Position numbers and translations under genes: made by a program
Source of the DNA: a virus
Reading direction: 5' to 3' (one strand)
DNA: 9,917 bases
UHGV virus genome: UHGV-0207821
The notes under the pieces: model-generated
Databases searched by the model: none
Told to the model about the DNA's origin: nothing
What the model saw: the letters and a program-made list of their open reading frames with translations, nothing else
Shown: positions 1 to 9,917 of the stretch, one piece after another
Layout of the letters: each line of letters begins with the position of its first letter
How positions within the stretch are numbered: position 1 is the first letter of the stretch

Positions 1-73
1 TGTGCCCCCATCGCTCTGATAGCCTGGTGTCGTCAGGTCCTTCCTGGAATTATGGCCCGTTACGGGGCGGCGG

Positions 74-616
74 TTACTCGCCTTTGTTCTGTAGCAACTT
101 CTCAGGCGCGCTTCCGGTAGTTTCCATCAGGTAATCAGCCAGTATCTGTGGCAGGTTTTCGTCAAGTCTTGCACATGCGTTACATGCTTTGGCTATTTCC
201 CTTTTTAGTTCATCCAGCATATACGGCCTTATATCGGGAAAGCGCCTTTGCATTGTGAGCGGGAGGCTGTCCATGATTGATGAAATCTGACTCGCTAGTT
301 TTGAAATCGCGTAGATGCAAAACTTTGTATCAATCACCTCGCCGCGTTCGCGCTCGTTTTTAAGTTCCTGCGCTTCCGCCTGGGCCGTCATTAATCTGAT
401 TCTTACGCGTAAAAGTTCATCATCATCAATCTCGCCTTTGTCGTTTGTAAGCTGGTTAATTGCATTGTTAACCCTATTGTCTATCACGCTGGCAACATCA
501 TAAAACGCCTCACGGCCTTTACGTTCAACGGGAGTCACTCCCCACTTGTCGAATGCTGTAGCACTTACCCGGCAGCTTTGCGCCATGGTTTTTTTGTTCA
601 TCAGGTGCGATTTCAT
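74..616 (-). CDS. Terminase small subunit, lambda gpNu1-like (possible packaging-redirecting TerS homolog)
   Basis: Translation aligns along its full length with lambda Nu1 as I recall it (e.g. RLMTAQAEAQELKNERERGEVIDTKFC...MDSLPLTMQRRFPDI vs lambda RLTRAQADAQELKNARDSAEVVETAFC...LDGLPLSVQRRFPEL). Start chosen at ATG 616 because of the upstream GGGGA Shine-Dalgarno; ATG 601 and GTG 628 are alternatives. Sits directly downstream of the cos site, as in lambda. Confidence 0.85.
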   Translation of the reverse strand: MKSHLMNKKTMAQSCRVSATAFDKWGVTPVERKGREAFYDVASVIDNRVNNAINQLTNDKGEIDDDELLRVRIRLMTAQAEAQELKNERERGEVIDTKFCIYAISKLASQISSIMDSLPLTMQRRFPDIRPYMLDELKREIAKACNACARLDENLPQILADYLMETTGSAPEKLLQNKGE

Positions 617-817
617 CAATATCCCCACTTAGTTAAGGTTTCAGGTTGGTGTGTTGGTGTTATCTTTCCCTTTTTATTCATAGAGATAGAGCGAAAAACA
701 AAACCACCACCACCAACCCGAAAAGGCTCATAAATAGCGAAAATCCGCAAGGTCGCCGCCCCGTAGCCTGCCGGATCGCCGGAAAGGACCCGCCAGCCAG
801 AACGGGCCCTAATTTCA
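617..817 (-). other. Lambda-type cos site: cosN 12-mer at 750-761 plus cosB-like repeats
   Basis: Plus-strand AGGTCGCCGCCC at 750-761 is the exact reverse complement of the lambda cohesive end GGGCGGCGACCT. The minus-strand sequence just after it (TGCGGATTTTCGCTATTTATG) closely matches lambda CGCGGGTTTTCGCTATTTATG (R3 region, from memory). AGCGAAAA repeats at 690-697 and 736-743; inverted CACCAAC-rich blocks at 644-660 and 704-719 flank an AT-rich core. Confidence 0.75.
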
Positions 818-1201
818 TCAACCAATCAGCTTATAGCGACCATCCCGTGCATTGCGACGTACACGCTCAATCTTGAGGCATAGCGCCGCATCTGGCTTTT
901 TGGGGACAGGTACGCGGCAATATTCAGAAGCTCGAGGAATATTGTTTATCCAGTCGATCACTTCACTTAAATACCAGGCTTTACGCCCTTCCGTAACCTG
1001 TACGCGTTCGGGGAACTCTCCACGAGCCTCAAGGTTTAGCAATGTGCGACGGCTAAGGGTAGTAAGTTCCATCACCTGATTCATATCAACAAGGCGTTCA
1101 CTTAAACGCATTTTGTCAGCAATAGCCTTTAATTCCTCTACTGCTGGATCCGGATACATCATTTCGGCAATTGGCTTAAGGTCATTGTAATGATTCTGCA
1201 T
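818..1201 (-). CDS. AlpA/MerR-like helix-turn-helix DNA-binding protein, function unknown
   Basis: Central motif MELTTLSRRTLLNLEARGEFPERVQVTEGRKAWYLSEVIDWINN has the AlpA/excisionase-type HTH pattern. ATG at 1201 is preceded by AGGGGGA. Lies between the gpD-like gene and cos. Confidence 0.7.
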   Translation of the reverse strand: MQNHYNDLKPIAEMMYPDPAVEELKAIADKMRLSERLVDMNQVMELTTLSRRTLLNLEARGEFPERVQVTEGRKAWYLSEVIDWINNIPRASEYCRVPVPKKPDAALCLKIERVRRNARDGRYKLIG

Positions 1202-1212
1202 TGTATCCCCCT

Positions 1213-1554
1213 TTACACACGAGCCAGCGGCTGAACAGAAATACCTGAGCCAACAAACGCGGCAACCTTTGCCGACAGTTCTCTTACAGACTCAGGCCAG
1301 TTCAGAGCATCAACATTTAAAACACCTGTCTTATAAACCTGTGCCTGTGTTTTTTTCGCTGTGTCGATTTGTACAGCGGAAACATAAACCGCTTTGCCTG
1401 CGCTCGTTCCATCCCATACCACTAGCGCACCAGTTGCATCTTCCTGCATCAGTGGCGTAAACGCAGGTATTACCCCTTTATTGGCTGAAAATATCCCCAG
1501 CGTAGTAACCAGTGCTTCAGTGCCAGACATGAGTTCAGTGTAATGAGTAGCCAT
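1213..1554 (-). CDS. Head decoration protein, lambda gpD-like
   Basis: 113 aa; conserved blocks shared with lambda gpD from memory (TPLM, VVWDGT, YKTG, WPE, AAFVGSGISV vs TPLM, VAWDGT, YKSG, WPE, TAFAGTAISIV). SD AGGGGGAG precedes ATG 1554. Confidence 0.85.
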   Translation of the reverse strand: MATHYTELMSGTEALVTTLGIFSANKGVIPAFTPLMQEDATGALVVWDGTSAGKAVYVSAVQIDTAKKTQAQVYKTGVLNVDALNWPESVRELSAKVAAFVGSGISVQPLARV

Positions 1555-1563
1555 TGCTCCCCC

Positions 1564-2610
1564 TTAGCCAATGCGAACGGTAACAAAACGATTGATGCGG
1601 GCCGGTATTGGCTGTGGTGCAGAGTGCGTTTGTACGTACTCAATAGCCGGATCACCAGGCACAATATAGTTTTTCGGTGCAAGTTCGGCTTTAGTCAGCC
1701 CCATTCGGGTTAGCTCCGGATCCTGAATACCGCCATAGGCGACAATCCCCTGAAGAGCCGTATTGCCAAGCACCATCAAATCAGGATCAAGGAAATGTTT
1801 TTCAGTTCCGTCCTCGTCGGTATAACGTCCGCTGTAAACAACAATCGCAACATCGCCCATATACCCTTTAAAACTCACCGAATCACCAAGGTCTTTAAGG
1901 GCCGTTTCCAGTTCGGAATTAGAACCACGGCGGGTATCCAGAGCCTCTTTTATCGCTCTGAATGAACGGTATTTCTTCCATACATTACCGCCCATAATGA
2001 TGATATTAGTGACGCCCTCACTAAATTCTGCGTAGCTCTCAATATCATCATTTGGATCAAAAGTTTCTTTATCCTTACCTGACCACTCAGCACCGCCAGA
2101 CTGCGTGATAATATTTTGTGGTTTTATATTCCAGTCCAGTTCATAACGTTCAATACCATCGCCCTCAATGATATTTTTCCCCGTTGTGATTGCCTGAACA
2201 GCAAGCCATTCAATACGTGCACGTATAGCTTTAGCCTGATTTACAATCGCCTGTTTAACTTTAATATTACGCGCCCCAAAAGCATTGTATTGTTCAGGTG
2301 ATACACCAGCAGGGCGCACAGCTAACTTATTTGGATCAATGCTGCTTTTCGGTTTCATATAGCCAGGGCGAATTATTTTTGATTCGTATCCCTCATCTCG
2401 TGAAACTTTACTGCCCACCATAGGAGAGCAAAACGCCGCGATCGGGATATTTGGATCGTCGATCGTATCAAGAATAATGTCTCTCGATTCAAAGATTACC
2501 GAGCGAGTGAAAAACAAACTGGTAAACAACGCATTTAATTTTTTTTGCACATCTTCAGCATTAGCCACCTGCACAAGCTGTGTAGGCGAATATAAATCAA
2601 CCATACTCAT
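1564..2610 (-). CDS. Major capsid protein, lambda gpE-like (HK97 fold)
   Basis: Long collinear similarity to lambda gpE as recalled (MSMVDLYSPTQL vs MSMYTTAQL; DTRRGSNSELETALKDLG and GDVAIVVYSG essentially identical). Start is the ATG at 2610 (MSMV...) preceded by AAAGAGGA, not the ORF-track start at 2691. Confidence 0.9.
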   Translation of the reverse strand: MSMVDLYSPTQLVQVANAEDVQKKLNALFTSLFFTRSVIFESRDIILDTIDDPNIPIAAFCSPMVGSKVSRDEGYESKIIRPGYMKPKSSIDPNKLAVRPAGVSPEQYNAFGARNIKVKQAIVNQAKAIRARIEWLAVQAITTGKNIIEGDGIERYELDWNIKPQNIITQSGGAEWSGKDKETFDPNDDIESYAEFSEGVTNIIIMGGNVWKKYRSFRAIKEALDTRRGSNSELETALKDLGDSVSFKGYMGDVAIVVYSGRYTDEDGTEKHFLDPDLMVLGNTALQGIVAYGGIQDPELTRMGLTKAELAPKNYIVPGDPAIEYVQTHSAPQPIPARINRFVTVRIG

Positions 2611-2777
2611 CCTCTTTACATTCATTACAAATAATTGTGAATATATTCTATTACCGATGTCTGCTATGCGAATACATGCAAACAAGTGCAATGTTGTATA
2701 AAATATGCCGTGACAACTTCAGTGCTGATAATTCGTGTTAATGTATTTACTTCCTTTGGTCGGGATTTATGTAGCAT

Positions 2778-2810
2778 GCCGGAAAATCTATTTTTTTCCG
2801 GCATCTTTTT
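2778..2810 (+). terminator. GC hairpin with T-run in the ssb to capsid intergenic region
   Basis: GCCGGAAAA (2778-2786) pairs with TTTTCCGGC (2794-2802), followed by ATCTTTTTGTTT. The T-run is on the plus strand, so it is a weaker fit as terminator of the minus-strand ssb operon. Confidence 0.3.
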
Positions 2811-2821
2811 GTTTGCAGAAT

Positions 2822-3244
2822 TTAAAACGGTATATTATCGCCGTACGGATCATCATTCCCCGACTGTTGTTTTGCCCTGTTCAGTGCGTCAGTGGCCTGC
2901 CCCTGCTGACCTTTTTTGCCGCCCGGTCGCGCCGTTCGCGCACTGATTACGCTGTCTGCGATAACCTGCCAGCCCCGCCGCGTTTCGCCGTTCTGGCCTG
3001 TCCACTGGCTTACCTGCATGTTACCCGCCACGCTCAGGAGTTCACCCTTGCGGTGCTTTGCCAGTGCTTCGGCCTGTCTGCCAAACGCCAGGACGGATAA
3101 CCACATCGTCGCCGTTCCGTCATCTGCCTGGCTGCACGGAAGTGGGACCGCCATACTCGCCATCGTCATTTGTGTACCCTTGCTGGTGGTCTTTAACTGC
3201 GGGTCAGCCACCAGCCGCCCGTAAGCCGCTATCTGTGCTGTCAT
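2822..3244 (-). CDS. ssb: Single-stranded DNA-binding protein (SSB), short form
   Basis: OB-fold region resembles E. coli SSB (QIAAYGRLVADPQLK vs KVILVGNLGQDPEVR; WLSVLAFGRQAEALA vs WHRVVLFGKLAEVAS). Gly/Gln-rich linker and acidic C-terminal tip DDPYGDNIPF (cf. DFDDDIPF). ATGA start/stop overlap with the upstream gene. Confidence 0.85.
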   Translation of the reverse strand: MTAQIAAYGRLVADPQLKTTSKGTQMTMASMAVPLPCSQADDGTATMWLSVLAFGRQAEALAKHRKGELLSVAGNMQVSQWTGQNGETRRGWQVIADSVISARTARPGGKKGQQGQATDALNRAKQQSGNDDPYGDNIPF

Positions 3245-3492
3245 GCTGTCTGCTCTCCGGTTTTAACGTTGATGGTTGTCACCTGTTCCGCTTCGGCAAT
3301 CTCCCGTTCTGTCAGTGTGGCAAAATTTGCCGCCGCCGTGGTCATGAATGCGCTTATCAGTTCGGGATGCGCTTTCGCGTATCCTTCTCCGGCGTGGCGG
3401 TCTATCGTTCTGATTGCCACCTTTAAGGCGTGCTCTGTCATGTCTAATGCGCGATATTTTGGTGCTGTTTTATCTCTGCTTTTTCTGGTCAT
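3241..3492 (-). CDS. Hypothetical protein
   Basis: ORF-track frame 3241-3522; start taken at internal ATG 3492 (MTRKSRDK...) so that it does not run over the iterons. Stop overlaps the ssb start (ATGA). Confidence 0.45.
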   Translation of the reverse strand: MTRKSRDKTAPKYRALDMTEHALKVAIRTIDRHAGEGYAKAHPELISAFMTTAAANFATLTEREIAEAEQVTTINVKTGEQTA

Positions 3493-3503
3493 TCCCCACC
3501 ACT

Positions 3504-3694
3504 CCCCACTTTTTCGCCTCACTTTTTAAGCTCCCCACATGATTTCCAACCTTGTTTTTTTGTGATTCTAATATGTTGTTTTTCAATGTGTTTTTTATTC
3601 CTCACTTTTGAGCCTATATACAGATTGAAAAGTGAGGGGCGCGGTTGCTTTTTGTTCAGTTCCTGCTATCCCCTCACTTTTGCGCCTCACTTTT
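3504..3694. repeat. Iteron array with AT-rich core, candidate replication origin
   Basis: CCTCACTTTT at 3517-3526, 3600-3609, 3672-3681, 3685-3694; variant CCCCACTTTT at 3504-3513; inverted copy AAAAGTGAGG at 3628-3637 forming a palindrome with the 3600 copy. T-rich stretch 3551-3599. Immediately 3' of the replication helicase gene. Confidence 0.55.
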
Positions 3695-5109
3695 TACAGT
3701 GGGCGCACATCATCACCGTCAATAGCGATAACGCCGTCTCTTTCCAGCTTGTACAGCCAGCGCCGGAAGTTTTTCATCTCATACCCCAGCTTTTTCATAT
3801 CATCGCGCAACAACGGGATAGTGCATTTATCGCCGCGCTGTGTGCGTGACCGGATACAGCCCCATAGTGCGGCGTGATTCTCCGTCTTGTTTCCGGCCTC
3901 CTCGATGCGCTCCAGTTCAACGGGTGGGCGCGGCTTATCCACAACCACCAGCGACGTGATTAACTCCTTGTCAGCGTCGGTAAAAAGCTCCACCACACGT
4001 AAATCATATGCAGCCTCTTTCAGTTCCTCCGCGTCCTTCATTTTGGTGCAGGAGATAACCAGGGCCTCACTGTCCGCGCCTTCGCGGCGGATCCGGTACT
4101 CAGCGTCCAGAGATGCACGAAATGCACTGGAACCACGCGCCCCTTTTGTTTCATCCTTGCCGGAATGGTGAACCACCAGCACCGTGGCCCCTGTGCGTCG
4201 TTTCAGTTCGTCACATCCACGGATAAACGCCCCCATATCCCGCGCGTCATTTTCATCATTACCGCCAAAGCAACGCGCCAGCGTATCCAGAATAATCATG
4301 CGTACCGGTTTACCCGTTTCCCGTTCAACCTGGCGGGATGCGATAACCATTTCATCAACATCAAACTGGGCTGCAGGAAAAATCGGGCGGTTTACCAGGT
4401 ACAGATTTTTCACCCGTTCATCATTAACGATTTCCCATGCCTTGATACGGCGGGGGACACCAATGCCACCTTCACCGACAACATACATCACCGAACCATG
4501 CGCCACCCTGCGACCTCCCCAGTGGCGACCCGTGGCAACATGACACGCCCAGGAACACGCGAGGAACGATTTATAGGAACCGCTCGCGCCGTATGTGCTG
4601 CACAATGAATTAGCCGGAATCACGCCCTTAACGACATAATCAAGCTGTGTGTCGTACCCTGCAGATCCAATGCTCATTGGTAGCGTGGTTTTTCGCTGGC
4701 TGTATTGCTCGTCAGTAAGTATTTCCCCGCGCTCTGCCTGTTCGCGGATCCGTTGCAGGTAGTCGTGCCAGTTCTCCAGCTTCTGACTGTGCATTCCCTC
4801 AGGGTAATAATTCGCATCCCGTACACCTGCCGCCGCCAGCTTTTGCCCGATGGCATTAATATTTGACGGCTTGATGTGGCCTGCCTTGTACAGTCGGACA
4901 CAATAGCGACCATCGTCGATAATTTTCAGGCCTGCCAGTTCGTCAAGCTGGCTGTCTCCCAGCCATACAGGCGGAACATTGTCGCCAGCAAGTCGCCCGT
5001 CCTGCTCCTGCCATTGTTTCGCGTGCGCCCAGGCATCACTACCCGCAAAAATAATGACTTCGGTCATTTTGTCGTAAGGCTGTTTTTTTAAGTTCGGTGC
5101 GCTTTTCAT
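3694..5109 (-). CDS. Replication initiation helicase, RepA/DnaB-like RecA-fold ATPase with C-terminal winged-helix domain
   Basis: 471 aa. Walker A-like YGASGSYKS, Walker B-like RMIILDT, then VLVVHHSGKD, typical of RepA-like (AAA_25) helicases. C-terminal LGYEMKNFRRWLYKLERDGVIAIDGDD looks winged-helix. SD AGGGG before ATG 5109; ATGA overlap with the upstream ORF. Confidence 0.8.
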   Translation of the reverse strand: MKSAPNLKKQPYDKMTEVIIFAGSDAWAHAKQWQEQDGRLAGDNVPPVWLGDSQLDELAGLKIIDDGRYCVRLYKAGHIKPSNINAIGQKLAAAGVRDANYYPEGMHSQKLENWHDYLQRIREQAERGEILTDEQYSQRKTTLPMSIGSAGYDTQLDYVVKGVIPANSLCSTYGASGSYKSFLACSWACHVATGRHWGGRRVAHGSVMYVVGEGGIGVPRRIKAWEIVNDERVKNLYLVNRPIFPAAQFDVDEMVIASRQVERETGKPVRMIILDTLARCFGGNDENDARDMGAFIRGCDELKRRTGATVLVVHHSGKDETKGARGSSAFRASLDAEYRIRREGADSEALVISCTKMKDAEELKEAAYDLRVVELFTDADKELITSLVVVDKPRPPVELERIEEAGNKTENHAALWGCIRSRTQRGDKCTIPLLRDDMKKLGYEMKNFRRWLYKLERDGVIAIDGDDVRPL

Positions 5110-5405
5110 TTCTTGCCCCTGAATCCGTTAATCATGGTTTTCAGCTTCTGGATGTTTGCCCGTGCCCTGGCGTTGCTGGTGGGCACGTTATGCGGCGCGG
5201 TCTGTACCAGAGAAAAATCACACCGGAACTGATAAACAGGCATCACGCAATCATATTCGTAACCTTCACGGCGGTAGATTACGCGCCGTTCTTCCACGCC
5301 CTTAATCATTACCGTGCCGCCGTACTGGTCGCGGTAAATATCACCGCGCGTAAATTTAGGGTGAGTGTTGCCACTGGCAGTTAAGCCAGAATATTTAAGT
5401 TTCAT
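5106..5405 (-). CDS. Hypothetical protein, translationally coupled to the replication helicase
   Basis: 99-aa ORF; SD GGAGAA upstream of ATG 5405; stop overlaps helicase start. No family recognised. Confidence 0.55.
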   Translation of the reverse strand: MKLKYSGLTASGNTHPKFTRGDIYRDQYGGTVMIKGVEERRVIYRREGYEYDCVMPVYQFRCDFSLVQTAPHNVPTSNARARANIQKLKTMINGFRGKK

Positions 5406-5410
5406 TATTT

Positions 5411-5644
5411 TTATTCTCCGGTGTGCTGTTCTTTATATCTGTCGTGCAATAGATCTATTTCTTGCAGTTCCATTATTACAGGCTCAAGAAGCGTTATTAA
5501 TGCCGTGGCAATTCTTGATTTTTGTTTGTCGCGTTCATTGTCGCCAAGTGTTTCAAGCCATATGCGCAATATTTCCAGCATGTTTTCACTGTGAGAAAGT
5601 GCAAGAAATGCGCGGTCTATTGTTTCGTGGTAAATATCACGCAT
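5411..5644 (-). CDS. Hypothetical small protein
   Basis: 77-aa ORF in the same operon, 8-nt start/stop overlap with the upstream ORF. No recognisable motif. Confidence 0.5.
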   Translation of the reverse strand: MRDIYHETIDRAFLALSHSENMLEILRIWLETLGDNERDKQKSRIATALITLLEPVIMELQEIDLLHDRYKEQHTGE

Positions 5645-5870
5645 GGCTTACATCCTCAGGAAATTTTCTTCTGTAACGCGCCTCTGCCACATATTCCGCA
5701 TAATCGGCGGCGATATTCAGTACATCAAATCCCGTTGATTTATATTCTCTCGTGGAAAGTAAGAAAAAAGCCGCTCTAATAAGCTCTGGCATTGACGAAA
5801 GCGCATCAGCCGCATCATCAGGAACGCCGGAAAATTCCTGTTTCAGGGAATTAAAACGATCATCACGCAT
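5637..5870 (-). CDS. Hypothetical protein, downstream half of a possible poly-G frameshift pair
   Basis: 77-aa ORF whose ATG (5868-5870) lies 2 nt from a G9 tract on the coding strand; the upstream ORF ends just after the tract in another frame. Confidence 0.45.
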   Translation of the reverse strand: MRDDRFNSLKQEFSGVPDDAADALSSMPELIRAAFFLLSTREYKSTGFDVLNIAADYAEYVAEARYRRKFPEDVSHA

Positions 5871-6103
5871 AACCCCCCCCCATTTTCACAATCAGCAATC
5901 AGGATGGCTTTGGCCTCATTCAGCGCCATATCCGCACTAAGTTGCATAACCGCCAGCGAATGAGGAACGAAAGCCCCGGCATATTCTGTTTCACTGGTAG
6001 CGTGCTTATGCGCCCTGTCCGCGATAACAGAAATATCAATCGGCGCATCAATCAGTGTTTTGATTGCTTCGGCGGCTGCGTCCGGACGGGTGTTATTGCA
6101 CAT
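5843..6103 (-). CDS. Hypothetical protein, upstream half of a possible poly-G frameshift pair
   Basis: 86-aa ORF; the G9 tract encodes the GGG in ...ADCENGGGLCVMIVLIP near its C-terminus. A 10-G tract would fuse it in frame to the 5637-5870 ORF. Confidence 0.45.
   Translation of the reverse strand: MCNNTRPDAAAEAIKTLIDAPIDISVIADRAHKHATSETEYAGAFVPHSLAVMQLSADMALNEAKAILIADCENGGGLCVMIVLIP
5873..5881 (-). repeat. Homopolymeric G9 tract (C9 on plus strand) at the junction of two ORFs
   Basis: Nine consecutive C on the plus strand at 5873-5881, inside one ORF and directly upstream of the next ORF's ATG. Confidence 0.9.
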
Positions 6104-6461
6104 GGTGCACCTCCTGGCGAATACGGGCGGCGAATACCATCACGCAGCCAGCCGGGGATTGCTGACGTGCTTCCTGTTCGCTGGTGGCCTCGATGTGAAT
6201 CACGCGCGGTTGTGCCGTGCTCAGGGCGATAAAACGCCAGATAAAATTGTTCTCGCATTTCTGAATAAACAGCGTGTTTTCTTCGCGCCCTTTCCATGTT
6301 GCCGAGATATAGCCCATGTCATTGAGCATCTCGCAGGCATCCACCAGCGTATCAGCGGCTACGTGTACAGTGTTTTTACCGTCAGCCATGCAATCACGGT
6401 GCACCGCCAGGAAGGTGTATATAAATTTAGGGTGAGTTTGGGTATGCTGTGTTCCAGCCAT
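6093..6461 (-). CDS. Hypothetical protein, first gene of the leftward operon
   Basis: 122 aa from ATG 6461 (MAGTQHTQTHPKF...), SD GAGGT about 8 nt upstream. Normal amino-acid composition, unlike the junk-like translation further upstream in the same frame. Confidence 0.5.
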   Translation of the reverse strand: MAGTQHTQTHPKFIYTFLAVHRDCMADGKNTVHVAADTLVDACEMLNDMGYISATWKGREENTLFIQKCENNFIWRFIALSTAQPRVIHIEATSEQEARQQSPAGCVMVFAARIRQEVHHVQ

Positions 6462-6669
6462 AATCGTTACCTCATTTAACGGTTTGGTTAGAAGCCCGGT
6501 TAGTGTTCGCGCACTGCCGGGTTTCGTCGTTTTTATGAATCGCTCATTGTGAGATACATAGCGACCCCCATGTGAGATACACATTATATTGTGGTGATAT
6601 ACATTGCAAGTGTTTTTATATCTCACTTTTGTGTATAGTGATATACACATAACAAATTGGTGATTAACT
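6462..6669. promoter_or_regulatory. Divergent regulatory region with operator-like repeats
   Basis: Four same-orientation copies of GTGA(G/T)ATACA at 6549-6558, 6572-6581, 6593-6602, 6639-6648; inverted partial TATCTCAC at 6619-6626; palindrome GTGTATA-GTGA-TATACAC at 6631-6650 just upstream of the RHH gene. Lies between divergent gene starts at 6461 and 6670. Confidence 0.55.
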
Positions 6670-6972
6670 ATGTCTGTATACAAAAATGCAAAATCGCAAA
6701 TGACAACGATCAGGGTTCCCCACGATGTTATGGAGGGCATGGAATCCGTAAAACTGGACGGCGAAAGCAACGCCGGATTCATAGTAACCGCCATGCGCGG
6801 TGAGATCGCTCGCCGGCAGGCAGAAGGAAGAGGAGAAAATCCCTTGGTTTCTTCGCTCGATGCACTGGCGCAGGTGGAAAAAATCGGTGTCAAAGCAGCC
6901 GAGGAGATCGGGCAACTCGTCACCGTCGCGCGTGAAGAACTCCAGCGGCGCAAGGCCAAAGAACCAGAGTAA
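6670..6972 (+). CDS. Ribbon-helix-helix (CopG/Arc-like) transcriptional regulator, candidate element repressor
   Basis: N-terminal MTTIRVPHDVMEGMESVKLDGESNAGFIVTAMRGEIARRQ fits the RHH strand-helix-G-x-S-x-N-helix pattern. SD GGTGA 6 nt before ATG 6670. Charged, helical composition. Confidence 0.6.
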   Translation: MSVYKNAKSQMTTIRVPHDVMEGMESVKLDGESNAGFIVTAMRGEIARRQAEGRGENPLVSSLDALAQVEKIGVKAAEEIGQLVTVAREELQRRKAKEPE

Positions 6973-7029
6973 TCACCATCAGCGCCGTGGTGTAAGGTAT
7001 TACGGCGCATTGCTATGCAGGACAACACA

Positions 7030-7203
7030 ATGACCGATAAAGAATTGACCAAAACATTATCACCGGCACGGAAAAGACGGCGCAGAAAGATAGAGCATGA
7101 ATCAGAAAGATTCGCGCCATGTGCTTTTGCTCTTGAGAAATTCCTTAAAGAGCACAGGAAAAAGCTCTCGTTGCAAACCTTGGAACGAACCAAATCTGAC
7201 TGA
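7030..7203 (+). CDS. Small basic protein, hypothetical
   Basis: 57 aa from ATG 7030 (SD AGGA 7 nt upstream); very basic (RKRRRRK). Co-oriented with the RHH gene and followed by a terminator. ATG 7015 is an alternative start. Confidence 0.4.
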   Translation: MTDKELTKTLSPARKRRRRKIEHESERFAPCAFALEKFLKEHRKKLSLQTLERTKSD

Positions 7204-7676
7204 TCACATTGCCCACCAGCCGCAAATGTGGCATTGTTGGTGATGCTCATGCGTTGGGGATAACGTGTAGCTTGTGTCGAGGGGCCACCGTAGCGGGTGG
7301 CCTTTGTTTTGCCTGTTATCCGGCAATTGTGGCGCTTCGCCACACGGTTGATATAATCCCACTGCTCAGATTCATTTTTTGCGCAGTAGGTTAATTGTTC
7401 ACAAAGGCGCTCCGGCAACGGGGCGCTTTTTGTTTTTATTAGTTTGTAGAAACCTGACTCAGAGATAATGCTCATATTCTGATTGCCGTCAGGGGGGTAA
7501 GTTAAATTTACTCCCTTTTCATCAAGCATCTGCAACGCTCTGGCGTTAATAATATTGGTTTCACTCCCGCCAATAAGGCCGGAAATAACCGGAATAATTT
7601 CAGCGAAATTTTGCAGATTCTGGTTTTCAGGCCGAACGAAGCCCCGCCCCTGTACAGGCGTATATCCAGTATTCAT
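7204..7676 (-). CDS. Possible Bro-N/antirepressor-like protein; 3' end undefined because the frame has no stop until 6093
   Basis: N-terminal ~125 aa from ATG 7676 look protein-like; NMSIISESGFYKLIKTKSAP resembles the Bro-N/antirepressor signature (weak, from memory). Beyond about 7300 the translation turns Cys/Ser-rich and runs antisense through the RHH operon and the operator region. The 7204 end is arbitrary. Confidence 0.3.
7283..7310 (+). terminator. Rho-independent terminator of the plus-strand regulator operon
   Basis: GGCCACC (7283-7289), loop GTAGCG, GGTGGCC (7296-7302), then TTTGTTTT (7303-7310). Confidence 0.55.
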
Positions 7677-7728
7677 GGTTAAATCTCTGTATTAGTGGAT
7701 GGGTGGCGGCTGTGTGCCGCCAGCCTGA

Positions 7729-7917
7729 TTAGTGAACTGCCTCGCGGCTGTCCTTCCATGCCAGAACTTCGGATAAAGACCAGCCAACGGAACGACCACC
7801 GAGTTTACGCCGTGATGGGAATTGTCCAGTCTTCTCCAGGCGATACCGACATGAGCGGCTCAGGCCTGTAAGTTGCTGACATTCTTTTTCACGTATAAAG
7901 CGATCTGTGCTTAACAC
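7729..7917 (-). CDS. alpA: AlpA-family (excisionase/Vis-like) transcriptional regulator
   Basis: LSTDRFIREKECQQLTGLSRSCRYRLEKTGQFPSRRKLGGRSVGWSLSEVLAWKD is a classic AlpA HTH. Start proposed at GTG 7917, preceded by AAAGGGGGA. The ORF-track ATG at 8025 would add a low-complexity T/N/P-rich extension. Confidence 0.7.
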   Translation of the reverse strand: MLSTDRFIREKECQQLTGLSRSCRYRLEKTGQFPSRRKLGGRSVGWSLSEVLAWKDSREAVH

Positions 7918-8285
7918 AATTCCCCCTTTGTTGTTTCTTAAAGAGTCATTGGGTGGATTATTGGGTTGGGTTGTGTCGGATTGTGTCAGGGTGTTTATGG
8001 AATGGCAAACACTGGTGGCGGTCATTTTACAGAAGTGGGGGTAGTGAGAATAAAAATCCTTTTAATTCATTATGATGTAAAGGCATAAAATTCTGTTTTT
8101 ACGCCTTTTTTACATGTTTTTAAGAGTGATTCGCCAATGTACAAAAAGCCAGTAAAACGACTGAAAATCAACTTTTTAGGGTGTCAGTCAGATGATAATC
8201 AAGTTTGTTCCAGATTGTTCGCCGTTGTTCGTCGTGGTGTCTCGTTGTTTCACGTTGTGTCCGTTCTAAAAAATCGCAAAAAAAA

Positions 8286-9533
8286 TTATATTTCTCTGGC
8301 TATTGGCAGTGTGGTTACGTTTTCGTGAGTGCCTGCCAGTATCTCTAACCGCTCTGTCCACATGTCCAGCGCATTACGTTTCGCATCGAGATAACGGGAG
8401 TGGTTATAGACTCGCTGCATCCCTGGCATCTGGTGAGCGGTGAGTTGTTCGACAATATGCGGATCCACGCCTAAATCGTTCAGCATCGTGGTAAACGTGC
8501 GCCGTATATCGTGTAGTGACCAGTGCGGATGGTTTAATTTTTTGTGCATGAATCTGCCGTATTGCGACACACTGGCTTCCTGTTTCAGTTCCCCGAGTAA
8601 TAGCCCTGTGTGTCTGTTCTGCTCCACCAGCTGCGTGACGAACGGTAAAATGCTTTCCGGTATTGGCCTGAATATGGCGACCTTCGTTTTGCTGTGCTCT
8701 TTCGGTACTGTCCAGAGCATTTCCTTAAAATCCCACTCCCTGATCTCCGATAATCTCAGTTCTCCGGTTCGGCAGCCGAACACAATCAGGAGGCGGATTA
8801 GTGCGCTGTAGTAGGGCGGGAATATTTTTTTATCCAGCGCCTGTAATAATTCGCCAAGTTCTTTGTTGCTCAGCACGCGTTCGCTTATGCCTGGTTTTTT
8901 GCCAACGTCCACCACGTTAAGATCATCCAGAACGTTACTGACTGCGTAGCGACGTTTACGGCAGAACTTAAGCGCCTGTTTACACGCCTGCATCATGTGA
9001 CCAGACGTTACAGGGGATTTTTTGCGTATCCGGTCAAAACAGGCCAGCCAGTGACGTAACTCGCATTTATCCAGTGGCATATTGCCAATATGCTGTATGA
9101 CGTGATTATTCAGGCGGCTTTTCAGGCATACGTAATCGACACGGTTTTCCTTTACGTGCATTTCCAGCCAGTAGCTGATCGCATCACCCACCGTTACCGG
9201 CTTTAGTGCTTCCTGTATGGAGTAATTAAGCTCATGGCGTGGATTTTTTCCTTCTGCCAGCCATGCGCGACACTGTGCCGCTTTTTCCCTGGCTGCTTTC
9301 AGGCTCAGATCAGGATAATTTCCCAGCTTCAGGCGTTCCGGTGATACCTGGCGTCCAGCTCCTGCTCTGTAGGTGAAATACCAGGTTAACAAGCCGCTGG
9401 TGGAATGCCTGACGCTCAGGTTTCCACCGTCATTAAGAAATGTGGTTTTTGGGGCTGGTGTGCCGTTGATTTTTCTTAGCTGTGTATCGCTCAGTTTGTT
9501 AAGTGCTCTGCTCATAATTTTGAATCCGGTCAT
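8286..9533 (-). CDS. int: Tyrosine site-specific integrase, P4-family type
   Basis: N-terminal LSDTQLRKI...DGGNLSVRHS...LLTWYFTYR typical of P4-family integrases; C-terminal catalytic region with HDIRRTF and VYNHSRY (tyrosine nucleophile). ATG at 9533; the ORF track starts at GTG 9536, and ATG 9515 is also possible. Confidence 0.9.
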   Translation of the reverse strand: MTGFKIMSRALNKLSDTQLRKINGTPAPKTTFLNDGGNLSVRHSTSGLLTWYFTYRAGAGRQVSPERLKLGNYPDLSLKAAREKAAQCRAWLAEGKNPRHELNYSIQEALKPVTVGDAISYWLEMHVKENRVDYVCLKSRLNNHVIQHIGNMPLDKCELRHWLACFDRIRKKSPVTSGHMMQACKQALKFCRKRRYAVSNVLDDLNVVDVGKKPGISERVLSNKELGELLQALDKKIFPPYYSALIRLLIVFGCRTGELRLSEIREWDFKEMLWTVPKEHSKTKVAIFRPIPESILPFVTQLVEQNRHTGLLLGELKQEASVSQYGRFMHKKLNHPHWSLHDIRRTFTTMLNDLGVDPHIVEQLTAHQMPGMQRVYNHSRYLDAKRNALDMWTERLEILAGTHENVTTLPIAREI

Positions 9534-9538
9534 CACAA

Positions 9539-9562
9539 TTAACTACACCATTAACTACACCG
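9539..9562. repeat. Perfect 12-bp tandem repeat (x2) abutting the integrase start
   Basis: TTAACTACACC(A) at 9539-9550 and TTAACTACACC(G) at 9551-9562. Confidence 0.8.
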
Positions 9563-9586
9563 ATCATTGCACAAGGGGGTACAACG

Positions 9587-9606
9587 TGGAACAAGTTGGA
9601 ACAAGA
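9587..9606. repeat. 10-bp tandem repeat TGGAACAAG(T/A) x2 in the integrase upstream region
   Basis: TGGAACAAGT at 9587-9596 and TGGAACAAGA at 9597-9606, one helical turn apart. Confidence 0.7.
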
Positions 9607-9720
9607 AAAATTGCAATGAGCTTAAAAATCAAAAACATAATGAACAACGTGGCACATTATGAAACAGCAAAAAACACTAATTTATAAAATCACGATATTA
9701 ATAATGTAACTTATATTTTC

Positions 9721-9773
9721 GTGAAATCTGTCACTGAAGAAAATTGGCAACTAAAGGTTAAAACCGTTATAAC
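9721..9773 (+). promoter_or_regulatory. Candidate sigma70 promoter with CRP-like half-sites for the downstream sRNA
   Basis: GTGA-N6-TCAC at 9721-9734 (CRP core TGTGA-N6-TCACA); -35-like TTGGCA 9744-9749; 18-bp spacer; -10-like TATAAC 9768-9773; predicted start near 9780. Confidence 0.4.
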
Positions 9774-9779
9774 ACAGTC

Positions 9780-9873
9780 ACCGGCGCAGAGGAGACAATG
9801 CCGGATTTAAGACGCGGATGCACTGCTGTGTGTACTGTAGAGTCTGGCGGATGTCGACAGACTCTATTTTTTT
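9780..9873 (+). ncRNA. mcaS: About 94-nt sRNA with four GGA motifs, McaS(IsrA)-like
   Basis: Promoter-to-terminator unit with no ORF. 5' stem-loop CCGGC...GCCGG; GGA motifs in single-stranded or loop contexts (GAGGAGA, CCGGATT, GCGGATG twice); terminal hairpin plus U7. Sequence matches my recollection of E. coli McaS, a CsrA-binding sRNA; not verifiable here. Confidence 0.55.
9838..9873 (+). terminator. Rho-independent terminator of the sRNA
   Basis: TAGAGTCTG (9838-9846) pairs with CAGACTCTA (9858-9866); 11-nt loop containing GGA; followed by TTTTTTT (9867-9873). Confidence 0.7.
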
Positions 9874-9917
9874 ATGCAGTTTTAACTTTGCAGATAGCCG
9901 CATTCTCGCCGGAATTG

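Follow-up and report, generated by a model that had tools for sequence, protein, structure and literature searches.

The DNA analysed here (9,917 nucleotides, hereafter the window) held about 9.7 kb of a roughly 10.46-kb E. coli element, a mosaic PICI of the Gram-negative EcCICFT073 family; at the position of Rpp in its best-studied relatives it encodes a small terminase of its own. Family membership was supported by gene-for-gene synteny with EcCICFT073, capsid and decoration proteins 54% identical to those of that element, and an att core published for EcCIEC2733.1. Two modules differed from EcCICFT073 and EcCIEC2733.1: Pri-Rep had given way to a RepA helicase, and Rpp to a Nu1-type TerS accompanied by a cosB of its own. 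Both variants co-occurred in an O157:H7 PICI of the 2018 survey, which lists the TW14359 element as a PICI in its Table S2 (Fillol-Salom 2018). Taken as a whole, an EcCICFT073-family PICI with the life cycle proposed below is, with high confidence, the best explanation of this element. A sequence-only reading of the same stretch had called it a phage satellite with a lambda-type cos and not a degraded lambdoid prophage, which our analysis upheld; it had been unable to place the element in a well-described family, and that family is the already described EcCICFT073 type (PMC6092414, PMC6739421).

From att core to att core the element measured 10.46 kb (also given as 10.5 kb), within the size of about 8-15 kb, with att repeats at a specific chromosomal site, by which such satellites are recognized. 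It occupied an att site between abgR/mcaS and smrA in the E. coli chromosome, and the junctions were confirmed against the empty site of K-12. On the left side, approximately 0.92 kb lay past the window edge and was read from a 98.7%-identical E. coli chromosome (L001), where one further 93-aa ORF was followed by attR and then smrA. This leftward extension, which the sequence-only reading had proposed as a check, revealed no lambdoid late region. That reading had bounded the element at 74-9562, too narrowly at both ends: the right end was the att core at 9690-9707, the left end lay about 0.92 kb beyond the window, and its proposed terminus fell within a 26-bp repeat at 9538-9563 that is likely an arm-type integrase binding site. 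The repeat occurred as an exact direct repeat at L001 7162 and 17371. Gene identities were taken from Pfam, PHROGs and NCBIfam profile searches. The integration, regulatory and replication features were:

9690-9707: attL core TCACGATATTAATAATGT, right element end, identical to the published EcCIEC2733.1 att core; K-12 empty-site junction
9538-9563: 26-bp tandem repeat AATTAACTACACCATTAACTACACCG, second copy near the opposite element end, outside the window
8286-9536, minus strand: tyrosine integrase with P4-type arm-binding and catalytic domains (Pfam Arm-DNA-bind_3, Phage_int_M, Phage_integrase)
7729-8025, minus strand: AlpA regulator (Pfam Phage_AlpA, E 9e-18; PGAP calls a 62-aa form at 7730-7918)
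7280-7305 and 7403-7430: terminator-like hairpins after the rightward operon (6670-7203)
7030-7203, plus strand: conserved 57-aa basic ORF of the rightward operon, 84% identical to a CFT073 ORF
6670-6972, plus strand: YlcI/YnfO-family protein of the rightward operon (NCBIfam NF041551, E 5e-20)
6300-6669: divergent regulatory region between the leftward and rightward operons
6093-6299, minus strand: Icd-like (cell-division inhibitor-like) gene, first in the leftward operon (NCBIfam NF033153, E 5e-20)
5411-5644, 5637-5870 and 5843-6103, minus strand: three small conserved ORFs (Pfam/PHROGs), syntenic with EcCICFT073
5106-5405, minus strand: DUF4222 protein (Pfam/PHROGs), syntenic with EcCICFT073
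3694-5109, minus strand: RepA-family (AAA_25) replicative helicase/initiator (Pfam AAA_25, E 3e-44; PGAP "helicase RepA family protein")
3504-3696: putative replication origin with at least seven copies of the iteron CCTCACTTTT in both orientations (repeat search), directly 3' of the helicase gene
3241-3522, minus strand: small conserved ORF (PHROG 1231), syntenic with the CFT073 and O157 PICIs
2822-3244, minus strand: single-stranded DNA-binding protein, SSB (Pfam SSB, E 1e-15), same position as the EcCICFT073 SSB

Two arrangements expected of Gram-negative PICIs were found here: an integrase followed by a co-oriented alpA, and an own initiator with its origin on the 3' side, PICI origins having been defined as immediately 3' of the replication initiator gene (PMC6092414). 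The initiator differed in type from Pri-Rep and matched that of the listed O157 PICI. A P4-family integrase, AlpA, and a RepA-like helicase with adjacent iterons and an SSB had all been recognized in the sequence-only reading and were recovered by the profile and repeat searches; what it also described as a P4-type replication backbone had iterons and a RepA/AAA_25 helicase in place of the alpha primase-helicase of P4. The RHH regulator of that reading, at 6670-6972 (plus strand), was assigned to the YlcI/YnfO family. Within the divergent regulatory region, operator-like repeats of the TGTGAGATACA type lay at 6548-6647 and a candidate SymR-like structured RNA at 6456-6535 (plus strand), and the segment 6243-6679 was a swapped module relative to strain TW10590. 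A 527-aa ORF at 6093-7676 (minus strand) was rejected as spurious, the stretch being occupied by the Icd-like gene, the operator-like repeats, the rightward YlcI operon and two terminators. PADLOC returned no match to defence genes, and the element carries no cargo or defence genes.

Structural genes were limited to capsid, decoration and TerS in the Pfam and PHROGs searches, as is typical of Gram-negative PICIs. The capsid pair and its neighbour were:

1564-2604, minus strand: major capsid protein, gpE-like, 346 aa (Pfam Phage_cap_E, E 9e-41, full profile covered)
1213-1554, minus strand: head decoration protein, gpD-like, 113 aa (Pfam HDPD, E 5e-15)
818-1201, minus strand: AlpA-like HTH protein, 127 aa, between the decoration gene and cos (Pfam Phage_AlpA, E 1e-8; PHROG 2790; PDB 8c3t AlpA, E 2e-10)

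These profile matches agreed with the gpE-like and gpD-like calls made from the sequence alone. The capsid protein was 54% identical to c1499 of EcCICFT073, its best phage match being lambda E (41.8%), and the decoration protein was 54% identical to c1500 and 32% to lambda D. The genes ran E then D, the reverse of the lambda order, and dN/dS values of 0.13-0.15 between PICI lineages indicated purifying selection. With a capsid gene present in 21 of 29 reference Gram-negative PICIs (PMC10111431), the gpE-like/gpD-like pair is a conserved trait of EcCICFT073-type PICIs. The HTH gene at 818-1201, a second AlpA-like gene that the earlier reading lacked, had no similarity to the 137-aa c1501-like ORF in the same position of EcCICFT073. 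As that reading had noted for the window, no portal, protease, scaffold, large terminase, tail or lysis gene was found, either there or in the remaining 0.9 kb of the element in L001; nor were a head-tail adaptor or connector. Its suggestion was a PICI or a capsid-forming PICI-like element; the first half stands, and the second falls for want of portal, protease, connectors and TerL. SatelliteFinder PICI Type A (de Sousa et al. 2023) is defined by an integrase, an AlpA/MerR/Stl regulator, a primase-replicase, a capsid component and a small terminase, with no forbidden components; the core PICI components of that scheme are integrase, AlpA, primase-replicase, capsid and TerS. Integrase, AlpA, capsid and TerS were present in this element, and no forbidden gene was found with Pfam.

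The packaging region held a lambda-type cos with a Nu1-like TerS, as had been read from the sequence: the cohesive end matched lambda exactly and the protein matched the Phage_Nu1 profile.

771-794 (approximate), minus strand: cosQ-like block, aligned with lambda, a CFT073 prophage, EcCICFT073 and phage YDC107_1
750-761, minus strand: cosN, 12-nt cohesive end GGGCGGCGACCT, exact lambda cohesive-end match
629-749, minus strand: cosB-equivalent region, with a GGTGGTGGTGG run at bp 47-59 from the cohesive end (R3 position)
74-616, minus strand: satellite small terminase TerS, Nu1 family, 180 aa (Pfam Phage_Nu1, E 9e-24; PHROG 57, E 6e-53)
1-74, plus strand: cut-down second cos site (cos2), inverted relative to cos1, aligned with the complete cos2 of EcCICFT073 and the O157:H7 PICI

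The terS gene had an alternative GTG start at 628. In full-length comparisons TerS was 35-48% identical to prophage, lambda and N15 TerS, the closest phage protein being N15 gp1 at only 48%, and it was 85% identical to the O157:H7 PICI TerS, with a dN/dS of 0.16 between those two that indicated purifying selection. Alignment with Nu1 homologues showed better conservation in the C-terminal, TerL-binding half; no sequence-level match to lambda Nu1 was found in the PDB. TerS occupied the slot of Rpp in EcCICFT073, had no similarity to RppA, and gave no match to RppC in a PDB search. Rpp, which redirects the helper TerS and is a further trait used to recognize these satellites, had its slot taken here by a Nu1-type TerS; Rpp marks a PICI sub-type and not the PICI family. 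The TerS module was matched in about 969 of 5,426 complete E. coli genomes.

The cos site itself combined helper-type cosQ and cosN with a satellite-specific cosB, another hallmark of Gram-negative PICIs. cosQ and cosN were conserved with lambda, and a 79-bp megablast match lay upstream of Nu1 in two lambdoid phages, whereas cosB was divergent. Conservation of the cosB-equivalent region, which contained an inverted repeat (639-651 and 711-723), extended to the TerS-type O157 PICI but not to lambda, N15 or the Rpp-type EcCICFT073; the region co-travelled with terS, as genome matches broke at the cosN/cosB boundary. The motif ACGGGGCGGCG was present twice in inverted orientation. cos2 retained the left half of cosN (GTTACGGGGCGGCG) together with a cosQ-like block, and a deletion of approximately 190 bp brought the middle of cosN up against the stop codon of terS. 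With its cos2 broken off inside cosN, the element is a natural single-cos variant, which bears on why EcCICFT073-type PICIs have two inverted cos sites; if both are normally needed, the truncation could affect packaging.

Known helpers for the induction and transfer of EcCICFT073, via cos and the helper terminase, are lambda, phi80 and a resident lambdoid prophage (PMC6092414, PMC6739421). For the present element we infer helper induction, the identity of the helper, the TerS–TerL interaction and the binding of TerS to cosB, and from its characterised relatives we propose the following life cycle. A lambdoid helper phage would switch on alpA, and AlpA would drive excision and a long leftward operon (icd-like, small ORFs, DUF4222, RepA helicase, SSB, capsid, decoration, HTH, terS). 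Starting at the iteron origin 3' of its gene, the RepA-family helicase would replicate the circular element into concatemers. The satellite TerS may then bind the satellite-specific cosB via its N-terminal winged HTH and recruit the helper large terminase through its conserved C-terminal half, after which helper TerL would cut the lambda-identical cosN and satellite DNA would enter helper-built heads and tails. These last steps would amount to SaPI-style packaging redirection by an own TerS, replacing the Rpp–TerS heterodimer of EcCICFT073 and EcCIEC2733.1.

The capsid genes raise a different possibility, that the element forms part of its own capsid: its gpE-like and gpD-like proteins, with helper portal, protease and scaffold, would build satellite-specific and possibly smaller heads to be filled by its TerS. 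Both genes are full length and under the purifying selection noted above, their lineages stand apart from every phage, conservation of the pair extends across PICIs, and the allele here is only 54% identical to the c1499/c1500 genes that have been deleted. Those deletions in EcCICFT073 had no phenotype (PMC6092414, PMC6739421); loss of c1499 or c1500 left both transfer and interference unchanged, all packaged DNA was phage-sized (PMC6092414), and the element here lacks portal, protease, scaffold and connector genes. We regard this reading as unlikely. It would describe a "semi-capsid-forming" PICI, an improbable one on present evidence, whose shells, perhaps of smaller T-number, would be assembled on helper portal and scaffold and filled via its own TerS with helper TerL. 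If true, such a PICI would be an evolutionary intermediate between classical PICIs and cf-PICIs, and the negative EcCICFT073 deletions would reflect its Rpp type, its different capsid allele or the helpers tested.

Capsid, decoration, TerS and cos all belong to lambda-type families, as they would in a degraded lambdoid prophage that had retained E, D, Nu1 and the cos region, but the att sites 10.46 kb apart bound the element, the integrase and all other ORFs are intact and under purifying selection, and the E-then-D order is opposite to lambda. Identity of the proteins to their phage homologues is no higher than 32-48%, and several att sites carry this same compact architecture. Since the element ends beside smrA 0.9 kb left of the window, there is no late region for a prophage to have kept, and this explanation is very improbable and effectively refuted. 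A P4-like satellite dependent on a P2-type helper, to which the P4-type integrase domain architecture, AlpA and the Icd-like gene might point, is extremely improbable: Psu, Delta, Sid, Ash/epsilon and the alpha primase-helicase were not found with Pfam, PHROGs or NCBIfam, and the cos is lambda-type, not P2/P4-type.

The main value of the analysis is correct classification, as a lambda-parasitising PICI of a kind common in E. coli. One and the same integrase/att backbone carries RppC elsewhere and, here, a complete TerS of the Nu1 type that was inherited together with its cosB; this suggests that Rpp-type and TerS-type packaging cassettes may swap at the conserved cosQ and cosN sequences. Relative to pac-type SaPIs (SaPI1, SaPIbov1), the strategy is the same, an own TerS with satellite-specific DNA recognition used with the helper large terminase; SaPIs differ in being Gram-positive, in headful (pac) and not cos packaging, in an unrelated TerS family, in Stl repressor regulation and in added Ppi and CpmAB. 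cf-PICIs (EcCIEDL933 type) share the integrase–AlpA–replication left half and have capsid and TerS genes, but they build complete heads and have genes for TerL, portal, protease and head-tail connectors as well, none of which this element carries. EcCICFT073, the model Gram-negative cos PICI (Fillol-Salom 2018 ISME J, 2019 Mol Cell), matches this element in gene order all the way from int to the final 93-aa ORF. It shares AlpA, the divergent YlcI/Icd region, DUF4222, SSB, the gpE/gpD-like pair, the lambda-identical cosN and cosQ, a layout with a second inverted cos and a size of about 10-11 kb. It differs in its att site (ycfD–phoQ, not abgR–smrA), in Pri-Rep primase for RepA helicase, in RppA and a different cosB for Nu1-type TerS, in a 137-aa ORF for the AlpA-like HTH, in an intact cos2, and in perC, which the present element lacks. 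EcCIEC2733.1, a PICI at lysR[abgR]–smrA compared through published data, has the same att core (ACATTATTAATATCGTGA), site and size (10.5 kb), but is the source of RppC (PMC6739421 supplement), whereas TerS here has no detectable similarity to RppA. The O157:H7 TW14359/EC4115 PICI has the same int–alpA–RepA–SSB–capsid–decoration–TerS layout, with the 85%-identical TerS and conserved cosB; it differs in its att site (roxA–phoQ) and integrase, its c1499/c1500 capsid/decoration allele (54% identical to that here), a c1501-like ORF in place of the HTH gene, an intact cos2 and the presence of perC.

The element is a mosaic EcCICFT073-type PICI, in which the att site and integrase backbone of EcCIEC2733.1, an RppC-encoding PICI, are combined with RepA and TerS modules of the type found in the PICI of E. 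coli O157:H7 TW14359 (O157 PICI). An ORF listing and profile searches of the whole window confirmed a long leftward gene array and the gene content reported from the sequence alone, and the interpretation of that content as a phage satellite was right.

Features of the window (protein-coding genes by profile search)
1-74, plus strand: relic of a second cos (cos2), retaining GTTACGGGGCGGCG and the cosQ side; outside the span of the sequence-only reading
74-616, minus strand: Nu1-family small terminase (TerS), 180 aa
818-1201, minus strand: second AlpA-like HTH protein, 127 aa
1213-1554, minus strand: gpD-family decoration protein
1564-2604, minus strand: gpE-family major capsid protein, full-length
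2822-3244, minus strand: SSB, with a small ORF between it and the helicase
3694-5109, minus strand: RepA-family AAA_25 helicase
5106-5405, minus strand: DUF4222 protein
6093-6299, minus strand: Icd-like gene
6670-6972, plus strand: YlcI/YnfO-family protein of a divergent rightward operon
7280-7305 and 7403-7430, plus strand: two strong terminator-like hairpins past the rightward operon
7729-8025, minus strand: AlpA
8286-9536, minus strand: tyrosine integrase with a P4-type arm-binding domain

Three small conserved ORFs lay between the Icd-like and DUF4222 genes in the leftward array, and the second gene of the rightward operon, which diverges from the regulatory region, was a conserved basic ORF of 57 aa. 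At least seven CCTCACTTTT iterons, in both orientations, lay immediately beyond the 3' end of the helicase gene (3504-3696). A 527-aa ORF at 6093-7676(-) was judged spurious, as it covered both the divergent regulatory region and the YlcI operon on the opposite strand and its Pfam match was sub-threshold. The ~0.5 kb separating the rightward operon from alpA (7204-7728) held both hairpins and no convincing ORF. The matching area of the O157 PICI carries an Icd-like pseudogene annotation. Among the small ORFs tested for defence cargo, none matched a PADLOC model.

The implied novelty of the element did not survive comparison with published PICI layouts: the combination that the sequence-only reading could not place in a well-described family is the standard layout of an established one. 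In EcCICFT073, a Gram-negative PICI described by Fillol-Salom et al. (2018, PMC6092414), c1499 is a putative capsid protein and c1500 a head decoration protein. The CFT073 locus and the window were syntenic, gene for gene, with the capsid and decoration proteins each 54% identical to their CFT073 counterparts. Two later papers treat this architecture as typical: integrase, regulator, primase-replicase, capsid and TerS are defined as the core PICI components (de Sousa et al.), and a capsid gene is present in 21 of 29 reference Gram-negative PICIs (Williams and colleagues). The att core of the window was the exact published 18-mer (ACATTATTAATATCGTGA) of EcCIEC2733.1, a 10.5 kb element at lysR–smrA (Table S1, PMC6092414). 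Only three features deserve a specialist's attention: the exchange of an Rpp cassette for a TerS cassette, the truncation of the second cos, and the pair of capsid genes, which is unexplained.

The window matched a segment of the E. coli TW10590 chromosome at 98.7% identity, and there the element went on for just ~0.92 kb to the left of the window, through one 93-aa ORF, before host smrA was reached, and was bordered on its right side by mcaS and abgR. The alternative of an ordinary prophage, with a lambdoid late region adjoining the window on the left, fails because no such region was contiguous in TW10590. Alignment of both junctions to the K-12 empty site put the crossover in TCACGATATT(A/T)ATAAT and the att core at window 9690-9707, which together with the leftward extension gives the satellite a length of ~10.46 kb. 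A tRNA scan of the window found no tRNA genes, which rules one out as the att site. Inside each end was a 26-bp tandem repeat (AATTAACTACACCATTAACTACACCG; window 9538-9563 and positions 7162-7187 of the TW10590 segment), which was ruled out as the att core since both copies were internal to the element by the empty-site comparison, and which we read as a putative arm-type integrase site. The repeat was identical to the published 'att core' of another PICI, EcCIDI14 (CGGTGTAGTTAATGGTGTAGTTAATT, within an IS110 transposase gene); among the 'att cores' published for PICIs, some may thus be arm-type sites that lie inside the element and are common to related integrases.

In the host flank, outside the element, the McaS/IsrA small RNA gene was identified at 9780-9875(+) (Rfam 118 bits, E 3e-22). 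The mcaS promoter is a CRP-regulated sRNA promoter. Since the 5' end of mcaS follows the PICI att core by only about 73-90 bp, integration replaces all sequence upstream of about -73 in the promoter region and could alter mcaS regulation.

The divergent regulatory region (6243-6679) was a swapped cassette relative to TW10590: where the window has 437 bp, TW10590 has 267 bp of unrelated sequence, and identity across the two flanks was 99.6% and 96.8%. Among the matches listed, the window's version was found at full length and 92-100% identity in at least 15 genomes, including EC23-1020, where it lay in a different, PICI-like island at tRNA-Thr; coverage of at least 80% of the cassette was found in 43 genomes. 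Four TGTGAGATACA-type repeats were present within it (6548-6647). The cassette also held a candidate SymR-like structured RNA at 6456-6535(+), which scored 35.7 bits with Rfam symR, below the gathering cut-off of 61 (E 8e-4 for the window as a whole, 2e-5 locally). In its predicted fold (z-score -5.5) a U-rich tail came after two hairpins. On the opposite strand it covered the Shine-Dalgarno sequence and the ATG of the Icd-like gene in its long, 122-aa frame, the same antisense arrangement by which SymR acts on symE. The candidate was absent from the modules that TW10590 and CFT073 carry in place of this cassette.

Both the capsid and decoration genes were intact, in an order (E then D) reversed from that of lambda, and their products shared only 32-42% identity with those of lambda and N15. 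Purifying selection was evident in dN/dS values of 0.13 (capsid) and 0.15 (decoration), calculated between CFT073 and O157 at unsaturated divergence. Deletion of the EcCICFT073 capsid and decoration genes left both transfer and interference unchanged (PMC6092414), and it is unlikely that the divergent capsid allele of the window builds a satellite-specific shell.

The cos at 750-761, on the minus strand, carried the 12-nt cohesive-end sequence of lambda, GGGCGGCGACCT, and the cosQ and cosN blocks around it aligned with their counterparts in phages lambda and YDC107_1 and in the lambdoid prophage of CFT073. Downstream of cosN, in the putative cosB, the window diverged from lambda, N15 and the Rpp-type PICI, but was conserved with the TerS-type O157 PICI. 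This region included a GGTGGTGGTGG run at bp 47-59 (base 1 being the first of the cohesive end), which is where R3 lies in lambda and N15 (Murialdo and Feiss review), and an inverted repeat (639-651 / 711-723) around an A+T-rich spacer. Rfam 'mir-3910' matches on both strands at 638-724 were an artefact of this repeat. Genome matches broke at the cosN/cosB boundary, some sharing HTH–cosQ–cosN only and others cosN–cosB–terS only, which argues that cosB and terS are inherited as a single unit, as expected of cognate partners. Recombination between packaging cassettes appears to use the conserved cosN and cosQ as its joint. EcCICFT073 and the O157 PICI have a second, inverted cos downstream of rpp or terS, so that two intact cos sites flank that gene, whereas in the window a ~190-bp deletion fused the terS stop codon to mid-cosN of cos2.

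Rpp (RppA in EcCICFT073, RppC in EcCIEC2733.1) forms a heterodimer with the TerS of the helper, which it redirects to the cosB of the PICI (PMC6739421). In the window, the Rpp slot of these elements was instead filled by the Nu1-family TerS, which gave no BLASTP alignment with RppA. Its identity was 35% with the TerS of the CFT073 prophage, 41% with lambda Nu1 and 46-48% with N15 gp1. The C-terminal half, which in lambda TerS is the TerL-binding part (PMC9026076), was closer to phage TerS than the rest of the protein. A PDB sequence search with TerS for RppC or lambda Nu1 gave a chance ankyrin match alone, and the same search with the 127-aa HTH protein matched an AlpA structure; by sequence, neither protein is an Rpp. 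BLASTP gave no alignment between the HTH protein and the c1501-position ORF. Matches to the TerS module were present in 969 of the 5,426 complete genomes of E. coli, and in 264 they covered 80% or more of its length. TerS homologues of 80-98% identity were abundant in E. coli and Shigella and a next tier of 55-57% in Enterobacter and Citrobacter. Experimental work on any TerS-type E. coli PICI was not found in the searchable literature.

On helper induction, the satellite would undergo AlpA-dependent excision and express its leftward operon, and the RepA helicase, acting at the iteron origin, would replicate it into concatemers. Satellite TerS bound to satellite cosB would then recruit helper TerL, which would nick the lambda-type cosN and package the DNA into heads of the helper. 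Packaged as four unit lengths (~41.8 kb), it would fall within lambda packaging limits, in agreement with the phage-sized DNA packaged by EcCICFT073 (PMC6092414). EcCICFT073 encodes a primase where the window has a RepA helicase. RepA in place of primase and TerS in place of Rpp occur together in the O157 PICI, the coordinates of which are given as a PICI in the Fillol-Salom 2018 supplement. An analogous strategy is found in pac SaPIs, which carry their own TerS, but the one proposed for the window belongs to a cos system.

Follow-up and report, generated by a model that had tools for sequence, protein, structure and literature searches.

The window, by which we mean the whole 9,917-nt stretch of DNA analyzed, is nearly the whole of an integrated Gram-negative phage-inducible chromosomal island (PICI) of E. 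coli, a phage satellite. Its genes are all on the minus strand and follow each other in the order integrase, AlpA, small open reading frames with DUF4222, RepA-type helicase, SSB, gpE-like capsid protein, gpD-like decoration protein, a second AlpA-like protein, cos and terS. The integrase lies at the far end of the island, which marks the window as a nearly complete element of about 10 kb. The main genes apart from terS are:

8286..9536, minus strand: tyrosine integrase at the far end of the island (Pfam Phage_integrase and Arm-DNA-bind_3)
7729-8025, minus strand: AlpA regulator
3694-5109, minus strand: RepA/AAA_25 helicase
1564-2604, minus strand: gpE-like major capsid protein (Pfam Phage_cap_E, 9e-41; annotation in E. 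coli TW10590)
1213-1554, minus strand: gpD-like head decoration protein (Pfam HDPD, 5e-15; annotation in E. coli TW10590)

The PICI core set (Fillol-Salom et al., 2018; SatelliteFinder) is thus present, with integrase, AlpA, replicase, capsid gene and small terminase co-oriented within about 10 kb. SatelliteFinder counts a packaging-redirecting small terminase among its five core markers of PICIs (PMC10085698). Two neighboring classes do not fit. cfPICIs are defined by their own TerL, portal, protease, head-tail connectors and HNH gene, of which this island has none, carrying capsid, decoration and terS genes only. Rpp-type islands encode an Rpp homologue of 139-154 aa, with a winged helix-turn-helix and a dimerising coiled coil at the C-terminus, that lacks a TerL-binding tail, and here a full-length Nu1 homologue is found.

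In order to judge the absence of a large terminase we turned to a near-identical island elsewhere, because the window ends 73 nt past the terS stop codon. E. coli TW10590 carries an island of 98.7% identity between smrA and abgR. The full annotation of this island includes no TerL, portal, protease, tail or lysis genes, and the same set of genes is missing in four relatives at four chromosomal sites, including EcCIIHE3034 and the islands of O157:H7 and ATCC 25922. Directly downstream of terS, where a large terminase gene would point to a self-sufficient terminase, TW10590 has a 93-aa gene followed by the chromosomal smrA. The sequence-only reading had noted that the element does not visibly encode a large terminase, and the TW10590 twin and the four relatives bear this out. 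A terS gene without an adjoining, overlapping large terminase gene marks the satellite copy.

The architecture is widespread. In a nucleotide search of 5426 complete E. coli genomes, the cos-terS module turned up in 762, about one in seven, with coverage of at least 80%. The rppA module was found in 97 of the same genomes by nucleotide search, which would miss distant Rpp alleles, so that the TerS-type module appears about eight times commoner than the rppA type. Matches to plasmid records were rejected as plasmid-borne copies, as they represent a chromosomal fragment with phoPQ and roxA. The compact architecture occupies four or more integration sites and was also seen, with terS, in EcCIIHE3034 (TerS 86% identical), in ATCC 25922 and in O157:H7, there at the EcCICFT073 attachment site.

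TerS-encoding E. coli PICIs with exactly this architecture were already mapped in 2018, when the IHE3034 and 18098 islands were reported to "encode TerS" (Fillol-Salom et al., 2018, PMC6092414). The module is therefore real but largely ordinary, as the element belongs to a described PICI class with close relatives named in the literature. Our literature search, which would miss papers beyond its reach, returned no subsequent work on the function of E. coli PICIs of the TerS type and no report of a helper.

The cos site

The cos site lies between terS and the second AlpA-like gene. Its features, in the order in which they are met when the minus strand is read towards terS, are:

785..791, minus strand: cosQ (GGGTCCT), packaging-termination element, from the ungapped alignment to lambda -29..-23
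761..750, minus strand: cosN, 12-nt cohesive-end sequence GGGCGGCGACCT, identical to lambda nucleotides 1-12
715..749, minus strand: cosN-to-R3 spacer, including TTTTCGCTATTTATGA, corresponding to lambda +13..+47
697..712, minus strand: G/T-rich block TGGTGGTGGTTTTGTT at +50..+65, the R3 position of lambda and N15, invariant in nine E. coli islands
639..723, minus strand: 13-nt inverted repeat with arms at 711-723 (TTTCGGGTTGGTG) and 639-651 (CACCAACCTGAAA), 12/13 complementary

The half of cos that includes cosQ, cosN and the spacer is lambda-like. Minus-strand positions 792..715 align without gaps to lambda -30..+47, with 69 of 78 positions identical, and cosQ and cosN are accordingly spaced as in lambda. 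The sequence-only reading had claimed an exact lambda cosN, and GGGCGGCGACCT is indeed present at 761..750, as the only exact copy in the whole window. By arithmetic, chance alone would yield about 0.001 exact copies of a 12-mer in 2 x 9917 nt; near-matches to cosN with up to three mismatches occur at chance level (4 found, 6.9 expected). The flanks correspond to lambda -5..+17 apart from two substitutions, so that the cohesive end is accompanied by its flanking partial symmetry. Nicks are predicted on the minus strand after 762 and on the plus strand before 750. The cosQ segment GGGTCCTT is unchanged in 9/9 aligned family members. The spacer is likewise invariant across the nine and is kept in lambda, phi80, N15 and the Rpp-type island.

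In a nucleotide search of the phage collection, the 792..715 block was the sole phage-like part of window positions 1-1300, matching 87 phage records at 88-90% identity (E 1e-20). Relative to lambda, the genomic setting of cos is reversed, as had been noted from the sequence: the gpE-like and gpD-like genes (1564-2604 and 1213-1554) lie on the cosQ side.

Past +47 the picture is different. Alignment to lambda revealed no similarity to R3, I1, R2 or R1 beyond this point, the similarity ending where R3 would start. The lambda-sequence cosB with its R3-I1(IHF)-R2-R1 order is thus absent, and another set of repeats is found instead. No IHF consensus with at most one mismatch was detected in cosB, between the arms of the inverted repeat. 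The region is also shorter than in lambda: the terS ATG lies 145 nt away from the first base of the cohesive end, compared to 190 nt in lambda and 88 nt in N15. A diverged and shortened cosB-like region had been proposed, and both properties hold.

Conservation within the family was assessed in an alignment of nine E. coli members, in which mean column identity was 88% (about 12% of columns differ). The G/T-rich block is invariant against this background. A distant relative (L017, TerS 56% identical), whose island is embedded in a prophage capsid gene, has GGTGGTGGTGTTGTT at +51..+65. R3 of N15, GAGGTTGTTGTTT at +48..+60 (position from PMC9026076), agrees with the island sequence at 8 of 13 positions. 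The inverted repeat has its arms 59 nt apart, in an arrangement reminiscent of inverted R3 and R2. Its distal segment ACACCAACCTGAA (640-652) is invariant in the E. coli relatives and is not present in L017, while the proximal arm differs at 1-3 positions among the nine family members. Because the block at 697..712 is kept in the distant relative that lacks the distal arm, we infer that it is the best candidate for the binding site of the island TerS.

The different cosB repeats had been described as inverted CACCAAC blocks together with two copies of AGCGAAAA. Both are present, the inverted blocks reaching the length of 13 nt given above. The AGCGAAAA pair (690-697 and 736-743) is not a meaningful repeat and was discarded, since the second copy belongs to the spacer shared with lambda, whereas relatives do not keep the first.

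The small terminase

616..74, minus strand: terS, Nu1-family small terminase of 180 aa (Pfam PF07471), with an alternative GTG start at 628

The terS open reading frame encodes 184 aa from GTG 628 or 180 aa from ATG 616, with the stop codon at 76..74. The ATG is the more likely start, in view of a GGGGA Shine-Dalgarno sequence and of the annotation in relatives. A private Nu1 homologue had been predicted from the sequence, and is borne out: the product matches Pfam Phage_Nu1 (PF07471) with E 9e-24 (84.3 bits, cutoff 30), shares 37% identity with lambda Nu1 along its entire length, and is annotated as 'terminase small subunit' in the relatives. The closest phage TerS is N15 gp1 with 47.6% identity, and no TerS in the phage collection exceeds 48% overall.

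All three Nu1 regions can be aligned in the island TerS, which consists of a putative N15-like winged helix-turn-helix at the N-terminus, a central helical region, a C-terminal segment and a 12-aa tail. In a multiple alignment, the DNA-binding domain shares 27 of 45 residues (60%) with N15 gp1. The recognition helix AFDKWGV is the same in both proteins, and an 11-residue insert of lambda Nu1 is missing from both. The remaining protein is 35-45% identical to the TerS proteins of lambda, phi80 and N15, the C-terminal segment included. In the central self-association region, which is kept with phage TerS, R72, R74, L75, A78, A80, A82, E84, L85 and N87 are invariant.

The C-terminal segment can be matched, with about 40% identity, to lambda Nu1 as far as its last residues (up to 180), and is followed by the 12-aa extension. 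Over the 28 aligned C-terminal residues equivalent to the TerL-binding part, 11 of 27-28 are shared with lambda, phi80 and N15, and 9 of 28 with the 21-type protein. For the C-terminal 76 residues, the best match to a TerS in the phage collection is about 54%. The identity over these 28 residues is about the level at which the TerS and TerL proteins of lambda and 21 are reported not to be interchangeable. The C-terminal third is also mosaic among islands.

The gene is under purifying selection, which is strongest on the DNA-binding domain. Among nine copies, all of them intact, dN/dS was 0.16 for the whole gene (dS about 0.5), 0.035 for the DNA-binding domain and 0.25 for the C-terminal third. 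Taken with the distance to the best phage match (N15), this sequence evidence indicates that the island Nu1 homologue is a distinct lineage maintained by selection.

The idea that divergence is greatest in the DNA-binding domain was considered and dropped, as the alignment shows this domain to be N15-like, and it is the most constrained part of the protein within the family. The impression of divergence arose from a Pfam alignment that starts at residue 37 and from an empty PDB sequence search, in which no match to the solved chains of the lambda Nu1 DNA-binding domain was obtained. An AlphaFold model of TerS was of low confidence overall (pLDDT 57). Its N-terminal part displays a beta-a1-a2-hairpin-a3 pattern (pLDDT 67-78), and Foldseek returned only weak, non-significant matches to MerR-type winged helix-turn-helix proteins (E > 0.1).

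Mimicry of a helper in the C-terminus was checked for a prophage-embedded relative of the island. Its proxy helper has a phi80-type TerS that is only 39% identical to the island TerS and whose C-terminus is not mimicked. The proxy was picked by 99.4% identity of a capsid gene fragment, so it is a stand-in and the comparison is weak evidence.

Proposed packaging of the island, and related satellites

We favor the view, with a probability of roughly 0.65, that the locus is the packaging module of a PICI of the EcCICFT073/EcCIIHE3034 family, whose own TerS reads a private site and recruits the large terminase of a helper. A lambdoid helper phage would induce the island, which would then replicate to concatemers. 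The island cos would retain what a lambda-type TerL (gpA) needs, namely cosN for the 12-nt staggered cut, the spacer, and cosQ for termination. The R3-I1-R2-R1 array would have been exchanged for an island recognition sequence, with the G/T-rich block at the R3 position and, in islands of E. coli, an inverted counterpart at a distance of about 70 bp. The island TerS, with its putative N15-type winged helix, would bind this site and bring in the helper TerL. As the island has neither TerL nor portal, its DNA would be cut and would fill particles built by the helper, either preferentially over the helper TerS or independently of it. Such a scheme would be the cos-phage counterpart of the SaPI TerS strategy and an alternative to the Rpp adaptor at the same locus.

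Several observations favor this packaging hijack, which the sequence-only reading had also proposed. The half of cos used by TerL is conserved, while the TerS-binding half is replaced by blocks that are invariant in nine islands; terS is full length and under purifying selection; the near-identical island and four relatives have no TerL; the island is syntenic with EcCICFT073, which has RppA in the terS slot; and the module occurs in 762 of the 5426 genomes. Other observations argue against it: in its C-terminus TerS shares only about 40% identity with the proteins of lambda, phi80 and N15, no IHF consensus was detected in cosB, the proxy helper TerS is 39% identical, and the structure model is of low confidence. 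Moreover, mitomycin C induction of the resident prophages did not lead to transfer of the two TerS-type islands EcCIIHE3034 and EcCI18098 (PMC6092414). On balance the hijack is supported, and we infer binding of TerS to the R3-like block, contact of TerS with TerL, and preferential packaging of island DNA.

The alternative that deserves most discussion is an Rpp-like adaptor, in which the island TerS would make no TerL contact of its own and would form mixed oligomers with the helper TerS, poisoning its recognition of the helper cosB while the helper TerS C-terminus provides the bridge to TerL. Rpp-TerS heterodimers are an established precedent, and the Rpp mechanism needs the helper TerS (PMC6739421). 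The terS gene sits in the exact rppA slot of EcCICFT073 beside a homologous cos, its product has a well conserved self-association region, and its C-terminus is not close to that of any TerS in the phage collection; the low identity of the proxy helper TerS, weak evidence as it is, points the same way. However, the whole C-terminal region is kept under purifying selection (dN/dS 0.25), unlike in Rpp, which is 139-154 aa long and lacks the C-terminal 30-40 residues (Murialdo and Feiss, 2022, PMC9026076), and BLASTP produced no alignment between TerS and RppA. The absence of detectable similarity also led us to reject the notion that TerS is a long Rpp, and we regard an adaptor role as unlikely.

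Still less probable is that cos and the Nu1 homologue are relics of a decaying lambdoid prophage, which is how O-island 51 / CP-933C has been annotated. Related islands have been annotated as cryptic prophages and two TerS-type islands were not transferred (PMC6092414), and the second cos in the window is broken by a deletion. Against decay, terS is intact in all copies with dN/dS 0.16 at dS of about 0.5, the non-coding blocks of cosB are conserved, the gene order with capsid genes upstream of cos is not lambda-like, and the same architecture recurs at four or more integration sites and in 762 genomes; the sibling EcCICFT073 is experimentally mobile (PMC6092414). It is the selection on terS together with the conservation that makes the relic explanation very improbable. 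As to a self-sufficient terminase, with TerL just past the window edge or elsewhere in the element, it is true that the window ends shortly after terS and that gene A of lambda overlaps the end of Nu1. This can be practically dismissed, as in TW10590 the next gene encodes 93 aa and is followed by smrA, with the same finding in four other relatives, and window positions 1-73 are a remnant of a second cos and not the start of a gene-A-like reading frame. A large terminase past the edge was rejected from these flanks.

The proposed recruitment of helper TerL by the island TerS can be compared with known systems. The closest are EcCIIHE3034 and EcCI18098, which run, as here, from the integrase to capsid and decoration genes, cos, a 180-aa terS and a 93-aa last gene. 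The O157:H7 island located at O-island 51 / CP-933C belongs with them. TerS in this group is 85-86% identical to the one described here, and the cos region can be aligned along its whole length, with cosQ, the spacer and the block at the R3 position unchanged. Differences concern the integration site (smrA-abgR in the TW10590 twin versus cspD-clpS and roxA-phoQ in islands of the EcCIIHE3034 type), the replication gene (RepA helicase here and in O157:H7, primase in EcCIIHE3034) and the interval between decoration gene and cos, which holds an AlpA-like protein of 127 aa here and an unrelated one of 137 aa in the EcCIIHE3034 type. In addition, TerS carries another allele in its C-terminal third, and the second cos is truncated here and intact in the EcCIIHE3034 type.

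EcCICFT073, the model PICI of Gram-negative bacteria, is syntenic gene for gene, with a 144-aa RppA in the terS slot beside a homologous cos1. Its cosQ, cosN and spacer are homologous up to about +33; it too has a private cosB, a gene for a DNA-recognition protein with a winged helix (putative in the present TerS) and an inverted second cos. The logic is shared, in that the part recognized by TerL is kept and the part recognized by TerS is changed, and the R3 position reads TGGTGGTGG here versus ACCACCACC in EcCICFT073 cos1. The recognition proteins differ, a short Rpp without the C-terminal region on the one hand and a 180-aa full-length Nu1 homologue without BLASTP similarity to it on the other. 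RppA has been shown experimentally to redirect lambda and phi80 packaging (Fillol-Salom et al., 2019, PMC6739421).

N15 has the closest TerS, with the same recognition helix and no lambda insert, and a single G/T-rich R3 with the 8/13 shared positions. It is a complete phage with its own TerL and a lambda-like TerS C-terminus, whereas the C-terminus of the island protein is not lambda-like; its cosN differs at 2 of 12 positions, and its distance from cos to terS is 88 nt versus 145 nt. SaPI TerS_S is analogous, as a satellite TerS that pairs with the helper large terminase and reads its own packaging site (PMC6739421). However, SaPIs use headful (pac) packaging, a TerS of an unrelated family and a separate interference protein, Ppi, whereas the present module is of the cos type with a TerS of the Nu1 family. 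Helper-embedded PICIs (PMC10111431) encode a 56%-identical TerS in the same layout of DUF4222, RepA helicase, capsid, decoration, AlpA-like protein, cos and terS. They sit within a lambdoid prophage's major capsid gene and have FRG/DUF3892 cargo, unlike the island in the window, which occupies a chromosomal site.

For specialists these results hold no surprise: they fill in a known category and leave the general picture of satellite biology unchanged. Their interest lies in the fact that PICIs carry virulence regulators and defence genes among enterobacteria, and that the TerS-type module is, by nucleotide search, commoner than the rppA type and present in O157:H7, while Rpp is the only worked-out mechanism of an E. 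coli cos-PICI. The N15-like TerS domain and the conserved G/T-rich block at the R3 position form a concrete candidate recognition pair. The islands may also serve as a natural system for asking how much of the Nu1 C-terminus is needed to engage a lambda-type TerL.

The second cos and a possible exchange of modules

Downstream of terS, the window holds a remnant of a second, inverted cos:

35..72, plus strand: inverted cos2 remnant, from alignment with the intact cos2 of EcCIIHE3034, O157:H7 and EcCICFT073

The remnant consists of a cosQ-like AGGTCCT (35-41) and of TTACG plus the first 8 nt of cosN (GGGCGGCG, 65-72). Through a deletion of about 185 bp, the stop codon of terS now abuts the cosN of cos2 at its middle. 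In EcCICFT073, EcCIIHE3034 and O157:H7, an inverted second cos follows terS or rppA.

TerS-type and rppA-type islands are similar up to about +33 of cos1 and again from about +45 of cos2. The limits of similarity show that the unit that differs consists of cosB and the recognition protein, located between two inverted cos cores. We tentatively suggest that the TerS-type islands represent a second solution to cos piracy, in which a full satellite TerS with an N15-like DNA-binding domain and a private R3 replace the helper TerS outright, so that the latter would not be needed; that cosB and terS or rppA form a swappable unit bounded by the inverted cos cores; and that the mosaic TerS C-terminal alleles and the cosN variants may set which helper TerLs can be used. 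This proposal is somewhat less likely to be right than wrong as it stands. Other relatives are without any cos2, which agrees with published work in which EcCICFT073 did not need cos2 for its transfer (PMC6092414).

Variation at the cos sites

The cosN sequence varies both within the family of islands of the TerS type and among lambdoid phages. In the variants compared (LR1, S1CHI01A, PhiR46_1 and the ECCRA-119 prophage), GGGCG is the constant left half of cosN and the right half is variable; the S1CHI01A sequence was taken from its row in the family alignment.

cosN variants
L011 669-680 (island LR1) and the homologous position in L014 (island S1CHI01A): GGGCGTCAGGCG
L020 1234-1245 (phage PhiR46_1): GGGCGGAAGGCG
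L022 2614-2625 (ECCRA-119 prophage): GGGCGGCGTCCG, N15-type

Murialdo and Feiss proposed ACCACCACC, at +55..+63 in Rpp-type cos1, as R3-PICI (PMC9026076). Rpp-type and TerS-type sites carry an identical triplet repeat here, on opposite strands and at nearly equal distance to cosN. This likeness may be a coincidence or may reflect an inverted site.

Triplet repeats at the R3 position
L005 32605-32613, +55..+63: ACCACCACC in Rpp-type cos1
Window 704-712, +50..+58: TGGTGGTGG in TerS-type cos

The window also retains part of a second cos site (cos2), in which the cosQ-like motif has a G-to-A change. A deletion of ~185 bp truncates this remnant and fuses it to the terS stop codon. The site is whole in EcCIIHE3034, O157:H7 and EcCICFT073, and entirely missing from several other relatives.

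Window 35-72, plus strand: inverted cos2 remnant (AGGTCCT, resembling cosQ, then TTACG and the first 8 nt of cosN)

The small terminase gene and its relatives

Comparison with L009, L012 and L008 revealed a mosaic C-terminal third in terS (window 74-256, codons ~121-180), with at least three or four allele types. For example, terS of CFSAN064035 is near-identical to that of the window through ~residue 117 and then continues with the N1420-type allele. Together, the mosaic third and its allele types suggest recombination within terS.

More distant TerS homologues (56% identity) were found in three loci (L017-L019) from Enterobacter/Citrobacter-type sources, in islands that share the layout of the window. 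They are helper-embedded PICIs, located inside the major capsid gene of a lambdoid prophage, and genes with FRG and DUF3892 domains sit after terS.

In the plasmid collection, terS matched a 171-kb record, CP061267.1 ('plasmid' pSTEC1024_3), which additionally carries roxA, phoPQ, mnmA and other chromosomal genes. By this gene content the record is a piece of chromosome that was entered as a plasmid, and a plasmid-borne island was rejected.

Genes beside cos and a doubtful reading frame

Capsid and decoration genes are present, and portal, protease and scaffold genes were not found in the island. Transfer and interference by EcCICFT073 do not need its capsid and decoration genes (PMC6092414). 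Between the decoration gene and cos, the window encodes a second AlpA-family protein, whereas the corresponding slot in EcCICFT073, EcCIIHE3034 and O157:H7 holds an unrelated 137-aa protein (c1501), labelled head-tail connector in one record. The slot adjoining cos thus looks variable in content.

Window 1213-2604, minus strand: gpE-like capsid and gpD-like decoration genes
Window 818-1201, minus strand: second AlpA-family HTH protein, 127 aa (PDB 8c3t-like, E 2e-10)
Window 6093-7676, minus strand: 527-aa ORF whose translation is of low complexity and rich in Ser/Cys

The 527-aa ORF is probably not a real gene. None of the genes annotated in the near-identical TW10590 island corresponds to it; the only gene of that island over this stretch is YlcI/YnfO, which runs on the other strand. 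The alignment of the window with TW10590 falls into two pieces, with 96% coverage, so the window must hold some extra sequence somewhere.

Follow-up and report, generated by a model that had tools for sequence, protein, structure and literature searches.

PICIs are common phage satellites of Gram-negative bacteria, and AlpA has been treated as a gene of their integration zone and as its single master regulator (PMC10111431, PMC11773190). Typical E. coli PICIs carry one AlpA (PMC11773190); EcCIMP1 has a second alpA on the other strand, at the end of the island, which is dispensable for excision and transfer (PMC11773190). The model PICI EcCICFT073 encodes Rpp, a winged helix-turn-helix (wHTH) protein that recognises cosB together with the small terminase subunit (TerS) of the helper and retargets lambda TerS to the cosB of the satellite (PMC6739421). 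Most Gram-negative PICIs also carry copies of the helper's capsid gene, for which no role has been found so far: PICI capsid genes are reported to be unnecessary for transfer (PMC10111431), and deleting the capsid or the decoration gene of EcCICFT073 does not relieve interference with lambda (PMC6092414). Control of the late zone in these satellites is essentially unstudied, and we found no literature description of a late-zone AlpA paralogue linked to capsid genes.

The stretch of DNA analysed here (the window; 9,917 nucleotides of UHGV virus genome UHGV-0207821) is a Gram-negative cos-type PICI, that is, an E. coli phage satellite. The last gene of its capsid operon encodes an AlpA-family wHTH protein of 127 aa, which we call HTH127. 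We describe the family, the fold and the synteny of this protein, together with a repeat array upstream of the capsid gene and the distribution of that array; from the sequences we infer that HTH127 might bind the array and control the operon, and we infer the sign of that control in the same way.

The island and its capsid module

The window contains an island of about 10 kb that combines an integrase gene, alpA, a replication module and a late zone with cos; it occupies a specific att site and has no tail or lysis genes. Its organisation matches that of EcCICFT073 (L003:22931-33655; PMC6092414). Read along the minus strand, the tyrosine integrase gene (int, 9536-8286) is followed by a canonical alpA next to it (8025-7729), by small ORFs and then a DUF4222 gene, and by genes for a RepA-like helicase (5109-3694) and ssb (3244-2822). 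The late zone, on the same strand, consists of the gene for a major capsid protein of the lambda gpE family (1564-2604; 346 aa from the ATG at 2604, per RefSeq), the gene for a head decoration protein of the lambda gpD family (1213-1554; PF02924), the HTH127 gene (818-1201), and a full-length Nu1-like terS (74-616; Phage_Nu1, E 9.3e-24), whose product is 37% identical to lambda Nu1 over 179 aa.

The island is flanked by smrA and abgR/mcaS, and E. coli TW10590 has an island 99.7% identical to the window, likewise between smrA and abgR, in which an extra 93-aa ORF follows terS before the island ends. The McaS/IsrA small RNA (9780-9875, plus strand; Rfam RF00115, 118 bits) is found in host flank just outside the integrase end, so that the island must have inserted beside mcaS/abgR, a point that we take to be near the position of the Rac prophage in E. 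coli K-12. The true start of the canonical AlpA is uncertain, since the first-ATG rule gives 98 aa (7729-8025) and RefSeq gives 62 aa (L001:16564-16752). Between alpA and the small early genes there is a 527-aa open reading frame (6093-7676, minus strand), which is probably no gene despite its unusual length; at this place in the identical island, RefSeq calls Icd-like, YlcI/YnfO and short HTH genes instead. A search with Rfam at the gathering threshold found no P4-type immunity RNA (C4/IsrK) at 6093-7676.

All 12 loci examined, which represent at least 10 genera, have these genes in the order capsid-decoration-HTH127, and HTH127 is the sole DNA-binding protein that the conserved capsid module encodes. 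Around this module the loci vary in their integrase, in their integration site and in the genes after cos, which may encode a Nu1-like TerS, a gpI-like tail assembly protein or TIR-domain cargo. The type of recombination directionality factor (RDF) also varies (AlpA or HTH_17), as does that of the replicase (RepA-like helicase, D5/Pox_D5 primase or DUF927). Among 5,426 complete E. coli genomes, about 7% of which carry the HTH127 capsid module, HTH127 is present in 398 (424 places) and the same lineage of capsid and decoration genes in 397 (423 places); TerS-like DNA occurs in 731.

Individual islands show further features of their own. Some HTH127 islands sit inside a prophage capsid gene, among them the Cedecea island L007, which lies within prophage capsid gene E (truncated capsid ORF, 9053-9823) and is for this reason a helper-embedded PICI. 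Directly after its cos, this island encodes a 382-aa TIR-domain protein (L007:7681-8829, minus strand; TIR_2 E 6e-21, DUF3298), likely as anti-phage cargo. A second, partial capsid gene is found downstream in L004, L010 and L120. Three islands (L005:7660-8259, L012:10064-10648 and L137:9720-10346) encode a lambda gpI-like tail assembly protein of 194-208 aa after cos (PHROG 32, E down to 1e-76), and TerS and Rpp are absent after cos in these islands. In EcCICFT073, the slot after the decoration gene (L003:32084-32497) holds a 137-aa protein. We rejected this protein as an equivalent of HTH127 because the two sequences are unrelated, and a shared slot therefore does not amount to a shared function. 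It has a weak likeness to head-maturation proteases (PHROG 53) in their C-terminal, scaffold-like portion and no blastp match to lambda Nu3; judged by that likeness, EcCICFT073 may carry a scaffold-like gene (Nu3-like region) beside its capsid and decoration genes.

HTH127, an AlpA-family protein

A preliminary description, made from the sequence of the window, had proposed that an ORF for a 127-aa protein with an excisionase-type HTH and a basic tail lies between the decoration gene and cos, and all of this was borne out. The ORF (818-1201, minus strand) starts with ATG and coincides with a RefSeq CDS (WP_001179421.1), which in the 99.7% identical island is labelled 'helix-turn-helix transcriptional regulator'. 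A Shine-Dalgarno-like motif (AGGGGGA) lies 5 nt upstream of its ATG, 11 nt separate it from the end of the gpD-like (PF02924) decoration gene, and cosN lies beyond its stop codon. Residues 36-85 match Pfam Phage_AlpA (PF05930; E 1.4e-8, 34.9 bits against a cut-off of 21) over profile positions 2-51 of 51, and the protein also matches PHROG 2790, 'excisionase and transcriptional regulator' (E 1.8e-48), and PDB 8c3t, the AlpA-family excisionase GIsul2 Xis (E 1.6e-10). The tail has 9 Lys/Arg among the last 30 residues.

Homologues retain the length of 127 aa at 50-75% identity in many genera of Enterobacteriaceae (Escherichia, Enterobacter, Citrobacter, Klebsiella, Salmonella, Pluralibacter, Trabulsiella, Scandinavium, Buttiauxella and others), and purifying selection on the ORF is clear. 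When 14 representative homologues are aligned, the helix-turn-helix and the wing are nearly invariant (LSRRTLLNLE...GRKAW.LSE...WINNIP), and a C-terminal motif (L.LK..R.R) is kept as well. A profile search of 1.84 billion representative proteins recovered the full-length architecture in about five representative clusters at E < 1e-30 and beyond them only generic AlpA-domain matches. No relatives were found in 50,697 phage records, which fits the earlier statement that lambda has no equivalent of this gene. Judged by these similarities, HTH127 is a conserved family of AlpA/excisionase-type proteins that are predicted to bind DNA.

In the predicted structure, two N-terminal helices precede the wHTH (36-86), and a basic helix (105-119) follows it towards the C-terminus. 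The structure was modelled from an alignment of 85 sequences that includes generic AlpA domains (pLDDT 81); an earlier model from a 14-sequence family alignment (pLDDT 52) was discarded. The fold is the excisionase/MerR-type winged helix-turn-helix of the AlpA family, and the nearest relative in both structure and sequence is GIsul2 Xis (8c3t), with 40-45% identity over the wHTH. In the structure comparison, RdfS (7.4), BldC (7.1) and mycobacteriophage Xis (7.0) scored above MerR proteins (about 6.5), RppC (6.3) and TerS DNA-binding domains (6.2 and 5.9); Foldseek was in agreement. The preliminary description was thus right that the Nu1 DNA-binding domain has a similar fold, and the model places HTH127 much nearer to excisionases than to that domain.

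A repeat array upstream of the capsid gene

Alignment of the DNA upstream of the capsid gene revealed one conserved block amid diverged non-coding sequence. In the window, this candidate operator (2666-2701, minus strand) consists of four direct repeats in 10-bp phase: R1 TTATAC (2701-2696), R2 TTGCAC (2691-2686), R3 TTGCAT (2681-2676) and R4 TCGCAT (2671-2666). Each HTH127 locus has one such array, with three to five TTGCAY-like direct repeats in a phase of about 10 bp, and in every HTH127 locus it is positioned 60-85 nt before the capsid ATG. The chance expectation is about 0.005 arrays per window, a value that applies to patterns (TTGCAY and TTRNAC) defined post hoc, when the data had already been inspected. 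No phased TTGCAY pair is found in the window outside the array, and the array is absent from EcCICFT073, which has a capsid protein 55% identical to that of the window and no HTH127, as well as from lambda, an N15-like phage and two CFT073 regions with lambdoid prophage DNA (90 kb). The array falls within the ssb-capsid intergenic region, which had been named in advance as a place to look for binding.

Two other elements accompany the array. A sigma-70-like promoter (TTCGCA-16-TAGAAT, 2645-2672, minus strand), whose -35 hexamer overlaps R4, is the sole sigma-70-like match on the minus strand of positions 1-3300; upstream of the capsid gene of two other loci that were scanned, no consensus sigma-70 promoter was found. 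After ssb, between the replication module and the capsid operon, lies a perfect, terminator-like 11-bp hairpin (2776-2804), and a strong hairpin occurs at the same place before the array in each of the 11 loci examined for it.

The recognition helix and the repeats appear to change together. The helix SRRTLLNLE is paired with TTGCAC in the window and in L004-L006 and L012, SRRTLLDME with TTATAC in L010 and L011, and SRQTILDME with TTAGAC / TTGTGC in L137. The helix is invariant where the repeats are TTGCAC; in divergent clades the hexamers differ, and so does the helix (NLE to DME, SRR to SRQ), an apparent covariation that spans three clades. Part of the co-occurrence of gene and array is hitch-hiking, since both are physically linked in one module, and a factor of the host or the helper could bind the array instead. 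We considered the array as a set of origin iterons and rejected this reading because the array stays with the capsid module while the replicase type changes. A scan of IMG/VR for three copies of TTGCAC returned more than 120 contigs, mostly unrelated, and one PICI with HTH127 (L120); the motif is too short for specificity at the scale of a database, so that the scan is uninformative on helper targets.

We propose that HTH127 could be a transcription factor that regulates its own operon, the capsid operon of the satellite, probably as an activator, and that acts via R1-R4. We give this proposal about an even chance, because the linkage of gene and array is partly physical and the pattern was set after the data had been inspected. 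In this mechanism, several HTH127 monomers would bind R1-R4 (TTRNAC, with a period of about 10 bp) head-to-tail, directly upstream of and overlapping the -35 region of a weak capsid promoter, which the hairpin would insulate from the replication genes. Binding would most likely activate the capsid operon and so create a positive feedback loop. Activation is favored by the weakness of the promoter, by its insulation by the hairpin, and by the location of the sites at and upstream of the -35 region; this layout has the apparent geometry of an activator-dependent promoter. Repression (negative autoregulation) fits as well, R4 overlapping the -35 hexamer in the window. It counts against the proposal that autoactivation from the last gene of its own operon needs a priming transcript. 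The suggestion in the preliminary description that the protein is a late-gene regulator thus draws circumstantial support from the conserved phased array at the capsid-operon promoter, with binding as a prediction.

In islands like that of the window, read-through across cos might also drive the downstream Nu1-like terS. We found neither a promoter nor a minus-strand terminator between HTH127 and terS in the window, and terS therefore probably depends on such read-through, with the consequence that deletion of HTH127 could produce an indirect packaging phenotype. Two other islands have an intrinsic terminator (a GC hairpin and a T run) between the HTH127 stop codon and cosQ (L007:7367-7400 and L135:8890-8930). 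The window has no intrinsic terminator in this interval, and read-through across cos may thus be specific to certain types of island.

The cos region, rival readings and known systems

The cos region of the window is part lambda-like and part its own. Both cosN (750-761, minus strand), with its 12-nt cohesive-end sequence GGGCGGCGACCT, and cosQ (GGGTCCT, 785-791, minus strand) are identical to those of lambda, and the spacer that separates the two differs little from that of lambda. The non-lambda cosB (636-726, minus strand) has GGTGG-type repeats, including an inverted pair (639-651 / 711-723), which are presumed to be sites of the island's own TerS. The HTH127 gene was said to end about 57 bp from cosN, and 56 nt indeed lie between its stop codon (818-820) and cosN; the cosQ-like element that was suggested to lie near or within the 3' end of the gene is near it but not inside it, as it falls in the spacer, 26 nt beyond the stop codon. 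When cos of the window was aligned with that of lambda, of EcCICFT073 and of four other genera, all of them shared the motifs cosQ and cosN and a CGCTATTTATGA block, regardless of HTH127, and there is no additional conserved site near cos. The type of cosB follows the packaging gene: GGTGG-type repeats occur where a Nu1-like TerS is present, irrespective of HTH127, and in Kluyvera, where neither TerS nor Rpp follows cos, the cosB sequences are like the R sites of lambda.

Two further observations concern cosB. The RppA-dependent cos1 of EcCICFT073 (L003:32560-32660) has a complementary run, CACCACCACCAC, at the same distance from cosN, so that TerS islands and Rpp islands may use related cosB words in opposite orientation. 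The cosB of L005 resembles the R sites of lambda, which suggests that islands of this type might use the helper terminase directly.

HTH127 might serve packaging rather than transcription, by binding the cosQ side of cos or contacting terminase and thereby aiding the specificity or termination of packaging, in a role functionally analogous to that of Rpp or the DNA-binding domain of Nu1. In favour of this, 26 nt separate the end of the gene from cosQ and 56 nt from cosN, the gene adjoins cos in most loci, including three that have no TerS or Rpp after cos (L005, L007 and L137), and a PICI wHTH protein, Rpp, is known to retarget lambda terminase (PMC6739421). We nevertheless consider this role distinctly unlikely. 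The cosQ and cosN sequences are identical in lambda and EcCICFT073, both of which lack HTH127, and the earlier idea of a second cos-binding specificity factor is unsupported. The DNA from the stop codon to cosQ is not conserved among HTH127-positive loci, the TTGCAY hexamer is absent from 629-817, cosB covaries with TerS independently of HTH127, and in Pluralibacter a 131-aa ORF separates HTH127 from cos by about 415 bp. HTH127 has no blastp similarity to RppA or Nu1 and no Phage_Nu1 match, and in a lambda-type cos the specificity elements are found on the cosB side rather than on the cosQ side (PMC6739421). Adjacency is all that we found to tie HTH127 to cos, and since cos marks where the capsid operon ends, this adjacency does not argue for recognition of cos. 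A dual role, in which HTH127 would be a 'capsid-module organiser' that activates gpE and gpD and also contacts terminase, prohead or cos via its family-specific N- and C-terminal helices, appears very improbable. If true, it would couple satellite DNA to capsids made of satellite capsid protein, and would thus be a new link between capsid supply and packaging, distinct from Rpp and from TerS replacement.

The family to which HTH127 belongs raises the question of excision, in which most of its characterised members act. Its top relative is the excisionase GIsul2 Xis (8c3t), the label of PHROG 2790 includes excisionase, and phased direct repeats are the typical type of site for Xis-like proteins. 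A function as an RDF or as an accessory of excision or integration is very unlikely all the same, given that HTH127 lies in the late module about 7 kb from int, that an AlpA or HTH_17 gene is already present beside int in nearly all loci, and that HTH127 stays constant across islands with different integrases and with att sites as diverse as smrA/abgR, fis and prophage capsid gene E, among others. The sole repeat array is at the capsid promoter and not near an island end. The non-canonical second alpA of EcCIMP1, which we set beside HTH127 by description only and without implying homology, is dispensable for excision (PMC11773190). Another use of a satellite regulator would be to act in trans on the late or capsid genes of the helper. 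HTH127 is consistently accompanied by the satellite's versions of the helper genes E and D, and swapping helper capsid proteins for those of the satellite would be a coherent strategy. P4 Delta and Vis are satellite factors that act on late genes. Factors directed at the helper are commonly encoded by satellites, for example PLE CapR (cited in PMC10111431). Such a target is unlikely here, because a phased array of three TTRNAC hexamers is absent from lambda (48.5 kb), from two CFT073 regions with lambdoid prophages (90 kb), from the N15-like phage with the closest cos match and from the prophage flanks of helper-embedded islands, a scan that is a weak test in that these phages may not be the true helpers. 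Moreover, a single Q-antiterminated promoter drives the lambdoid late genes, so that there is little scope for controlling one gene apart from the rest. Among these readings, we retain transcriptional control of the satellite's own capsid operon.

How does HTH127 compare with described proteins? Unlike the AlpA of PICIs and other islands (PF05930, 8c3t), HTH127 belongs to the late capsid module, at a distance of about 7 kb from int, where its gene follows the decoration gene; a separate AlpA occupies the RDF and master-regulator position downstream of int. HTH127 is about twice the size of a minimal AlpA domain: two helices extend it by 35 residues at the N-terminus, and a basic helix is conserved at the C-terminus. 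It coexists with a canonical AlpA or an HTH_17 gene, in contrast to PICIs with a single AlpA. A Phage_AlpA match is thus not always the mark of an integration module, which should be kept in mind during annotation. Rpp combines an N-terminal wHTH with a C-terminal coiled-coil dimer (PDB 6hn7; PMC6739421), whereas the wHTH of HTH127 is central, and the Rpp gene lies on the cosB side while that of HTH127 lies on the cosQ side; in the island of the window, the Rpp slot holds a full Nu1 homologue. Blastp yielded no alignment of HTH127 with RppA at E <= 100. Lambda gpNu1 (DNA-binding domain, PDB 1j9i) has oligomerisation and TerL-binding C-terminal domains, both of which are absent from HTH127, and the Nu1-type TerS (PF07471) of the island is instead the product of the neighbouring ORF (74-616). 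We rejected a relation by sequence to RppA or Nu1, as blastp found no similarity to either. BldC (PDB 6ama, 6amk) and lambda Xis (1lx8) are 13-18% identical to HTH127 in sequence; Xis proteins and BldC, its closest structural relatives, bind direct repeats as head-to-tail multimers, and HTH127 might occupy its array in a comparable way.

The Q-like antiterminator AlpA of Pseudomonas aeruginosa is a protein of eight helices with an N-terminal ring, a C-terminal HTH and a single 6-bp site between -35 and -10 (PMC9371919). It was rejected as a counterpart on architecture and site position: HTH127 differs from it in modelled architecture and has a multi-repeat candidate array at and upstream of -35. 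The preliminary description had also drawn a loose analogy to the sid-delta-psu-cos arrangement of P4, which stands as a functional parallel and goes no further. P4 Delta is a zinc-finger protein of the Ogr family, unrelated to HTH127, and P4 Vis, an AlpA-like HTH protein of small size, has late promoters of P4 as its targets. The likeness of HTH127 to Delta and Vis would thus be one of function, that of a satellite DNA-binding protein controlling a morphogenetic operon near cos, and sid-delta-psu is presumably not homologous to gpE-gpD-HTH127.

If the proposed regulation is correct, a second AlpA-type factor and its candidate operator would provide a handle to switch the capsid module on and off. 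Such switching would reveal the role of the satellite capsid and decoration proteins, as well as the dependence of terS on read-through. The role proposed for HTH127 resembles that of the dedicated late activators of other phages and satellites; HTH127 is not a new kind of system, and it offers a testable entry into the regulation and the function of PICI late genes.

Follow-up and report, generated by a model that had tools for sequence, protein, structure and literature searches.

We identified the 9,917-nucleotide stretch of DNA analyzed here (the window) as a classical Gram-negative cos-type PICI of the EcCICFT073 type, with positions 1213–2604 lying in its late/packaging module. This region encodes a gpE-like major capsid protein (E') and a gpD/SHP-like head decoration protein (D'), and we regard their identification as intact, selected orthologs of EcCICFT073 c1499 and c1500 as established. 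The E–D pair itself is already known, having been annotated and published in 2018, and the present hit is a re-discovery; new in this analysis are the separate clade formed by the satellite E and D proteins, the fixed contrast in gene order, the purifying selection, and the prevalence of the pair in E. coli. As for function, the best overall explanation, to which we assign a probability of roughly 45%, is that E' and D' are assembly-competent, helper-compatible shell parts within a PICI late module. Their role would show whether classical PICIs supply structural parts of their own particles, and it bears on the evolution of satellites from full dependence toward capsid-forming elements.

Architecture and boundaries of the island

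The identity of the element as a PICI follows from its domain content, att repeats, iterons, and cosN, which fit this class, and from a gene order that corresponds to EcCICFT073: int, alpA, rep with an iteron origin, ssb, E', D', an AlpA-like HTH gene, cosN, and TerS. The features are as follows.

74–616, minus strand: full-length Nu1-type small terminase (TerS) homolog of 180 aa, not an Rpp (Pfam Phage_Nu1, 9.3e-24)
750–761, minus strand: cosN, the exact 12-nt lambda cohesive-end sequence GGGCGGCGACCT (single exact match; 0 in 200 shuffles)
818–1201, minus strand: second AlpA-family HTH gene, tightly coupled to D' (Pfam Phage_AlpA, 1.4e-08; PHROG 2790, 1.8e-48)
1213–1554, minus strand: D', gpD/SHP-like head decoration gene, 113 aa (PF02924, HDPD; PHROG 49)
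1564–2604, minus strand: E', gpE-like major capsid gene, 346 aa (PF03864, Phage_cap_E; PHROG 29)
2605–2821, minus strand: AT-rich intergenic region upstream of E' (GC 0.39), with a hairpin at 2776–2804 and a weak sigma-70-like candidate site at 2672–2645 from consensus scans
2822–3244, minus strand: SSB gene (Pfam SSB, 9.7e-16)
3504–3696, both orientations: about six copies of the iteron CCTCACTTTT, a candidate replication origin directly 3' of rep
3694–5109, minus strand: RepA-type helicase/replication initiator (Pfam AAA_25, 3.2e-44; PHROG 2850)
7729–8025, minus strand: alpA (Pfam Phage_AlpA, 9.2e-18)
8286–9536, minus strand: tyrosine integrase (Pfam Arm-DNA-bind_3 and Phage_integrase)
9537–9562, plus strand: att core repeat AATTAACTACACCATTAACTACACCG at the integrase end of the island (exact match)

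The full extent of the element was obtained from island L001 of E. coli TW10590, which is 98.7% identical to the window. Beyond the window's left edge, L001 continues with one 93-aa ORF, the second copy of the 26-bp att repeat, and then chromosomal smrA, and its att copies lie 10,209 bp apart. The island is approximately 10.2–10.4 kb in size and occupies a chromosomal intergenic site between mcaS/abgR and smrA. Because L001 ends at the att repeat only one small ORF past the left edge, the element is without a portal, protease, or scaffold gene; none was found in the window or in L001 up to the repeat, and TerL, tail, and lysis genes were likewise not found in the ~10.2-kb island between the att copies. 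The first-pass annotation had described a satellite carrying lambda-type E followed by D in reversed order beside an HTH gene, cos, and Nu1, and apparently lacking portal, protease, and scaffold. The PICI architecture, the Pfam and BLAST matches, the exact cosN, and the L001 boundary bear out this description, and its caveat that head genes might lie beyond the left edge can be dropped.

Other characteristics of the class were also observed. An integrase lies at one end with flanking att repeats, alpA lies beside int, and every assigned gene is co-oriented on the minus strand. The island brings its own replication initiator, and the candidate iteron origin behind that gene agrees in position with the published PICI origin location (PMC6092414), although the initiator is a RepA-type helicase rather than the D5-type primase of EcCICFT073. 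The size of the island lies within the 10–20 kb range, its gene content includes neither lysis nor tail genes nor a full set of head genes, and its cos is of the helper type. An Rpp that redirects helper TerS, another hallmark, was not found in the island: the terminase-related gene encodes a full-length Nu1 homolog that is 37% identical to lambda Nu1 over 179 aa, the C-terminal half included, whereas EcCICFT073 encodes a 144-aa Rpp. RppA of EcCICFT073 gave no BLAST match to this TerS, and Rpps in published work measure 144–153 aa.

The two islands share a late module of E, D, a small ORF, cos with a terminase-related gene, a 93-aa ORF (86% identical), and att. They differ in the AlpA-like HTH gene, which is replaced in EcCICFT073 by a 137-aa ORF without similarity to it, and in the att site (mcaS–smrA in the window island); moreover, the window island has neither the PerC-like gene of EcCICFT073 nor its 68-aa ORF upstream of E. 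An ORF of 68–70 aa abutting E in EcCICFT073 and in an Edwardsiella island was considered as a hidden scaffold and rejected, as it matched no Pfam family and nothing in the window corresponds to it. Membership in the cf-PICIs is ruled out by the gene content: capsid, decoration, and TerS genes are present, but genes for portal, protease, and TerL are missing. The flanking mcaS/abgR and smrA likewise separate the island from helper-embedded PICIs. Promoter and terminator scans upstream of E' returned weak consensus matches, no more than in shuffled sequence; the Rfam scan detected the chromosomal McaS sRNA and no island RNA, and the tRNA scan found none.

Capsid and decoration proteins: family, clade, and selection

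E' was assigned the ATG start with a strong Shine-Dalgarno sequence that RefSeq uses in relatives, giving 346 aa, while the mechanical ORF reaches 2691. The protein scored 140.5 bits against Phage_cap_E (8.6e-41; cutoff, 22.9) and 2.6e-90 against PHROG 29, with 42% identity to lambda gpE along its whole length and 55% identity to c1499. Its AlphaFold2 model (pTM 0.81) has as its top Foldseek match 3BQW, the c1499 crystal structure (TM 0.90), and scored 0.88 against lambda gpE (7SJ5). The profile match above the curated threshold, together with the predicted HK97-type fold, places E' in the gpE family. E' is colinear with lambda gpE over its full length with indels of only 1–4 aa, and no domain-level change was found in the alignment. 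In a clade-contrast scan, the divergence was distributed over the N-arm (1–20), residues 41–50, the spine helix (121–130), and residues 331–340, and no region of E' was both satellite-conserved and phage-different enough to suggest a mechanism. At a single position, the lambda W308A substitution renders gpE assembly-deficient (PMC11674207); the equivalent residue is Trp in all 63 phage-type representatives and Tyr in 22 of the 45 PICI-type representatives, including E' of the window, where it is residue 313. Judging from the alignment, the satellite capsid protein may assemble differently.

D' scored 56.2 bits against HDPD (4.6e-15; cutoff, 29.1); it shares 40% identity with lambda gpD across 78 aa and 54% with c1500. 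Its single-chain AlphaFold2 model (pLDDT 87.5) matches phage 21 SHP (1TD3) with TM scores of 0.85/0.93 and an rmsd of 1.4 Å, so that the profile score above threshold and the predicted gpD fold assign it to the gpD/SHP family. E' and D' resemble lambda gpE/gpD and phage 21 SHP in Pfam family, predicted fold, and full-length colinearity. They differ from the lambda proteins in that identity reaches only 40–42%, the gene order is inverted, no portal, protease/scaffold, FI, or FII gene is adjacent, E' carries Tyr in place of Trp308, and D' diverges in its first 30 residues. In the lambda capsid, it is the N-terminus of gpD that pairs with the E-loop and N-arm of gpE (PMC5701804).

Among the loci surveyed, the order was always E–D in satellites and always D–E in phages; all 25 lambda-type head modules that contained both genes showed the reverse of the window's order. 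In the satellite loci, E' and D' were always adjacent and translationally coupled. In the window, both genes are preceded by strong ribosome-binding sites, and D' begins 9 nt past the E' stop codon, behind GGGGGAG. Islands of Kluyvera, Superficieibacter, Cedecea, Kosakonia, and Serratia retain the HTH gene at 818–1201 in its place behind D'. The satellite E and D proteins form their own clade, at most 44% identical to any phage-context homolog. Both genes are under strong purifying selection, with dN/dS values of 0.03–0.09 for E' and 0.06–0.15 for D' across Escherichia, Kluyvera, Superficieibacter, Cedecea, and Kosakonia. Of 5,426 complete E. coli genomes, 397 (~7%) carry the pair, and in a spread sample of 40 of these 397 genomes, the annotation was major capsid and head decoration protein throughout, with the exception of one partial match. 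The separate clade, the fixed inverted order, and the strong purifying selection argue that the genes are used rather than left over.

One metagenome scaffold from sample ERZ28600228 (L069) carries an in-frame fusion of lambda E (aa 1–222) to PICI E' (aa 223–342), followed by PICI D' and the HTH gene. As a single contig, it may be either a real recombinant or an assembly artifact.

Possible roles of E' and D'

Experimental evidence comes from EcCICFT073, the prototype Gram-negative cos PICI, which carries the pair as c1499/c1500 (PMC6092414). Its DNA packaged with lambda was all phage-sized, and deletion of c1499 (E) or c1500 (D) neither relieved lambda interference nor changed island transfer by the CFT073 resident prophages (PMC6092414; reviewed in PMC6893505). 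These deletions concern a homolog 55% identical to E', with interference assayed against lambda and transfer assayed with the resident prophages. Our literature searches for later functional work on PICI capsid and decoration genes returned nothing beyond these 2018 deletions.

We tentatively propose the following mechanism, in which E' acts as a shell protein and D' as a cement on helper parts. E' would be an assembly-competent HK97-fold shell protein, and D', modeled as a single chain, would be a co-evolved trimeric cement for the E' lattice. As portal, protease, and scaffold genes are missing from the island, E' would have to use those of the helper, assembling on the portal, protease/scaffold, and chaperones of a lambdoid phage. 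The products would be normal-size (T=7) heads, built of E' alone or mixed with helper gpE, and each would hold roughly four island units from one cos site to another. In the laboratory, E' and D' would be redundant with helper E and D. The benefit would be satellite transfer that is robust to the loss, interruption, or incompatibility of helper shell genes, which could matter in a lineage whose relatives integrate within helper head genes.

Several observations favor the interpretation of E' and D' as shell parts. E' is colinear with lambda gpE and has the predicted fold of lambda gpE and 3BQW, D' has the predicted gpD/SHP fold, and both genes are under purifying selection in five genera. A cement is useful only on its cognate shell lattice, so the constant adjacency and coupling of E' and D' point in the same direction. 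The phage-sized DNA and the missing deletion phenotype of the prototype are what would be expected of redundant parts. Furthermore, helper-embedded PICIs (11capE type; Williams lab, PMC10111431) carry a near-identical E'–D'–HTH–TerS module, the protein identity of their E' being 98% for E. coli 95-3322 (L062) and 79–85% for Cedecea and Kosakonia islands. Unlike the window island with its chromosomal intergenic site, these elements sit inside the helper prophage: L062 and two further islands with the module (L007 and L008) split the helper's own E gene, and another (L064) splits its portal gene. Helper E and satellite E' coexist in one locus in these relatives and have different best references (lambda E and window E', respectively). 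Nevertheless, the missing deletion phenotype suits many other roles equally well, and islands outside any helper retain E' and D' as well, so serving as a backup for an interrupted helper gene cannot be their general function. The Tyr at the Trp308-equivalent position in satellites (22/45) also speaks against helper-compatible shell parts, and the compatibility of E' with helper scaffold and portal is assumed, its identity to the helper protein being 42%.

The first-pass annotation had proposed size redirection, in which E' would join or replace the helper capsid protein to force a smaller shell, with D' stabilizing the small lattice; such a shell would fit one 10-kb island copy. An island about one-fifth of the lambda genome, with a capsid homolog but no portal, protease, or scaffold, would suit such a role, as would the distinctness of E' from all phage-context homologs (at most 44% identity) and its Tyr at the Trp308-equivalent position. 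The precedent named in that annotation for Gram-negative PICIs corresponds to a proposal of redirection by a capsid homolog made for the Pasteurella island PmCI172; the proven case is Ccm of the Gram-positive SaPIbov5 (PMC6092414, PMC6893505). Ccm is likewise a satellite homolog of the helper major capsid protein in a cos-packaged island. However, it is ~23% identical to the helper protein, has no partner decoration gene, and demonstrably yields small isometric capsids, and its deletion restores phage titers (PMC6893505), whereas the prototype showed neither a size change nor a deletion phenotype (PMC6092414). The alignment and modeling against lambda gpE and gpD that had been suggested to locate curvature-altering changes confirmed the same predicted folds and colinearity but singled out no size-altering region: beyond the 1–4-aa indels, there is no insertion, deletion, or domain change, and the divergence, N-arm included, is spread. 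Moreover, cos packaging of multimers into full heads requires no small shell. Size redirection, and with it a small-lattice cement, therefore finds no support in the prototype; for the present variant, with its 55% identity to the prototype protein, it is likewise unsupported, and we consider it very doubtful rather than excluded.

Alternatively, E', D', or both could be poison subunits that spoil head assembly by the helper or a competing lambdoid phage, beside the terminase-based hijack. Several interference mechanisms are typical of each PICI, the divergence of E' (42% identity) would suffice for defective mixed capsomers, and the substitution at the assembly-critical Trp308 position is confined to satellites. 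Because Rpp causes the interference of EcCICFT073, alone blocks lambda, and was intact in the published single deletions, any contribution of E would have been masked. We still judge this unlikely, as a poison subunit needs no co-evolving cement protein, the island requires working heads for its own transfer, deletion neither raised nor lowered that transfer (PMC6092414), and the strong purifying selection along the full length of both proteins is more in keeping with a structural than with a blocking role. A non-structural or indirect role, as a decoy or trigger for capsid-sensing defense or as homology for recombination with helper head genes, appears highly improbable. Elongated PICIs with captured helper late genes are on record (PMC10111431), and the L069 fusion would fit recombination if it is not an artifact of its single contig; however, homology alone would not be expected to maintain the protein (saturated synonymous change with low dN), and nothing observed links the genes to defense. 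Finally, the genes could be what is left of a captured phage head module in decay, serving no function today, as the lack of a deletion phenotype in the prototype might suggest (PMC6092414). We give this a negligible chance: the dN/dS values rule out a pseudogene or relic, the pair is full length in 395 of the 397 carrier E. coli genomes, and the gene order and strong ribosome-binding sites are retained.

In a rather improbable variant of the shell-part interpretation, E' and D' might form a satellite-specific lattice on helper portal, scaffold, and protease, so that the transducing heads would be satellite-encoded. The traveling D', the inverted order, and the satellite-only Trp-to-Tyr change would then be signs of a lattice that keeps out or outcompetes helper subunits and that might differ in size with natural helpers. 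Such an island would stand between classical PICIs, whose virion parts are all borrowed, and cf-PICIs, which take only their tails from the helper. The cf-PICIs (EcCIEDL933) share the int–alpA–rep backbone and an own capsid protein with the window island; however, they encode capsid, protease, portal, connectors, HNH, TerS, and TerL, whereas the window island encodes only shell, cement, and TerS. Capsid genes are the commonest late genes in Gram-negative PICIs, being present in 21 of 29 reference islands (PMC10111431).

Layout, boundaries and kinship of the island

Every assigned gene of the window lies on the minus strand, in the following arrangement.

Features of the window
8286-9536, minus: tyrosine integrase
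7729-8025, minus: alpA
between alpA and the DUF4222 gene, minus: block of small ORFs, one Icd-like
5106-5405, minus: DUF4222 gene
3694-5109, minus: RepA/AAA_25 helicase gene
3504-3696, after the helicase gene: iterons CCTCACTTTT
between the iterons and the SSB gene, minus: small ORF
2822-3244, minus: SSB gene
1564-2604, minus: gpE-like major capsid gene (E'; Pfam Phage_cap_E, 8.6e-41)
1666-1668, minus: E' residue Y313, equivalent to lambda Trp308
1213-1554, minus: gpD-like decoration gene (D'; Pfam HDPD, 4.6e-15)
818-1201, minus: second AlpA-family HTH gene
750-761: exact lambda cohesive-end sequence (cosN) GGGCGGCGACCT, none being expected by chance
74-616, minus: full-length Nu1-type small terminase gene

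The first-pass annotation had described a gpE-like gene followed by a gpD-like gene, the reverse of the lambda order, and then an HTH gene, cos and Nu1. Pfam matches, alignments and structural models bear out the inverted pair at the coordinates given there, and the three elements named after it are all present. The E', D' and HTH genes probably form a single operon, since the gaps between them are 9–11 nt and a strong Shine-Dalgarno sequence precedes each. The first copy of a 26-bp direct repeat lies at 9537-9562. In the island of E. coli TW10590, which is 98.7% identical to the window, a 93-aa ORF is the sole gene past the left edge of the window; the second repeat copy and then the chromosomal gene smrA come after it. 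The right flank carries the chromosomal McaS/IsrA sRNA (9780-9875, plus strand; Rfam RF00115, 118 bits), which places the insertion between mcaS/abgR and smrA. Together, these repeats and flanks define an island of 10.2–10.4 kb. The whole element (window plus TW10590 left end) lacks genes for portal, protease and scaffold, for the large terminase, and for tail and lysis. The first-pass reading that the first three are absent therefore holds, and its reservation that head genes might lie beyond the left edge falls.

This architecture is that of a classical Gram-negative cos-type PICI. For comparison, the prototype EcCICFT073 was taken from the CFT073 chromosome; it shares the layout and ends with major capsid, head decoration, a small ORF, then Rpp and an ORF of 93 aa, with identities to the window island proteins of 55% (E), 54% (D) and 86% (93-aa ORF). 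The two islands differ in att site, in replication gene (a RepA-type helicase here, a primase in EcCICFT073), in the gene after D (an AlpA-like HTH against an unrelated 137-aa ORF) and in the terminase-related gene, which here is a 180-aa full-length Nu1 homologue, whereas the EcCICFT073 type is an Rpp of 144–153 aa. The Nu1 homologue is 37% identical to lambda Nu1 across 179 aa, C-terminal half included, and has no BLAST similarity to RppA; judged by sequence, its route may be direct recruitment of the helper large terminase rather than redirection of the helper TerS. It is secure that the E'-D' region is the late module of a PICI and that E' and D' are orthologues of c1499 and c1500 of EcCICFT073. 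In EcCICFT073 (L003, 13463-13669) and in an Edwardsiella helper-embedded PICI (L064, 9789-10001), a 68–70-aa ORF ends in a stop codon that overlaps the start of the capsid gene. This ORF matched nothing in Pfam and lacks an equivalent in the window, where the 217 nt upstream of the capsid gene are AT-rich and non-coding.

A satellite clade of capsid and decoration genes

Over its full length E' shares 42% identity with lambda gpE, and D' shares 40% with gpD across the C-terminal 78 residues; both alignments are colinear, with indels of just 1–4 residues. AlphaFold2 modelling gave a structure for E' (pTM 0.81) that superposes with a TM of 0.88 on lambda gpE (7SJ5) and one for D' (pLDDT 87.5) that superposes on phage 21 SHP and lambda gpD with TM 0.85–0.93 and rmsd 1.4 Å. 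The top structural match of the E' model, PDB 3BQW ("putative capsid protein of prophage (E. coli CFT073)"), is exactly c1499.

In a search of 5.8 billion proteins, the identities of E' homologues were bimodal, with one set at 50–99% and the other at or below 44%, and the two sets split apart in a neighbour-joining tree. Clade membership agreed with genomic context at every context examined. Lambda-type loci held both genes in 25 of 26 cases, with D before E in all 25 and the order Nu1-A-W-B-C-D-E wherever the locus reached that far; a D-E fusion on another phage contig kept the same order. In contrast, loci of the 50–99% set (from Kluyvera, Superficieibacter, Cedecea, Kosakonia, Serratia, Edwardsiella and E. 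coli) read int-alpA-rep ... E-D, usually with HTH and TerS genes next, and none of those examined carried its own head module. The inverted E-D order is therefore a trait that the satellite clade shares. No close phage relative of E' was found among 50,697 phage records, the best tblastn match being only 42% identical.

Both genes are under purifying selection, with dN/dS of 0.03–0.09 for E' and 0.06–0.15 for D', synonymous sites being near saturation between genera. At a threshold of 80% nucleotide identity, 397 of 5,426 complete E. coli genomes carry the pair, 395 of them at full length, and it occupies at least three integration sites: mcaS-smrA, clpS-cspD and the interior of a lambdoid prophage E gene. 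In helper-embedded relatives, the helper's lambda-type D and split E share the locus with satellite E' and D', which are clearly distinct from the presumed helper's proteins. The lambda gpE mutant W308A is soluble and assembly-deficient (PDB 7SJ5; PMC11674207). The equivalent residue is Trp in 63/63 phage-type cluster representatives and Tyr in 22/45 PICI-type representatives, the window included; on these alignments, it is the one site where the satellite clade relaxes a residue invariant in the phage clade. The change is conservative and offers a possible lead at residue level.

Possible roles of E' and D'

That Gram-negative PICIs carry capsid and decoration genes is known, and the feature has been published and annotated. 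In c1499 and c1500, Fillol-Salom et al. 2018 recognised homologues of this kind and asked whether they work like Ccm of SaPIbov5 (PMC6092414), and the helper-embedded-PICI paper reported a major capsid gene in 21 of 29 reference Gram-negative PICIs, dispensable for transfer (PMC10111431). Literature searches found no later functional work on these genes, and the role of such conserved satellite genes is a worthwhile question. The first-pass annotation had proposed that the capsid homologue could force a smaller shell, stabilised by the gpD-like cement. Size redirection is contradicted for the prototype: DNA packaged with lambda was entirely phage-sized, and deletion of c1499 or c1500 neither restored lambda plaques nor affected island transfer by resident prophages (PMC6092414). 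A review by Dokland likewise describes EcCICFT073 as having a capsid homologue yet normal-size capsids, with lambda at least (PMC6893505). This role thus failed its one experimental test, made in a prototype whose c1499 is just 55% identical to E'.

In the reading we favor, E' would be a shell protein competent for assembly, with D' as its cognate cement. The E-loop and N-arm of lambda gpE pair with the N-terminus of gpD (PMC5701804); because D' always accompanies E', E' would be expected to form a lattice, and because the island lacks portal, protease and scaffold, that lattice would be assembled on helper parts. Colinear sequence and the phage-sized DNA of the prototype point to heads of normal T=7 size. 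By our arithmetic, such a head would hold about four 10.3-kb units, a load inside the packaging limits usually quoted for lambda. E' and D' would be redundant under laboratory conditions and useful when helper shell genes are interrupted, as in the helper-embedded relatives, or mismatched. It is also possible that E' and D' interfere with the helper as poison subunits; Rpp alone blocks lambda, so single mutants would have hidden any share that E' has in interference. However, poison subunits are hard to square with a co-evolving D' and with an island that itself needs heads. A non-structural role is a further possibility, and genetic decay was ruled out by the dN/dS values. The clade structure, the selection data and the Trp/Tyr difference sharpen the question of what E' and D' do, although the window alone does not settle it.

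Signs of recombination and further observations

In L061, an E. coli island that occupies the window's att site, E' (9350-10390) is 83.5% identical to window E' (dS 1.16), whereas the adjoining D' (8999-9340) is 96.5% identical to window D' (dS 0.29), a disparity that indicates probable recombination breakpoints inside the E'-D' module. A metagenome scaffold (L069, 2801-4431; sample ERZ28600228) carries an in-frame chimeric capsid gene, of which residues 1–222 are essentially lambda gpE and residues 223–342 essentially window E'. Lambda C and D lie upstream of it, and a PICI D' (96% identical) and PICI HTH gene downstream. The junction falls at about nt 664–667, and no identical stretch of 12 nt or longer is common to lambda E and window E'. 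The chimera represents either true recombination between helper and satellite or an error of assembly. Many further lambda gpE matches came from Bacillales, Actinomycetes, Bacteroidota and other unrelated taxa (L010-L025 and other short contigs); these contigs are short, low in coverage and 100% lambda sequence, which looks like lambda DNA contamination of the assemblies.

A single uninterrupted 527-aa ORF (6093-7676, minus) begins shortly after alpA and extends through the end of the Icd-like gene, with counterparts of 428 aa in EcCICFT073 (L003, 7767-9053, plus) and 398 aa in L061 (14403-15599, minus). RefSeq annotates only an Icd-like C-terminus of about 66 aa and an antisense YlcI/YnfO gene there, and Pfam and Rfam gave no match. 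Across the first 375 nt of the ORF, the window and EcCICFT073 are 94% identical, against 55% for the capsid proteins, and pN/pS is about 0.34, from 18 differences. By its sequence, the region seems likelier to be a conserved control element at the DNA or RNA level than to encode a protein.

Follow-up and report, generated by a model that had tools for sequence, protein, structure and literature searches.

We propose that the intergenic region between ssb and the major capsid gene of this satellite controls a portable late (capsid) module, at whose 5' edge it lies, in an island of the EcCICFT073 type. It would hold an activated promoter reading into the capsid operon and, on the opposite strand, a terminator that ends a small RNA. 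With its three parts (the control region of a portable module, the activated promoter, and the opposite-strand terminator and small RNA) judged jointly, we place this explanation slightly above an even chance. The region is functionally important, and a preliminary description of this DNA had rightly suspected that a regulatory boundary and a late promoter lie there; the role that it had given to the hairpin in the gap is not supported.

Organization of the island

Open reading frames, Pfam matches and NCBI annotation identify the window (the whole stretch of 9,917 nucleotides analysed here) as a Gram-negative PICI of the EcCICFT073 type, with all substantial genes on the minus strand (Table 1). 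It possesses an integrase, AlpA, a replication gene with an adjacent origin, a late zone with capsid or packaging homologues, genes in a common orientation and a length of about 10 kb. Escherichia coli TW10590 holds a copy that is 99.7% identical, whose annotation at NCBI matches the window and which is flanked by smrA and abgR. The island occupies a non-phage attachment site, also characteristic of PICIs. The window further contains the host small RNA McaS at 9780–9875.

The resemblance to EcCICFT073-type islands extends from the integrase, AlpA, the replication gene with adjacent iterons and ssb through to the late zone, which in both cases comprises a lambda E-like capsid gene, a D-like decoration gene, Nu1/Rpp-like genes and a cos-like site, all on one coding strand and within about 10 kb. 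The capsid protein of the window is 55% identical to that of the L003-type module, the type present in EcCICFT073. The two modules differ in that the one in the window has an internal AlpA-like regulator (HTH2), where the L003-type module has instead a leading ORF of 68 amino acids. PHROG 2790, which is matched by HTH2, carries the label "excisionase and transcriptional regulator".

Gram-negative PICIs are divided into four zones, namely Integration, Bro, Replication and Late (Mageeney et al. 2023, PMC10111431), and the order of genes in EcCICFT073-type islands is that of the window (Fillol-Salom et al. 2018, PMC6092414). Since the gene order fits both, the gap after ssb can be placed at the junction of the Replication and Late zones. 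The preliminary description had suspected an early/late boundary at this point, and the division that we find between a replication zone and a capsid and packaging zone bears this out, in agreement with PMC10111431.

The gap itself is real. It begins after the ssb stop at 2822 and measures 211 nt with the capsid start that was first assumed (ATG 2610), or 217 nt with ATG 2604. We prefer the latter since a GAGG (2611–2614) lies 6 nt upstream of it, it is the choice made by NCBI and the capsid starts of other genera align with it. GC content falls from 0.60 within ssb to 0.36 within the gap. The observation that most other junctions are tight also holds, 8 of 13 lying between -11 and +11 nt; the gap is one of five long ones (201, 217, 201, 1427 and 368 nt). 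Of 5426 complete E. coli genomes, 366 carry a conserved copy of the entire region.

Table 1. Genes of the window, in order along the minus strand, and sequence elements of the region between ssb and the capsid gene
Feature	Position	Strand	Remarks
Integrase	8286-9536	-	
AlpA	7729-7917/8025	-	
Zone poor in genes			1.4 kb; next after AlpA in gene order
Icd-like gene and small ORFs	between gene-poor zone and helicase	-	
RepA-family helicase	3694-5109	-	
Small ORF	between RepA-family helicase and ssb	-	
ssb	2822-3244	-	final gene of replication zone; Pfam SSB
Intergenic ssb/capsid region	2605-2821		boundary of replication and late zones; ORFs, Pfam, NCBI annotation
Major capsid gene	1564-2604	-	lambda gpE family; leads late module; Pfam Phage_cap_E, E = 6.5e-41; PHROG 29
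Head decoration gene	1213-1554	-	lambda gpD family; Pfam HDPD, E = 4.6e-15
HTH2	818-1201	-	AlpA/excisionase-family winged-helix regulator; Pfam Phage_AlpA; PHROG 2790, E = 1.8e-48
Nu1-like small terminase or Rpp-like gene	74-628	-	
T-rich tail CTTTTTGTTTGC	2805-2816	+	3' of hairpin; A-run 5' of hairpin when read on - strand
Hairpin	2776-2804	+	read as stem of + strand intrinsic terminator; 11-bp arms, 7-nt loop
CU-rich CUUCCUUU (2750-2757) and 4-bp hairpin	2750-2765	+	UUCC 2751-2754/GGGA 2762-2765; weak evidence
Proposed small RNA, ~100 nt	~2711-2814	+	5' end predicted from -10-like TAAAAT; 3' end at terminator
Candidate -10 TAAAAT	2699-2704	+	weak candidate promoter spans 2676-2704
Phased direct repeats R0-R3	2666-2701	-	proposed activator-binding sites; four copies, 10-bp phase
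R0 TTATAC	2696-2701	-	degenerate repeat, in phase
R1 TTGCAC	2686-2691	-	
R2 TTGCAT	2676-2681	-	
R3 TTCGCAT	2666-2672	-	
-10 hexamer TAGAAT	2645-2650	-	capsid-operon promoter; conserved, relatives TGnTAnnAT
Predicted capsid mRNA 5' leader, 34 nt	2605-2638	-	start near A2638 predicted from -10; Shine-Dalgarno GAGG 2611-2614

Linkage of the gap to the capsid module

The hairpin moves with the capsid module and not with ssb. A second E. coli family, 86% identical to the window over 2560–2842, has the same hairpin, promoter and capsid gene, together with another ssb allele (77% identical), another primase and another integrase. In two contigs with an upstream neighbour other than ssb, homology sets in immediately 5' of the A-run. 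The ssb 3' end, for its part, is shared by hundreds of E. coli islands that run into other late modules. Outside E. coli, the trio of capsid, decoration and HTH2 genes was found in genomes of Kluyvera, Superficieibacter, Cedecea and Kosakonia (capsid proteins 79–86% identical to that of the window in these four genome copies) and in about 20 further viral contigs.

EcCICFT073 and the L003-type modules have the canonical coding-strand terminator of the upstream gene, then a second hairpin that bears a run of A6-7 on its 5' side, and then the late promoter. Late modules of several types thus open with a terminator that turns its strong face away from the late genes. A weak coding-strand terminator face is wholly absent from the hairpin of the window. 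We also considered whether the latter might be an inverted copy of the terminator of another module, L110; BLAST gave only an 11-mer (E = 0.11) and the idea was dropped.

Promoter of the capsid operon

Phylogenetic footprinting of the coding strand, using alignments of 6 and then 19 sequences, supports the presence in the gap of a conserved sigma-70 promoter for the capsid operon. The T, A, A and T of its -10 hexamer are invariant in the 19 aligned sequences and agree with a sigma-70 -10 element, which has A at position 2 and T at position 6. A TG one base upstream of the hexamer is present in the relatives and in E. coli family B (TGATAGCAT), and absent in the window (TAATAGAAT). Family B thus has an extended -10 with a weaker hexamer, and family A, to which the window belongs, a hexamer with 5 of 6 matches; loss of the TG is accompanied by a better hexamer, so that the difference between the two E. 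coli families is a compensating one. In all of the sequences the -35 region is a poor one, and in E. coli its position is taken by R3 (TTCGCA, 2667–2672), 16 nt upstream of the -10.

Upstream of the -10 lie the phased repeats, the GCA cores of which are exactly 10 bp apart. Their T, T, G and A are invariant across the 19 sequences, which represent at least six genera, and this is the sole cluster of TTGCAY-type repeats in the window. For variation within E. coli, 80 copies of the module in IMG/VR were reduced to 43 distinct upstream sequences, and these to 29 distinct antisense segments. Among the 43 variants changes occur in the spacers (TTGT, TTGG, TCGG, TTGA), and the R1 and R2 cores are spared. 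The number of repeats varies among the relatives, with a true fourth TTGCAC at the R0 position in one of them (L106) and two repeats only in two others (L101 and L103). The distance from R3 to the -10 is 10 bp shorter in E. coli than in other genera; since this is one helical turn, the repeats stay on the same face of the helix.

A weak -35 combined with phased upstream repeats is the anatomy of an activator-dependent promoter. Such a promoter would drive the genes for the capsid protein, the decoration protein and the AlpA-like regulator, and probably the Nu1-like gene. The repeats, at about -30 to -60 on one face of the helix, could be bound head to tail by a winged-helix protein, which would then recruit RNA polymerase. 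The preliminary description had expected either a helper-activated late promoter or an antitermination target in the gap; a conserved promoter of the activator type, with its repeats and -10, is indeed present, and it is the hairpin as an antitermination target that has to be given up.

Two other classes of promoter were looked for. The late promoters of P2 and P4 have a TGT-N12-ACA dyad near -55 that is bound by the zinc-finger proteins Ogr and Delta; no such dyad was found in 2640–2720, where there are direct repeats instead. A sigma-54 promoter (TGGCAC-N5-TTGCA, with GG at -24 and GC at -12) would fit in its spacing, and the upstream element, TTGCAC, is without the GG in all orthologues.

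Polarity of the boundary hairpin

The hairpin had originally been described as a GC-rich stem of 9 bp. It is real, and stronger than this: its arms (2776–2786 and 2794–2804) form 11 perfect pairs, of which only 5 are G-C. The predicted free energy is -16.6 kcal/mol on the plus strand and -16.2 on the minus strand, with z-scores of -4.9 and -5.5, respectively, and none of 200 shuffled sequences folds equally well.

The two strands differ in what follows the stem. On the plus strand, which is antisense to both flanking genes, the stem ATGCCGGAAAATCTATTTTTTTCCGGCAT is followed by the T-run CTTTTTGTTT (2805–2814), that is, a stem-loop and then a U-tract as in an intrinsic terminator, and a terminator scan calls the site on this strand only. 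On the coding strand the same stable, GC-containing stem has AAACAAAAAG on its 5' side and GCUACAUAAAU on its 3' side, the latter not being a U-tract. The hairpin core GCCGGAAAA/TTTTCCGGC is retained in the 29 distinct E. coli variants, every one of which has a plus-strand T-run of 5–8 T, and in none has the coding-strand tail acquired a T-run. From this arrangement the hairpin is probably an intrinsic terminator for the plus strand and not for transcription from ssb to the capsid gene.

The relatives in other genera have the same layout upstream of the capsid gene and a different hairpin, AAAAAGCGGGCC-loop-GGCCCGCTTTT. At the equivalent position the hairpins differ in sequence and are maintained by compensatory changes, as the pairs that vary on both sides and the covariation score given below show. 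In the 9 nt after the GC core the relatives have a mean of 6.8 U on the antisense strand, the coding strand having 3.8, and the antisense count is the higher one in 19 of 19, which are not 19 independent lineages.

Between this terminator and the promoter, the relatives outside E. coli have a second stem-loop, which on the antisense strand reads GUUAUUU-CCUCC-AAAUAAC. Its CCUCC loop is fixed and its stem covaries, as in CUGUCGC/GCGACAG (L006) and CUGUUAC/GUAACAG (L008), with more variants in L104, L106 and L107. A covariance model built from 13 relatives, with six divergent members held out, detects all six of the latter with E-values from 1e-9 to 1e-5, and each of these matches falls on the antisense strand of the capsid gene. 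In the model-guided alignment of the 19 sequences, where fitting to the model inflates the figures somewhat, 92.1% of cells pair (89.3% if read on the coding strand), and 7 of 17 pairs vary on both sides, which is equalled by 1 of 500 shuffles. The covariation score in this alignment is 0.233, compared with 0.149 +/- 0.012 in the shuffles, none of the 500 reaching it.

Wobble pairs help to distinguish the strands. If the non-terminal pairs of the two helices are taken alone, cells that are G-U on the antisense strand and would be A-C mismatches on the coding strand number 24, with 1 cell showing the reverse. The bias at the helix ends runs the opposite way (19 versus 5), for which reason the overall difference between the strands in paired cells is small. 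This is moderate evidence that the functional RNA in the relatives would be the antisense one. The model from the relatives fails to detect the E. coli version, and homology between the internal parts of the E. coli RNA and those of other genera is not established.

A candidate divergent small RNA

The polarity of the terminator and the covarying stem-loop on the antisense strand suggest a small RNA gene, and the hairpin most likely serves as the 3' end of such an RNA. We tentatively propose, at odds somewhat short of even, that the late module carries a hitherto undescribed gene of this kind, about 100–130 nt long, which would be transcribed divergently from the repeat region and end at the hairpin. 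This gene and the capsid promoter may use the same phased activator sites. In the relatives the RNA would display the CCUCC loop, which is anti-Shine-Dalgarno-like, on its covarying stem; in E. coli it would have a CU-rich stretch, CUUCCUUU, which occupies the position of the relatives' stem-loop. The small hairpin at this site in E. coli has UUCC and UCUC variants that pair only as U-G wobbles on the plus strand. The internal fold of the putative E. coli RNA is not significant (z = -1.8).

The promoter of the proposed RNA is the weakest link in this argument. The -35 of the plus-strand candidate matches at 3 of 6 positions. The candidate -10 of the relatives is TAAAGT, TAGAGT or TAAACT, and in the nAnnnT hexamer at this position the A and the final T are invariant in all of them. 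Most of the conserved bases of this hexamer overlap R0, so their conservation can partly be explained without any promoter.

Several searches for a match or a partner were negative. A search of Rfam 15 gave no match at E <= 1 in 2611–2821 or in the equivalent region of eight relatives. Among the small plus-strand ORFs between the repeats and the hairpin, none terminates before the hairpin and none is conserved. A duplex-energy search with the putative RNA against all translation-initiation regions of the window found nothing above background, the best RNA-RNA duplex (-28.3 kcal/mol) falling at about the 5th percentile. In the relatives the CCUCC stem-loop matches the capsid ribosome-binding site at 8 of 9 positions; as the two do not covary (L006), this match was taken as chance.

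The same hairpin could be a passive element of the module boundary without a dedicated small RNA, serving either as a bidirectional insulator against stray antisense transcription or as a 3' stabiliser of processed ssb mRNA, with the relatives' second stem-loop being incidental or acting on read-through RNA. All three types of late module open with an A-run and then a hairpin, and the antisense promoter is a weak one. A degenerate fourth repeat is one reading of the conserved box upstream of R1, given the true TTGCAC at this place in L106, but the invariant T at -7 of the antisense hexamer falls outside the repeat unit. An insulator, moreover, presupposes something to block, and an antisense polarity in 19 of 19 relatives implies regular transcription of the plus strand; the second stem-loop covaries around a fixed CCUCC/GGAGG loop, which points to a functional RNA. 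On this evidence a passive element is unlikely.

If the divergent RNA exists, it might be a riboregulator of the translation of satellite or helper late genes, or alternatively might block, as an antisense RNA, transcription that reads through from the replication genes. Its terminator would also shield the replication genes from divergent transcription.

Termination and antitermination on the coding strand

The account that the preliminary description had given of the hairpin is a different one: on the coding strand it would terminate early transcription from ssb, and antitermination or a late activator supplied by the helper would then permit expression of the capsid gene. The sibling modules L003, L110, L112 and EcCICFT073 do possess canonical coding-strand terminators directly after the upstream gene, and in the relatives outside E. 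coli 2–5 U follow the hairpin on the coding strand, so that partial bidirectional termination is possible there. In the window, no element resembling an intrinsic terminator was found on the coding strand between ssb and the capsid gene. The U-tract of the hairpin lies on the opposite strand, as does the longer one in all 19 relatives, and without a U-tract in the coding-strand tail GCUACAUAAAU, ssb transcription is probably not stopped at the hairpin by intrinsic termination.

The antitermination part of this account fares no better. The hairpin sits upstream of the conserved promoter and outside the leader of the capsid mRNA, and it therefore cannot gate capsid transcripts that begin at the promoter. 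An arrangement like lambda pR'-tR' is absent from the window, and a target for Q-type antitermination was rejected because the terminator lies about 100 nt upstream of the -10 and not in a transcribed leader. Nothing suggests Rho-dependent polarity either, the RNA of the gap being A-rich with a C/G ratio of about 1.2 and having no obvious Rho entry site. Altogether we regard this account, termination of ssb transcripts together with control by the helper, as improbable.

Candidate regulators of the late promoter

The most likely candidate for binding the repeats, though at odds somewhat below even, is HTH2, which is encoded by the satellite and not by the helper. The alternatives are AlpA, a protein of the helper and a host factor. 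Winged-helix proteins of the excisionase/AlpA family, to which HTH2 belongs, line up head to tail on repeats spaced by about one turn of the helix. In E. coli as in four other genera, HTH2 is always found together with the repeats and with the genes for the capsid and decoration proteins. The repeats hardly vary between genera, and neither does the helix-turn-helix region of HTH2. In Cedecea, the sole lineage with TTGTAC repeats, the putative recognition helix of HTH2 shows an R-to-G change, a single case. Encoded within the operon, HTH2 would form a positive feedback loop once the island is induced.

As for AlpA, the protein of EcCICFT073 activates its own promoter (PMC6092414). The recognition helix of the island's AlpA is unlike that of HTH2, and it has repeats of its own, 10-bp-phased and of the GAACAA type, upstream of alpA. 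AlpA alleles that are only 54% identical stand beside nearly identical TTGCAY repeats, which argues against AlpA as the protein that binds them. The link between HTH2 and the repeats is in turn weakened by L003/EcCICFT073-type modules, which are without HTH2 and have promoter motifs of the TTGCA type (palindromic). When IMG/VR was scanned with the exact triple TTGCAY motif, at least 120 loci matched, of which only 5 are from the module family of the window and 4 have HTH2; the motif is non-specific, and the scan is uninformative on the link.

A helper protein could act on the repeats if these were CII boxes of the form TTGC-N6-TTGC, in which case the CII of a lambdoid helper might activate the capsid promoter or the divergent RNA. 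CII activates the lambda promoters pRE, pI and paQ. The window sequence TTGCACTTGTTTGCA (2677–2691) resembles the lambda pRE box, TTGCGTTTGTTTGCA, and it contains a direct repeat of the CII type (TTGCACTTGTTTGC, 2678–2691). In lambda the two boxes flank the -35 and the proximal TTGC lies about 13 nt from the -10. Here the proximal TTGC of E. coli is 17 nt away from the -10 and that of other genera about 27 nt, and the repeats number three or four rather than two. Helpers of this class of PICI are lambdoid (PMC6092414), and the helper-like prophage of CFT073 encodes a regulator of the CII family; with the spacing and the number of repeats against it, control by CII appears very unlikely.

That the repeats are replication iterons or a packaging site, and not promoter elements, is scarcely credible: 10-bp-spaced direct repeats are typical of iterons and many unrelated viral contigs contain the exact motif, in some cases as longer arrays, but the island has origin-like iterons (CCTCACTTTT, at least 6 copies) at about 3500–3700 beside the helicase gene and a cos-like sequence upstream of the Nu1-like gene, away from the repeats (the segment 715–793 shares 86% identity with the sequence that immediately precedes Nu1 in a lambdoid phage), and the TTGCAY repeats are unchanged while the replication genes differ (RepA helicase, D5-type primase, DUF927) and hold a fixed helical phase to the conserved -10.

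Comparison with other satellites and phages

Late control in P4 depends upon two divergent promoters, Psid and PLL, which are activated by Delta, itself encoded in the sid operon. The arrangement proposed here would share with P4 a regulated late promoter for capsid-related genes in a satellite, an activator encoded inside its own operon and transcription that diverges from one control region. Unlike the P4 and P2 systems, the window has direct repeats in a 10-bp phase and a candidate activator of the AlpA family, a winged-helix protein.

In its putative binding sites the proposed system resembles that of lambda Xis, which binds the phased direct repeats X1-X1.5-X2. Xis, the AlpA of EcCICFT073 and HTH2 are small winged-helix proteins associated with repeats about one turn apart, and such repeats are also found at the alpA gene of the island. 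The putative role of HTH2 differs from theirs, being activation of the late operon and not excision.

Small RNAs that end at a terminator are known from phages and satellites, namely the OOP RNA of lambda and the CI and C4 RNAs of P4 and P1, respectively. The putative RNA of the island would resemble these in being a short non-coding transcript, opposite in direction to its neighbours, that is ended by a GC-rich stem and a U-tract, and in having a conserved CU-rich apical loop. It differs from them in that neither its sequence nor its structure matches any Rfam family, C4 included, and the RNA proposed for the window would not overlap the capsid mRNA.

In published work AlpA is the only master activator identified, and Gram-negative PICIs are described as unidirectionally transcribed. 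When papers on EcCICFT073, HE-PICIs, EcCIMP1 and synthetic PICIs were searched by term, neither a late-zone promoter nor a small RNA turned up, and for islands of the EcCICFT073 type no boundary terminator either.

Implications for Gram-negative PICIs

Islands of this kind are common, the module of the window being present in about 7% of complete E. coli genomes. In annotating them, the boundary hairpin should not be taken for the terminator of ssb. A defined and conserved late promoter with candidate operators and a candidate regulator provides handles on the control of late expression, by which autonomous, AlpA-driven and helper-driven expression can be told apart experimentally. The divergent small RNA, if it proves to be true, would give the late zone of Gram-negative PICIs its first riboregulator and would contradict the description of these islands as transcribed in one direction; it may represent a new layer of interference between satellite and helper.

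Probable packaging and replication sites

The gap that precedes the Nu1-like gene (629-817) contains a 13-nt inverted repeat with arms at 639-651 and 711-723. Nucleotides 715-793 show 86% identity to sequence of the lambdoid phage YDC107_1 that lies directly upstream of its Nu1 gene, and the gap is probably a cos site of the helper type. Immediately downstream of the gene for the RepA-family helicase lies a cluster of CCTCACTTTT repeats (3493-3693), present in at least six copies and in both orientations, which is probably the replication origin of the island.

The alpA and int region

Three TTGTTCGNCG-type repeats, with spacings of 10 and 20 bp and reading GAACAA on the - strand, were found at 8215-8258, upstream of alpA and directly downstream of int. 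They parallel the phased repeats of the capsid promoter of this element, and are candidate AlpA sites or integrase arm-type sites. Between the Icd-like gene and alpA extends a 1.4 kb zone with few genes (6302-7728); this may be an immunity ("Bro") zone with regulatory RNAs. A full-length McaS/IsrA small RNA (Rfam RF00115, 118 bits) occupies 9780-9875 on the + strand. This is host flank and lies outside the island, which is inserted between abgR/McaS on one side and smrA on the other.

Features of the gene-poor zone and of the EcCICFT073 late module
Feature	Location	Strand	Remarks
SymR-like RNA match	6456-6528	+	sub-threshold: 35.7 bits, gathering score 61
YlcI/YnfO-family ORF	6670-6972	+	inside gene-poor zone
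Strong terminator-like hairpin	7280-7305	+	inside gene-poor zone
Strong terminator-like hairpin	7403-7430	+	inside gene-poor zone
EcCICFT073 terminator	L114 231-248	coding	after PerC stop codon
EcCICFT073 second hairpin	within L114 150-480		between terminator and promoter; A7 run on 5' side
EcCICFT073 late-module promoter	within L114 150-480		palindrome ATTGCTCAAAATGCAAT and perfect TATAAT
EcCICFT073 14-bp hairpin with T-run	L114 404-435		overlaps -10 and leader

Late modules of related islands

The late module of EcCICFT073, the model island of E. coli CFT073 (locus L114, 150-480), differs from that of the window. Here the PerC stop codon is followed in order by the coding-strand terminator, the second hairpin, the promoter and the 14-bp hairpin, the last of which may serve as operator or attenuator. 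The first late gene of sibling late modules is a coding-strand ORF of 68 amino acids (L110, 1963-2136; L003, 5379-5585), belonging to PHROG 3255, which has no assigned function. The NCBI annotation of L110 and L111 places an opposite-strand ORF over this stretch, which looks like a miscall.

The second E. coli version of the capsid module, the 86%-identity family, has a copy in strain AREA_C483 (L002, 1322-2110) which adjoins a prophage major capsid gene lacking its N-terminus. Head and tail genes come after this shortened gene. By this arrangement the AREA_C483 copy is a helper-embedded PICI, a type of island that PMC10111431 describes.

Follow-up and report, generated by a model that had tools for sequence, protein, structure and literature searches.

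PICIs disseminate genes for virulence and for defence against phages, and their own replication has to outpace that of the helper phage. In the satellite P4 the alpha protein combines a primase with a helicase of the SF3/D5 type, whose C-terminal winged-helix origin-binding domain reads short iterons, and replication depends on ori and crr, two cis regions that lie apart from each other and contain TGTTCACC repeats. IncQ plasmids place iteron binding (RepC), helicase (RepA) and primase (RepB') on separate proteins and have iterons of 20 bp. SaPI Rep proteins are self-loading initiator-helicases in which a C-terminal winged helix reads short repeats (Qiao et al. 2022, PMC9371898). They are AAA+/MCM-like 3'-5' helicases, and their oris consist of 6-12 iterons immediately downstream of rep, with a unit of 5-6 nt, split by a central AT-rich region and with at least two iterons per side pointing in opposite directions (PMC9371898). 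For Gram-negative PICIs, passages of Fillol-Salom et al. (2018, ISME J, PMC6092414) place the origin, an iteron/AT-rich ori, directly 3' of the replication gene, list four Pri-Rep alleles and compare PICIs with P4. The same source describes how the rep-ori of EcCICFT073 maintains a temperature-sensitive plasmid, maintenance being abolished by deletion of either rep or ori (passages of PMC6092414).

We analysed a 9,917-nt stretch of viral DNA (UHGV virus genome UHGV-0207821), referred to here in its full length as the window. Read from right to left, the gene order is tyrosine integrase, AlpA, small ORFs, a DUF4222 protein, a 471-aa AAA_25 helicase and a 201-bp spacer, and continues past the spacer with an 83-aa protein, SSB, a gpE-type capsid protein, a gpD-type decoration protein, a second AlpA-like protein (818-1201) and a Nu1-like small terminase (terS, 74-628). 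Pfam matches were obtained for int, AlpA, SSB, the gpE-like capsid, the gpD-like decoration protein and the Nu1-like TerS. The exact lambda cosN 12-mer GGGCGGCGACCT is present at 750-761 on the minus strand, between the second AlpA-like gene and terS, and the order of cos followed by terS is that of lambda; this cosN is presumably the packaging site of the island for a lambda-type helper. The same island, of ~9 kb, is carried by E. coli KSC1031 between abgR and smrA (L001), and it is syntenic with EcCICFT073 (L087) and EcCIO42 (L088, from strain 042). With int, alpA, a unidirectional operon, rep-ori, capsid and decoration homologues, cos and an att site, it has the hallmarks of a Gram-negative PICI of the EcCICFT073 family. 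In EcCIO42 the rep slot holds a 466-aa 'helicase RepA family protein', an 89%-type helicase. Its ori aligns with the window, and the AAAAGTGAGG iterons there match those of the window in sequence and position. Since EcCIO42 shares both the window-type RepA-family helicase and the iterons, the window represents an EcCICFT073-family island with an EcCIO42-type replicon. Sequence related to 3400-3800 was found in 746 of 5,426 complete E. coli genomes; the spacer had no match in the phage collection searched and only two doubtful plasmid records.

A number of further features of the island were recorded. The lambda gpE-type major capsid and gpD-type decoration genes occupy 1213-2691 on the minus strand, and neither a portal nor a protease was detected in the window; according to passages of PMC6092414, the equivalents of the two genes in EcCICFT073 (c1499 and c1500) are not the cause of phage interference. 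At ~6298-6670 the window is ~170 bp longer than the otherwise near-identical KSC1031 island, as implied by gene coordinates, the extra sequence falling between an Icd-like gene and a divergent YlcI/YnfO-like ORF (6670-6972). A long ORF at 6093-7676 (minus strand) looks spurious. By the integrase end, an McaS/IsrA sRNA at 9780-9875 on the plus strand (Rfam, 118 bits) indicates the flanking chromosome at the abgR-smrA insertion site.

We consider it very likely that the spacer between the helicase stop codon and the following gene (3493-3693) is the replication origin of this EcCICFT073-family PICI with an EcCIO42-type Rep. The features on which the analysis draws are as follows.

3694..5109, minus strand: replication initiator-helicase of 471 aa (TAA stop at 3696-3694), with an N-domain, an AAA_25 ATPase core and a predicted C-terminal winged helix
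3697..3882, minus strand: predicted winged-helix coding region (aa 410-471), with recognition helix aa 448-457 and the N447 codon AAC at 3769-3771
3685..3694, plus strand: iteron 1, CCTCACTTTT, which is AAAAGTGAGG in the helicase sense; shares position 3694 with the helicase stop codon
3672..3681, plus strand: iteron 2, 13 bp from iteron 1, with which it makes up the helicase-proximal doublet
3628..3637, minus strand: iteron 3, the sole inverted copy and right arm of the palindromic pair
3600..3609, plus strand: iteron 4, left arm of the palindromic pair, adjoining the AT-rich core
3540..3599, no strand: AT-rich core of 60 bp, 70-85% A+T, T-rich on the plus strand; candidate unwinding element
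3517..3526, plus strand: iteron 5, member of the distal doublet
3504..3513, plus strand: iteron 6, variant CCCCACTTTT of the GTGGGG type, 12-21 nt upstream of the ATG of the next gene
3241..3492, minus strand: next gene, encoding an 83-aa protein (PHROG 1231, no Pfam match), with start ATG 3492; overlaps the start of the SSB gene

Exact copies of CCTCACTTTT (n = 5) begin at 3517, 3600, 3672 and 3685 on the plus strand and occupy 3628-3637 on the minus strand, and the one-mismatch variant at 3504-3513 is the sixth site of the array; further bare CCCCAC cores are present at 3494-3499 and 3533-3538. Allowing up to one mismatch to CCTCACTTTT, the window contains seven matches against an expected 0.62, six of the seven lying inside 3504-3694, and none of 200 dinucleotide-preserving shuffles of the window equalled this number. 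The seventh match, a lone one-mismatch site at 6621, is compatible with chance given that expectation, and the same scan found no second iteron cluster elsewhere in the window. The array fills the spacer between the helicase stop codon at 3694-3696 and ATG 3492, and because the genes here are on the minus strand it lies directly 3' of the helicase gene. The motif scan, the shuffles and the gene coordinates bear out this much of a preliminary description of the locus, which had reported six copies, one variant and one inverted, flanking a T-rich stretch directly 3' of the helicase gene. The same description had the iterons overlapping the 5' region of the next gene, with possible replication-coupled control of downstream expression, and here the overlap needs correcting. 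Both RefSeq and independent gene calls in related loci place the start at ATG 3492, and a 93-aa ORF from GTG 3522 was rejected as the true gene, a 1-nt indel just upstream of the ATG in relatives breaking the longer frame. The iterons therefore fall within the leader and ribosome-binding region and not within coding sequence.

The copies are distributed unevenly around the AT-rich core, two on the left and four on the right. Stability in the region is lowest at the 40-mer 3560-3599, which lies in the core and belongs to the least stable 1% of the window. Two 25-nt doublets, 3504-3528 and 3672-3696, each have an internal spacing of 13 bp and are separated from one another by 168 bp, or ~16 helical turns, while the copies at 3600-3637 form the palindromic pair. 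In 3400-3800 DnaA boxes and GATC are absent and no candidate IHF site is convincing, so that we see no sign of DnaA, IHF or Dam/SeqA involvement.

One genome per species was scanned, giving 80 helicase-homologue loci across Enterobacterales plus one Oceanospirillaceae MAG. In ~80 related loci the array has the same position directly 3' of the helicase gene, and in most of the ~80 scored loci the sites follow a common layout measured from the stop codon: direct copies at ~+2 and ~+15, an inverted copy at ~+55 to +57, a direct copy at ~+87 and one to three direct copies at ~+145 to +185, the two distal direct sites typically being at ~+170 and ~+183. The six-site layout is complete in the E. coli, Xenorhabdus and Pectobacterium groups, and in some loci no more than three or four copies can be recognised. 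At stop+100..+139, 89 loci have a conserved AT-rich block, with 70% A+T versus 50-58% in the flanks.

Certain islands share the neighbourhood of the window but carry another Rep. The L006 island, with a DUF927 Rep, and the CFT073 island, whose Rep has D5_N/DUF5906/Pox_D5 domains (D5_N/SF3 type), both have the same downstream 83-aa gene and SSB and the same upstream DUF4222 gene. In the equivalent slot the former contains ~14 copies of TGCGGGTTA and the latter CTGTCTACC repeats. The same neighbours thus accompany unrelated repeats when the Rep differs, which excludes the neighbour genes as readers and ties the repeats to Rep. The 83-aa gene is always next to the ori, whatever the Rep/ori type (RepA, D5/SF3 or DUF927); its presence downstream of unrelated types means that its product is not the iteron reader, and it may be a conserved replication accessory protein.

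The core of the helicase (aa 152-320) matches Pfam AAA_25 of the RepA family (E = 3e-44), with Walker A (GASGSYKS) and Walker B (MIILD) motifs legible in the sequence. In a PDB sequence search the only solved structure matched by the core was RSF1010 RepA (1g8y), and weakly so (E = 0.019). A Pfam search found no primase domain in the window allele; helicase homologues of ~700 aa, encoded at L011, L056 and other Xenorhabdus, Pectobacterium and Serratia loci, have a Zn_Ribbon_Prim and Toprim_3 primase fused to AAA_25 and the winged helix. The N-domain (aa 1-134, encoded at 4708-5109 on the minus strand) has no Pfam match, matches part of PHROG 864 ('DNA primase') and is modelled by AF2 with confidence as beta-alpha-beta. 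With the N-terminus of the EcCICFT073 Pri-Rep, an otherwise unrelated protein of the D5/SF3 type, it has 61% identity. It looks like a module common to different PICI Rep alleles, and is possibly a domain for interaction with the host or helper. An origin of the N-domain as a decayed Toprim/primase remnant of the Xenorhabdus-type fusions was considered and rejected, as BLASTP detected no similarity.

In the full-length AF2 model aa 1-128 and 410-471 are confident and the ATPase core is poor (pLDDT 64.5). A fold search with this model returned only generic Rossmann-type matches, attributable to the poorly modelled core, and was discarded. The C-domain (aa 396-471) was remodelled alone with AF2 for the fold search, with a mean pLDDT of 85.7 and a pTM of 0.73. 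Its topology comprises H1 (410-425), a short strand, H2 (431-440), H3 (448-457) and a two-stranded wing (461-470), with N447 directly preceding the recognition helix. The best PDB matches obtained with Foldseek are all winged-helix DNA binders, namely DtxR/IdeR, LexA with DNA, PcaR and the MCM WH, with TM scores of 0.58-0.68 and rmsd of 2-3 Å over 62-70 residues. Their E-values are weak (0.08-0.4), as is usual for so small a domain.

The core of the repeat tracks a short motif of the helicase, situated among its last 30 residues and just ahead of an invariant RW. KN[FL] accompanies GTGAGG (the E. coli window type, ~25 Xenorhabdus, Rosenbergiella and the Oceanospirillaceae locus), TKH[FL] accompanies GTGGG, RKSF accompanies GTGCGGC and [SNAD]KKF accompanies GTGGGGGA (the Pectobacterium class). 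Across ~345 aligned columns from 70 loci, the column of window residue N447 is the only one that perfectly predicts the base after GTG, its mutual information being equal to the label entropy (1.374 bits, four residue types): N accompanies A, H or K accompany G, and S accompanies C. Asn usually prefers adenine and His and Lys usually prefer guanine, so the N/A and H,K/G pairings are consistent with the usual residue-base preferences. One further idea, in which co-resident islands escape cross-talk through divergence of their iteron classes, was dropped because genomes with two loci often share one class; these include the Xenorhabdus pairs L009/L015 and L011/L019 and the Pectobacterium pair L059/L060.

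The helix-motif classes largely follow protein clades, and part of the covariation could therefore be due to shared ancestry. This confound is broken by three observations, together with switches within E. coli. Firstly, L004 is a natural chimera with an ATPase core 98% that of L002 (GTGAGG) but with the helix and all iterons of the L003 (GTGGG) type. Secondly, the N-domain is excluded as the iteron reader, both because its 61% identical counterpart in the EcCICFT073 Rep goes with unrelated iterons and because homologues with a primase N-terminus keep the helix-motif rule (Xenorhabdus with GTGAGG, Pectobacterium with its own class). Thirdly, a prediction held: E. coli and Salmonella KHF helicases were chosen by protein search before their DNA was seen, and in the seven KHF loci fetched (L089-L094 and L097) the positions are unchanged and all copies read AAGTGGGG. 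The KHF helicases of this test include P0001, P0032, P0085 and P0071, with GTGGGG in all copies, P0001 being 95% identical to the window protein. P0079 (KNF) and P0085 (KHF) form a near-isogenic pair with oris of GAGG and GGGG respectively; of 468 residues only 6 differ, four in the C-domain, among them N to H at 447 and others at R457 and A462. Between the window protein and P0001, 13 of the 22 differences fall within the last 76 aa, a concentration which suggests that the C-domain and the adjoining ori were exchanged together.

The rule is not absolute for each individual site. GTGGGG distal sites occur beside N447 helicases in the window itself (the last copy, 3504-3513) and in L095 (the last two copies), indicating that the distal half either tolerates the other class or retains it from a recombination event. 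The one clear exception is the Salmonella locus L096 (Logan SRR3081675 contig), in which a KNF helicase is followed by GAGG in the first copy only, the remaining copies being GGGG or decayed; this locus has lost the 83-aa gene and SSB downstream, with ProQ and PerC genes in their place. It is probably a decayed recombinant, and may be one caught with a mismatched origin. We lean slightly towards the view that the winged helix together with the neighbouring ori makes up a compact specificity cassette of ~400 bp swapped by recombination, with residue 447 alone setting replicon specificity. If so, N447H combined with concerted iteron conversion would create a new, orthogonal PICI replicon, and the locus would hold a natural one-residue/one-base recognition code for a helicase-initiator. 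A covariation between residue 447 and the iteron base was not found in the literature texts that were searched, nor was the iteron sequence found in the text portions of the PMC6092414 supplements, whose figures are images.

The confident AF2 fold, the covariation with residue 447 and the successful prediction together favour the C-terminal winged helix as the predicted reader of the iterons, the role for which the preliminary description had put it forward. The accompanying proposal, that a SaPI/P4-type origin lies 3' of the helicase, likewise gains from the synteny with EcCICFT073 and EcCIO42, the published ori slot (as described in passages of PMC6092414) and the Rep-specific repeats in that slot, all of which argue for origin function here by analogy. 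Replication, binding and melting at the window allele are in each case inferences.

Other functions for the repeats have to be weighed against an origin. The array lies within an operon in a region where a consensus scan of 3200-4000 found neither sigma-70 promoter hexamers nor a terminator-like site, so that the origin is probably transcribed through, and its distal copies are 12-34 nt upstream of the ATG of the next gene. The repeats might on these grounds be Rep-binding sites mainly for control, either as a roadblock or repression of read-through into the 83-aa, SSB and capsid genes or through handcuffing, with initiation elsewhere; iterons have dual initiation and control roles in iteron plasmids. 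We regard this as improbable, since the conserved AT-rich core is flanked by iterons as in origins, the window contains no second cluster (the site at 6621 being within chance) and, in passages of PMC6092414, deletion of the equivalent slot in EcCICFT073 abolishes replication. A control role could exist alongside origin function.

Somewhat less credible still is a set of operators for AlpA, for the second AlpA-like protein or for a PerC-type protein, driving a late promoter for SSB and capsid genes. The island does encode two AlpA-family HTH proteins and the array is located upstream of the morphogenesis genes. The repeats however track the helicase type and residue 447 and not the neighbour genes: they are unrelated in islands with the same 83-aa, SSB and DUF4222 genes but another Rep, and they differ between near-isogenic helicase pairs that differ at 447. 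Promoter-like hexamers were not found in 3200-4000.

A third reading takes the hairpin of the palindromic pair as the functional element, either as an RNA structure or as a single-strand initiation signal, and treats the other copies as incidental. The pair at 3600-3637 folds as a 10-bp stem (DNA dG -7.8 kcal/mol, z = -2.8), and both of its arms switch together between GAGG and GGGG islands. The same base change is nevertheless made in four or five non-palindromic direct copies, which a hairpin leaves unexplained; there is no terminator-like site at the array, and the Rfam search matched no family to it, the McaS in the chromosomal flank being the only match. This makes the hairpin as sole element a very unlikely explanation, and a hairpin role after melting is a possible add-on to the origin. 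Finally, the suggestion of a cos/pac packaging site, with the repeats as small-terminase sites like the R sites of lambda cosB, could appeal to the Nu1-like TerS of the island and to the direct and inverted TerS sites of lambda cosB, but is given almost no weight in view of the exact lambda cosN immediately upstream of terS and 2.7 kb from the array, the covariation of the repeats with the helicase and their presence in EcCIO42/O157-type islands with no small-terminase gene on the annotated maps.

Returning to the spacer as a replication origin, we propose the following sequence of events. After induction, the RepA-family helicase would be made from the island operon. Its winged-helix domains would bind the AAAAGTGAGG iterons to the left and right of the AT-rich core, with N447, at the N-terminus of the recognition helix, recognising the A in GTGAGG. 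The AT-rich core would be distorted and melted by several protomers sitting at the palindromic pair and at the in-phase doublets (168 bp, ~16 turns), and the same protein would then assemble as a ring helicase on the exposed strands. As one protein would both bind the iterons and form the ring, it would act as a self-loading initiator-helicase; with no primase domain in the window allele, the host or helper phage would have to supply the priming. The island SSB, encoded two genes downstream, would coat the single strands, and the replicated DNA, as concatemers, would be cut and packaged from the lambda-type cos at 750-761.

An origin 3' of rep is an already described kind of PICI origin and the window allele belongs to it. 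What the present analysis adds is the family-wide conserved layout, the RepA-type motor and the residue-to-base specificity rule. The locus offers a clean and widespread case of a PICI origin driven by a helicase of the DnaB/RepA type rather than the AAA+/SF3 type, and its natural variation yields a sharp hypothesis on origin specificity, in which residue 447 is set against one iteron base; this variation suggests a specificity module moving by recombination inside the origin. The practical value lies in better annotation of PICI origins and possibly in orthogonal replicons, and the general picture of PICI replication is unchanged.

The closest relatives are the origins of EcCICFT073 and EcCIO42, which share the island family and gene order with the window, EcCIO42 also having the same Rep allele and AAAAGTGAGG positions. 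EcCICFT073, the tested replicon, differs in having a Pri-Rep of the D5_N/SF3 type and unrelated CTGTCTACC iterons, only the N-terminal 134 aa being common with the window helicase. The RepA of the IncQ plasmid RSF1010 belongs to the same AAA_25 family as the window core, although the match is weak (1g8y, E = 0.019). In the window, however, the predicted reader and the helicase are one polypeptide and the repeats are 10 nt long; a Pfam search of the main ORFs and part of the small ORFs found no RepC- or RepB-like gene, and with neither a separate RepC/RepB' nor 20-bp iterons the window is distinct from an IncQ oriV. P4 is likewise a satellite replicon with a C-terminal winged helix on its helicase, a domain predicted in the window. 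The window differs from P4 ori/crr in its AAA_25 core in place of D5/SF3, its single cluster and its lack of a primase domain, and the P4 type I iteron TGTTCACC is absent from the window, which sets it apart from the P4 type proper. With SaPIs the window shares an array directly downstream of rep, iterons around an AT-rich core and a predicted C-terminal winged helix. There is no sequence homology between the two systems; the window unit is 10 nt, only one of the six copies is inverted and both flanking doublets point in the same direction, a departure from the opposed-iteron rule of SaPIs, and the window helicase has a RepA-family/AAA_25 core (RecA-fold, DnaB-like). The window architecture thus resembles SaPI oris and is not identical to them: given its RepA-type motor, the SaPI-like solution of a helicase with a winged helix and iterons around an AT-rich core would here have been assembled on a different motor.

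Follow-up and report, generated by a model that had tools for sequence, protein, structure and literature searches.

A predicted initiator-helicase with a tyrosine P-loop and an N-terminal cassette without primase motifs in a phage-inducible chromosomal island of Escherichia coli

Virulence and defence genes are moved by phage-inducible chromosomal islands (PICIs) and cfPICIs, which are abundant satellites. The 'primase-replicase' genes of these elements serve as markers, yet little dissection of them has been done in Gram-negative bacteria. It was demonstrated previously that the SaPI Rep proteins Rep1 and PriRep5 are initiator-helicases that load themselves, that they end in a winged helix and that their iterons lie 3' of the gene (PMC9371898). 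A plasmid that carries the rep gene and ori of EcCICFT073 replicates in DH5alpha with no helper phage present (PMC6092414). RSF1010 RepA and phage F13 gp46, which belong to the same superfamily as the motor described below, are true 5'-3' helicases (PMC8965321). Here the replication gene of a PICI carried on UHGV virus genome UHGV-0207821 was analyzed; the window is the whole stretch of 9,917 nucleotides.

The island, the rep gene and the predicted origin

The rep gene was found at positions 3694-5109 and encodes 471 amino acids from an ATG start. An earlier note on this DNA had given exactly these coordinates, while the strand had to be corrected to minus. In E. coli TW10590 rep is 100% identical over the gene and is annotated by NCBI as 'helicase RepA family protein'; a phrog_2850 match spans the full length of the product, and 1156 of 5426 complete E. 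coli genomes carry the gene. The order of genes along the island is int, AlpA, Icd-like, small ORFs, DUF4222, rep, ori, ssb, capsid E, decoration and TerS, so that int, alpA and a packaging module, the features of a PICI, are all present at the locus. The host element is thus a PICI of the EcCICFT073 type from E. coli, and members of the same Rep family were also found in a cfPICI and in a helper-embedded PICI. The C-terminal tip (IPF) of the island SSB resembles the tail of the host SSB. No other primase gene was detected in the island by Pfam, NCBIfam, annotation or PHROG. The rep product consists of three parts, an N-domain, a motor and a winged helix, and it is probable that this single polypeptide both recognizes and unwinds the origin. 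The features of the locus are collected in Table 1.

Table 1. Features of the rep locus, in positions of the window
Feature	Position	Strand	Basis
rep gene, initiator-helicase (predicted; N-domain, RecA-fold AAA_25 motor, winged helix)	3694..5109	-	ORF, Pfam AAA_25, annotation, phrog_2850
DUF4222 gene, 99 aa	5106..5405	-	Pfam DUF4222 E 2.1e-24; ATGA overlap with rep
Island SSB gene, product ending DDPYGDNIPF	2822..3244	-	Pfam SSB E 9.7e-16, TIGR00621
Small conserved gene, phrog_1231, between origin and ssb	3241..3522	-	ORF, annotation, PHROG match
Predicted origin, six AAAGTGRGG iterons (3504, 3517, 3600, 3629 inverted, 3672, 3685)	3504..3693	.	motif count, composition
N-domain, residues 1-130, alpha/beta cassette without catalytic primase motifs	4720..5109	-	no domain match; single Cys
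RecA-fold ATPase/helicase core (predicted), residues 146-395	3925..4674	-	Pfam AAA_25, RSF1010 RepA alignment
Walker A / P-loop GASGSYKS, residues 174-181	4567..4590; Tyr179 codon 4573-4575	-	translation, alignments
Glu213, catalytic glutamate of motif 1a (YVVGEGG)	4471..4473	-	aligns with RepA AED motif
Asp275, Walker B (IILDTLARCF)	4285..4287	-	RepA alignment, conservation
His314-His315, motif H3 (VVHHSGK)	4165..4170	-	RepA alignment, conservation
Arg325, candidate arginine finger (GARGSS)	4135..4137	-	RepA alignment, conservation
C-terminal winged helix, residues 405-471, predicted iteron-binding domain	3697..3897	-	AF2, iteron co-variation

The motif AAAGTGRGG was matched 6 times, against 0.12 matches expected, and was absent from the rest of the window. 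As is typical of PICI Reps, these iterons lie directly 3' of the rep stop codon and to either side of a stretch rich in AT (about 3540-3599, GC 22-32%), and the six-iteron region is predicted to form the replication origin. Comparison of related loci indicated that the iteron sequence co-varies with the module of winged helix and motor and not with the N-domain. At locus L007 the spacing is identical and the iterons read AAAGTGGGG; at L004 they read AAAGTGCGG, and the winged helix has diverged; at L010, where Rep bears a Toprim primase, the AAAGTGAGG layout matches the origin of the window. The D5-type Rep of EcCICFT073 shares the N-domain and is accompanied by unrelated iterons, GGTAGAYA. In the AF2 model the C-terminal domain has the fold of a winged helix, with helices at residues 410-424, 431-440 and 448-457 and a beta-hairpin at 461-470 (pLDDT 84-93). 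The co-variation and the predicted fold together suggest that this domain binds the iterons.

The RecA-fold motor and its P-loop

Pfam AAA_25 (PF13481) matched residues 152-320 with an E-value of 3.2e-44 and a score of 151 bits, where the cut-off is 27, and 31,596 relatives of the motor were collected at E<=0.001. RSF1010 RepA (1G8Y) was recovered at E 3.6e-5 with a profile and at E 0.019 with the single sequence. In addition to the family profile, the catalytic Glu, the Walker B Asp, the H3 His pair and the arginine finger of RepA-like proteins are all present, as the earlier note had stated for the motifs downstream of the P-loop; the equivalent of Glu213 is kept in 98-100% of relatives. These results point to a RepA-like RecA-fold (SF4-type) helicase, which would be expected to have ATPase and helicase activity.

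The P-loop departs from the canonical Walker A pattern GxxxxGK[ST]. It reads GASGSYKS, and Tyr179 aligns with the second Gly of SPGGAGKS in RSF1010 RepA, while Lys and Ser are kept; translation and alignment therefore agree with the non-canonical reading proposed before. To our knowledge, P-loop NTPases almost always have a Gly in front of the Walker A Lys. Nevertheless, the idea that the Tyr is a peculiarity of this Rep had to be given up, because Tyr or Phe is the majority state of a large clade that includes fusions of a Zn-ribbon-Toprim primase with the same kind of motor. In the 141 nearest clusters (50% identity) whose core could be aligned, the position is occupied by Tyr in 48 cases, by Phe in 39, by Gly in 39 and by Leu in 9, so that the deviation is common to about two thirds of them, and the approximately 35 clusters nearest to Rep all have Tyr or Phe. 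The aromatic P-loop thus marks a subclade, and the assignment to the AAA_25/RepA-like family stands. Since the Zn-Toprim fusion relatives likewise carry Tyr or Phe, the Tyr is unrelated to the missing primase and gives no sign of inactivation.

Two further observations bear on the Tyr. GASGSYKS is unchanged in 17 homologues with identities as low as 60%, while its codons differ synonymously between loci (TAT or TAC for Tyr; TCG, AGT or AGC for Ser), and this combination indicates that Tyr179 is under selection. Across the tree, the state of the P-loop changed about 25 times without loss of the other motifs: in the aromatic and Gly groups alike, Lys180/Ser181, Glu213, Asp275, His314-His315 and Arg325 show 95-100% conservation. 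Co-variation with the P-loop state (mutual information of about 0.28 at residues 165, 228, 244, 306 and 215) was considered as a trace of compensation and rejected, because it is weak and confounded by phylogeny and because residue 306 lies at the far strand end from the active site. In the AF2 model of full-length Rep, built on a 17-sequence alignment, the overall pLDDT was 64.7, with values below 50 at residues 154-177, which include part of the P-loop, and at 316-404. A literature search with the P-loop strings returned nothing relevant, and no biochemistry of an aromatic-P-loop AAA_25 helicase was found in the literature; the sole solved relative has the canonical Gly. A clade of RecA-fold helicases of mobile elements with an aromatic P-loop is a natural test of what this Gly does.

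The N-domain, DUF4222 and the source of primers

The N-domain had no match in Pfam or NCBIfam, and Rep as a whole gave no primase match in Pfam, NCBIfam or the PDB. Neither an AEP nor a PriCT domain was detected in Rep (Pfam, NCBIfam, PHROG), and the D5_N and SF3 domains of the P4 alpha type are absent (Pfam). Zn_Ribbon_Prim did not match, and with a single Cys in residues 1-140 there is no zinc ribbon. Where Toprim has its Glu the N-domain has an invariant Ala22 (FAGSDA against EGYATA), and no DxD is conserved, position 65 being Asp or Pro; the Toprim motifs of the relatives are EG.AT and (A/G)DND. It can be seen that the earlier judgment, that Rep has no recognizable primase domain, holds. 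The N-domain fold resembles Toprim weakly. Alignment of the N-domain family with the Toprim regions of the relatives by hhalign gave a probability of 0.2%, and hmmsearch, run unfiltered, yielded 1-2 bits in two incompatible registers, so homology between N-domain and Toprim is not demonstrable by sequence comparison. Foldseek returned nothing significant for the N-domain model in the PDB, and in BFVD the sole significant match was a 112-aa uncharacterized phage protein. A search with the N-domain only retrieved mainly Escherichia and Shigella fragments, and a scan of one genome per species yielded 3 loci only.

The N-domain is firmly tied to a neighbor. The DUF4222 ORF overlaps the rep start by 4 nt (ATGA), which predicts translational coupling, and DUF4222 lies immediately upstream of an N-domain Rep in 9 of the 9 loci examined. 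The N-domain heads two unrelated ATPases besides the AAA_25 motor, one of them the EcCICFT073 Rep, and the pair of DUF4222 and N-domain is strictly kept across the three motor types. Close relatives that agree with Rep in motor, winged helix and iterons have a Zn-ribbon-Toprim primase at the position of the N-domain; the domains identified in relatives are Zn_Ribbon_Prim plus Toprim_3, or PriCT_2. The earlier suggestion that small upstream ORFs supply priming or loading found no support, as regards priming, in the ORFs themselves, which are 77-99 aa long and have no primase features; the strict linkage of DUF4222 to the N-domain, however, gives that suggestion a concrete and testable form. A literature search on DUF4222 returned nothing relevant.

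The N-domain is a cassette shared between Reps and apparently without catalysis of its own. It is probably either a Toprim-like domain that has degenerated or an adaptor, and acts with the DUF4222 protein, with which it is co-translated. The primers are most likely supplied by the host: with no competent primase domain recognizable, the dependence on host primase that the earlier note had considered is the simplest interpretation. This 130-aa N-terminal cassette, always found with DUF4222, is common to the E. coli 'pri-rep' proteins and lacks primase catalytic residues; therefore their annotation as 'DNA primase' is probably wrong, and the source of their primers becomes a directly testable question. 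A more far-reaching suggestion, made tentatively and at low probability, is that DUF4222 and the N-domain form an unrecognized replication module, which would act as a minimal primase of non-canonical type or as an adaptor for the recruitment of host primase or the replisome. If so, enterobacterial PICIs would couple this module, and not a classical primase, to any one of three unrelated motors, and it would explain how these satellites replicate without encoding a primase.

We propose, with a probability of about 60%, that Rep is a PICI initiator-helicase with a functional Tyr P-loop whose replication is primed by the host. The winged helix would bind the AAAGTGRGG iterons on either side of the AT-rich spacer 3' of rep, and the RecA-fold motor would then assemble at the origin, melt the spacer and load itself as a ring helicase. 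The Tyr-before-Lys P-loop would be the normal functional form of the clade and Rep an active ATPase. The N-domain would replace the Zn-ribbon-Toprim primase of the close relatives, leaving Rep without a catalytic primase, so that host DnaG would prime single-stranded DNA coated with the island SSB and Pol III would elongate.

It is unlikely that the N-domain, alone or with the DUF4222 protein, is instead a cryptic primase that arose from Toprim by strong reduction, with self-priming like that of P4 alpha and T7 gp4. In this case its location at the exact primase position of relatives that share motor, winged helix and iterons, and also at the primase position of P4-alpha-type D5_N/SF3 proteins, would be readily understood, as would the strict retention of the pair with DUF4222 on three motors and the conserved acidic residues Glu17, Asp25, Glu35 and Asp43; moreover, the EcCICFT073 Rep has the N-domain but no canonical primase and sustains replication with no helper phage. 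However, the residue at the Toprim Glu position is an invariant Ala, the candidate DxD position is D/P-D/E/K and not conserved, the one Cys leaves no zinc ribbon, and nothing corresponds to the N-terminal RNA-polymerase subdomain of DnaG.

Rather improbable, too, is that Rep only opens the origin and that host DnaB is then loaded, through PriA/PriB/DnaT/DnaC or by recruitment through the N-domain, and brings DnaG, the motor not being the fork helicase. DnaG binds DnaB, which would solve its recruitment, and an N-domain common to three motors could be a docking site for host factors. The IPF tip of E. coli SSB is recognized by PriA and other host proteins, and the island SSB has a host-like tip. 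Against such a hand-off, all the catalytic residues of a ring helicase are conserved in Rep, among them the arginine finger, its closest relatives are primase-helicase fusions with typical fork-helicase architecture, and RSF1010 RepA and phage F13 gp46 are themselves 5'-3' helicases (PMC8965321). Finally, it seems very improbable that the exchange of Gly for Tyr abolishes nucleotide binding and that Rep is a pseudo-ATPase with an origin-binding or regulatory role only. The near universality of the Gly and the lack of any characterized aromatic enzyme found in this family would speak for it. But the 97 Tyr, Phe or Leu clusters conserve the catalytic Lys, Ser, Glu, Asp, His-His and Arg as well as the Gly clusters do, the aromatic state occurs in primase-helicase fusions, the state switched repeatedly without loss of the other motifs, the codons of the P-loop vary synonymously, and the gene is widespread in E. 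coli.

Comparison with known systems

RSF1010 RepA (PDB 1G8Y/1NLF/1OLO), the only solved structure found by sequence, shares with Rep the RecA fold and the motif order of P-loop, Glu, Walker B DTL, HH and Arg finger. The likeness in sequence is remote, and unlike Rep it has the canonical SPGGAGKS and neither an N-domain nor a winged helix; RSF1010 also leaves recognition of the origin to RepC and priming to RepB', which are separate proteins. The SaPI Reps resemble Rep in combining initiator and helicase, in having iterons that flank an AT-rich region downstream, and in an N-terminal domain without assigned function. They differ in their motor, which is AAA+ (SF3 or MCM-like, 3'-5') and not RecA-fold, and the SaPIs, unlike this locus, encode an AEP-type Pri, separate or fused. 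In metazoan Twinkle (PDB 7T8B) the homology of the N-domain to the T7 primase is clear in sequence, whereas for the Rep N-domain it is undetectable by this means; moreover, the Rep motor is RepA-like and not DnaB/gp4-like. P4 alpha is likewise a satellite replication protein with origin binding and helicase activity, from an island with AlpA-type regulators, but it has an active N-terminal primase (EGYATA) and an SF3 motor, neither of which is found in Rep.

The EcCICFT073 Rep ('pri-rep', WP_000761835) is the one sharer of the cassette with demonstrated replicon function. Its N-domain is 61% identical to that of Rep over residues 1-134, and its locus likewise has the 4-nt overlap with DUF4222 and an iteron origin 3' of the gene, followed by a small ORF and ssb. 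Its motor, however, is D5_N plus SF3 (DUF5906) plus Pox_D5, with iterons GGTAGAYA, and the N-domain is all that the two Reps share. Because the motors are unrelated, the published replication test does not extend to the AAA_25 motor, and we rejected it as evidence for the Rep of the window.

The Zn-ribbon-Toprim-AAA_25-winged-helix primase-helicases of other islands (for example P0121 in L010 and P0123 in L009) follow the logic of T7 gp4. Two blocks evidently recombine, motor plus winged helix plus iteron origin on the one hand and DUF4222 plus N-domain on the other, which offers a map of satellite replication modules. In these relatives a DnaG-type primase (Zn_Ribbon_Prim + Toprim_3, with EG.AT, DxD and DWDDY) takes the place of the N-domain and no DUF4222 gene lies upstream, whereas motor and winged helix are 49-67% identical to those of Rep, the P-loop is GASGSYKS alike, and in L010 the AAAGTGAGG origin follows right after the stop codon with AlpA upstream, as in the window.

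The rep gene and its aromatic P-loop

The rep reading frame lies at exactly the expected coordinates, and the plus strand over window 3694-5109 is full of stops in translation. Rep consists of an N-terminal domain (N-domain, residues 1-130), a RecA-fold motor (146-395) and a C-terminal region (405-471). Residues 152-320 match Pfam AAA_25 at E 3.2e-44. Of the relatives, only the RSF1010 RepA helicase has a solved structure; its E-value is 0.019 when Rep alone is the query and 3.6e-5 when a 17-sequence profile is used. The gene is 100% identical in DNA to an E. coli TW10590 CDS labelled 'helicase RepA family protein', and of 5426 complete E. coli genomes 1156 have a related copy. When 1.84 billion representatives were searched exhaustively with HMMER, 31,596 relatives emerged. 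The gene family is common and has been annotated before, and PICI (phage-inducible chromosomal island) Rep proteins are a known class.

The earlier note had placed a Tyr at the second Walker A Gly and described the downstream RepA-like motifs as intact. Both observations hold: in both HMMER alignments Tyr179 of GASGSYKS (residues 174-181) falls on the second Gly of RepA SPGGAGKS, and Glu213, Asp275, His314-His315 and Arg325 are all kept. The motif YG[AP]SGSYKSFLA was invariant across 17 homologues, down to 60% identity. In the best 150 50%-identity clusters, 141 of which had an alignable core, the residue preceding the Walker A Lys was Tyr (48), Phe (39), Gly (39), Leu (9) or other (5), and it was Tyr or Phe in every one of the nearest ~35. 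Tyr179 is thus not peculiar to Rep. On a neighbour-joining tree for which the P-loop columns had been left out, the P-loop state needed about 25 changes, versus about 47 with shuffled labels; it is inherited, yet has repeatedly switched. The Walker A Lys and Ser, Glu213, the Walker B Asp275, His314-His315 and Arg325 are 95-100% conserved in the Tyr/Phe/Leu group and likewise in the Gly group. Aromatic P-loops are also found among Zn-ribbon-Toprim primase-helicase fusions, and the eight P-loop codons vary synonymously across six loci with the peptide unchanged. From this clade spread, the conserved catalytic set and the synonymous codons, we conclude that the aromatic P-loop is probably functional and typical of its clade, and does not represent a lesion. 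No description of it was found among solved structures or in the literature searched, where the clade-wide form appears to be undescribed. The AF2 model is unreliable around the P-loop. Relatives with a Gly P-loop tend to have Glu for Pro165, a bulky residue for Gly215 and an aromatic one for Thr306, a weak trend that ignores phylogeny.

The N-domain and its linkage to DUF4222

Residues 1-130 have no sequence match in Pfam, NCBIfam or PDB. Structure prediction and profile comparison, proposed in the earlier note, gave a confident AF2 model (pLDDT 89.6, pTM 0.84; beta-alpha-beta-alpha-beta-alpha-beta-alpha), which marks residues 1-130 as a real domain, and no clear primase homology: hhalign against Toprim reached a probability of 0.2%, and HMMER 1-2 bits. 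At this position the relatives nearest in motor and winged helix (49-67% identity) have Zn_Ribbon_Prim together with Toprim_3, or else PriCT_2, so that the N-domain stands in place of a primase. It shares 61% identity with the N-terminus of the Rep of EcCICFT073 (an E. coli PICI), a D5_N/SF3/Pox_D5 protein, and 82% with that of a DUF927 protein, and is a cassette common to Rep and two unrelated ATPases.

Foldseek found nothing significant in PDB; in BFVD, DnaG entries ranked 5 and 29 and were not significant. The only significant structural match was BFVD A0A6J5LID1, an uncharacterised protein of 112 aa from an uncultured tailed phage (E 6.5e-5, TM 0.57/0.69, 18% identity); as this protein stands alone, the fold may exist as a free phage protein. 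The only hint of Toprim in sequence is a BLAST pairing of Rep NWHDYLQR with DWDDYRQK, the Toprim-domain end motif of a Zn-ribbon-Toprim-AAA_25 relative (P0123). The site of the Toprim catalytic Glu holds an invariant Ala (FAGSDA versus EG.AT), no DxD is conserved in the N-domain, and its single Cys leaves no zinc ribbon. No functional primase is thus recognisable in Rep, as the earlier note had held. The N-domain may be what is left of a degenerated Toprim domain, as in metazoan Twinkle. Catalytically, nothing supports the 'primase' label that these E. coli PICI genes bear, a point that appears undescribed in the literature searched.

In 9/9 loci, whichever the motor, the end of a DUF4222 gene overlaps the first 4 nt of the N-domain gene, and DUF4222 is absent from both Toprim-bearing relatives. 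The N-domain thus travels with DUF4222, and this cassette, common to three motor types, appears undescribed in the literature searched. A DUF4222 gene also lies beside excisionase remnants, not beside a Rep, in a CFT073 lambdoid prophage (L002, 15192-15431), so DUF4222 is not restricted to PICI replication modules. Some E. coli genomes encode proteins in which an SSB domain follows the N-domain without anything between (P0281, P0283, P0345, P0353; up to ~233 aa); these fusions look like deletion derivatives without the whole motor and origin.

Architecture of the island

The island, of ~10 kb, lies between smrA and abgR. Its order is integrase, AlpA, YlcI/YnfO, Icd-like, three small ORFs, DUF4222, rep, a 200-bp gap, a small ORF, SSB, lambda-E-type capsid, head decoration, an excisionase-like HTH protein and TerS. 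The architecture is the same in EcCICFT073, the prototype Gram-negative PICI (PMC6092414), whose c1499/c1500 match the capsid and decoration genes; their role is still unclear (PMC6092414). Despite these genes, no portal, protease or large terminase was found among the island genes.

Features of the island in the window
Feature	Window position	Strand	Remark
Second AlpA/excisionase-like HTH protein (phrog_2790)	818-1201	minus	between decoration gene and terS; far from integrase-proximal AlpA (7729-8025)
Lambda gpE-type major capsid and gpD-type head decoration homologues	1213-2691	minus	
Island SSB	2822-3244	minus	ends ...DDPYGDNIPF
rep ORF	3694-5109	minus	471 codons
527-aa ORF	6093-7676	minus	spans region between rep and alpA

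Only the last ~68 codons of the 527-aa ORF correspond to an annotated gene (Icd-like), the remainder being without one in TW10590, and the ORF is probably a chance read-through. The window aligns with TW10590 in two blocks (99.6% and 96.8% identical), and comes from a closely related strain other than TW10590; since 6243-6679 is wholly unaligned, the window strain has a different insert there. Capsid-forming PICIs (L006, L007) carry the helicase family too, as does an Enterobacter PICI that sits within a head gene of a prophage. The latter (L004 and L005, 1-3451 and 9062-10978) has a portal/protease gene on one side and a protease-capsid fusion gene on the other, and looks like the helper-embedded configuration of PMC10111431.

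Origin and proposed replication mechanism

Six AAAGTGRGG copies, one inverted, follow directly on the rep stop codon and flank a stretch whose GC content is 22-32%. The chance expectation is 0.12 copies, and there is no copy elsewhere in the window. The iteron / AT-rich / iteron layout is that known for PICI and SaPI origins (PMC6092414, PMC9371898).

Iterons and Rep types at the compared loci
Locus	Rep type	Iteron	Layout
Window	AAA_25	AAAGTGAGG x5, AAAGTGGGG x1	offsets 0, 13, 56 (inverted), 85, 168, 181
L007, E. coli (protein 62% identical)	AAA_25	AAAGTGGGG	same six offsets as window
L004, Enterobacter (diverged C-terminus)	AAA_25	AAAGTGCGG	similar
L010, Toprim-bearing relative	Zn-Toprim-AAA_25	AAAGTGAGG	same as window
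L003, EcCICFT073	D5/SF3 with same N-domain	GGTAGAYA	unrelated iteron

This comparison indicates that origin specificity goes with the motor and C-terminal module. Residues 405-471 (three helices and a beta-hairpin, pLDDT 84-93 in AF2) form a predicted winged helix, and on both grounds the best reading of Rep is an initiator and a helicase in one protein. The winged helix would bind the iterons, and Rep would melt the AT-rich spacer and load itself in the form of a ring helicase. The single strands would be coated by the island SSB. An ssb gene comes after rep-ori whichever of the three Rep types is present (window, L003, L006-L008), and the island SSB ends in DNIPF, similar to DDDIPF, the tip by which the SSB of E. 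coli recruits replication proteins of the host.

Priming would fall to host DnaG and elongation to Pol III. Host priming is supported by the lack of a primase-like gene among the island genes, and by the EcCICFT073 rep-ori construct, which replicates in DH5alpha without helper phage (PMC6092414) with a Rep in which the N-domain is the same and a canonical primase is lacking. Two less likely readings are that the N-domain, with or without DUF4222, is a cryptic primase, or that Rep opens the origin and then hands it off to host DnaB. That Rep is a pseudo-ATPase is the least likely. As an initiator-helicase Rep is analogous to the SaPI Reps (PMC9371898), from which it differs in its RecA-fold motor.

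Follow-up and report, generated by a model that had tools for sequence, protein, structure and literature searches.

Helper-phage induction and transfer through AlpA are known only for EcCICFT073 among the phage-inducible chromosomal islands (PICIs) of its type, and the AlpA homologue of that island is the activator of its cycle (PMC6092414). RgdR (ECs1581, from O-island 51/Sp7 of O157:H7) is a known virulence regulator. It activates LEE1 and type III secretion and represses motility, its published phenotypes concern host genes, and the R20C substitution abolishes its activity (PMC3378721, PMC6092414); the purified protein binds DNA non-specifically (PMC3378721). In a prophage of ECOR61, transposon insertions that suppressed the cell death triggered by orf24 lay in an Icd-like gene of 366 nt and in two small genes next to it. 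Death required the six linked genes of that locus together, a primase gene included; removal of the Icd-like gene abolished it, and this gene was reported to be the likely effector of cell death (Silas et al. 2023 preprint).

The window analysed here, the whole 9,917-nt stretch from virus genome UHGV-0207821, is an EcCICFT073-type PICI and an ordinary member of that known element. It has the canonical PICI gene order (integrase, AlpA-family regulator, replicase, packaging-redirection genes) in about 10 kb, with no genes for lysis or tail, and SSB, capsid E, decoration protein D and a Nu1-type TerS are also present. The order is int, alpA, a divergent ylcI-like gene, the icd-like gene (ORF5), ORF4, ORF3, ORF2, rgdR (ORF1), replicase, ssb, capsid/decoration and terS. 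Gene content and synteny agree with EcCICFT073 and Sakai Sp7, which bears out the preliminary description in treating the element as a satellite and its small ORFs as a leftward operon. The features referred to below are as follows.

3694..5109, minus strand: replication gene, RepA-family helicase, AAA_25 (PF13481, 3e-44; phrog_2850)
5106..5405, minus strand: ORF1, RgdR orthologue, 99 aa (DUF4222)
5411..5644, minus strand: ORF2, 77 aa, conserved PICI hypothetical (phrog_2196, E 8e-42)
5637..5870, minus strand: ORF3, 77 aa, starting at an ATG of its own; C-terminal half of a split two-domain protein (phrog_24341; C-terminal half of phrog_2512)
5843..6103, minus strand: ORF4, 86 aa, N-terminal half of the same protein (phrog_5146; N-terminal half of phrog_2512)
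5873..5881, minus strand: poly-G tract, G9 here, at the ORF4/ORF3 junction
6093..6461, minus strand: ORF5, Icd-like, 122 aa (NF033153)
6454..6539, plus strand: candidate cis-antisense small RNA, SymR-like (Rfam SymR match and covariation)
6549..6647, no strand assigned: five GTGAKATACA copies about 22 nt apart, in the divergent regulatory region
6670..6972, plus strand: divergent YlcI/YnfO-family gene, rightward arm of the switch (NF041551, 5e-20; phrog_6522, 2e-59)
7729..8025, minus strand: AlpA-family regulator (PF05930, 9e-18)
8286-9536: int, one of the PICI gene set

EcCICFT073, compared here from its Icd-like gene through c1493, upstream of pri, has orthologues of all five ORFs. The divergent ylcI-like gene, the Icd-like gene, the small ORFs, the DUF4222 gene, replicase, ssb, capsid E and decoration protein follow one another in the same order. 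The CFT073 island differs in carrying one extra small ORF (an ECs1579-like gene) and PerC, in a single-domain Icd of 66 aa, in a poly-G tract of G8 instead of G9, and in a primase-type replicase where the window has a RepA helicase. Parts of the five-ORF block are matched in 1772 of 5426 complete E. coli genomes, and in RefSeq the same block is annotated in hundreds of E. coli genomes. The phage collection gave no DNA match to the block. Searches of deposited phages with tblastn found a single record for ORF5 (a 16.5-kb induced island) and four weak records for ORF1, and this scarcity indicates that the block belongs to satellites and not to their helpers. A scan with ORF1 of a contig collection with one genome per species found two loci only.

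Coordinates and overlaps confirm that five minus-strand ORFs of 77-122 aa lie tightly coupled between the divergent regulatory region and the replication gene. Each is preceded by a Shine-Dalgarno-like sequence. The overlaps are 11 nt (ORF5/ORF4), 28 nt (ORF4/ORF3) and 8 nt (ORF3/ORF2), ORF2 and ORF1 are separated by 5 nt, and ORF1 shares a 4-nt ATGA with the replication gene, the last partner of the string; the scan listed no minus-strand terminator-like sites from 6461 to 5000. Pairwise dN/dS values, calculated with homologues from about 100 related loci, were 0.13-0.34 for all five ORFs, which indicates that all are coding and under purifying selection. The block makes up the front half of the replication operon in a common phage satellite of E. 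coli, and this half is conserved. With a probability of about 0.65 we regard the five ORFs as the genes nearest the promoter in the early (replication) operon of an EcCICFT073-type PICI, working in the manner proposed further below.

The proteins had been put forward as novel and without recognisable family. This did not hold: ORF1 is a DUF4222 protein, ORF5 an Icd-like protein related to P1 Icd, ORF2-4 fall into PHROG families, and all five are orthologous to EcCICFT073 genes. The block is a routine copy of genes found in the best-studied Gram-negative PICIs and opens no new class. Nothing was found to show the helper interference, derepression or anti-defence functions for which the ORFs had been proposed as candidates, and a PADLOC search with all nine proteins at E <= 0.1 returned 0 families. 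Library matches P0366 and P0374 were rejected as spurious; they are eukaryote-like chitin-binding repeat proteins.

ORF5 matches NCBIfam NF033153 with 79.7 bits (cut-off 25, E 1.2e-22), and P1 Icd itself matches the same model with 52.6 bits (E 3.4e-14). On these profile matches ORF5 is a member of the P1 Icd family; direct blastp between the two proteins gave 40% identity over only 42 aa (E 1e-5). The Icd domain is C-terminal (residues 73-116) and has 76% identity with its CFT073 counterpart. In front of it lie 72 aa that resemble a diverged second Icd unit, which P1 Icd does not have; hhalign of the two domains gave E 8e-4 with a probability of 24%. Homologues of 121 aa are widespread and 96-99% identical, and a sequence search found no solved-structure relatives of ORF5. 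By analogy with P1 Icd the protein is potentially toxic and cell-division-inhibitor-like. In both cases the gene is the first, translationally coupled one of its operon (icd-ant in P1, under C4 antisense RNA) and a small antisense RNA targets its translation start. The two arrangements differ in that the RNA found here is encoded in cis on the opposite strand (SymR-like), while C4 is made upstream on the same strand, and in that the gene downstream of ORF5 is not ant. A P1-type C4 RNA upstream of the icd-like gene was considered and rejected, as Rfam gave no match.

The ECOR61 locus is the sole functional report that implicates this kind of Icd-like gene in phage-triggered death. Its architecture and the size of its Icd-like gene agree with ORF5, the comparison being by size and description only. 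It differs from the window in its replicase, a primase, and in its two small suppressor genes of 61 and 63 aa, which resemble ECs1578 and ECs1579 of Sakai and are absent here, where ORF4 and ORF3 stand instead. The ECOR61 experiment points to growth arrest or death through an Icd-like protein that would act on the host cell and not on the helper. This could also be explained if the block served primarily in abortive infection or superinfection exclusion, a phage protein tripping the operon and the Icd-like protein killing or arresting the cell so that phage spread is stopped, with island replication secondary. The resemblance of ORF5 to the ECOR61 effector would fit this explanation, as would the AlpA, Icd-like and primase suppressors also reported in a P4 satellite (Silas et al. 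2023 preprint). However, no PADLOC model matches, the reconstituted ECOR61 effect was 'muted' in the same preprint, and uncontrolled PICI replication on forced induction also kills (PMC6092414). Furthermore, in every island the block keeps its synteny with, and coupling to, the replicase, as would be expected of a life-cycle operon. A primary role in defence is rather doubtful, and we prefer the early replication operon.

A structured RNA, supported by covariation, is conserved on the strand opposite ORF5, where it is antisense to both the start codon and the ribosome-binding site. The candidate RNA spans the start codon (6459-6461) and Shine-Dalgarno sequence (6470-6473), has a -10-like TATGCT at 6443-6448, and ends with a terminator hairpin (6495-6521) and a U-rich tail that is present on the plus strand only. 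A consensus scan did not pick up its promoter. Compensatory changes were found at six pairs of the structure. Paired cells amounted to 98.4% as against 88.6% after shuffling, none of 500 shuffles being as high, and the corresponding value for the mRNA strand was 81.4%. The antisense strand also folds with the lower minimum free energy (-34.7 as against -19.3 kcal/mol), with z = -5.7. Rfam SymR (RF01809) matched the window with 35.7 bits (E 7.8e-4), short of its gathering score (61), and matched a related locus (L104) with 37 bits. A covariance model built in this analysis placed the RNA antisense to the start of the Icd-like gene in all PICI loci tested, CFT073 and Sakai among them; in the reciprocal test the model did not recover K-12 symR at E <= 0.01.

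The likeness to SymE-SymR of K-12 extends to an antisense RNA of about 80 nt with a 6-nt overlap of the coding sequence, covering start codon and Shine-Dalgarno sequence, and to two hairpins of which the second is the terminator. Sequence elements are also shared (AGYCATAA..., TGRTTAG, GTGTT-GCGCAC), and the -10 box lies 7 nt upstream in both. On the other hand, the score is under the Rfam gathering threshold, the partner here is Icd-like and not SymE, an AbrB-fold toxin, and ORF5 heads an operon for which LexA control is not evident. Pfam and NCBIfam matches of ORF5 were to Icd-like models only, with no SymE-related family among them. Overall, a small antisense RNA appears to keep ORF5 in check, which would be a concrete mechanism for silencing a toxic gene in a resident island.

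The same RNA could instead form, together with ORF5, a type I toxin-antitoxin (addiction) pair that stabilises the island in the chromosome. Such a pair would explain a SymR-like RNA over the ribosome-binding site and start of a toxin-like gene in the 6-nt geometry of symR/symE, with a conserved, covarying structure in all PICI loci tested. It is nevertheless a very doubtful explanation: ORF5 opens a long operon and is no stand-alone cassette, it is not a SymE homologue and its toxicity is only putative, and post-segregational killing would be of little use to an integrated island.

Upstream of ORF5 the GTGAKATACA sequence looks like an operator repeat. The window contains six matches where 0.81 are expected, and none of 200 shuffles reached six.

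At the other end of the block, ORF1 is, on the similarities that follow, an RgdR orthologue. It matches Pfam PF13973 (DUF4222) with 85.2 bits (cut-off 27, E 2e-24) and also phrog_285, and is identical to CFT073 c1493 at 91 of 99 residues (92%) and to Sakai ECs1581 at 78 of 99 (79%). Flockhart et al. define orthologues by full-length (~99 aa) similarity to ECs1581 of more than 77% (PMC3378721), and ORF1 lies above that value. Like ECs1581 it is 99 aa long and directly upstream of the island replicase, and the RGD is intact at residues 20-22 (...FTRGDIYRD...); the sequence is RGD in 72 of 120 homologue clusters and NGD, CGD or further variants in the others. In contrast to O157:H7, no LEE is known for the window's host. 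No solved-structure relatives of ORF1 were found by sequence search. Its gene, in a block of which parts match about a third of complete E. coli genomes, is known only for effects on virulence genes.

The rgdR gene always abuts and overlaps the replicase gene. The overlap is 4 nt for each replicase type (AAA_25, D5_N/DUF5906, DUF927), and the N-terminal ~135 aa of the replicase, 54-66% identical to those of the other types found after rgdR in other islands, form a shared domain with which rgdR co-varies. An ORF2-family gene lies directly upstream of rgdR in divergent islands. These associations could mean that RgdR, possibly with ORF2, is a replication accessory protein for the initiator or helicase at the island origin, its effects on host genes being side effects; the non-specific DNA binding of the purified protein and the C-terminal Tudor-like domains of the helicases UvrD and PcrA would be consistent with this. 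We consider it unlikely, as no characterised loader or origin-binding protein shows homology and the association may merely reflect modular inheritance. In the early-operon model RgdR may alter transcription, assist replication, or both.

Comparison of the block across related elements, which the preliminary description had called for, showed a mosaic interior with at least eight architectures between the Icd-like gene and rgdR. These two genes are fixed anchors among the islands, and what lies between them is swapped, as would be expected if the cassettes were exchangeable accessories. ORF2-4 are, from their matches to PHROG families, conserved PICI hypotheticals. ORF2 is 90% identical to its CFT073 counterpart and also has a homologue in Sakai, ECs1580 (blastp E 2e-8). 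A single 154-aa two-domain protein is divided into ORF4 and ORF3 at a slippery poly-G linker; fused proteins of 150-155 aa form more than 100 clusters. Against CFT073, ORF4 is 46% identical and ORF3 88% identical over 68 aa, with a dN/dS of 0.28 for ORF3, and neither ORF is similar to ECs1578 or ECs1579.

The tract codes for a Gly linker and doubles as a Shine-Dalgarno-like run for ORF3. Its length in 52 loci was 7 (14 loci), 8 (21), 9 (13), 10 (2) or 11 (2), differences which may partly be homopolymer sequencing errors, and it varies even between loci with identical 500-nt flanks. G7 and G10 give the ORF4-ORF3 fusion, G8 and G11 an ending ...GGYA*, and G9 the frameshifted tail LCVMIVLIP with which ORF4 ends in the window. 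Interrupted tracts (GGGGGTGG, GGGGTGGG) lock the G8 frame. The AF2 model of the fusion had a pLDDT of 58 and a disordered linker, too poor for a fold search.

The mosaic could also arise if ORF2-4 were effectors that manipulate the helper or counter defence, with every cassette tuned to a helper or host of its own. The many architectures, the coexistence of fused and split ORF4/ORF3 forms, and matches only to families of unknown function without solved relatives would all be compatible with this. Yet the dN/dS values of 0.24-0.34 reflect ordinary purifying selection and not an arms race, many islands carry the same cassettes with hardly any change, and a third of E. coli genomes match parts of the block. 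In EcCICFT073, moreover, interference maps elsewhere, to Rpp (PMC6739421, without mention of these genes), and the structure model of the fusion is too poor to suggest a target. Such tuned effectors seem improbable to us, and in the early-operon model ORF2-4 would simply be exchangeable accessory modules.

According to that model the operon would be off in the quiescent island, with the SymR-like antisense RNA blocking leaky translation of the Icd-like gene. A phage cue would raise AlpA and switch on leftward transcription, a step carried over from EcCICFT073, the sole case shown. The burst of mRNA would then outrun the antisense RNA, and the Icd-like protein would cause division or growth arrest, as P1 Icd and the ECOR61 locus suggest by analogy. 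RgdR, as a small Tudor/KOW-like, non-specific DNA binder coupled to the replicase, would exert the effects suggested above, and the replicase would copy the island.

A bolder version, which we put forward as a long shot, is that the operon head is a guarded toxic switch, in which a tandem Icd-like arrest protein is silenced by a SymR-related RNA and freed only once a phage signal sets off transcription through AlpA, and the exchangeable cassettes (ORF4/ORF3, its fusion toggled by the hypermutable poly-G tract, and ORF2) determine for which phages or conditions the outcome is arrest and not productive island transfer. If this were true, the satellites in a third of E. coli genomes would harbour a so far unrecognised module for abortion or induction that is phase-variable and controlled by RNA. 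The worthwhile leads are the antisense RNA and the poly-G split, the latter as an inexpensive marker of possible phase variation in a mobile element of E. coli.

The ORF5 frame is open upstream of 6461 as far as 7676, which yields a 527-aa ORF (6093-7676, minus strand). We rejected this ORF as a gene: the frame is antisense to two well-supported plus-strand genes and two plus-strand terminators, and protein conservation among homologues begins only at MAGTQ, which makes 6461 the right start and ORF5 a protein of 122 aa. Long over-called 'Icd-like' proteins are common in the databases, with either no extra Pfam domain or Ash only.

The window represents a satellite integrated in Escherichia coli. 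It is organised like EcCICFT073, which is the prototype of the Gram-negative phage-inducible chromosomal islands (PICIs), and like related islands of many strains. Its layout is as follows.

9780-9875, plus strand: full-length McaS/IsrA sRNA gene (118 bits), marking the chromosomal (host) flank
8286-9536, minus strand: integrase
7729-8025, minus strand: AlpA-family regulator
7403-7430, plus strand: strong terminator-like hairpin of 12 pairs with a T-run
7280-7305, plus strand: strong terminator-like hairpin of 10 pairs with a T-run
7015-7203, plus strand: 62-aa ORF
6670-6972, plus strand: divergent YlcI/YnfO-family (ylcI-like) gene
6549-6647, between the divergent genes: five copies of GTGAKATACA about 22 nt apart, one of them inverted with one mismatch
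6093-6461, minus strand: ORF5, 122 aa
5843-6103, minus strand: ORF4, 86 aa
5637-5870, minus strand: ORF3, 77 aa
5411-5644, minus strand: ORF2, 77 aa
5106-5405, minus strand: ORF1, 99 aa
3694-5109, minus strand: RepA-family helicase (replicase)
beyond the replicase, minus strand: small ORF, SSB, capsid-E-type major capsid protein and lambda-D-type decoration protein
818-1201, minus strand: second AlpA-family HTH protein, 127 aa, between the decoration-protein gene and that of a Nu1-type small terminase, also on the minus strand

As McaS lies at the flank of the window and a closely related island (L001) adjoins abgR, the insertion site is probably the mcaS-abgR region. The number of GTGAKATACA matches in the window was reached by none of 200 shuffles, and these repeats are probably the operators of the switch. 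DNA matches to parts of the five-ORF block were found in 1772 of 5426 complete E. coli genomes; a DNA-level comparison of the block with a phage collection gave no match.

The analysis showed the block to be a conserved, coding and coupled operon. Its first gene belongs to the Icd family, its interior is mosaic and includes a two-domain gene that is split, an RgdR orthologue lies next to the replicase, and there is a conserved antisense structure. The five small coupled ORFs reported in the preliminary description are present at these positions. An SD-like sequence precedes each of them, and from ORF5 towards the replicase the junctions are overlaps of 11, 28 and 8 nt, a gap of 5 nt and finally, at the replicase gene, an ATGA overlap of 4 nt. 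Comparison with homologues from about 100 related loci gave dN/dS values of 0.29, 0.34, 0.28, 0.24 and 0.13 for ORF1 to ORF5, respectively, which demonstrates that these are genes and not chance ORFs. The earlier statement that they match no recognised family did not hold: ORF1 matches Pfam DUF4222 (2e-24) and all five have PHROG matches (1e-32 to 1e-49). Two of the five already carry a name, and one of them has been characterised by experiment.

ORF1 is identical in 91 of 99 positions to c1493 of CFT073 and in 78 of 99 to the DUF4222 protein ECs1581 (RgdR) of Sakai, and by homology it is RgdR. The RGD tripeptide (residues 20-22), kept in 72 of 120 clusters of homologues, is retained. Flockhart et al. 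(PMC3378721) reported that LEE1 and type III secretion are activated, and motility is repressed, by ECs1581/RgdR and by c1493 alike, that the R20C variant is inactive and that the purified protein binds DNA non-specifically. In the genomes compared, the DUF4222 gene always overlaps by 4 nt a replicase gene encoding an AAA_25 helicase, a D5_N/DUF5906 primase or a DUF927 protein. The N-terminal ~135 aa of the replicase (within residues 1-138) are 54-66% identical to those of the other replicase types (primase, DUF927) that follow rgdR, and it appears that rgdR and this domain move together. ORF2 shares 90% identity with its counterpart in CFT073 and is homologous (E 2e-8) to ECs1580, the immediate upstream neighbour of rgdR in the Sakai island, which differs otherwise. 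RgdR and ORF2 may be replication accessory proteins, a role that would be compatible with the working of the operon favoured below.

At the other end of the block, the Icd domain of ORF5 comprises residues 73-116. The Icd protein of phage P1 matches the same Icd-like model and aligns directly to ORF5 (40% over 42 aa). The N-terminal 72 residues show 57-60% conservation in Salmonella homologues and have a weak, in-register alignment to the Icd domain (24% probability and E 8e-4 in hhalign); ORF5 is likely, but not proven, to be a diverged tandem duplication of the Icd unit. A 121-aa form, 96-99% identical to ORF5, is widespread in E. coli and Salmonella and always stands directly after the divergent ylcI-like gene and before the variable cassettes. 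The ORF5 sequence detects a small family, with 157 representatives among 1.84 billion.

The ORF5 frame is open upstream to 7676 (527 aa; 6093-7676, minus strand), and over-long 'Icd-like' calls of 190-212 aa, and of up to 500 aa, are frequent in databases. The 527-aa ORF was rejected as an artefact: homologue sequences upstream of MAGTQ are unrelated to each other, and the frame runs antisense through two supported plus-strand genes and two terminators. Judged by comparison with the homologues, the start at 6461 is correct. The minus-strand stretch 7204-7676 had no Pfam match; its first ~45 residues resemble the N-terminus of AntA-type antirepressors found at the same position in other islands, and a Bro-N-like stretch follows. 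It looks like a truncated antirepressor remnant from module exchange. Both terminator-like hairpins lie inside this remnant, where they follow the two rightward genes (ylcI-like and 62-aa).

Two parts of the block merit attention, namely a SymR-like antisense RNA and the split of ORF4 and ORF3 at a poly-G tract. The features of the former are:

6443-6448, plus strand: -10-like box
6454-6539, plus strand: SymR-like candidate RNA, antisense to the start codon and SD sequence of ORF5

On the plus strand, 6456-6528 matches the SymR model of Rfam with 35.7 bits (E 7.8e-4), which falls short of the gathering score (61). This match extends over the SD sequence of ORF5 and 6 nt into the gene, and it recurs in another island with its relative position unchanged. 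K-12 symR likewise overlaps symE by 6 nt, its sequence is recognisably alignable with that of the window RNA, and in both the -10 box lies 7 nt upstream of the RNA start. Conservation of structure was tested on 25 distinct variants. RNAalifold gave two hairpins with 17 pairs, six of which show compensatory changes; 98.4% of cells were paired (88.6% in shuffles), and the covariation score of 0.327 (0.179 in shuffles) was reached by none of 500 shuffles. On the mRNA strand only 81.4% of cells were paired because of 72 G-U cells, the MFE was -19.3 kcal/mol against -34.7 kcal/mol on the plus strand (z = -5.7), and the U-rich tail after the second hairpin exists on the plus strand only. The conserved structure belongs to the plus strand. 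Near codon 5, all Icd-like variants have the His codon CAT with an A after it, despite differing N-termini (MAGTQHT, MRNHT, MVAVNHI, MAIKEHS), and the opposite strand there reads TATGCT, TATGAT or TATAAT. By consensus the putative promoter is weak, and a promoter scan did not call it. A covariance model built from the alignment recovered the element in all PICI loci tested, CFT073 and Sakai among them, each time opposite the start of the Icd-like gene; K-12 symR was not recovered. No description of such an RNA at the Icd-like start was found in the searchable literature.

AlpA activates the island genes in EcCICFT073 (PMC6092414). In the working that we favour, the operon of the resident island would be silent and leaky translation of the Icd-like protein would be blocked by the antisense RNA. 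A phage cue would raise AlpA and thereby activate the island genes, as in EcCICFT073; the Icd-like protein would then arrest division or growth, RgdR would modulate transcription and/or replication, and the replicase would copy the island. ORF5 and its antisense RNA may also form a type I addiction pair, which is not exclusive of this working. The same applies to the possibility that the block is an abortive-infection system in its own right, for which the ECOR61 prophage cell-death locus offers a comparison. In the most relevant experiment, reported in a preprint, rebuilding its effect needed all six linked genes including a primase, and removal of the Icd-like gene abolished it (Silas et al., 10.1101/2023.04.06.535777). 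With six genes, the Icd-like one first and the replicase last, that locus, as judged from its description, has the architecture of the window. Sakai ECs1578 and ECs1579, which its two small suppressor genes resemble, are both absent from the window.

ORF4 and ORF3 are two halves of phrog_2512, a 154-aa family, and meet at a homopolymer:

5873-5881, minus strand: poly-G tract of nine residues (G9) at the ORF4/ORF3 junction

In 52 related loci the tract was G7 (n=14), G8 (n=21), G9 (n=13), G10 (n=2) or G11 (n=2), and its length differs among loci with identical 250-nt flanks on each side. With G7 or G10 the two ORFs are fused via a Gly linker (...ENGGVMRDD...); such fused proteins form more than 100 clusters, some on dozens of contigs. 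With G8 or G11, ORF4 ends in GGYA followed by a stop, with the stop-start overlap ATGCGTGA, and the G8 frame is fixed by interrupted tracts (GGGGGTGG, GGGGTGGG). With G9, as in the window, the ORF4 tail is GGGLCVMIVLIP followed by a stop. ORF3 has its own ATG just past the tract, so that both domains are encoded whatever the frame; this would account for the persistence of all three. The model of the fused protein is poor (pLDDT 58, all-helical, with a disordered linker). The tract could be hypermutable or phase-variable, or its length variation could partly be homopolymer sequencing error.

When 97 loci were followed upstream from rgdR as far as the Icd-like gene, the interval showed at least eight architectures, among them:

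the order of the window
the order of the window, into which a 121-aa or 66-aa family is inserted
Icd-ORF2-rgdR
Icd-(121 aa)-rgdR
the Sakai set

Variability across related elements, raised in the preliminary description, is seen in the middle of the block, which is mosaic, and the Icd-like and rgdR ends are fixed. Nothing specifically supports the helper-manipulating role suggested there; the block is a commonplace component of satellites of a known kind, and it is widespread. ORF2 to ORF4 may still be true helper-manipulating cassettes, which would be compatible with the working favoured here. An alternative cassette in the Icd-like/rgdR interval of other loci (L006-L015 and L098-L107; e.g. 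L006, 6359-6724) encodes a 121-aa protein of two ~55-aa repeats, a family with no Pfam match on record, and its 66-aa single-repeat form often lies immediately upstream of DUF4222.

Outside the block, one further structure was found:

630-735, minus strand: long, near-perfect hairpin (MFE -37.9 kcal/mol, z -5.4) in the interval between the second AlpA-like gene and the small-terminase gene

This hairpin gives spurious matches to miRNA models on both strands. The second AlpA-family protein (818-1201) may be a late or packaging regulator.

Follow-up and report, generated by a model that had tools for sequence, protein, structure and literature searches.

The locus described here raises the question of why a minus-strand reading frame of 1,584 nt, which runs antisense through a small operon and the regulatory signals around it, contains no stop codon. 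The frame is located in UHGV-0207821, of which a stretch of 9,917 nt was analyzed as a whole (the window). The window is a satellite of E. coli that belongs to the Gram-negative PICI/P4 type. Its minus strand carries Phage_integrase, Phage_AlpA, AAA_25 helicase, SSB, Phage_cap_E, HDPD and Phage_Nu1, in keeping with a Gram-negative PICI, and the element is ordered as int, alpA, a regulatory zone, replication genes, and finally late genes (capsid, Nu1 type). In PICIs, AlpA acts from its own promoter and turns on the genes located downstream, and the founding paper on these elements termed the existence of a PICI master repressor unclear (PMC6092414).

The long minus-strand frame and its two ends

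The frame (6093-7676, minus strand) has 527 codons and a stop, and contains no internal stop codon, just as the initial annotation had described it. It is in fact stop-free from position 7691; the ATG at 7676 is the first one available, it is located 50 nt past the stop of alpA, and only a weak SD-like GAGA was found for it. The alpA gene itself (vis homolog; 7729-8025, minus strand; PF05930, 9e-18) is directly upstream of the frame on the same strand. All four features that had been said to lie opposite this frame (an RHH gene, a small basic gene, terminator hairpins and operator repeats) were located within 6093-7676, and at its 3' end the frame does run in phase into a gene with an ATG at 6461, which encodes an Icd-like domain. 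The Cys/Ser-rich character of the remainder was also evident: residues 158-405 contain 14.5% Ser and 4.4% Cys, and the middle part of the ORF is Ser/Cys/Leu-rich in composition. Searches of the whole ORF with Pfam, NCBIfam and PHROG returned nothing in this middle part, and in Pfam the Icd-like end was the only part with a domain above threshold.

The N-terminal 82 codons (7431-7676, minus strand) show sense-like codon usage (log-odds of +0.37), and a Bro-N-derived fragment, which covers residues ~44-93 overall, starts within them. The first ~125 residues had initially been described as looking like a real Bro-N/antirepressor-like domain. This was overstated, as Pfam Bro-N (PF02498) gave no match to the long ORF at E<0.1, and thus did not reach its gathering score. 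What can be detected is a fragment of ~50 residues that is similar to Bro-N domains in their middle and C-terminal portions (matches to PHROG Ant families, 1e-4, and phmmer matches, which were Bro-N proteins). Together, the Bro-N remnant and the sense-like codon usage suggest that some of the long-ORF protein may matter. It should be noted that pN/pS for residues 1-82 was based on two comparators only and is uninformative.

At the other end of the frame, the short Icd-like gene (6093-6461, minus strand) is nested in phase, has its own ATG at 6461 with GAGG before it, and is the counterpart of P4 kil, whose start it resembles. The Icd-like domain was recognized by NF033153 both in the short gene (1.2e-22) and in the whole long ORF (5.7e-21). 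The pN/pS of the short gene is 0.14, and its relatives are annotated as 68-aa Icd-like proteins. Immediately upstream of its start is a structured leader (6465-6530, minus strand) that forms two hairpins and falls within the long ORF (residues ~383-404). These hairpins show compensatory changes among variants, with 3 pairs altered on both sides. On the plus strand of the leader region, Rfam reported a sub-threshold SymR match (35.7 bits, compared with a gathering score of 61). Further upstream, a candidate internal leftward promoter was read from the sequence (6583-6609, minus strand; TTGCAA and TATAAT separated by 15 nt), which might be an analog of PLE inside P4 eta. A consensus promoter scan omits this candidate because of its 15-nt spacer.

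A ribbon-helix-helix operon on the opposite strand

The plus strand opposite the frame carries an operon of two genes. The first (6670-6972) codes for a 100-aa ribbon-helix-helix (RHH) protein of the YlcI/YnfO family (NF041551, 5e-20), a candidate immunity repressor; its assignment to this family relies on both an HMM match above the family cutoff and the RHH fold. The gene is wholly antisense within the long ORF, in a wobble-to-wobble register. The second gene (7015-7203, plus strand) codes for a basic protein of 62 aa (phrog_21027, 2e-14), is likewise antisense within the long ORF, has a codon log-odds of +0.30 and was found in most variants. The plus-strand genes are real, and the repressor-type gene is one that had previously been overlooked. 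Compared with repressors of the Arc/CopG/MetJ class, the YlcI/YnfO (NF041551) protein differs by a long C-terminal helix. When the phage collection was searched with the RHH protein by tblastn, no match was obtained. In the literature that we searched there was no YlcI/YnfO RHH gene embedded antisense in a maintained ORF, and we know of no member of the RHH family in such a position.

Operator-type repeats are present at 6548-6664 (no strand assigned), where TGTGAGATACA occurs at 6548 and again at 6571, and a related copy occupies 6638-6664. They flank the putative divergent promoters, and the candidate promoter at 6609-6583 is followed by such repeats. The repressor and the operators co-vary: in more than 10 allele classes, the repeat core TGnnnnnCA in the adjacent intergenic region changes together with the sequence of the RHH beta-strand. 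Judged from these sequences, the RHH protein is a putative sequence-specific binder of the operators of its own locus. The candidate RHH target repeats were also written in the form TGAGATACA.

Directly past the plus operon is an invariant 38-nt element, TTGCCCACCAGCCGCAAATGTGGCATTGTTGGTGATGC (7209-7246, plus strand), which is identical among variants that have unrelated flanks. The operon is also followed by two intrinsic terminators (7280-7305 and 7403-7430, plus strand); the stem of the first occurs in alternative compensating versions among relatives, and the position of the second is that of KSAPLPER in the long-ORF protein. The same holds for other apparent motifs of the long-ORF protein: KSAPLPER, KATRYGGP and ITNNATFAAGGQC coincide with the plus-strand terminator hairpins and the invariant 38-mer.

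Openness of the frame and the nature of the constraint

We examined the probability that the frame is open by chance in those parts of the long ORF that have no opposing plus-strand gene. In mononucleotide shuffles, the probability of an open frame was 0.0045 for 7431-7676, 0.039 for 7204-7430 and 0.0069 for 6462-6669, and each of the other frames over these parts contains 1-8 stops. In all, ~450 codons of the long ORF face no plus gene; the probability that all of them are open together is ~1e-6.

In the overlap, the wobble register of the plus-strand genes had been proposed to preserve the frame. The register is real (plus position 3 faces minus position 3) and lowers the number of expected stops, but it is insufficient. 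When synonymous codons were resampled for the given protein, the probability of no antisense stop was 0.11-0.32 per YlcI gene and 0.80 for the 62-aa gene, and the non-coding stretches are not explained by the register at all. It might still be argued that the ORF is a shadow, open by chance and by favorable register, with no selection on the minus frame. The register is the favorable one, the RHH protein is poor in Tyr, His and Gln, the probabilities just given count in favor of this view, and dN/dS in the overlap (0.165 in the plus frame versus 0.297 in the long-ORF frame) has for the long ORF a value, 0.30, that is expected from shared wobble positions. However, in this antisense wobble register control genes from the same element have a stop ~3 times per 100 codons, the unopposed codons fall outside the reach of such an explanation, and the relatives described below speak against it as well. 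We consider this possibility very improbable.

The RHH gene itself avoids T before CAN codons, a combination that gives TGA on the minus strand: the preceding base is A in 31, C in 33, G in 41 and T in 1 case, compared with 18.7% T in control genes, and the single T belongs to a locus with a broken frame. The binomial P of 7e-9 for this avoidance ignores shared ancestry and, since the clusters are phylogenetically non-independent, is no true probability. We also tried a YlcI homolog from Erwinia, which has no alpA context, as a clean negative control. It was rejected, because its gene body is also devoid of antisense stops, and only the stop-codon junction of the gene and the flanks close the frame; this locus is therefore weak evidence.

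Loci for comparison were picked by the Icd-like domain alone (89 fetched, 43 usable sequence clusters, and 94 analyzed loci in the count that includes the L001 type); most of the sample are E. coli relatives, and the clusters are phylogenetically non-independent. The frame that ends in the Icd-like domain was usually found to be open upstream. It bridges the whole alpA-to-icd interval in 25 of the 43 clusters (226-532 codons), opening at or before the alpA stop, and extends for at least 200 codons in a further 15, i.e., at least 200 codons in 40 of 43, the other 3 being short. Across the interval, the Icd frame contains 0-5 stops, compared with 11-50 for any other frame. Among the short types, the commonest (L001, 11 of the 94 analyzed loci) represents a frameshift, and another frame there has just 2 stops across the interval. 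Given this minority of elements with a broken or frameshifted frame, strict continuity is dispensable or is replaced by overlapping frames. The 240-nt promoter/operator segment occurs in 26 unalignable variants, and in 24 of them the Icd frame is stop-free; the two remaining frames have totals of 148 and 151 stops (~5.7 per frame and variant), with none or one variant open.

The frame was also detected beyond close relatives. Frames of 248-361 codons are present in Cedecea, Rahnella, Enterobacter, Rosenbergiella, Superficieibacter, Intestinirhabdus and Tenebrionibacter, and frames of 285-391 codons run antisense through YlcI homologs in Serratia, Edwardsiella and Photorhabdus, those of Serratia and Edwardsiella ending in the Icd-like domain. 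Roughly 1,750 E. coli genomes give a match, and E. coli relatives with 96% identity retain a 396-codon frame through the same region. These data bear on another suggestion of the initial annotation, that a Bro-N-type gene which normally ends near 7200-7300 has lost its stop in this element. In the distant relatives Edwardsiella and Photorhabdus, complete Bro-N or AntA genes do follow alpA and stop short of the RHH gene, but both organisms still open a separate frame past these alpA-side genes, which crosses the RHH gene. The homolog comparison revealed no relative with a conserved stop near 7200-7300, and the frames read on in E. coli, Serratia, Edwardsiella and Photorhabdus. No relative of the present N-terminal type stops there, and among the 1810 database proteins that match residues 1-400 of the long ORF, many of them 400-540 aa in length, the best 120 all read on. 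A stop loss in the window is refuted by these comparisons. Thus, the 527-codon frame is not a product of chance, of local stop loss or of the wobble register alone; it is maintained across relatives and kept open by selection.

It was further suggested that the ORF genuinely overlaps the repressor operon in antisense. This is supported insofar as selection keeps the frame open across many variants, but the overlapped part shows no protein-level constraint of its own. Codon-usage scoring of each strand, which had been recommended as a check, favored the plus genes in the overlap: these are sense-like, whereas the long ORF is antisense-like there (-0.20 and -0.38 bits per codon), its non-overlapped parts being sense-like. 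In the overlap with the 62-aa gene, pN/pS was 0.39 in the plus frame versus 0.64 in the long-ORF frame, and for residues 83-157 of the long ORF it was ~0.8 in all six frames. The middle of the long ORF follows the RHH allele that happens to be on the other strand, even in a 44-aa deletion. The purifying selection on both proteins that a true dual-coding pair should display was not seen, and the long ORF showed stop avoidance only. It appears to be selected for openness and not for sequence.

These observations also weigh on a different view of the ORF, namely that it encodes a genuine multi-domain "Bro network" protein, which is functional over its whole sequence and forms a true dual-coding pair with the protein on the opposite strand. 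PGAP and other gene callers annotate 400-540-aa Icd-like proteins in thousands of contigs, and such genes have been treated as domain-swapping Bro-network proteins (PMC10111431). In addition, alleles differ by in-frame indels, and both the Bro-N derivation of residues 44-93 and the sense-like usage of the non-overlapped parts would be accounted for. On the other hand, a functional protein is difficult to reconcile with a pN/pS of ~0.8 in every frame over residues 83-157, with a Ser/Cys/Leu-rich middle that follows the opposite allele in antisense-like codons and has no Pfam domain, and with conserved "motifs" that are terminator hairpins, the invariant DNA element and the leader hairpins. Such a protein is unlikely, in our opinion.

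Comparison with P4 eta and a possible ribosome shield

The arrangement resembles the eta/kil region of P4. In both cases, a long ORF starts by a gene of the AlpA family (vis in P4), spans the immunity region together with an early promoter inside it (a candidate one in the present ORF), and carries the same Icd-like domain at its C-terminus, where a short in-frame gene is nested (kil in P4); the replication operon follows downstream. The long ORF shares its architecture and C-terminal domain with P4 eta, of which it is a positional and C-terminal homolog. In P4, a 214-codon frame (8168-8812) starts inside orf88/vis and reaches epsilon, and the eta frame matches NF033153 at 1.4e-20. The homology was shown with this NCBIfam Icd-like model; a tblastn search of the phage collection with the long ORF yielded only four weak partial matches, P4 not being among them.

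The two systems also differ. The long ORF is 2.5 times the length of P4 eta (527 versus 199-214 codons) and starts 50 nt away from alpA, whereas the start in P4 overlaps vis. In the left operon of P4 (vis/orf88 - eta - kil - epsilon), immunity is provided by CI RNA with seqA/seqC, which is located on the same strand inside eta. Here, an opposite-strand operon of the RHH and 62-aa genes, with its terminators and type-specific operators, replaces CI RNA. The Rfam models C4, CI and IsrK were unmatched; for C4 and IsrK this held up to E=1 over the whole window and up to E=10 within 6300-7750. In immI of P1, the operon begins with an Icd-type gene, whose translation governs transcription further downstream. 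The present locus is distinct from P1/P7 immI (c4 antisense RNA - icd - ant) in that C4 RNA was not detected and in that the Icd-like part is the C-terminus of a far longer frame. In P4, nonsense codons in eta reportedly cause premature Rho-dependent termination at timm. P4 Eta is translated from the upstream late promoter only, it is coupled to the alpA homolog, and its translation prevents termination (PMC10111431).

Our best explanation, with a probability of roughly 60%, is that the long ORF is the eta-type gene of this satellite, whose translation carries induced transcription across the regulatory zone, and that it is selected for its lack of stops. In the quiescent state, the RHH protein would bind the TGnnnnnCA repeats and hold the internal leftward promoter down; both its repressor function and the activity of this promoter are predictions. 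When a helper phage turns on alpA, transcription from the alpA promoter would have to proceed ~1.6 kb leftward, across the plus-strand terminators, the repressor operon (in antisense) and the operators. The minus-strand RNA over 6650-7100 has C>G and U>A. Ribosomes on the uninterrupted frame would trail RNA polymerase and might shield this antisense RNA, which is rich in pyrimidines, from termination, be it Rho-dependent or immunity-specific; by analogy with P4, we infer that the long frame is translated and that its transcript is sensitive to Rho. The same leftward transcription would probably interfere with expression of the repressor, and the Icd-like short gene at the end of the frame heads the replication operon. 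A ribosome shield of this kind would place selection on the absence of stops, not on the amino-acid sequence of the middle part.

Translation might also keep the frame open for another reason, either by melting the leader and feeding ribosomes to the Icd-like gene or by strengthening head-on interference with the repressor operon. The conserved co-varying hairpins are just upstream of the Icd-like SD and inside the frame, and the repressor operon is convergent with the long ORF, as would be expected in these cases. However, neither would need the entire 0.5-1.5 kb to be open, as a short upstream ORF would be enough for the leader, and the homologous P4 case is reported to work via termination (PMC10111431). 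We find this idea improbable, though not to the degree of a frame that is open without selection.

The eta-type reading also agrees with the position of the Gram-negative PICI "Bro zone" (Mageeney et al. 2023, PMC10111431), which occupies the same place between the int-alpA and replication zones. Its genes were likened explicitly to P4 eta and, like the present ORF, they are mosaic, swap segments and contain Bro-N or ASH-related pieces. That study describes the satellites as unidirectional and makes no mention of an opposite-strand gene, of YlcI/YnfO or of antisense overlap (PMC10111431). Unlike in that account, the mosaic segments here track alternative RHH/operator alleles on the other strand.

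Long antisense overlaps of two ORFs were also described for EHEC asa and ano and related E. coli pairs, and translation of both ORFs was proposed there. In such pairs, a short young ORF is found inside a conserved gene, whereas in the present locus it is the embedded genes that are conserved, the ORF around them seems to be under no constraint other than the lack of stops, and the arrangement is conserved between genera. The locus is absent from a paper on antisense overlapping genes in E. coli.

If the eta-type reading is true, the principle of P4 eta, in which translation of an otherwise meaningless frame serves as anti-termination, would extend to a large group of satellites, with the difference that the frame must here cross protein-coding genes on the other strand. 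The locus would also offer a clean natural case of selection on "no stop codons" instead of on protein sequence, with a footprint on the synonymous sites of the opposite gene, and it would point to a candidate for the master repressor of Gram-negative PICIs, one that comes with matched operators and in many immunity types. A broader and more tentative proposal, in which we have less than even confidence, is that many Gram-negative PICIs may hide an allele-specific RHH repressor operon antisense in a "ribosome shield" ORF, on which selection would demand only that stops be absent, even at the synonymous sites of the repressor gene. AlpA-driven transcription would run head-on through this operon, escape Rho, silence the repressor and start replication, thereby forming a bistable switch with a sense/antisense coding overlap of ~530 nt that is conserved across enterobacterial genera. 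Annotation pipelines report an "Icd-like protein" of 400-530 aa or else the YlcI gene, but never the two together, and the elements consequently look unidirectional and their regulator is hidden.

The long frame and its setting

The minus-strand frame at 6093..7676 comprises 527 codons plus a stop, begins with the ATG at 7676 and has zero internal stops, as described in the initial annotation. All the features it was said to overlap were found: a YlcI/YnfO-family ribbon-helix-helix (RHH) gene (6670-6972, plus strand; NF041551, 5e-20), a 62-aa basic ORF (7015-7203, plus strand; phrog_21027, 2e-14), two intrinsic terminators (7280-7305 and 7403-7430, plus strand), direct repeats TGTGAGATACA (6548 and 6571, plus a related copy at 6638), and the Icd-like gene (minus strand; NF033153), which starts at ATG 6461 with a GAGG Shine-Dalgarno sequence, in frame with the long ORF. 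The third codon positions of the plus-strand genes face those of the long ORF (register computed from coordinates). The remainder of the frame had been called Cys/Ser-rich, and its middle part indeed contains 14.5% Ser and 4.4% Cys. The proposed Bro-N-like domain of ~125 residues shrank: protein homology in the N-terminal part is confined to residues ~44-93, which match part of Bro-N domains, and Pfam Bro-N gave no match in the long ORF. The 50-nt gap between the stop of alpA, the homolog of P4 vis, and ATG 7676 contains a GC-rich hairpin, GGCGGCACACAGCCGCC, that lacks a U-run (7695-7728, minus strand).

Besides alpA, the minus strand carries integrase, a RepA-type helicase (AAA_25), SSB, major capsid protein E, head decoration protein D, a Nu1-type small terminase and a second AlpA-family gene (818-1201, minus strand; PF05930, 1.4e-8), located between the head-decoration and Nu1-like genes of the late zone. 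This gene order is the four-zone layout (integration, 'Bro', replication, late) of Gram-negative PICIs (PMC10111431). E. coli relatives with 92-99% identity were present in 1,758 of 5,426 complete genomes.

Maintenance of the open frame

Some 450 codons of the long frame have no plus-strand gene opposite. By shuffling, the probability of an open frame was 0.0045 for 7431-7676, 0.039 for 7204-7430 and 0.0069 for 6462-6669, and the five other frames had 1-8 stops per stretch. It had been suggested that the frame is preserved by the wobble register of the plus-strand genes. However, the same antisense register in 13 other genes of the element carries ~3 stops per 100 codons (int, 15 in 417 codons; helicase, 11 in 472 codons), and thus the register alone is insufficient to keep the frame open.

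An antisense stop in this register requires NNT before CAN, or NNY before TAN, in the plus-strand gene. Given the protein alone, the probability of no such stop was 0.11-0.32 for each RHH gene, compared with 0.80 for the 62-aa ORF. Among 106 CAN codons in the RHH genes, which are related sequences, the preceding base was A in 31 cases, C in 33, G in 41 and T in 1, whereas T occupied 18.7% of these positions in control genes. Individual sites varied among A, C and G, and the sole T belonged to a locus with a broken long frame. Stops are avoided at synonymous sites of the RHH gene.

Relatives with 96% identity have a 396-codon frame through the same region; it terminates in the intergenic region without being in frame with icd. 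A database search with residues 1-400 retrieved 1,810 proteins. Many of these are 400-540 aa long and carry the name 'Icd-like protein', with identity down to 53-65% at 99% coverage; the Icd-like motif ends nearly all of them. Frames crossing YlcI homologs in Serratia and Edwardsiella also end in an Icd-like domain. These observations contradict a local stop loss, which the initial annotation had raised and which is now hardly tenable; none of the relatives shows a conserved stop near 7200-7300.

Because the set retrieved with residues 1-400 is biased to long ORFs, a second set of loci was chosen by the 68-aa Icd-like protein alone (9 loci from other species or genera and 80 from IMG/VR). Over the whole interval between alpA and icd, the Icd frame, i.e., that of the long ORF, had 0-5 stops, and each of the others had 11-50. 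When loci with ≥95% identity across ≥90% of their length were grouped, 43 clusters contained alpA and were uncut by the locus end. In 25 of the 43, the frame is already open by the alpA stop and spans the interval completely (226-532 codons); in 15 it opens at a later point, with intervening genes, yet reaches at least 200 codons, and in 3 it is shorter. The commonest short type is a frameshift, with a one-base-offset frame containing only 2 stops across the interval. In other genera, the frames have 248-361 codons. The most telling test of frame maintenance concerned a 240-nt stretch upstream of the icd leader, comprising the AT-rich promoter/operator region and the 5' end of the opposite gene. 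When this region was sorted into 26 groups (<80% identity between groups), the Icd frame was stop-free in 24, whereas the other two frames had totals of 148 and 151 stops, with none or one group open. A shadow ORF, open by chance, is very improbable, being contradicted by the shuffling probabilities, the 24 open groups and the survey of 43 clusters.

Plus-strand genes, operators and RNA elements

The plus-strand genes are real. YlcI-like homologs of constant length (100-104 aa) were found in Yersinia, Citrobacter, Enterobacter, Klebsiella, Photorhabdus, Xenorhabdus, Serratia, Erwinia, Edwardsiella and Cronobacter. Among 16 distinct YlcI-like gene sequences, dN/dS was lowest of the six frames in their own (0.165), followed by the long-ORF frame, which shares wobble positions (0.297); the other four exceeded 1. 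In the region of the 62-aa ORF, pN/pS was 0.39 in its own frame versus 0.64 in the long-ORF frame. Codon scoring of each strand, as proposed in the initial annotation, gave a divided answer: by log-odds trained on the element's own genes, the plus-strand genes are sense-like (+0.45 and +0.30 bits per codon), and the long ORF is antisense-like opposite them (-0.38 and -0.20 bits per codon) but sense-like outside the overlap (+0.24 to +0.37).

The RHH gene and a small second ORF occur in the same register in almost every long-ORF variant. Annotation pipelines report only one of the two overlapping genes at a time, the long ORF or YlcI, and this conceals the arrangement. For the commonest E. coli variant (L099, 2501-3778), the sole call is a 425-aa ORF, and the RHH and 62-aa genes antisense to it are absent from the annotation; in the relatives L001 and L002, PGAP annotated YlcI and an Icd-like gene of 68 aa but not the 396-codon frame.

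The putative DNA-reading strand of the RHH protein differs by allele (KSQMTTIRVP, KSQLTTVRVP, KSQSVTARIA, KSQTVAARVP, KSQQLNARFP, KSQALKARVP and others), and the TGnnnnnCA repeats of the adjacent intergenic region change with it (TGAGATACA, TGAAACACA, TGTAAGACA, TGTTCAACA, TGAATACCA, TGGGCCACA and others). This co-change between beta-strand residues and the motif, located at 6548-6664 in the divergent promoter region, extends over more than 10 allele classes. Judged from these sequences, it suggests matched repressor-operator pairs, i.e., immunity types, of which these satellites may have many.

A 38-nt element, TTGCCCACCAGCCGCAAATGTGGCATTGTTGGTGATGC (7209-7246, plus strand), follows the plus-strand operon and is invariant among variants with unrelated flanks. 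Downstream are ~45 variable nt and then the terminator at 7280-7305, for which two or three alternative stems with compensating changes are seen. The region, antisense to the long ORF throughout, resembles a 3'-UTR or small-RNA element of the plus strand, and Rfam gave no match for the 38-nt element. Two hairpins in the minus-strand leader (6465-6530) lie just upstream of the Icd-like Shine-Dalgarno sequence and start codon; three of their base pairs are altered on both sides among variants, with pairing retained. The first hairpin and T-rich tail gave a sub-threshold match (35.7 bits, gathering score 61) to Rfam SymR, a cis-antisense antitoxin RNA, at 6456-6528 (plus strand).

Relation to P4 eta and a proposed role

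Phage P4 (NC_001609) has a stop-free frame (8168-8812) that begins inside orf88/vis (AlpA family), reaches epsilon and ends with the Icd-like domain also seen in the window ORF (NF033153, 1.4e-20). This frame is eta (orf199), with kil nested within. Forti et al. are said to have found in 1999 that the timm terminator is Rho-dependent and that eta nonsense codons cause premature termination, reversed by suppression. Our ORF shows homology and synteny with eta, and resembles eta/kil in position, nested gene and C-terminal domain. In P4, transcripts from a constitutive promoter inside eta are terminated via CI RNA; full-length Eta is made only from the upstream late promoter, coupled to the alpA homolog, and its translation prevents termination (PMC10111431). 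The window ORF differs in that Rfam detected no CI/C4-type RNA; the counterpart of the internal promoter is a candidate read from sequence alone. PICI 'Bro zone' genes have been likened to eta, with the opposite-strand gene unmentioned there (PMC10111431). What appears new relative to P4 eta is a candidate protein-coding repressor operon on the other strand inside the ORF, with stop avoidance at synonymous sites.

We consider it probable (roughly 0.6) that the long ORF is an eta-type gene of a PICI, serving as a translated shield for AlpA-driven transcription. In the quiescent state, the RHH protein would hold down a candidate internal leftward promoter (TTGCAA-15-TATAAT, 6609-6583), directly followed by two operator copies. 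Upon induction of alpA by a helper phage, transcription from the alpA promoter would have to traverse ~1.6 kb on the strand opposite the repressor operon. Ribosomes translating the unbroken frame may then shield the transcript, in which C exceeds G and U exceeds A over 6650-7100, from Rho, and expression of the repressor is probably hindered by the same transcription. The short Icd-like protein would be translated from ATG 6461 on RNAs that start at the internal promoter. That this is a conserved sense/antisense switch, with the hidden RHH protein as the missing PICI master repressor, is a more tentative proposal; our literature search found nothing joining PICIs with ribbon-helix-helix regulators, or YlcI/YnfO in such a context.

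It is unlikely that the long ORF encodes a fully functional multi-domain protein. Against this are its antisense-like codon usage, a neutral pN/pS (~0.8 in all six frames for residues 83-157, 14 homologs) and a middle part that tracks the opposite RHH allele, with a 44-residue deletion opposite short RHH alleles. Moreover, its conserved-looking protein segments correspond to nucleic-acid elements: KSAPLPER to the terminator at 7403-7430, KATRYGGP to that at 7280-7305, ITNNATFAAGGQC to the invariant 38-nt element and TTKPGSxxTLTGLL to a leader hairpin whose changes are compensatory. Some other translation-linked purpose (leader opening or interference, for example) is quite improbable, as it would not need a frame open along its entire length.

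Compared with the closest annotated E. coli relatives, segment 6243-6679 (437 nt) replaces one of 267 nt (L001, 1943-2209), and therefore the Icd-like gene here has an extra N-terminal stretch of ~70 aa. The start of this stretch (MAGTQHTQTHPKFIYTFLAVHR) resembles that of P4 kil (E 1e-4). A full-length McaS/IsrA small RNA (9780-9875, plus strand; 118 bits, E 3e-22) was detected ~240 nt beyond the integrase gene, and thus the satellite adjoins mcaS.

Follow-up and report, generated by a model that had tools for sequence, protein, structure and literature searches.

The window (the whole 9,917-nucleotide stretch of UHGV virus genome UHGV-0207821) probably carries a three-layer immunity/commitment switch of a P4-related, capsid-forming PICI satellite; the probability of this reading is put at roughly 0.55. 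The element that carries the switch is a capsid-forming PICI satellite adjoining abgR/McaS, and the region is read here as a P4-type immunity region in a new variant. In addition to a divergent regulator and its operators, there are two layers that a preliminary description of the sequence had missed: a candidate conserved antisense RNA that covers the start of kil/icd, and a long minus-strand frame that begins on the alpA side and crosses the entire switch.

An Icd/Kil-like gene (positions 6093–6461, minus strand) and an RHH regulator gene (6670–6972, plus strand) diverge around an array of sequence boxes. The Icd/Kil-like gene is the first gene of the leftward operon. Its product matches NF033153 (phage_ICD_like, E-value = 1e-22 to 6e-21), and has a chain length of 122 aa in the window versus 63–68 aa in most relatives. 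The alpA gene (7729–8025, minus strand; PF05930, E-value = 9e-18) is situated directly upstream of the long minus-strand frame; AlpA is the activator of Gram-negative PICIs (PMC6092414). An intrinsic terminator of the rightward unit was located at 7280–7305 (plus strand) by a terminator scan and by its sequence; the minus strand has no U run at this site, thus the terminator is one-directional only. The scan also gave a second, terminator-like hairpin at 7403–7430 (plus strand), and no minus-strand terminator within 6462–7700. A total of 24 related loci from about eight genera were compared, with relatives in Klebsiella, Enterobacter, Edwardsiella, Serratia, Erwinia, Xenorhabdus and Photorhabdus. 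The RHH gene alone has a match in 453 of 5426 complete E. coli genomes.

Four co-oriented GTGAKATACA boxes between the divergent gene starts, reported in the preliminary description, are present, together with a fifth, inverted copy. The five boxes are found at 6549–6647 with a spacing of 22–23 bp, and none of 200 shuffled sequences matches the array. Box 1 (GTGAGATACA, 6549–6558, plus strand) is downstream of the putative leftward transcription start, box 2 (GTGAGATACA, 6572–6581, plus strand) overlaps the putative leftward -10/+1, and box 3 (GTGATATACA, 6594–6603, plus strand) is within the spacer of the putative leftward promoter P_L, beside the -35 element. Box 4, the inverted copy (GTGAGATATA, 6617–6626, minus strand), is within the spacer of the putative RHH promoter P_R, and box 5 (GTGATATACA, 6638–6647, plus strand) overlaps the P_R -10/+1 and forms part of a palindrome at 6627–6652.

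P_L (6581–6609, minus strand) was deduced from conserved alignment columns. Its putative -35 element is TTGCAA at 6609–6604, and the -10 element may be either TAATGT at 6586–6581 (17-nt spacer) or TATAAT at 6588–6583 (15-nt spacer). In an alignment of 13 loci representing nine RHH types, the columns TCAA and, three columns further on, TTTT are invariant and are flanked by type-specific boxes. Most rows display GTCAAG in the -35 region (TTGAC on the minus strand), where the window has TGCAAG (TTGCAA). In nine of the 13 aligned loci a conserved GTATAnTG-like motif precedes the RHH ATG by about 30 nt, the remaining loci being divergent; the window's version, GTATAGTG, provides the putative P_R -10 (TATAGT, 6634–6639, plus strand). 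A consensus promoter scan of 6462–6670 found no promoter, and P_L, P_R and the RNA promoter described below are putative promoters proposed solely from conserved hexamer-like elements.

The RHH regulator is a 100 aa protein of the YlcI/YnfO family (NF041551, 71.2 bits with a cut-off of 30). It displays a strand-helix-helix fold of about 45 residues, with an N-terminal arm and beta-strand at aa positions 2–16 and helices at 18–27 and 34–52, followed by a conserved C-terminal helix at 58–97; the protein was modelled as a monomer, and in this model the beta-strand is unstructured. Comparison with PDB sequences by HMMER profiles retrieved no RHH protein, and just a weak helix-hairpin-helix-like match to Hef (E-value = 0.022). 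A Pfam search yielded only a sub-threshold match to PSK_trans_fac, an RHH antitoxin family, and PADLOC gave nothing for the RHH protein, the small open reading frame that follows it, the Icd-like protein or the Bro-N remnant described below. RHH repressors that act on repeat arrays are known, e.g. omega of pSM19035, Arc and CopG. Unlike these, the present protein has an extra conserved C-terminal helical half, and its predicted sites are about 22 bp apart, not contiguous heptads or half-sites with an 11-bp spacing. No functional description was found in the literature on YlcI/YnfO/DUF3950, or in that on PICIs with RHH proteins or antisense RNA.

Among 21 homologues, variation in the RHH protein peaks at residues 2–5 and 11–14, none of which is invariant, with scattered changes also along the rest of the protein. 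Across the 24 loci the type of box tracks these arm and strand residues; it should be noted that the defining residues are encoded less than 50 bp from the boxes, so linkage may contribute to the correspondence. RHH type MTTI is found with GTGAKATACA, type LTTV (three genera) with GTGTGTTTCA, and type LFTV (Serratia, locus L008) with a shorter core, GTGTTTCA. Type SLTA, present in Enterobacter, Klebsiella, Edwardsiella and Escherichia, has the box GTGTAAGW, and types ALAA, QLNA and xKNx have GTGTAAACA, GGTATTCA and GTGTGTATTTA, respectively. Types MTTI and LTTV differ in the strand just by M/L and I/V (plus the arm), yet their boxes are quite different. In the preliminary description, the leftward operon was proposed to be under a repressor/operator switch, and the RHH protein was seen as the probable operator binder; this proposal is supported by the RHH fold together with the correspondence between box and RHH type.

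A candidate cis-antisense small RNA of about 80 nt (6456–6535, plus strand) was detected by its structure, covariation and a covariance model. It is antisense to the kil/icd ribosome site, with a predicted +1 at 6456, i.e. 6 nt inside kil/icd. Hairpin 1 (6456–6489) has an anti-Shine-Dalgarno CCUC in its loop (6470–6473) and is followed by a conserved linker, GGUUAGA, a G+C-rich terminator hairpin (6491–6525) and a U-rich tail. Folding gives an MFE of -33.8 kcal/mol (z = -6.0). In an alignment of 16 loci, 93.8% of cells are paired and 12 of the 17 pairs show two-sided changes, which is matched by none of 500 shuffles. The pairing is also strand-specific, with 30 G·U pairs on the plus strand versus one on the minus strand. 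The covariance model (termed R1) yields one match per locus, with scores of 62–92 bits. A putative -10 element (TATGCT, 6443–6448, plus strand) is found 7 nt before the predicted +1, and a second group of loci displays a TG extension at this element.

The candidate RNA has an architectural parallel in SymR/SymE of E. coli K-12: in both cases there is an antisense RNA of about 77–80 nt whose +1 is 6 nt inside the target open reading frame, with two hairpins and a terminator, and the target encodes a small growth-inhibiting protein. The -10/+1 geometry of K-12 symR relative to the symE start is identical. The target differs, being Kil/Icd here and not SymE. The Rfam SymR model (RF01809) gives 35.7 bits with the candidate RNA, below the gathering score of 61, and R1 has no match to K-12 symR and none in P4. 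Membership of the SymR family was dropped because R1 misses K-12 symR, and the architectural parallel alone is kept. Rfam searches for a C4 or isrK RNA in the window gave none at E-values up to 1.

The third layer is a stop-free frame of 527 codons on the minus strand (6093–7676), found by a frame survey across loci and termed the eta-like frame. Its start lies 53 nt downstream of alpA and is formed by a Bro-N remnant. The frame then proceeds antisense to the small open reading frame, the RHH gene and the operator array, with Icd/Kil as its in-frame end. What the preliminary description considered a possible antirepressor upstream is this Bro-N remnant, truncated and joined to a longer frame. 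The frame would answer how the regulator connects with AlpA. The start of the frame in the window has a weak ribosome site, with a gene remnant at its beginning.

The eta-like frame is stop-free over 714–1599 nt in all but two of the 20 distinct loci tabulated; the other five frames have 0–14 stops per 200–300 nt, most often 2–8. In the non-coding stretches exactly one of the six frames is open in 18 of 20 loci, which represent at least nine sequence types. Within the RHH gene, codons that precede CAx never have a third-position T, which would create an antisense stop (0 of 127, versus 22% at other codons). Of 17 loci, 11 have a Shine-Dalgarno-like motif at the first start codon of the frame, and in most of the 17 this codon is 53 nt or less from the stop of an upstream alpA, Bro-N or Ant-like gene, with outright overlap in five. 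Thirteen of the 17 loci have the frame in phase with kil/icd; in the other four it stops just before the kil/icd start. There are two exceptions, loci L009 and L012, with 6–7 stops in the eta-like frame. Both have no alpA match to the right of the RHH gene; the sole alpA-like match of L009 is on the other side. Open reading frames that appear, by eye, to encode transposases are seen to the right of the RHH gene in L012. The pattern of open frames and the lack of T before CAx codons indicate that the minus-strand frame is maintained by selection.

These data bear on a simpler interpretation, in which there is a plain divergent repressor-operator switch, the hairpins just insulate transcription and the antisense frame is functionless. 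This would account for the boxes, the RHH fold and the correspondence of box types, and synonymous permutation shows that the part of the frame overlapping the RHH gene is open by chance in 15%–85% of permutations, depending on the locus. It does not account for the single open frame in the non-coding stretches, the lack of T at sites that create antisense stops, the conserved ribosome sites of a frame that adjoins the upstream gene, or an RNA with compensatory changes in most of its pairs and a strand-specific G·U pattern, and it is considered unlikely.

Somewhat less likely again is an interpretation in which the product of the long open reading frame is what matters. The complete Eta-like protein, ending in a Kil/Icd C-terminus, would then serve as a late-phase effector, and the frame would do more than bring ribosomes across the switch. 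There is a precedent in P4 Eta, a real protein of 199 aa that has an Ash domain (PF10554 match, E-value = 4e-23) and ends in Kil, and the PGAP annotation of locus L027 includes a partial "Icd-like protein" that overlaps the RHH gene. However, the middle of the frame has no Pfam or NCBIfam match; it is Ser/Ala/Thr-rich and antisense-type in composition, is wholly different between lineages and tolerates inserted repeats. The four loci in which the frame ends unfused, just before the kil/icd start, also argue against a fusion product.

The boxes themselves could be replication-origin iterons, which regular direct repeats resemble, or binding sites for AlpA, which activates PICI genes (PMC6092414). 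Comparison of loci makes both very improbable. The window and locus L001 have AlpA proteins with 90% identity and different boxes, and the window and locus L002 have AlpA proteins with 32% identity and identical boxes. In addition, SLTA boxes are found with RepA-helicase and with Toprim/DUF927 replication modules, which are unrelated, and the PICI ori is reported to be downstream of the primase gene (PMC10111431). The box thus follows the RHH arm and strand and not AlpA or the replication module; this favours the RHH protein as the putative operator binder, and further backs the earlier suggestion to that effect.

A 57 aa basic open reading frame (7030–7203, plus strand; conserved core ERFAPCAFALEKFLKE) follows the RHH gene and matches phrog_21027 (E-value = 2e-14). 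Its relatives form 51 clusters, all from Escherichia/Shigella. In the ten loci from other genera, where the rest of the module is retained, no homologue was detected by tblastn. Different short plus-strand open reading frames are seen after the RHH gene in some of the other-genus loci. The 57 aa open reading frame appears to be a lineage-restricted accessory and not a conserved partner or toxin; a general role as co-repressor or Cro-like factor, one of the earlier suggestions, does not hold outside Escherichia/Shigella. The other suggestion, an RHH-antitoxin type module, is prompted by the gene order (RHH, then a small basic protein) and the weak PSK_trans_fac matches, but a type II toxin-antitoxin or Cro-like pair is highly improbable, as tblastn shows no co-occurrence of the two genes in the ten loci from other genera, where the RHH gene is retained including its conserved C-terminal half, and there is no PADLOC, Pfam or NCBIfam match.

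The closest comparison is with the immunity region of phage P4 (vis, nested eta/kil, PLE and CI RNA). Homology of the Kil proteins was established by the shared NCBIfam model NF033153, to which P4 Kil matches with an E-value of 1.6e-21; the family is common to P4 Kil and the window protein. A tblastn search of phage genomes with the Icd-like protein did not reach P4. P4 eta (8767–8168) adjoins vis, and the window likewise has an AlpA/Vis-type gene directly upstream of a long open reading frame that adjoins it, holds an internal early promoter (putative here) and ends in Kil/Icd. According to PMC10111431, translation of the long P4 open reading frame on upstream-initiated transcripts overrides immunity, and by analogy the same override-by-translation logic may apply here. 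Unlike P4, the window has no C4/CI or isrK RNA and no Ash domain; PF10554 has no match in the window open reading frame or in three relatives. The P4 immunity RNA is a processed, same-strand RNA, whereas the candidate RNA here is cis-antisense, and immunity here apparently comes from a divergent RHH gene and operators located antisense inside the long open reading frame. The element shares its class and the order int, alpA, Bro zone, replication, capsid and terS with Gram-negative PICIs such as EcCICFT073 and EcCIEDL933. Papers on these PICIs describe AlpA alone and call the global repressor unclear (PMC6092414); the Gram-negative PICI literature examined, including that paper, has no mention of an RHH/operator/antisense-RNA module.

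The proposed three-layer switch would operate as follows. P_L and P_R are taken to be back to back at 6581–6639, P_L driving the kil/icd-replication-packaging operon leftward and P_R driving the RHH gene rightward, with five RHH boxes, two helical turns apart, covering both. In the quiescent island, RHH oligomers on one face of the DNA would keep P_L repressed and autoregulate their own promoter, P_R. The cis-antisense RNA (about 80 nt), made constitutively and with an anti-Shine-Dalgarno sequence offered in its loop, would block translation of Kil/Icd on leaky P_L transcripts, and the untranslated leader may then be exposed to Rho-dependent termination, in analogy with P4. When a helper phage turns on alpA, transcripts from the alpA side would enter the 527-codon frame. 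Ribosomes already elongating would not have to initiate at the blocked kil/icd site and would shield the transcript from Rho; they would also cross the RHH gene head-on, which should silence RHH as well. Replication and packaging genes would then be on, regardless of immunity.

A broader generalization is offered tentatively, with less confidence than the switch itself. Many Gram-negative PICIs may have an RHH master repressor of exchangeable specificity, whose gene and operators are overprinted antisense in an Eta-like frame; induction would be driven by translating ribosomes that come from the alpA side and cross the repressor gene, the operators and the ribosome site blocked by the antisense RNA, and the bidirectionally coded DNA would itself be the bistable element.

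The module represents a testable candidate for the missing repressor half of the Gram-negative PICI switch, and would extend the translation-override principle of P4 eta/kil to a different immunity chemistry. It also appears to be a natural example of antisense overlapping coding in which openness is held by selection. From the exchangeable RHH-strand/box types, one would expect satellites to fall into immunity groups, which bears on satellite-helper ecology and on the engineering of PICI-based delivery vehicles.

The sequence GTGAKATACA is found between the divergent gene starts at 6461 and 6670, exactly on the plus strand at 6549, 6572, 6594 and 6638 and with one mismatch on the minus strand at 6617–6626. 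The box spacing is 22–23 bp, and a palindrome is at 6627–6652. The window contains 6 matches versus 0.81 expected, and 0 of 200 shuffles reached 6. The repeat boxes of the preliminary description are thus borne out, and its palindrome, basic open reading frame (57/62 aa) and terminator (7280–7305) are all present as well.

An alignment of the intergenic region from 13 loci displays an invariant scaffold amid variable boxes. It includes TCAA, followed three columns on by TTTT. In most rows TCAA is part of GTCAAG, i.e. a minus-strand −35 TTGAC, and the window has TGCAAG there (TTGCAA at 6609–6604). It also includes a GTATAnTG-like motif, present in 9 of the 13 loci roughly 30 nt 5′ of the start of the ribbon-helix-helix (RHH) regulator gene; this motif can be read as a putative −10 (TATAGT at 6634–6639 in the window). 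Since a consensus scan found no promoter in the intergenic region holding the boxes, the leftward promoter (PL) and the RHH promoter (PR) are putative. Boxes 2 and 3 would cover the −10/+1 and spacer of PL, boxes 4 and 5 the spacer and −10/+1 of PR, and box 1 would be downstream of the leftward start.

The RHH gene (6670–6972, plus strand) encodes a 100 aa protein that matches NF041551, the YlcI/YnfO N-terminal domain, with 71 bits (cut-off 30). A literature search yielded no described function for this family. Related loci, 24 in number, are from E. coli, Enterobacter, Klebsiella, Edwardsiella, Serratia, Erwinia, Xenorhabdus and Photorhabdus, with one record labelled Martelella. The RHH sequence is highly conserved overall among 21 homologues (mean column identity 75%). 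Changes are concentrated at residues 2–5 and 11–14 (N-terminal arm and strand), where there are 0 invariant columns, and are scattered elsewhere along the protein too.

The upstream repeat varies together with these arm/strand residues. Proteins with strand residues MTTI have the box GTGAKATACA, LTTV (E. coli, Xenorhabdus, Photorhabdus) has GTGTGTTTCA, LFTV (Serratia, L008) a shorter core, GTGTTTCA, and SLTA (Enterobacter, Klebsiella, Edwardsiella, Escherichia) GTGTAAGW. The ALAA box is GTGTAAACA, that of QLNA is GGTATTCA, and that of LKNI and VKNV is GTGTGTATTTA. AlpA of the window is 90% identical to that of the close relative L001, where the boxes are different, and 32% identical to that of L002, where they are the same; thus the box type does not follow AlpA. 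Nor does it follow the replication module, since SLTA boxes occur with RepA-helicase and with Toprim/DUF927 modules. Linkage contributes to the correspondence, because the type-defining residues are within about 50 bp of the boxes. The operator binding proposed in the preliminary description stands as a prediction, and the sequence comparisons make it likely that the RHH protein binds the boxes and represses the leftward promoter.

The conserved C-terminal half of the protein displays a helix-hairpin-helix-like motif, LAQVEKIGVKAAEEI (positions 6835–6930, residues 56–87), with a weak profile match to the Hef HhH domain (E-value = 0.022). The motif may serve for oligomerisation or provide a second surface for DNA contact.

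The small basic open reading frame had been put forward as a partner of the RHH protein or as half of a toxin-antitoxin module. Its relatives form 51 clusters, all Escherichia or Shigella, with a common core, ERFAPCAFALEKFLKE, and in-frame length differences. A tblastn search found no homologue in ten loci of other genera, all of which keep an RHH protein with the conserved C-terminal half; some of these have other short plus-strand open reading frames 3′ of the RHH gene. The small frame may encode a real accessory protein, but it is not a general partner of the regulator. The toxin-antitoxin assignment is rejected on this restricted distribution and on the lack of a match in Pfam, NCBIfam or PADLOC. 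The interpretation in the preliminary description is partly supported.

A plus-strand RNA element is kept in every locus, with the Icd-like start on one side and the boxes on the other. It consists of a hairpin carrying or adjoining an anti-Shine-Dalgarno CCUC, a linker GGUUAGA, and a G+C-rich hairpin followed by a U-rich tail. Positions 6456–6537 of the window fold with −33.8 kcal/mol (z = −6.0). In an alignment of 16 sequences, 93.8% of cells pair (34–45% in slid registers) and both partners have changed in 12 of 17 pairs. The alignment scores 0.453 for covariation versus 0.175 in shuffles, 0 of 500 of which reach its value. There are 30 G·U pairs in the plus-strand fold versus 1 in the minus-strand fold, which places the RNA on the plus strand. 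A covariance model (R1) built for this candidate antisense RNA (6456–6535) gives exactly one match per locus, at 62–92 bits.

The Rfam SymR model matches 6456–6528 below threshold (35.7 bits; gathering 61). SymR of K-12 starts 6 nt inside symE, and the predicted start of the candidate here matches this, the window having TATGCT at 6443–6448, seven bases, then A6456. R1 does not retrieve K-12 symR; this is therefore an architectural parallel and not membership. The terminator loop GUGUUCGCGCAC (6502–6515) and GUGUUGGCGCAC of K-12 SymR (L026, 7886–7899) are identical at 11 of 12 positions, a likeness that may reflect distant common origin or convergence. The P4 member of the Kil/Icd family has a reported role in cell killing (PMC10111431), and by analogy the candidate RNA and its Kil/Icd target resemble a type I toxin-antitoxin within the switch.

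The window holds a phage satellite, a capsid-forming PICI, that has inserted beside abgR/McaS. The McaS/IsrA small RNA is full-length at 9780–9875 (plus strand; 118 bits, E-value = 3e-22, Rfam), thus the island adjoins the abgR locus of an Escherichia-like chromosome. The minus-strand order is int (8286–9536), alpA (7729–8025; PF05930, E-value = 9e-18), a Bro-N remnant (about 7300–7676) and, past the switch region, the Icd-like gene (6093–6461). Several small open reading frames, a DUF4222 gene and a RepA-type helicase gene (3694–5109) follow, then the SSB, major capsid, decoration protein, HTH and terS genes in that order, all on the minus strand. L001 from E. coli has the same annotation in RefSeq. 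The late HTH gene (818–1201, minus strand), between the decoration and terS genes, is a second AlpA-like gene, whose product has 35% identity over 51 residues to that of alpA. An 87-nt near-perfect hairpin (638–724) separates it from terS. This scored as "mir-3910" on both strands, the family name being due to chance; the hairpin could act as a terminator in both directions or have a packaging-related role.

The sole consensus promoter-like site in 6000–8200 is at 7980–8008 (minus strand; TTGCCA, 17 nt, CACAAT, with a TG extension). It is within the long alpA call and upstream of a shorter alpA start (RefSeq, L001), a position that makes it a candidate alpA promoter.

A minus-strand open reading frame of 527 codons extends from 7676 to 6093 and is not due to chance. 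The minus frame that shares its wobble positions with the RHH gene has no stop over 714–1599 nt in 18 of 20 distinct loci tabulated; it spans the sequence to the right of that gene, the gene itself and the entire operator region. In non-coding stretches the other five frames have 0–14 stops (mostly 2–8) per 200–300 nt versus 0–1 for the long frame. Within the RHH gene an antisense stop arises from a T-ending codon ahead of CAx; the third base of codons in that position is G 53, C 36, A 38 and T 0 times, versus 22% T in other codons. In 11 of 17 loci a Shine-Dalgarno-like motif accompanies the first start codon of the frame. The stop of an alpA, Bro-N or Ant-like gene upstream is no more than 53 nt from this start codon in most loci, and five loci show an actual overlap, of 1 to 8 nt. 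Of 17 loci, 13 have the frame in phase with the Icd-like gene, and in the remaining 4 it ends 10–20 nt short of the start of that gene. No minus-strand terminator was detected from alpA to the Icd-like gene; the plus strand has two or three.

No alpA match lies right of the RHH gene in L009 or L012, the two exceptions. The single alpA-like match of L009 is on the other side, and L012 has, right of RHH, open reading frames resembling IS transposases by eye. In L027, RefSeq lists a pseudogene, "Icd-like protein, missing C-terminus" (2677–3156, minus strand), opposite to and overlapping the YlcI/YnfO gene; public annotation thus holds an independent trace of this frame.

The "antirepressor" at 7300–7676 (minus strand) is a truncated Bro-N remnant fused in frame to the long frame; in L002 (5500–6300) a full 266-aa AntA/AntB gene is followed by a separate start for the frame. 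Among L004–L011, in Xenorhabdus and Photorhabdus, repeated peptide-coding units such as SLGGYPIISGWL are found right of RHH (about 3300–3900, minus frame). These look like inserted DNA repeats, and the frame is nonetheless stop-free.

The Icd/Kil-like product (6093–6461, minus strand) has 122 aa versus 63–68 aa in most relatives. About 55 residues after its N-terminal motif, THPKFIYTFLAV, come a second, copy-like NFIWRFIAL and the full Kil domain, and this sequence pattern suggests a chimeric or partly duplicated gene. It matches NF033153 with an E-value of about 1e-22 (P4 Kil, 1.6e-21). In P4, vis, the AlpA homologue (8764–9030), is followed by eta (8767–8168, 199 aa). By our count on the translation, Kil makes up the last 65 residues of Eta, where Forti and colleagues reportedly placed it in 1999.

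For P4, PMC10111431 (citing Forti et al. 1999) states that the early promoter sits inside eta, that its transcript is terminated under immunity, and that translation of Kil requires read-through. Synthesis of full-length Eta, which is coupled to the alpA homologue, occurs only on transcripts from the late promoter upstream, and its translation prevents termination. The window has the same anatomy. Unlike P4, its frame is without the Ash domain, Rfam detects no C4/CI or isrK RNA, and the frame encloses a divergent RHH gene, operators and a cis-antisense RNA.

In a quiescent island RHH would repress PL and its own gene, the antisense RNA would stop Kil/Icd translation on leaky transcripts, and the leader would be left untranslated and then terminated. 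Expression of alpA is induced by the helper (PMC6092414). Transcripts from the alpA side would then be translated without break through the long frame, so that both blocks would be bypassed and the RHH gene crossed head-on.

Repressor-operator switches, RHH repressors and the P4 eta/kil logic are already known. The PICI literature search yielded no description of their combination with an antisense RNA, and the global repressor in Gram-negative PICIs is stated to be unclear in PMC6092414. This combination would join a likely RHH repressor with exchangeable specificity, a candidate cis-antisense RNA against kil/icd, and an eta-like frame held open antisense across both.

Follow-up and report, generated by a model that had tools for sequence, protein, structure and literature searches.

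An integrative element upstream of mcaS

The window analysed here, the whole 9,917-nt stretch of virus genome UHGV-0207821, carries on its minus strand the integrase gene (int, 8286..9515) and alpA (7729..7917) of an island of ~10.4 kb that lies between smrA and the gene for the McaS sRNA (9780-9875, plus strand; Rfam, 118 bits). The product of int, with the start assigned by PGAP, is a P4-type heterobivalent tyrosine integrase of 409 amino acids, comprising an N-terminal arm-binding domain (PF13356, Arm-DNA-bind_3; residues 8-95, E = 3e-18), homologous to PDB 3JTZ and 3JU0, and a C-terminal tyrosine-recombinase catalytic domain (PF00589; residues 214-375, E = 7e-17). The alpA gene, also called by PGAP, encodes a 62-amino-acid winged-helix protein of the AlpA/Vis family (PF05930, E = 2.7e-18). 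Further island genes encode Icd-like and DUF4222 proteins, a RepA/AAA_25 helicase, SSB, gpE-like capsid and gpD-like decoration proteins, a second AlpA-domain protein, and a Nu1-like TerS. A 527-amino-acid open reading frame at 6093-7676 (minus strand) has a low-complexity translation and is almost certainly spurious; PGAP places small genes there instead, including a plus-strand gene of the YlcI/YnfO family at about 6670-6972 that has no Pfam hit.

The gene content of the element identifies it as a phage-inducible chromosomal island (PICI) like EcCICFT073, the prototype of the Gram-negative PICIs (Fillol-Salom et al. 2018). Its size (PICIs being about 10-15 kb), the co-oriented order of integrase, alpA, replication, and packaging genes, the lack of lysis and tail genes, and the specific att site are those of this group. 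Assignment to the capsid-forming PICIs was considered and rejected, the island being without portal, protease, connector, and TerL genes; the capsid-forming type is represented by two of the related islands discussed below (L003 and L005).

The right boundary of the island was placed by a three-way comparison of the window with the empty site in K-12 (L002; attB) and with the other junction, taken from strain VG12A2 (L001; attL). The only sequence common to attB, attL (L001 9992-10001), and attR (window 9690-9699) is the 10-bp crossover core TCACGATATT, and alignments to islands at other sites end at about 9690. Because the three sites share just this core, the 174 bp between it and int (9516-9689) form the int-proximal arm of attR/attP, and the repeats that are our subject lie inside the island; the original prediction had offered part of an att region as one possible role for them, and in this it was right. 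The attP core that can be reconstructed from window 9680-9710 and L001 9985-10020, TTTATAAAA-TCACGAT-ATTTATAA, is an imperfect inverted repeat (TTATAAA) around a spacer of ~7 bp. Similar half-sites with different spacers are found in L003 (GATAAAAT..TTTTATC) and in L004. These half-sites look like core-type integrase sites, with the spacer setting the choice of target.

Of 5,426 complete E. coli genomes, 68 have the island at the smrA|mcaS site, and the query matches most of the remainder through its chromosomal mcaS-abgR part only. The window was inspected for a tRNA or tmRNA target and contains none, the flanking RNA gene being that of McaS (McaS/IsrA). An insertion site between smrA and mcaS, about 80 bp upstream of the latter, may be new for this satellite family, no prior description of it having been found in the work we consulted. 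A CRP-like site, GTGAAATCTGTCAC (about 9729-9745), remains on the mcaS side of the junction, and all chromosomal sequence further upstream of mcaS is replaced by island DNA, so that regulation of mcaS might be altered by the insertion. The abgR gene reads toward int through the mcaS terminator.

Repeats in the two arms of the attachment site

The sequence ATTAACTACACC occurs at 9538-9549 and again at 9550-9561, a tandem duplication identical at 12 of 12 positions; a perfect 12-bp duplication at lag 12 appeared in none of 500 dinucleotide-preserving shuffles of the window. This pair, hereafter motif A (9538..9561, minus strand; GGTGTAGTTAAT GGTGTAGTTAAT in the sense of int), had been described as a perfect duplication that begins at 9539 and abuts the integrase start codon. 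The perfection of the repeat stands, with its start one base further to the left. The abutment is true only of the longest int open reading frame, which starts at GTG 9536 or ATG 9533. PGAP places the start at ATG 9515 (strain VG12A2, 99.8% identical), and in L004 and L006 the upstream ATG is put out of frame by a 1-nt indel; ATG 9515 is thus the conserved start, and 22 nt separate it from the near end of the pair, which lies upstream. A Salmonella relative has its integrase start called inside the tandem repeat (L014 10001-10050), giving an N-terminus, VWSVVWS..., that is the translated 12-mer and an annotation artefact of a kind that tandem arm sites can cause.

The second repeat, TGGAACAAG, is found at 9587-9595 and 9597-9605 as an exact 9-bp repeat with a 10-bp period. 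This is the 10-bp tandem pair reported earlier, although it begins 25 bp past the end of the 12-bp pair (49 bp from start to start) and not about 40 bp further upstream. By itself it is not significant, since 16 of the 500 shuffles match it at lag 10 and 122 at one or another lag from 8 to 15. Its two copies are, however, the best-matching members of a series of four units with 10-bp phasing (9571..9610, minus strand; ACAAGGGGGT ACAACGTGGA ACAAGTTGGA ACAAGAAAAA on the plus strand), the int-sense unit of which is TTGTTC; we refer to this array as motif B. Beyond it lie an A/T-rich spacer (9616..9641) containing TGAT in the sense of int (ATCA, 9628-9631, on the plus strand) and, adjoining the core, a second, weaker 10-bp-phased array (9642..9681, minus strand; GAACAACGTG GCACATTATG AAACAGCAAA AAACACTAAT). 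The spacer is possibly a bending or IHF-type site, an assignment kept as speculative because the full IHF consensus WATCAANNNNTTR is unmatched in most arms.

BLAST against E. coli genomes, together with look-ups of integrase homologues, yielded 14 further elements whose integrases are 53-87% identical to that of the window. The 15 elements (53-100% identical with the window included) occupy eight insertion sites in all, among them phoQ|roxA (O157:H7, Shigella, and CFT073), clpS|cspD (related islands including L004 and L006), tqsA, the rcnR/rcnB region (E. coli and Salmonella), the dpp region (Salmonella), and yhdJ|fis (E. coli and Citrobacter). All 15 carry a motif of 12-bp period, GGTGnnGTnAnT in the sense of int, located 14-58 nt upstream of int and present in two copies, with three in L008. 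Across 10 non-redundant arms, no gap is needed to align the 80 nt on the upstream side of the pair, and the TTGTTC-type units and the TGAT of the spacer are held at fixed columns; the lag-10 autocorrelation of these arms has z = 10.4 in the 60 nt adjoining the 12-bp pair and z = 4.9 nearer the core (the -170..-61 segment). The clpS|cspD islands have in addition a third, degenerate A-like copy in the proximal arm about 35 bp from the core (GGTGTAGGTATC at 14270-14285 of L004; GGTGTATCTGTC in the same region of L006), which the window is without.

The same repeats recur at the other end of the element. Alignment with that end once it was sequenced had been suggested as a check on the repeats, and the distal junction in L001 carries an identical, identically oriented 24-bp pair (ATTAACTACACCATTAACTACACC, 10073-10096) 71 bp from the core, followed by phased units (GGAACAAATAGACACAAG; GGAACAA/ACACAAG). 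Since the distal end has the same pair and units, the excised attP would have a 12-bp pair and phased units on both sides of the core. A distal pair in the same orientation, again followed by phased units, is present in all seven further islands whose distal junction could be inspected (L004, L006, L013, L012, L016, L017, and that of CFT073). Repeats that flank the core on both sides and are distinct from it in sequence are what is expected of arm-type sites.

This distribution bears on one rival account of the repeats, that they are chance or slippage duplications without sequence-specific function, or that they act on int translation through the RNA only. The 10-bp pair taken alone is within chance, motif A would be part of the 5' untranslated region if transcription starts upstream of it, and an action on int mRNA has been suggested for P4 Vis. 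We nevertheless regard this account as highly improbable: the perfect 12-bp duplication was never reproduced by shuffling; the position, period, and number of the pair are kept in relatives with integrases down to 53% identical, and in P4; a second pair is found on the distal arm, which lies beyond any int transcript; and RNA-level features (a mini-ORF and Shine-Dalgarno-like sequences) are not conserved among the relatives.

Among the closest known systems, satellite phage P4 offers an annotated precedent. P4 integrates into a tRNA-Leu gene, whereas this island targets an intergenic site upstream of mcaS, and the two belong to different satellite families. They share a PF13356 arm-binding integrase and a small AlpA/Vis-family regulator, and in both, int abuts attP and reads away from it. 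The P4 GenBank record annotates tandem 12-bp pairs as "attP arm sequence repeat" at 3942-3965 and 4151-4174, with the core at 4078-4097. The proximal P4 pair is 15 nt upstream of the int start (22 nt in the window), the core follows 112 bp further on (128 bp in the window), and the second, co-oriented pair is 53 bp past the core (71 bp in this island). On the core side of the proximal pair, P4 has four TnnTCC units with an exact 10-bp period (TCGTCCtgcg TCTTCCgagg TTGTCCgttg AAATCCggat). The 12-mers themselves are unrelated (TTGGGGGCATAA in P4 against GGTGTAGTTAAT here), and in P4 two further copies stand singly, one in inverted orientation across the int start codon and the other within int; the window contains no such A-like copy at two or fewer mismatches. 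The att site of the island has the P4 architecture with different site sequences. The repeats thus belong to a recombination site, real and functional-looking but ordinary, of the long-known kind represented by the P4-type attP arm; they suggest no unusual regulatory device and do not overturn current understanding.

The int-alpA module is also closely related to that of EcCICFT073. The integrase of EcCICFT073 is of the L003 type and about 87% identical to that of the window, its AlpA departs from the window protein at 3 of 62 residues, for about 95% identity, and it has the motif A pair, the motif B units, and the gene order in common with the present island. It differs in its insertion site (phoQ|roxA, against smrA|mcaS here) and in its core. 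In the published work that we consulted on EcCICFT073, we found no description of its arm repeats. The complete attP layout obtained here for islands of this type, comprising the core, two 12-bp pairs, and phased arrays, is a modest new point.

Integrase residues that covary with the 12-bp motif

Which protein would read the 12-mer is indicated by the natural variants of both. Integrase residue 36 is arginine in elements with GT(T/C)AAT and lysine in those with GTCAGT or GTCACT, and residue 48 is threonine or serine where motif position 6 is A, and lysine or arginine where it is G; both rules hold in 15 of 15 elements. In an AlphaFold2 model of the integrase (mean pLDDT 83; about 88 for residues 31-50), residues 33-37 and 43-49 form neighbouring beta-strands in the PF13356 domain. 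Structures have been solved for homologous arm-binding domains, those of the HPI and HAI7 integrases, and it is from the modelled strands and this homology that DNA-contact residues are predicted.

The most informative comparison is between L003 and L005, which have AlpA proteins 100% identical and identical distal-arm flanks. Their integrases are 77% identical over the N-terminus, where R36K is among the changes, and 95% identical over the rest, and the two arms of L005, separated by about 15 kb, both show GTCACT/GTCATT instead of GTTAAT/GTCAAT. Motif A variants thus match on the two arms and vary while AlpA stays the same. For the proximal copies, covariation could be explained by linkage, because motif A adjoins the stretch of int coding for the N-terminus; no such linkage can explain the copies of the distal arm, which argues that the 12-mer is read by the integrase. 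The independent changes behind the covariation are few, some two or three for each residue, and the N-terminal strand of L011 (LSARV) is divergent although its 12-mer is that of the window.

The reading of the 12-bp pair as two integrase arm-type sites, an option raised in the original prediction, is well supported by the presence of the pair on both arms, by its covariation with integrase residues 36 and 48, and by the same layout in the annotated P4 site. From this we infer physical binding of the following kind. The adjacent 12-bp copies would be bound by the N-terminal domains of integrase molecules whose C-terminal domains work on the core TCACGATATT at a distance of 128 bp, and the co-oriented second pair 71 bp past the core would let integrase molecules span the core and the two arms and so assemble the recombination complex, in the manner of P4 and lambda. 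The pairings of R36/K36 with motif position 11 and of T48/K48 with position 6 are new, and the natural variants offer ready-made predictions for integrase arm-site specificity.

The 10-bp-phased units, AlpA, and int expression

Units resembling motif B are found outside the att arms as well. Just downstream of the int stop codon and upstream of alpA, an array of six 10-bp-phased B-type units (8201..8262, minus strand; in the sense of int ACACAACGTG AAACAACGAG ACACCACGAC GAACAACGGC GAACAATCTG GAACAAACTT) is inverted relative to the arm units, and two to three B-like phased units (GACACAATCC GACACAACCC; 7961..7990, minus strand) lie about 50-70 nt upstream of the alpA start, with an equivalent in L003 and L005. 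The window contains 13 GAACAA hexamers, six of them placed within these arrays with a spacing of exactly 10 bp. EcCICFT073 has the same arrays, that of six units lying in its int-alpA intergenic region.

An AlpA-family excision factor is the most likely protein to bind the 10-bp units. P4 Vis gives footprints in attP (PMC2603039). Operators of directionality factors such as coliphage 186 Apl and lambda Xis are typically direct repeats about one helical turn apart, like the B units, and some of these factors bind att as well as a promoter, as Apl does and as we propose for AlpA (PMC7498355). Apl and Xis belong to protein families different from that of AlpA. AlpA, a candidate excision (directionality) factor and activator of the island, would bind head to tail, one monomer per helical turn, to TTGTTC units that adjoin each 12-bp pair and recur upstream of alpA; its binding would bend the arm for excision and also act at the alpA promoter. 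In EcCIMP1, alpA is required for excision.

A competing assignment gives both repeat classes to the integrase as arm-type sites, with no AlpA bound there and the B units representing degenerate sites for the integrase N-terminal domain or sites for a host bending protein. In its favour, the B units keep a strict register to motif A in all arms, are retained with AlpA types of only 54-58% identity, and have an ACA core in common with motif A. An attempt to assign the B units to AlpA by covariation (an RY or RF recognition helix with GTTC against GTCC/GTCT) also failed: the helix variants do not track the B variants cleanly, the pattern being broken by L014, L016, L017, and P4 Vis. This assignment has more difficulty with the phased array upstream of alpA, which is identical in kind, inverted, and far from any core site, and which in EcCICFT073 belongs to an int-alpA region that includes a promoter reported to respond to AlpA (PMC6092414). 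The one-turn direct repeats typical of directionality-factor operators (PMC7498355) and the Vis footprints cited above also count against it, as does the failure of B variants to follow integrase residues 36 and 48. We consider it unlikely, and retain AlpA as the probable partner of the B units.

The arm is the sole island DNA upstream of int, so any island promoter for int must fall within 9516-9689, and for the same reason occupancy of integrase or AlpA sites is expected to feed back on int. A consensus scan of the int strand of the arm revealed no sigma-70 promoter, and a weight-matrix scan of the 10 arms in common register revealed none that scored above shuffled expectation and none that was positionally conserved (best window score 7.1, against a mean shuffled maximum of 8.8). 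The best candidate shared by the arms, a -10 element inside the first motif A copy (TGTAGT), was discarded for its poor score. Feedback by the integrase has parallels: the integrase of PAI I536 represses its own promoter, and in P4 the integrase and the directionality factor both repress int. In KplE1 (CPS-53), the int promoter of the attL/intS/TorI region lies inside the att arm and is overlapped by integrase and directionality-factor sites, and both proteins repress int (PMC2951348); KplE1 differs from the present island in its integrase lineage, in its site sequences, and in that its promoter and sites were mapped experimentally, whereas here the promoter was not located. Feedback on int expression is therefore a reasonable expectation for this arm by analogy.

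Control of int by AlpA, which the original prediction had put forward for these repeats, fared less well. In EcCICFT073, where AlpA was tested on both PalpA and Pint, it activates its own promoter and has no effect on a Pint-lacZ fusion (PMC6092414), and the arm there has the same motif A pair, unit layout, and register; we find this reading doubtful. A rival on these lines would make the repeats AlpA-dependent activator sites of the int promoter, after the CP4-57 model in which AlpA turns on intA, with transcriptional control of int, and not intasome architecture, as their main role. Besides the EcCICFT073 result, such a scheme has to contend with the same repeats on the distal arm, about 10 kb from int, which cannot be int promoter elements, and with the variation of motif A while AlpA stays identical. 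It draws on the lack of a predicted constitutive sigma-70 promoter in the arm, which would fit an activator-dependent promoter, on the CP4-57 AlpA, cited in a passage of PMC6092414 as raising int expression, and on ICEMlSym, in which RdfS stimulates intS transcription from attP-bound sites. On balance we judge it very unlikely.

The model as a whole, with arm-type 12-mers for the integrase, 10-bp operators for an AlpA-family protein, and feedback on int, seems to us quite probable. AlpA has been described as master activator of EcCICFT073-type islands, for which a dedicated excisionase is not known. A more ambitious and tentative proposal, to which we would give rather less than even chances, is that the AlpA of these islands is a dual-purpose directionality factor and that the pairings of residues 36 and 48 with motif bases amount to a PF13356 recognition code. 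AlpA would then polymerise, one monomer per turn, on the GAACAA-type units of both att arms and of its own promoter, coupling excision to induction. If true, the code could be used to predict or reprogram arm specificity; the prediction that AlpA is the missing excisionase of Gram-negative PICIs is new and now testable.

A different partner for the B units is also conceivable. The second protein with a Phage_AlpA domain (127 amino acids; 818-1201, minus strand; PF05930, E = 1.4e-8), encoded between the decoration-protein and terS genes, could be the true excision factor, and hence the protein that occupies these units, or a separate regulator; EcCIMP1 has both alpA and alpA_1.

Control of alpA may differ among the relatives. 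Those with an extra open reading frame of ~240 amino acids between int and alpA have, directly before alpA, a GC-rich hairpin followed by a T-run that resembles a terminator (L008 11990-12030; L016 about 12010-12052; L017 about 12005-12046). In these three islands the hairpin loop contains two GAAC units 10 bp apart, with two GTGATATCAC palindromes upstream, an arrangement that may reflect a different mode of alpA control, possibly antitermination.
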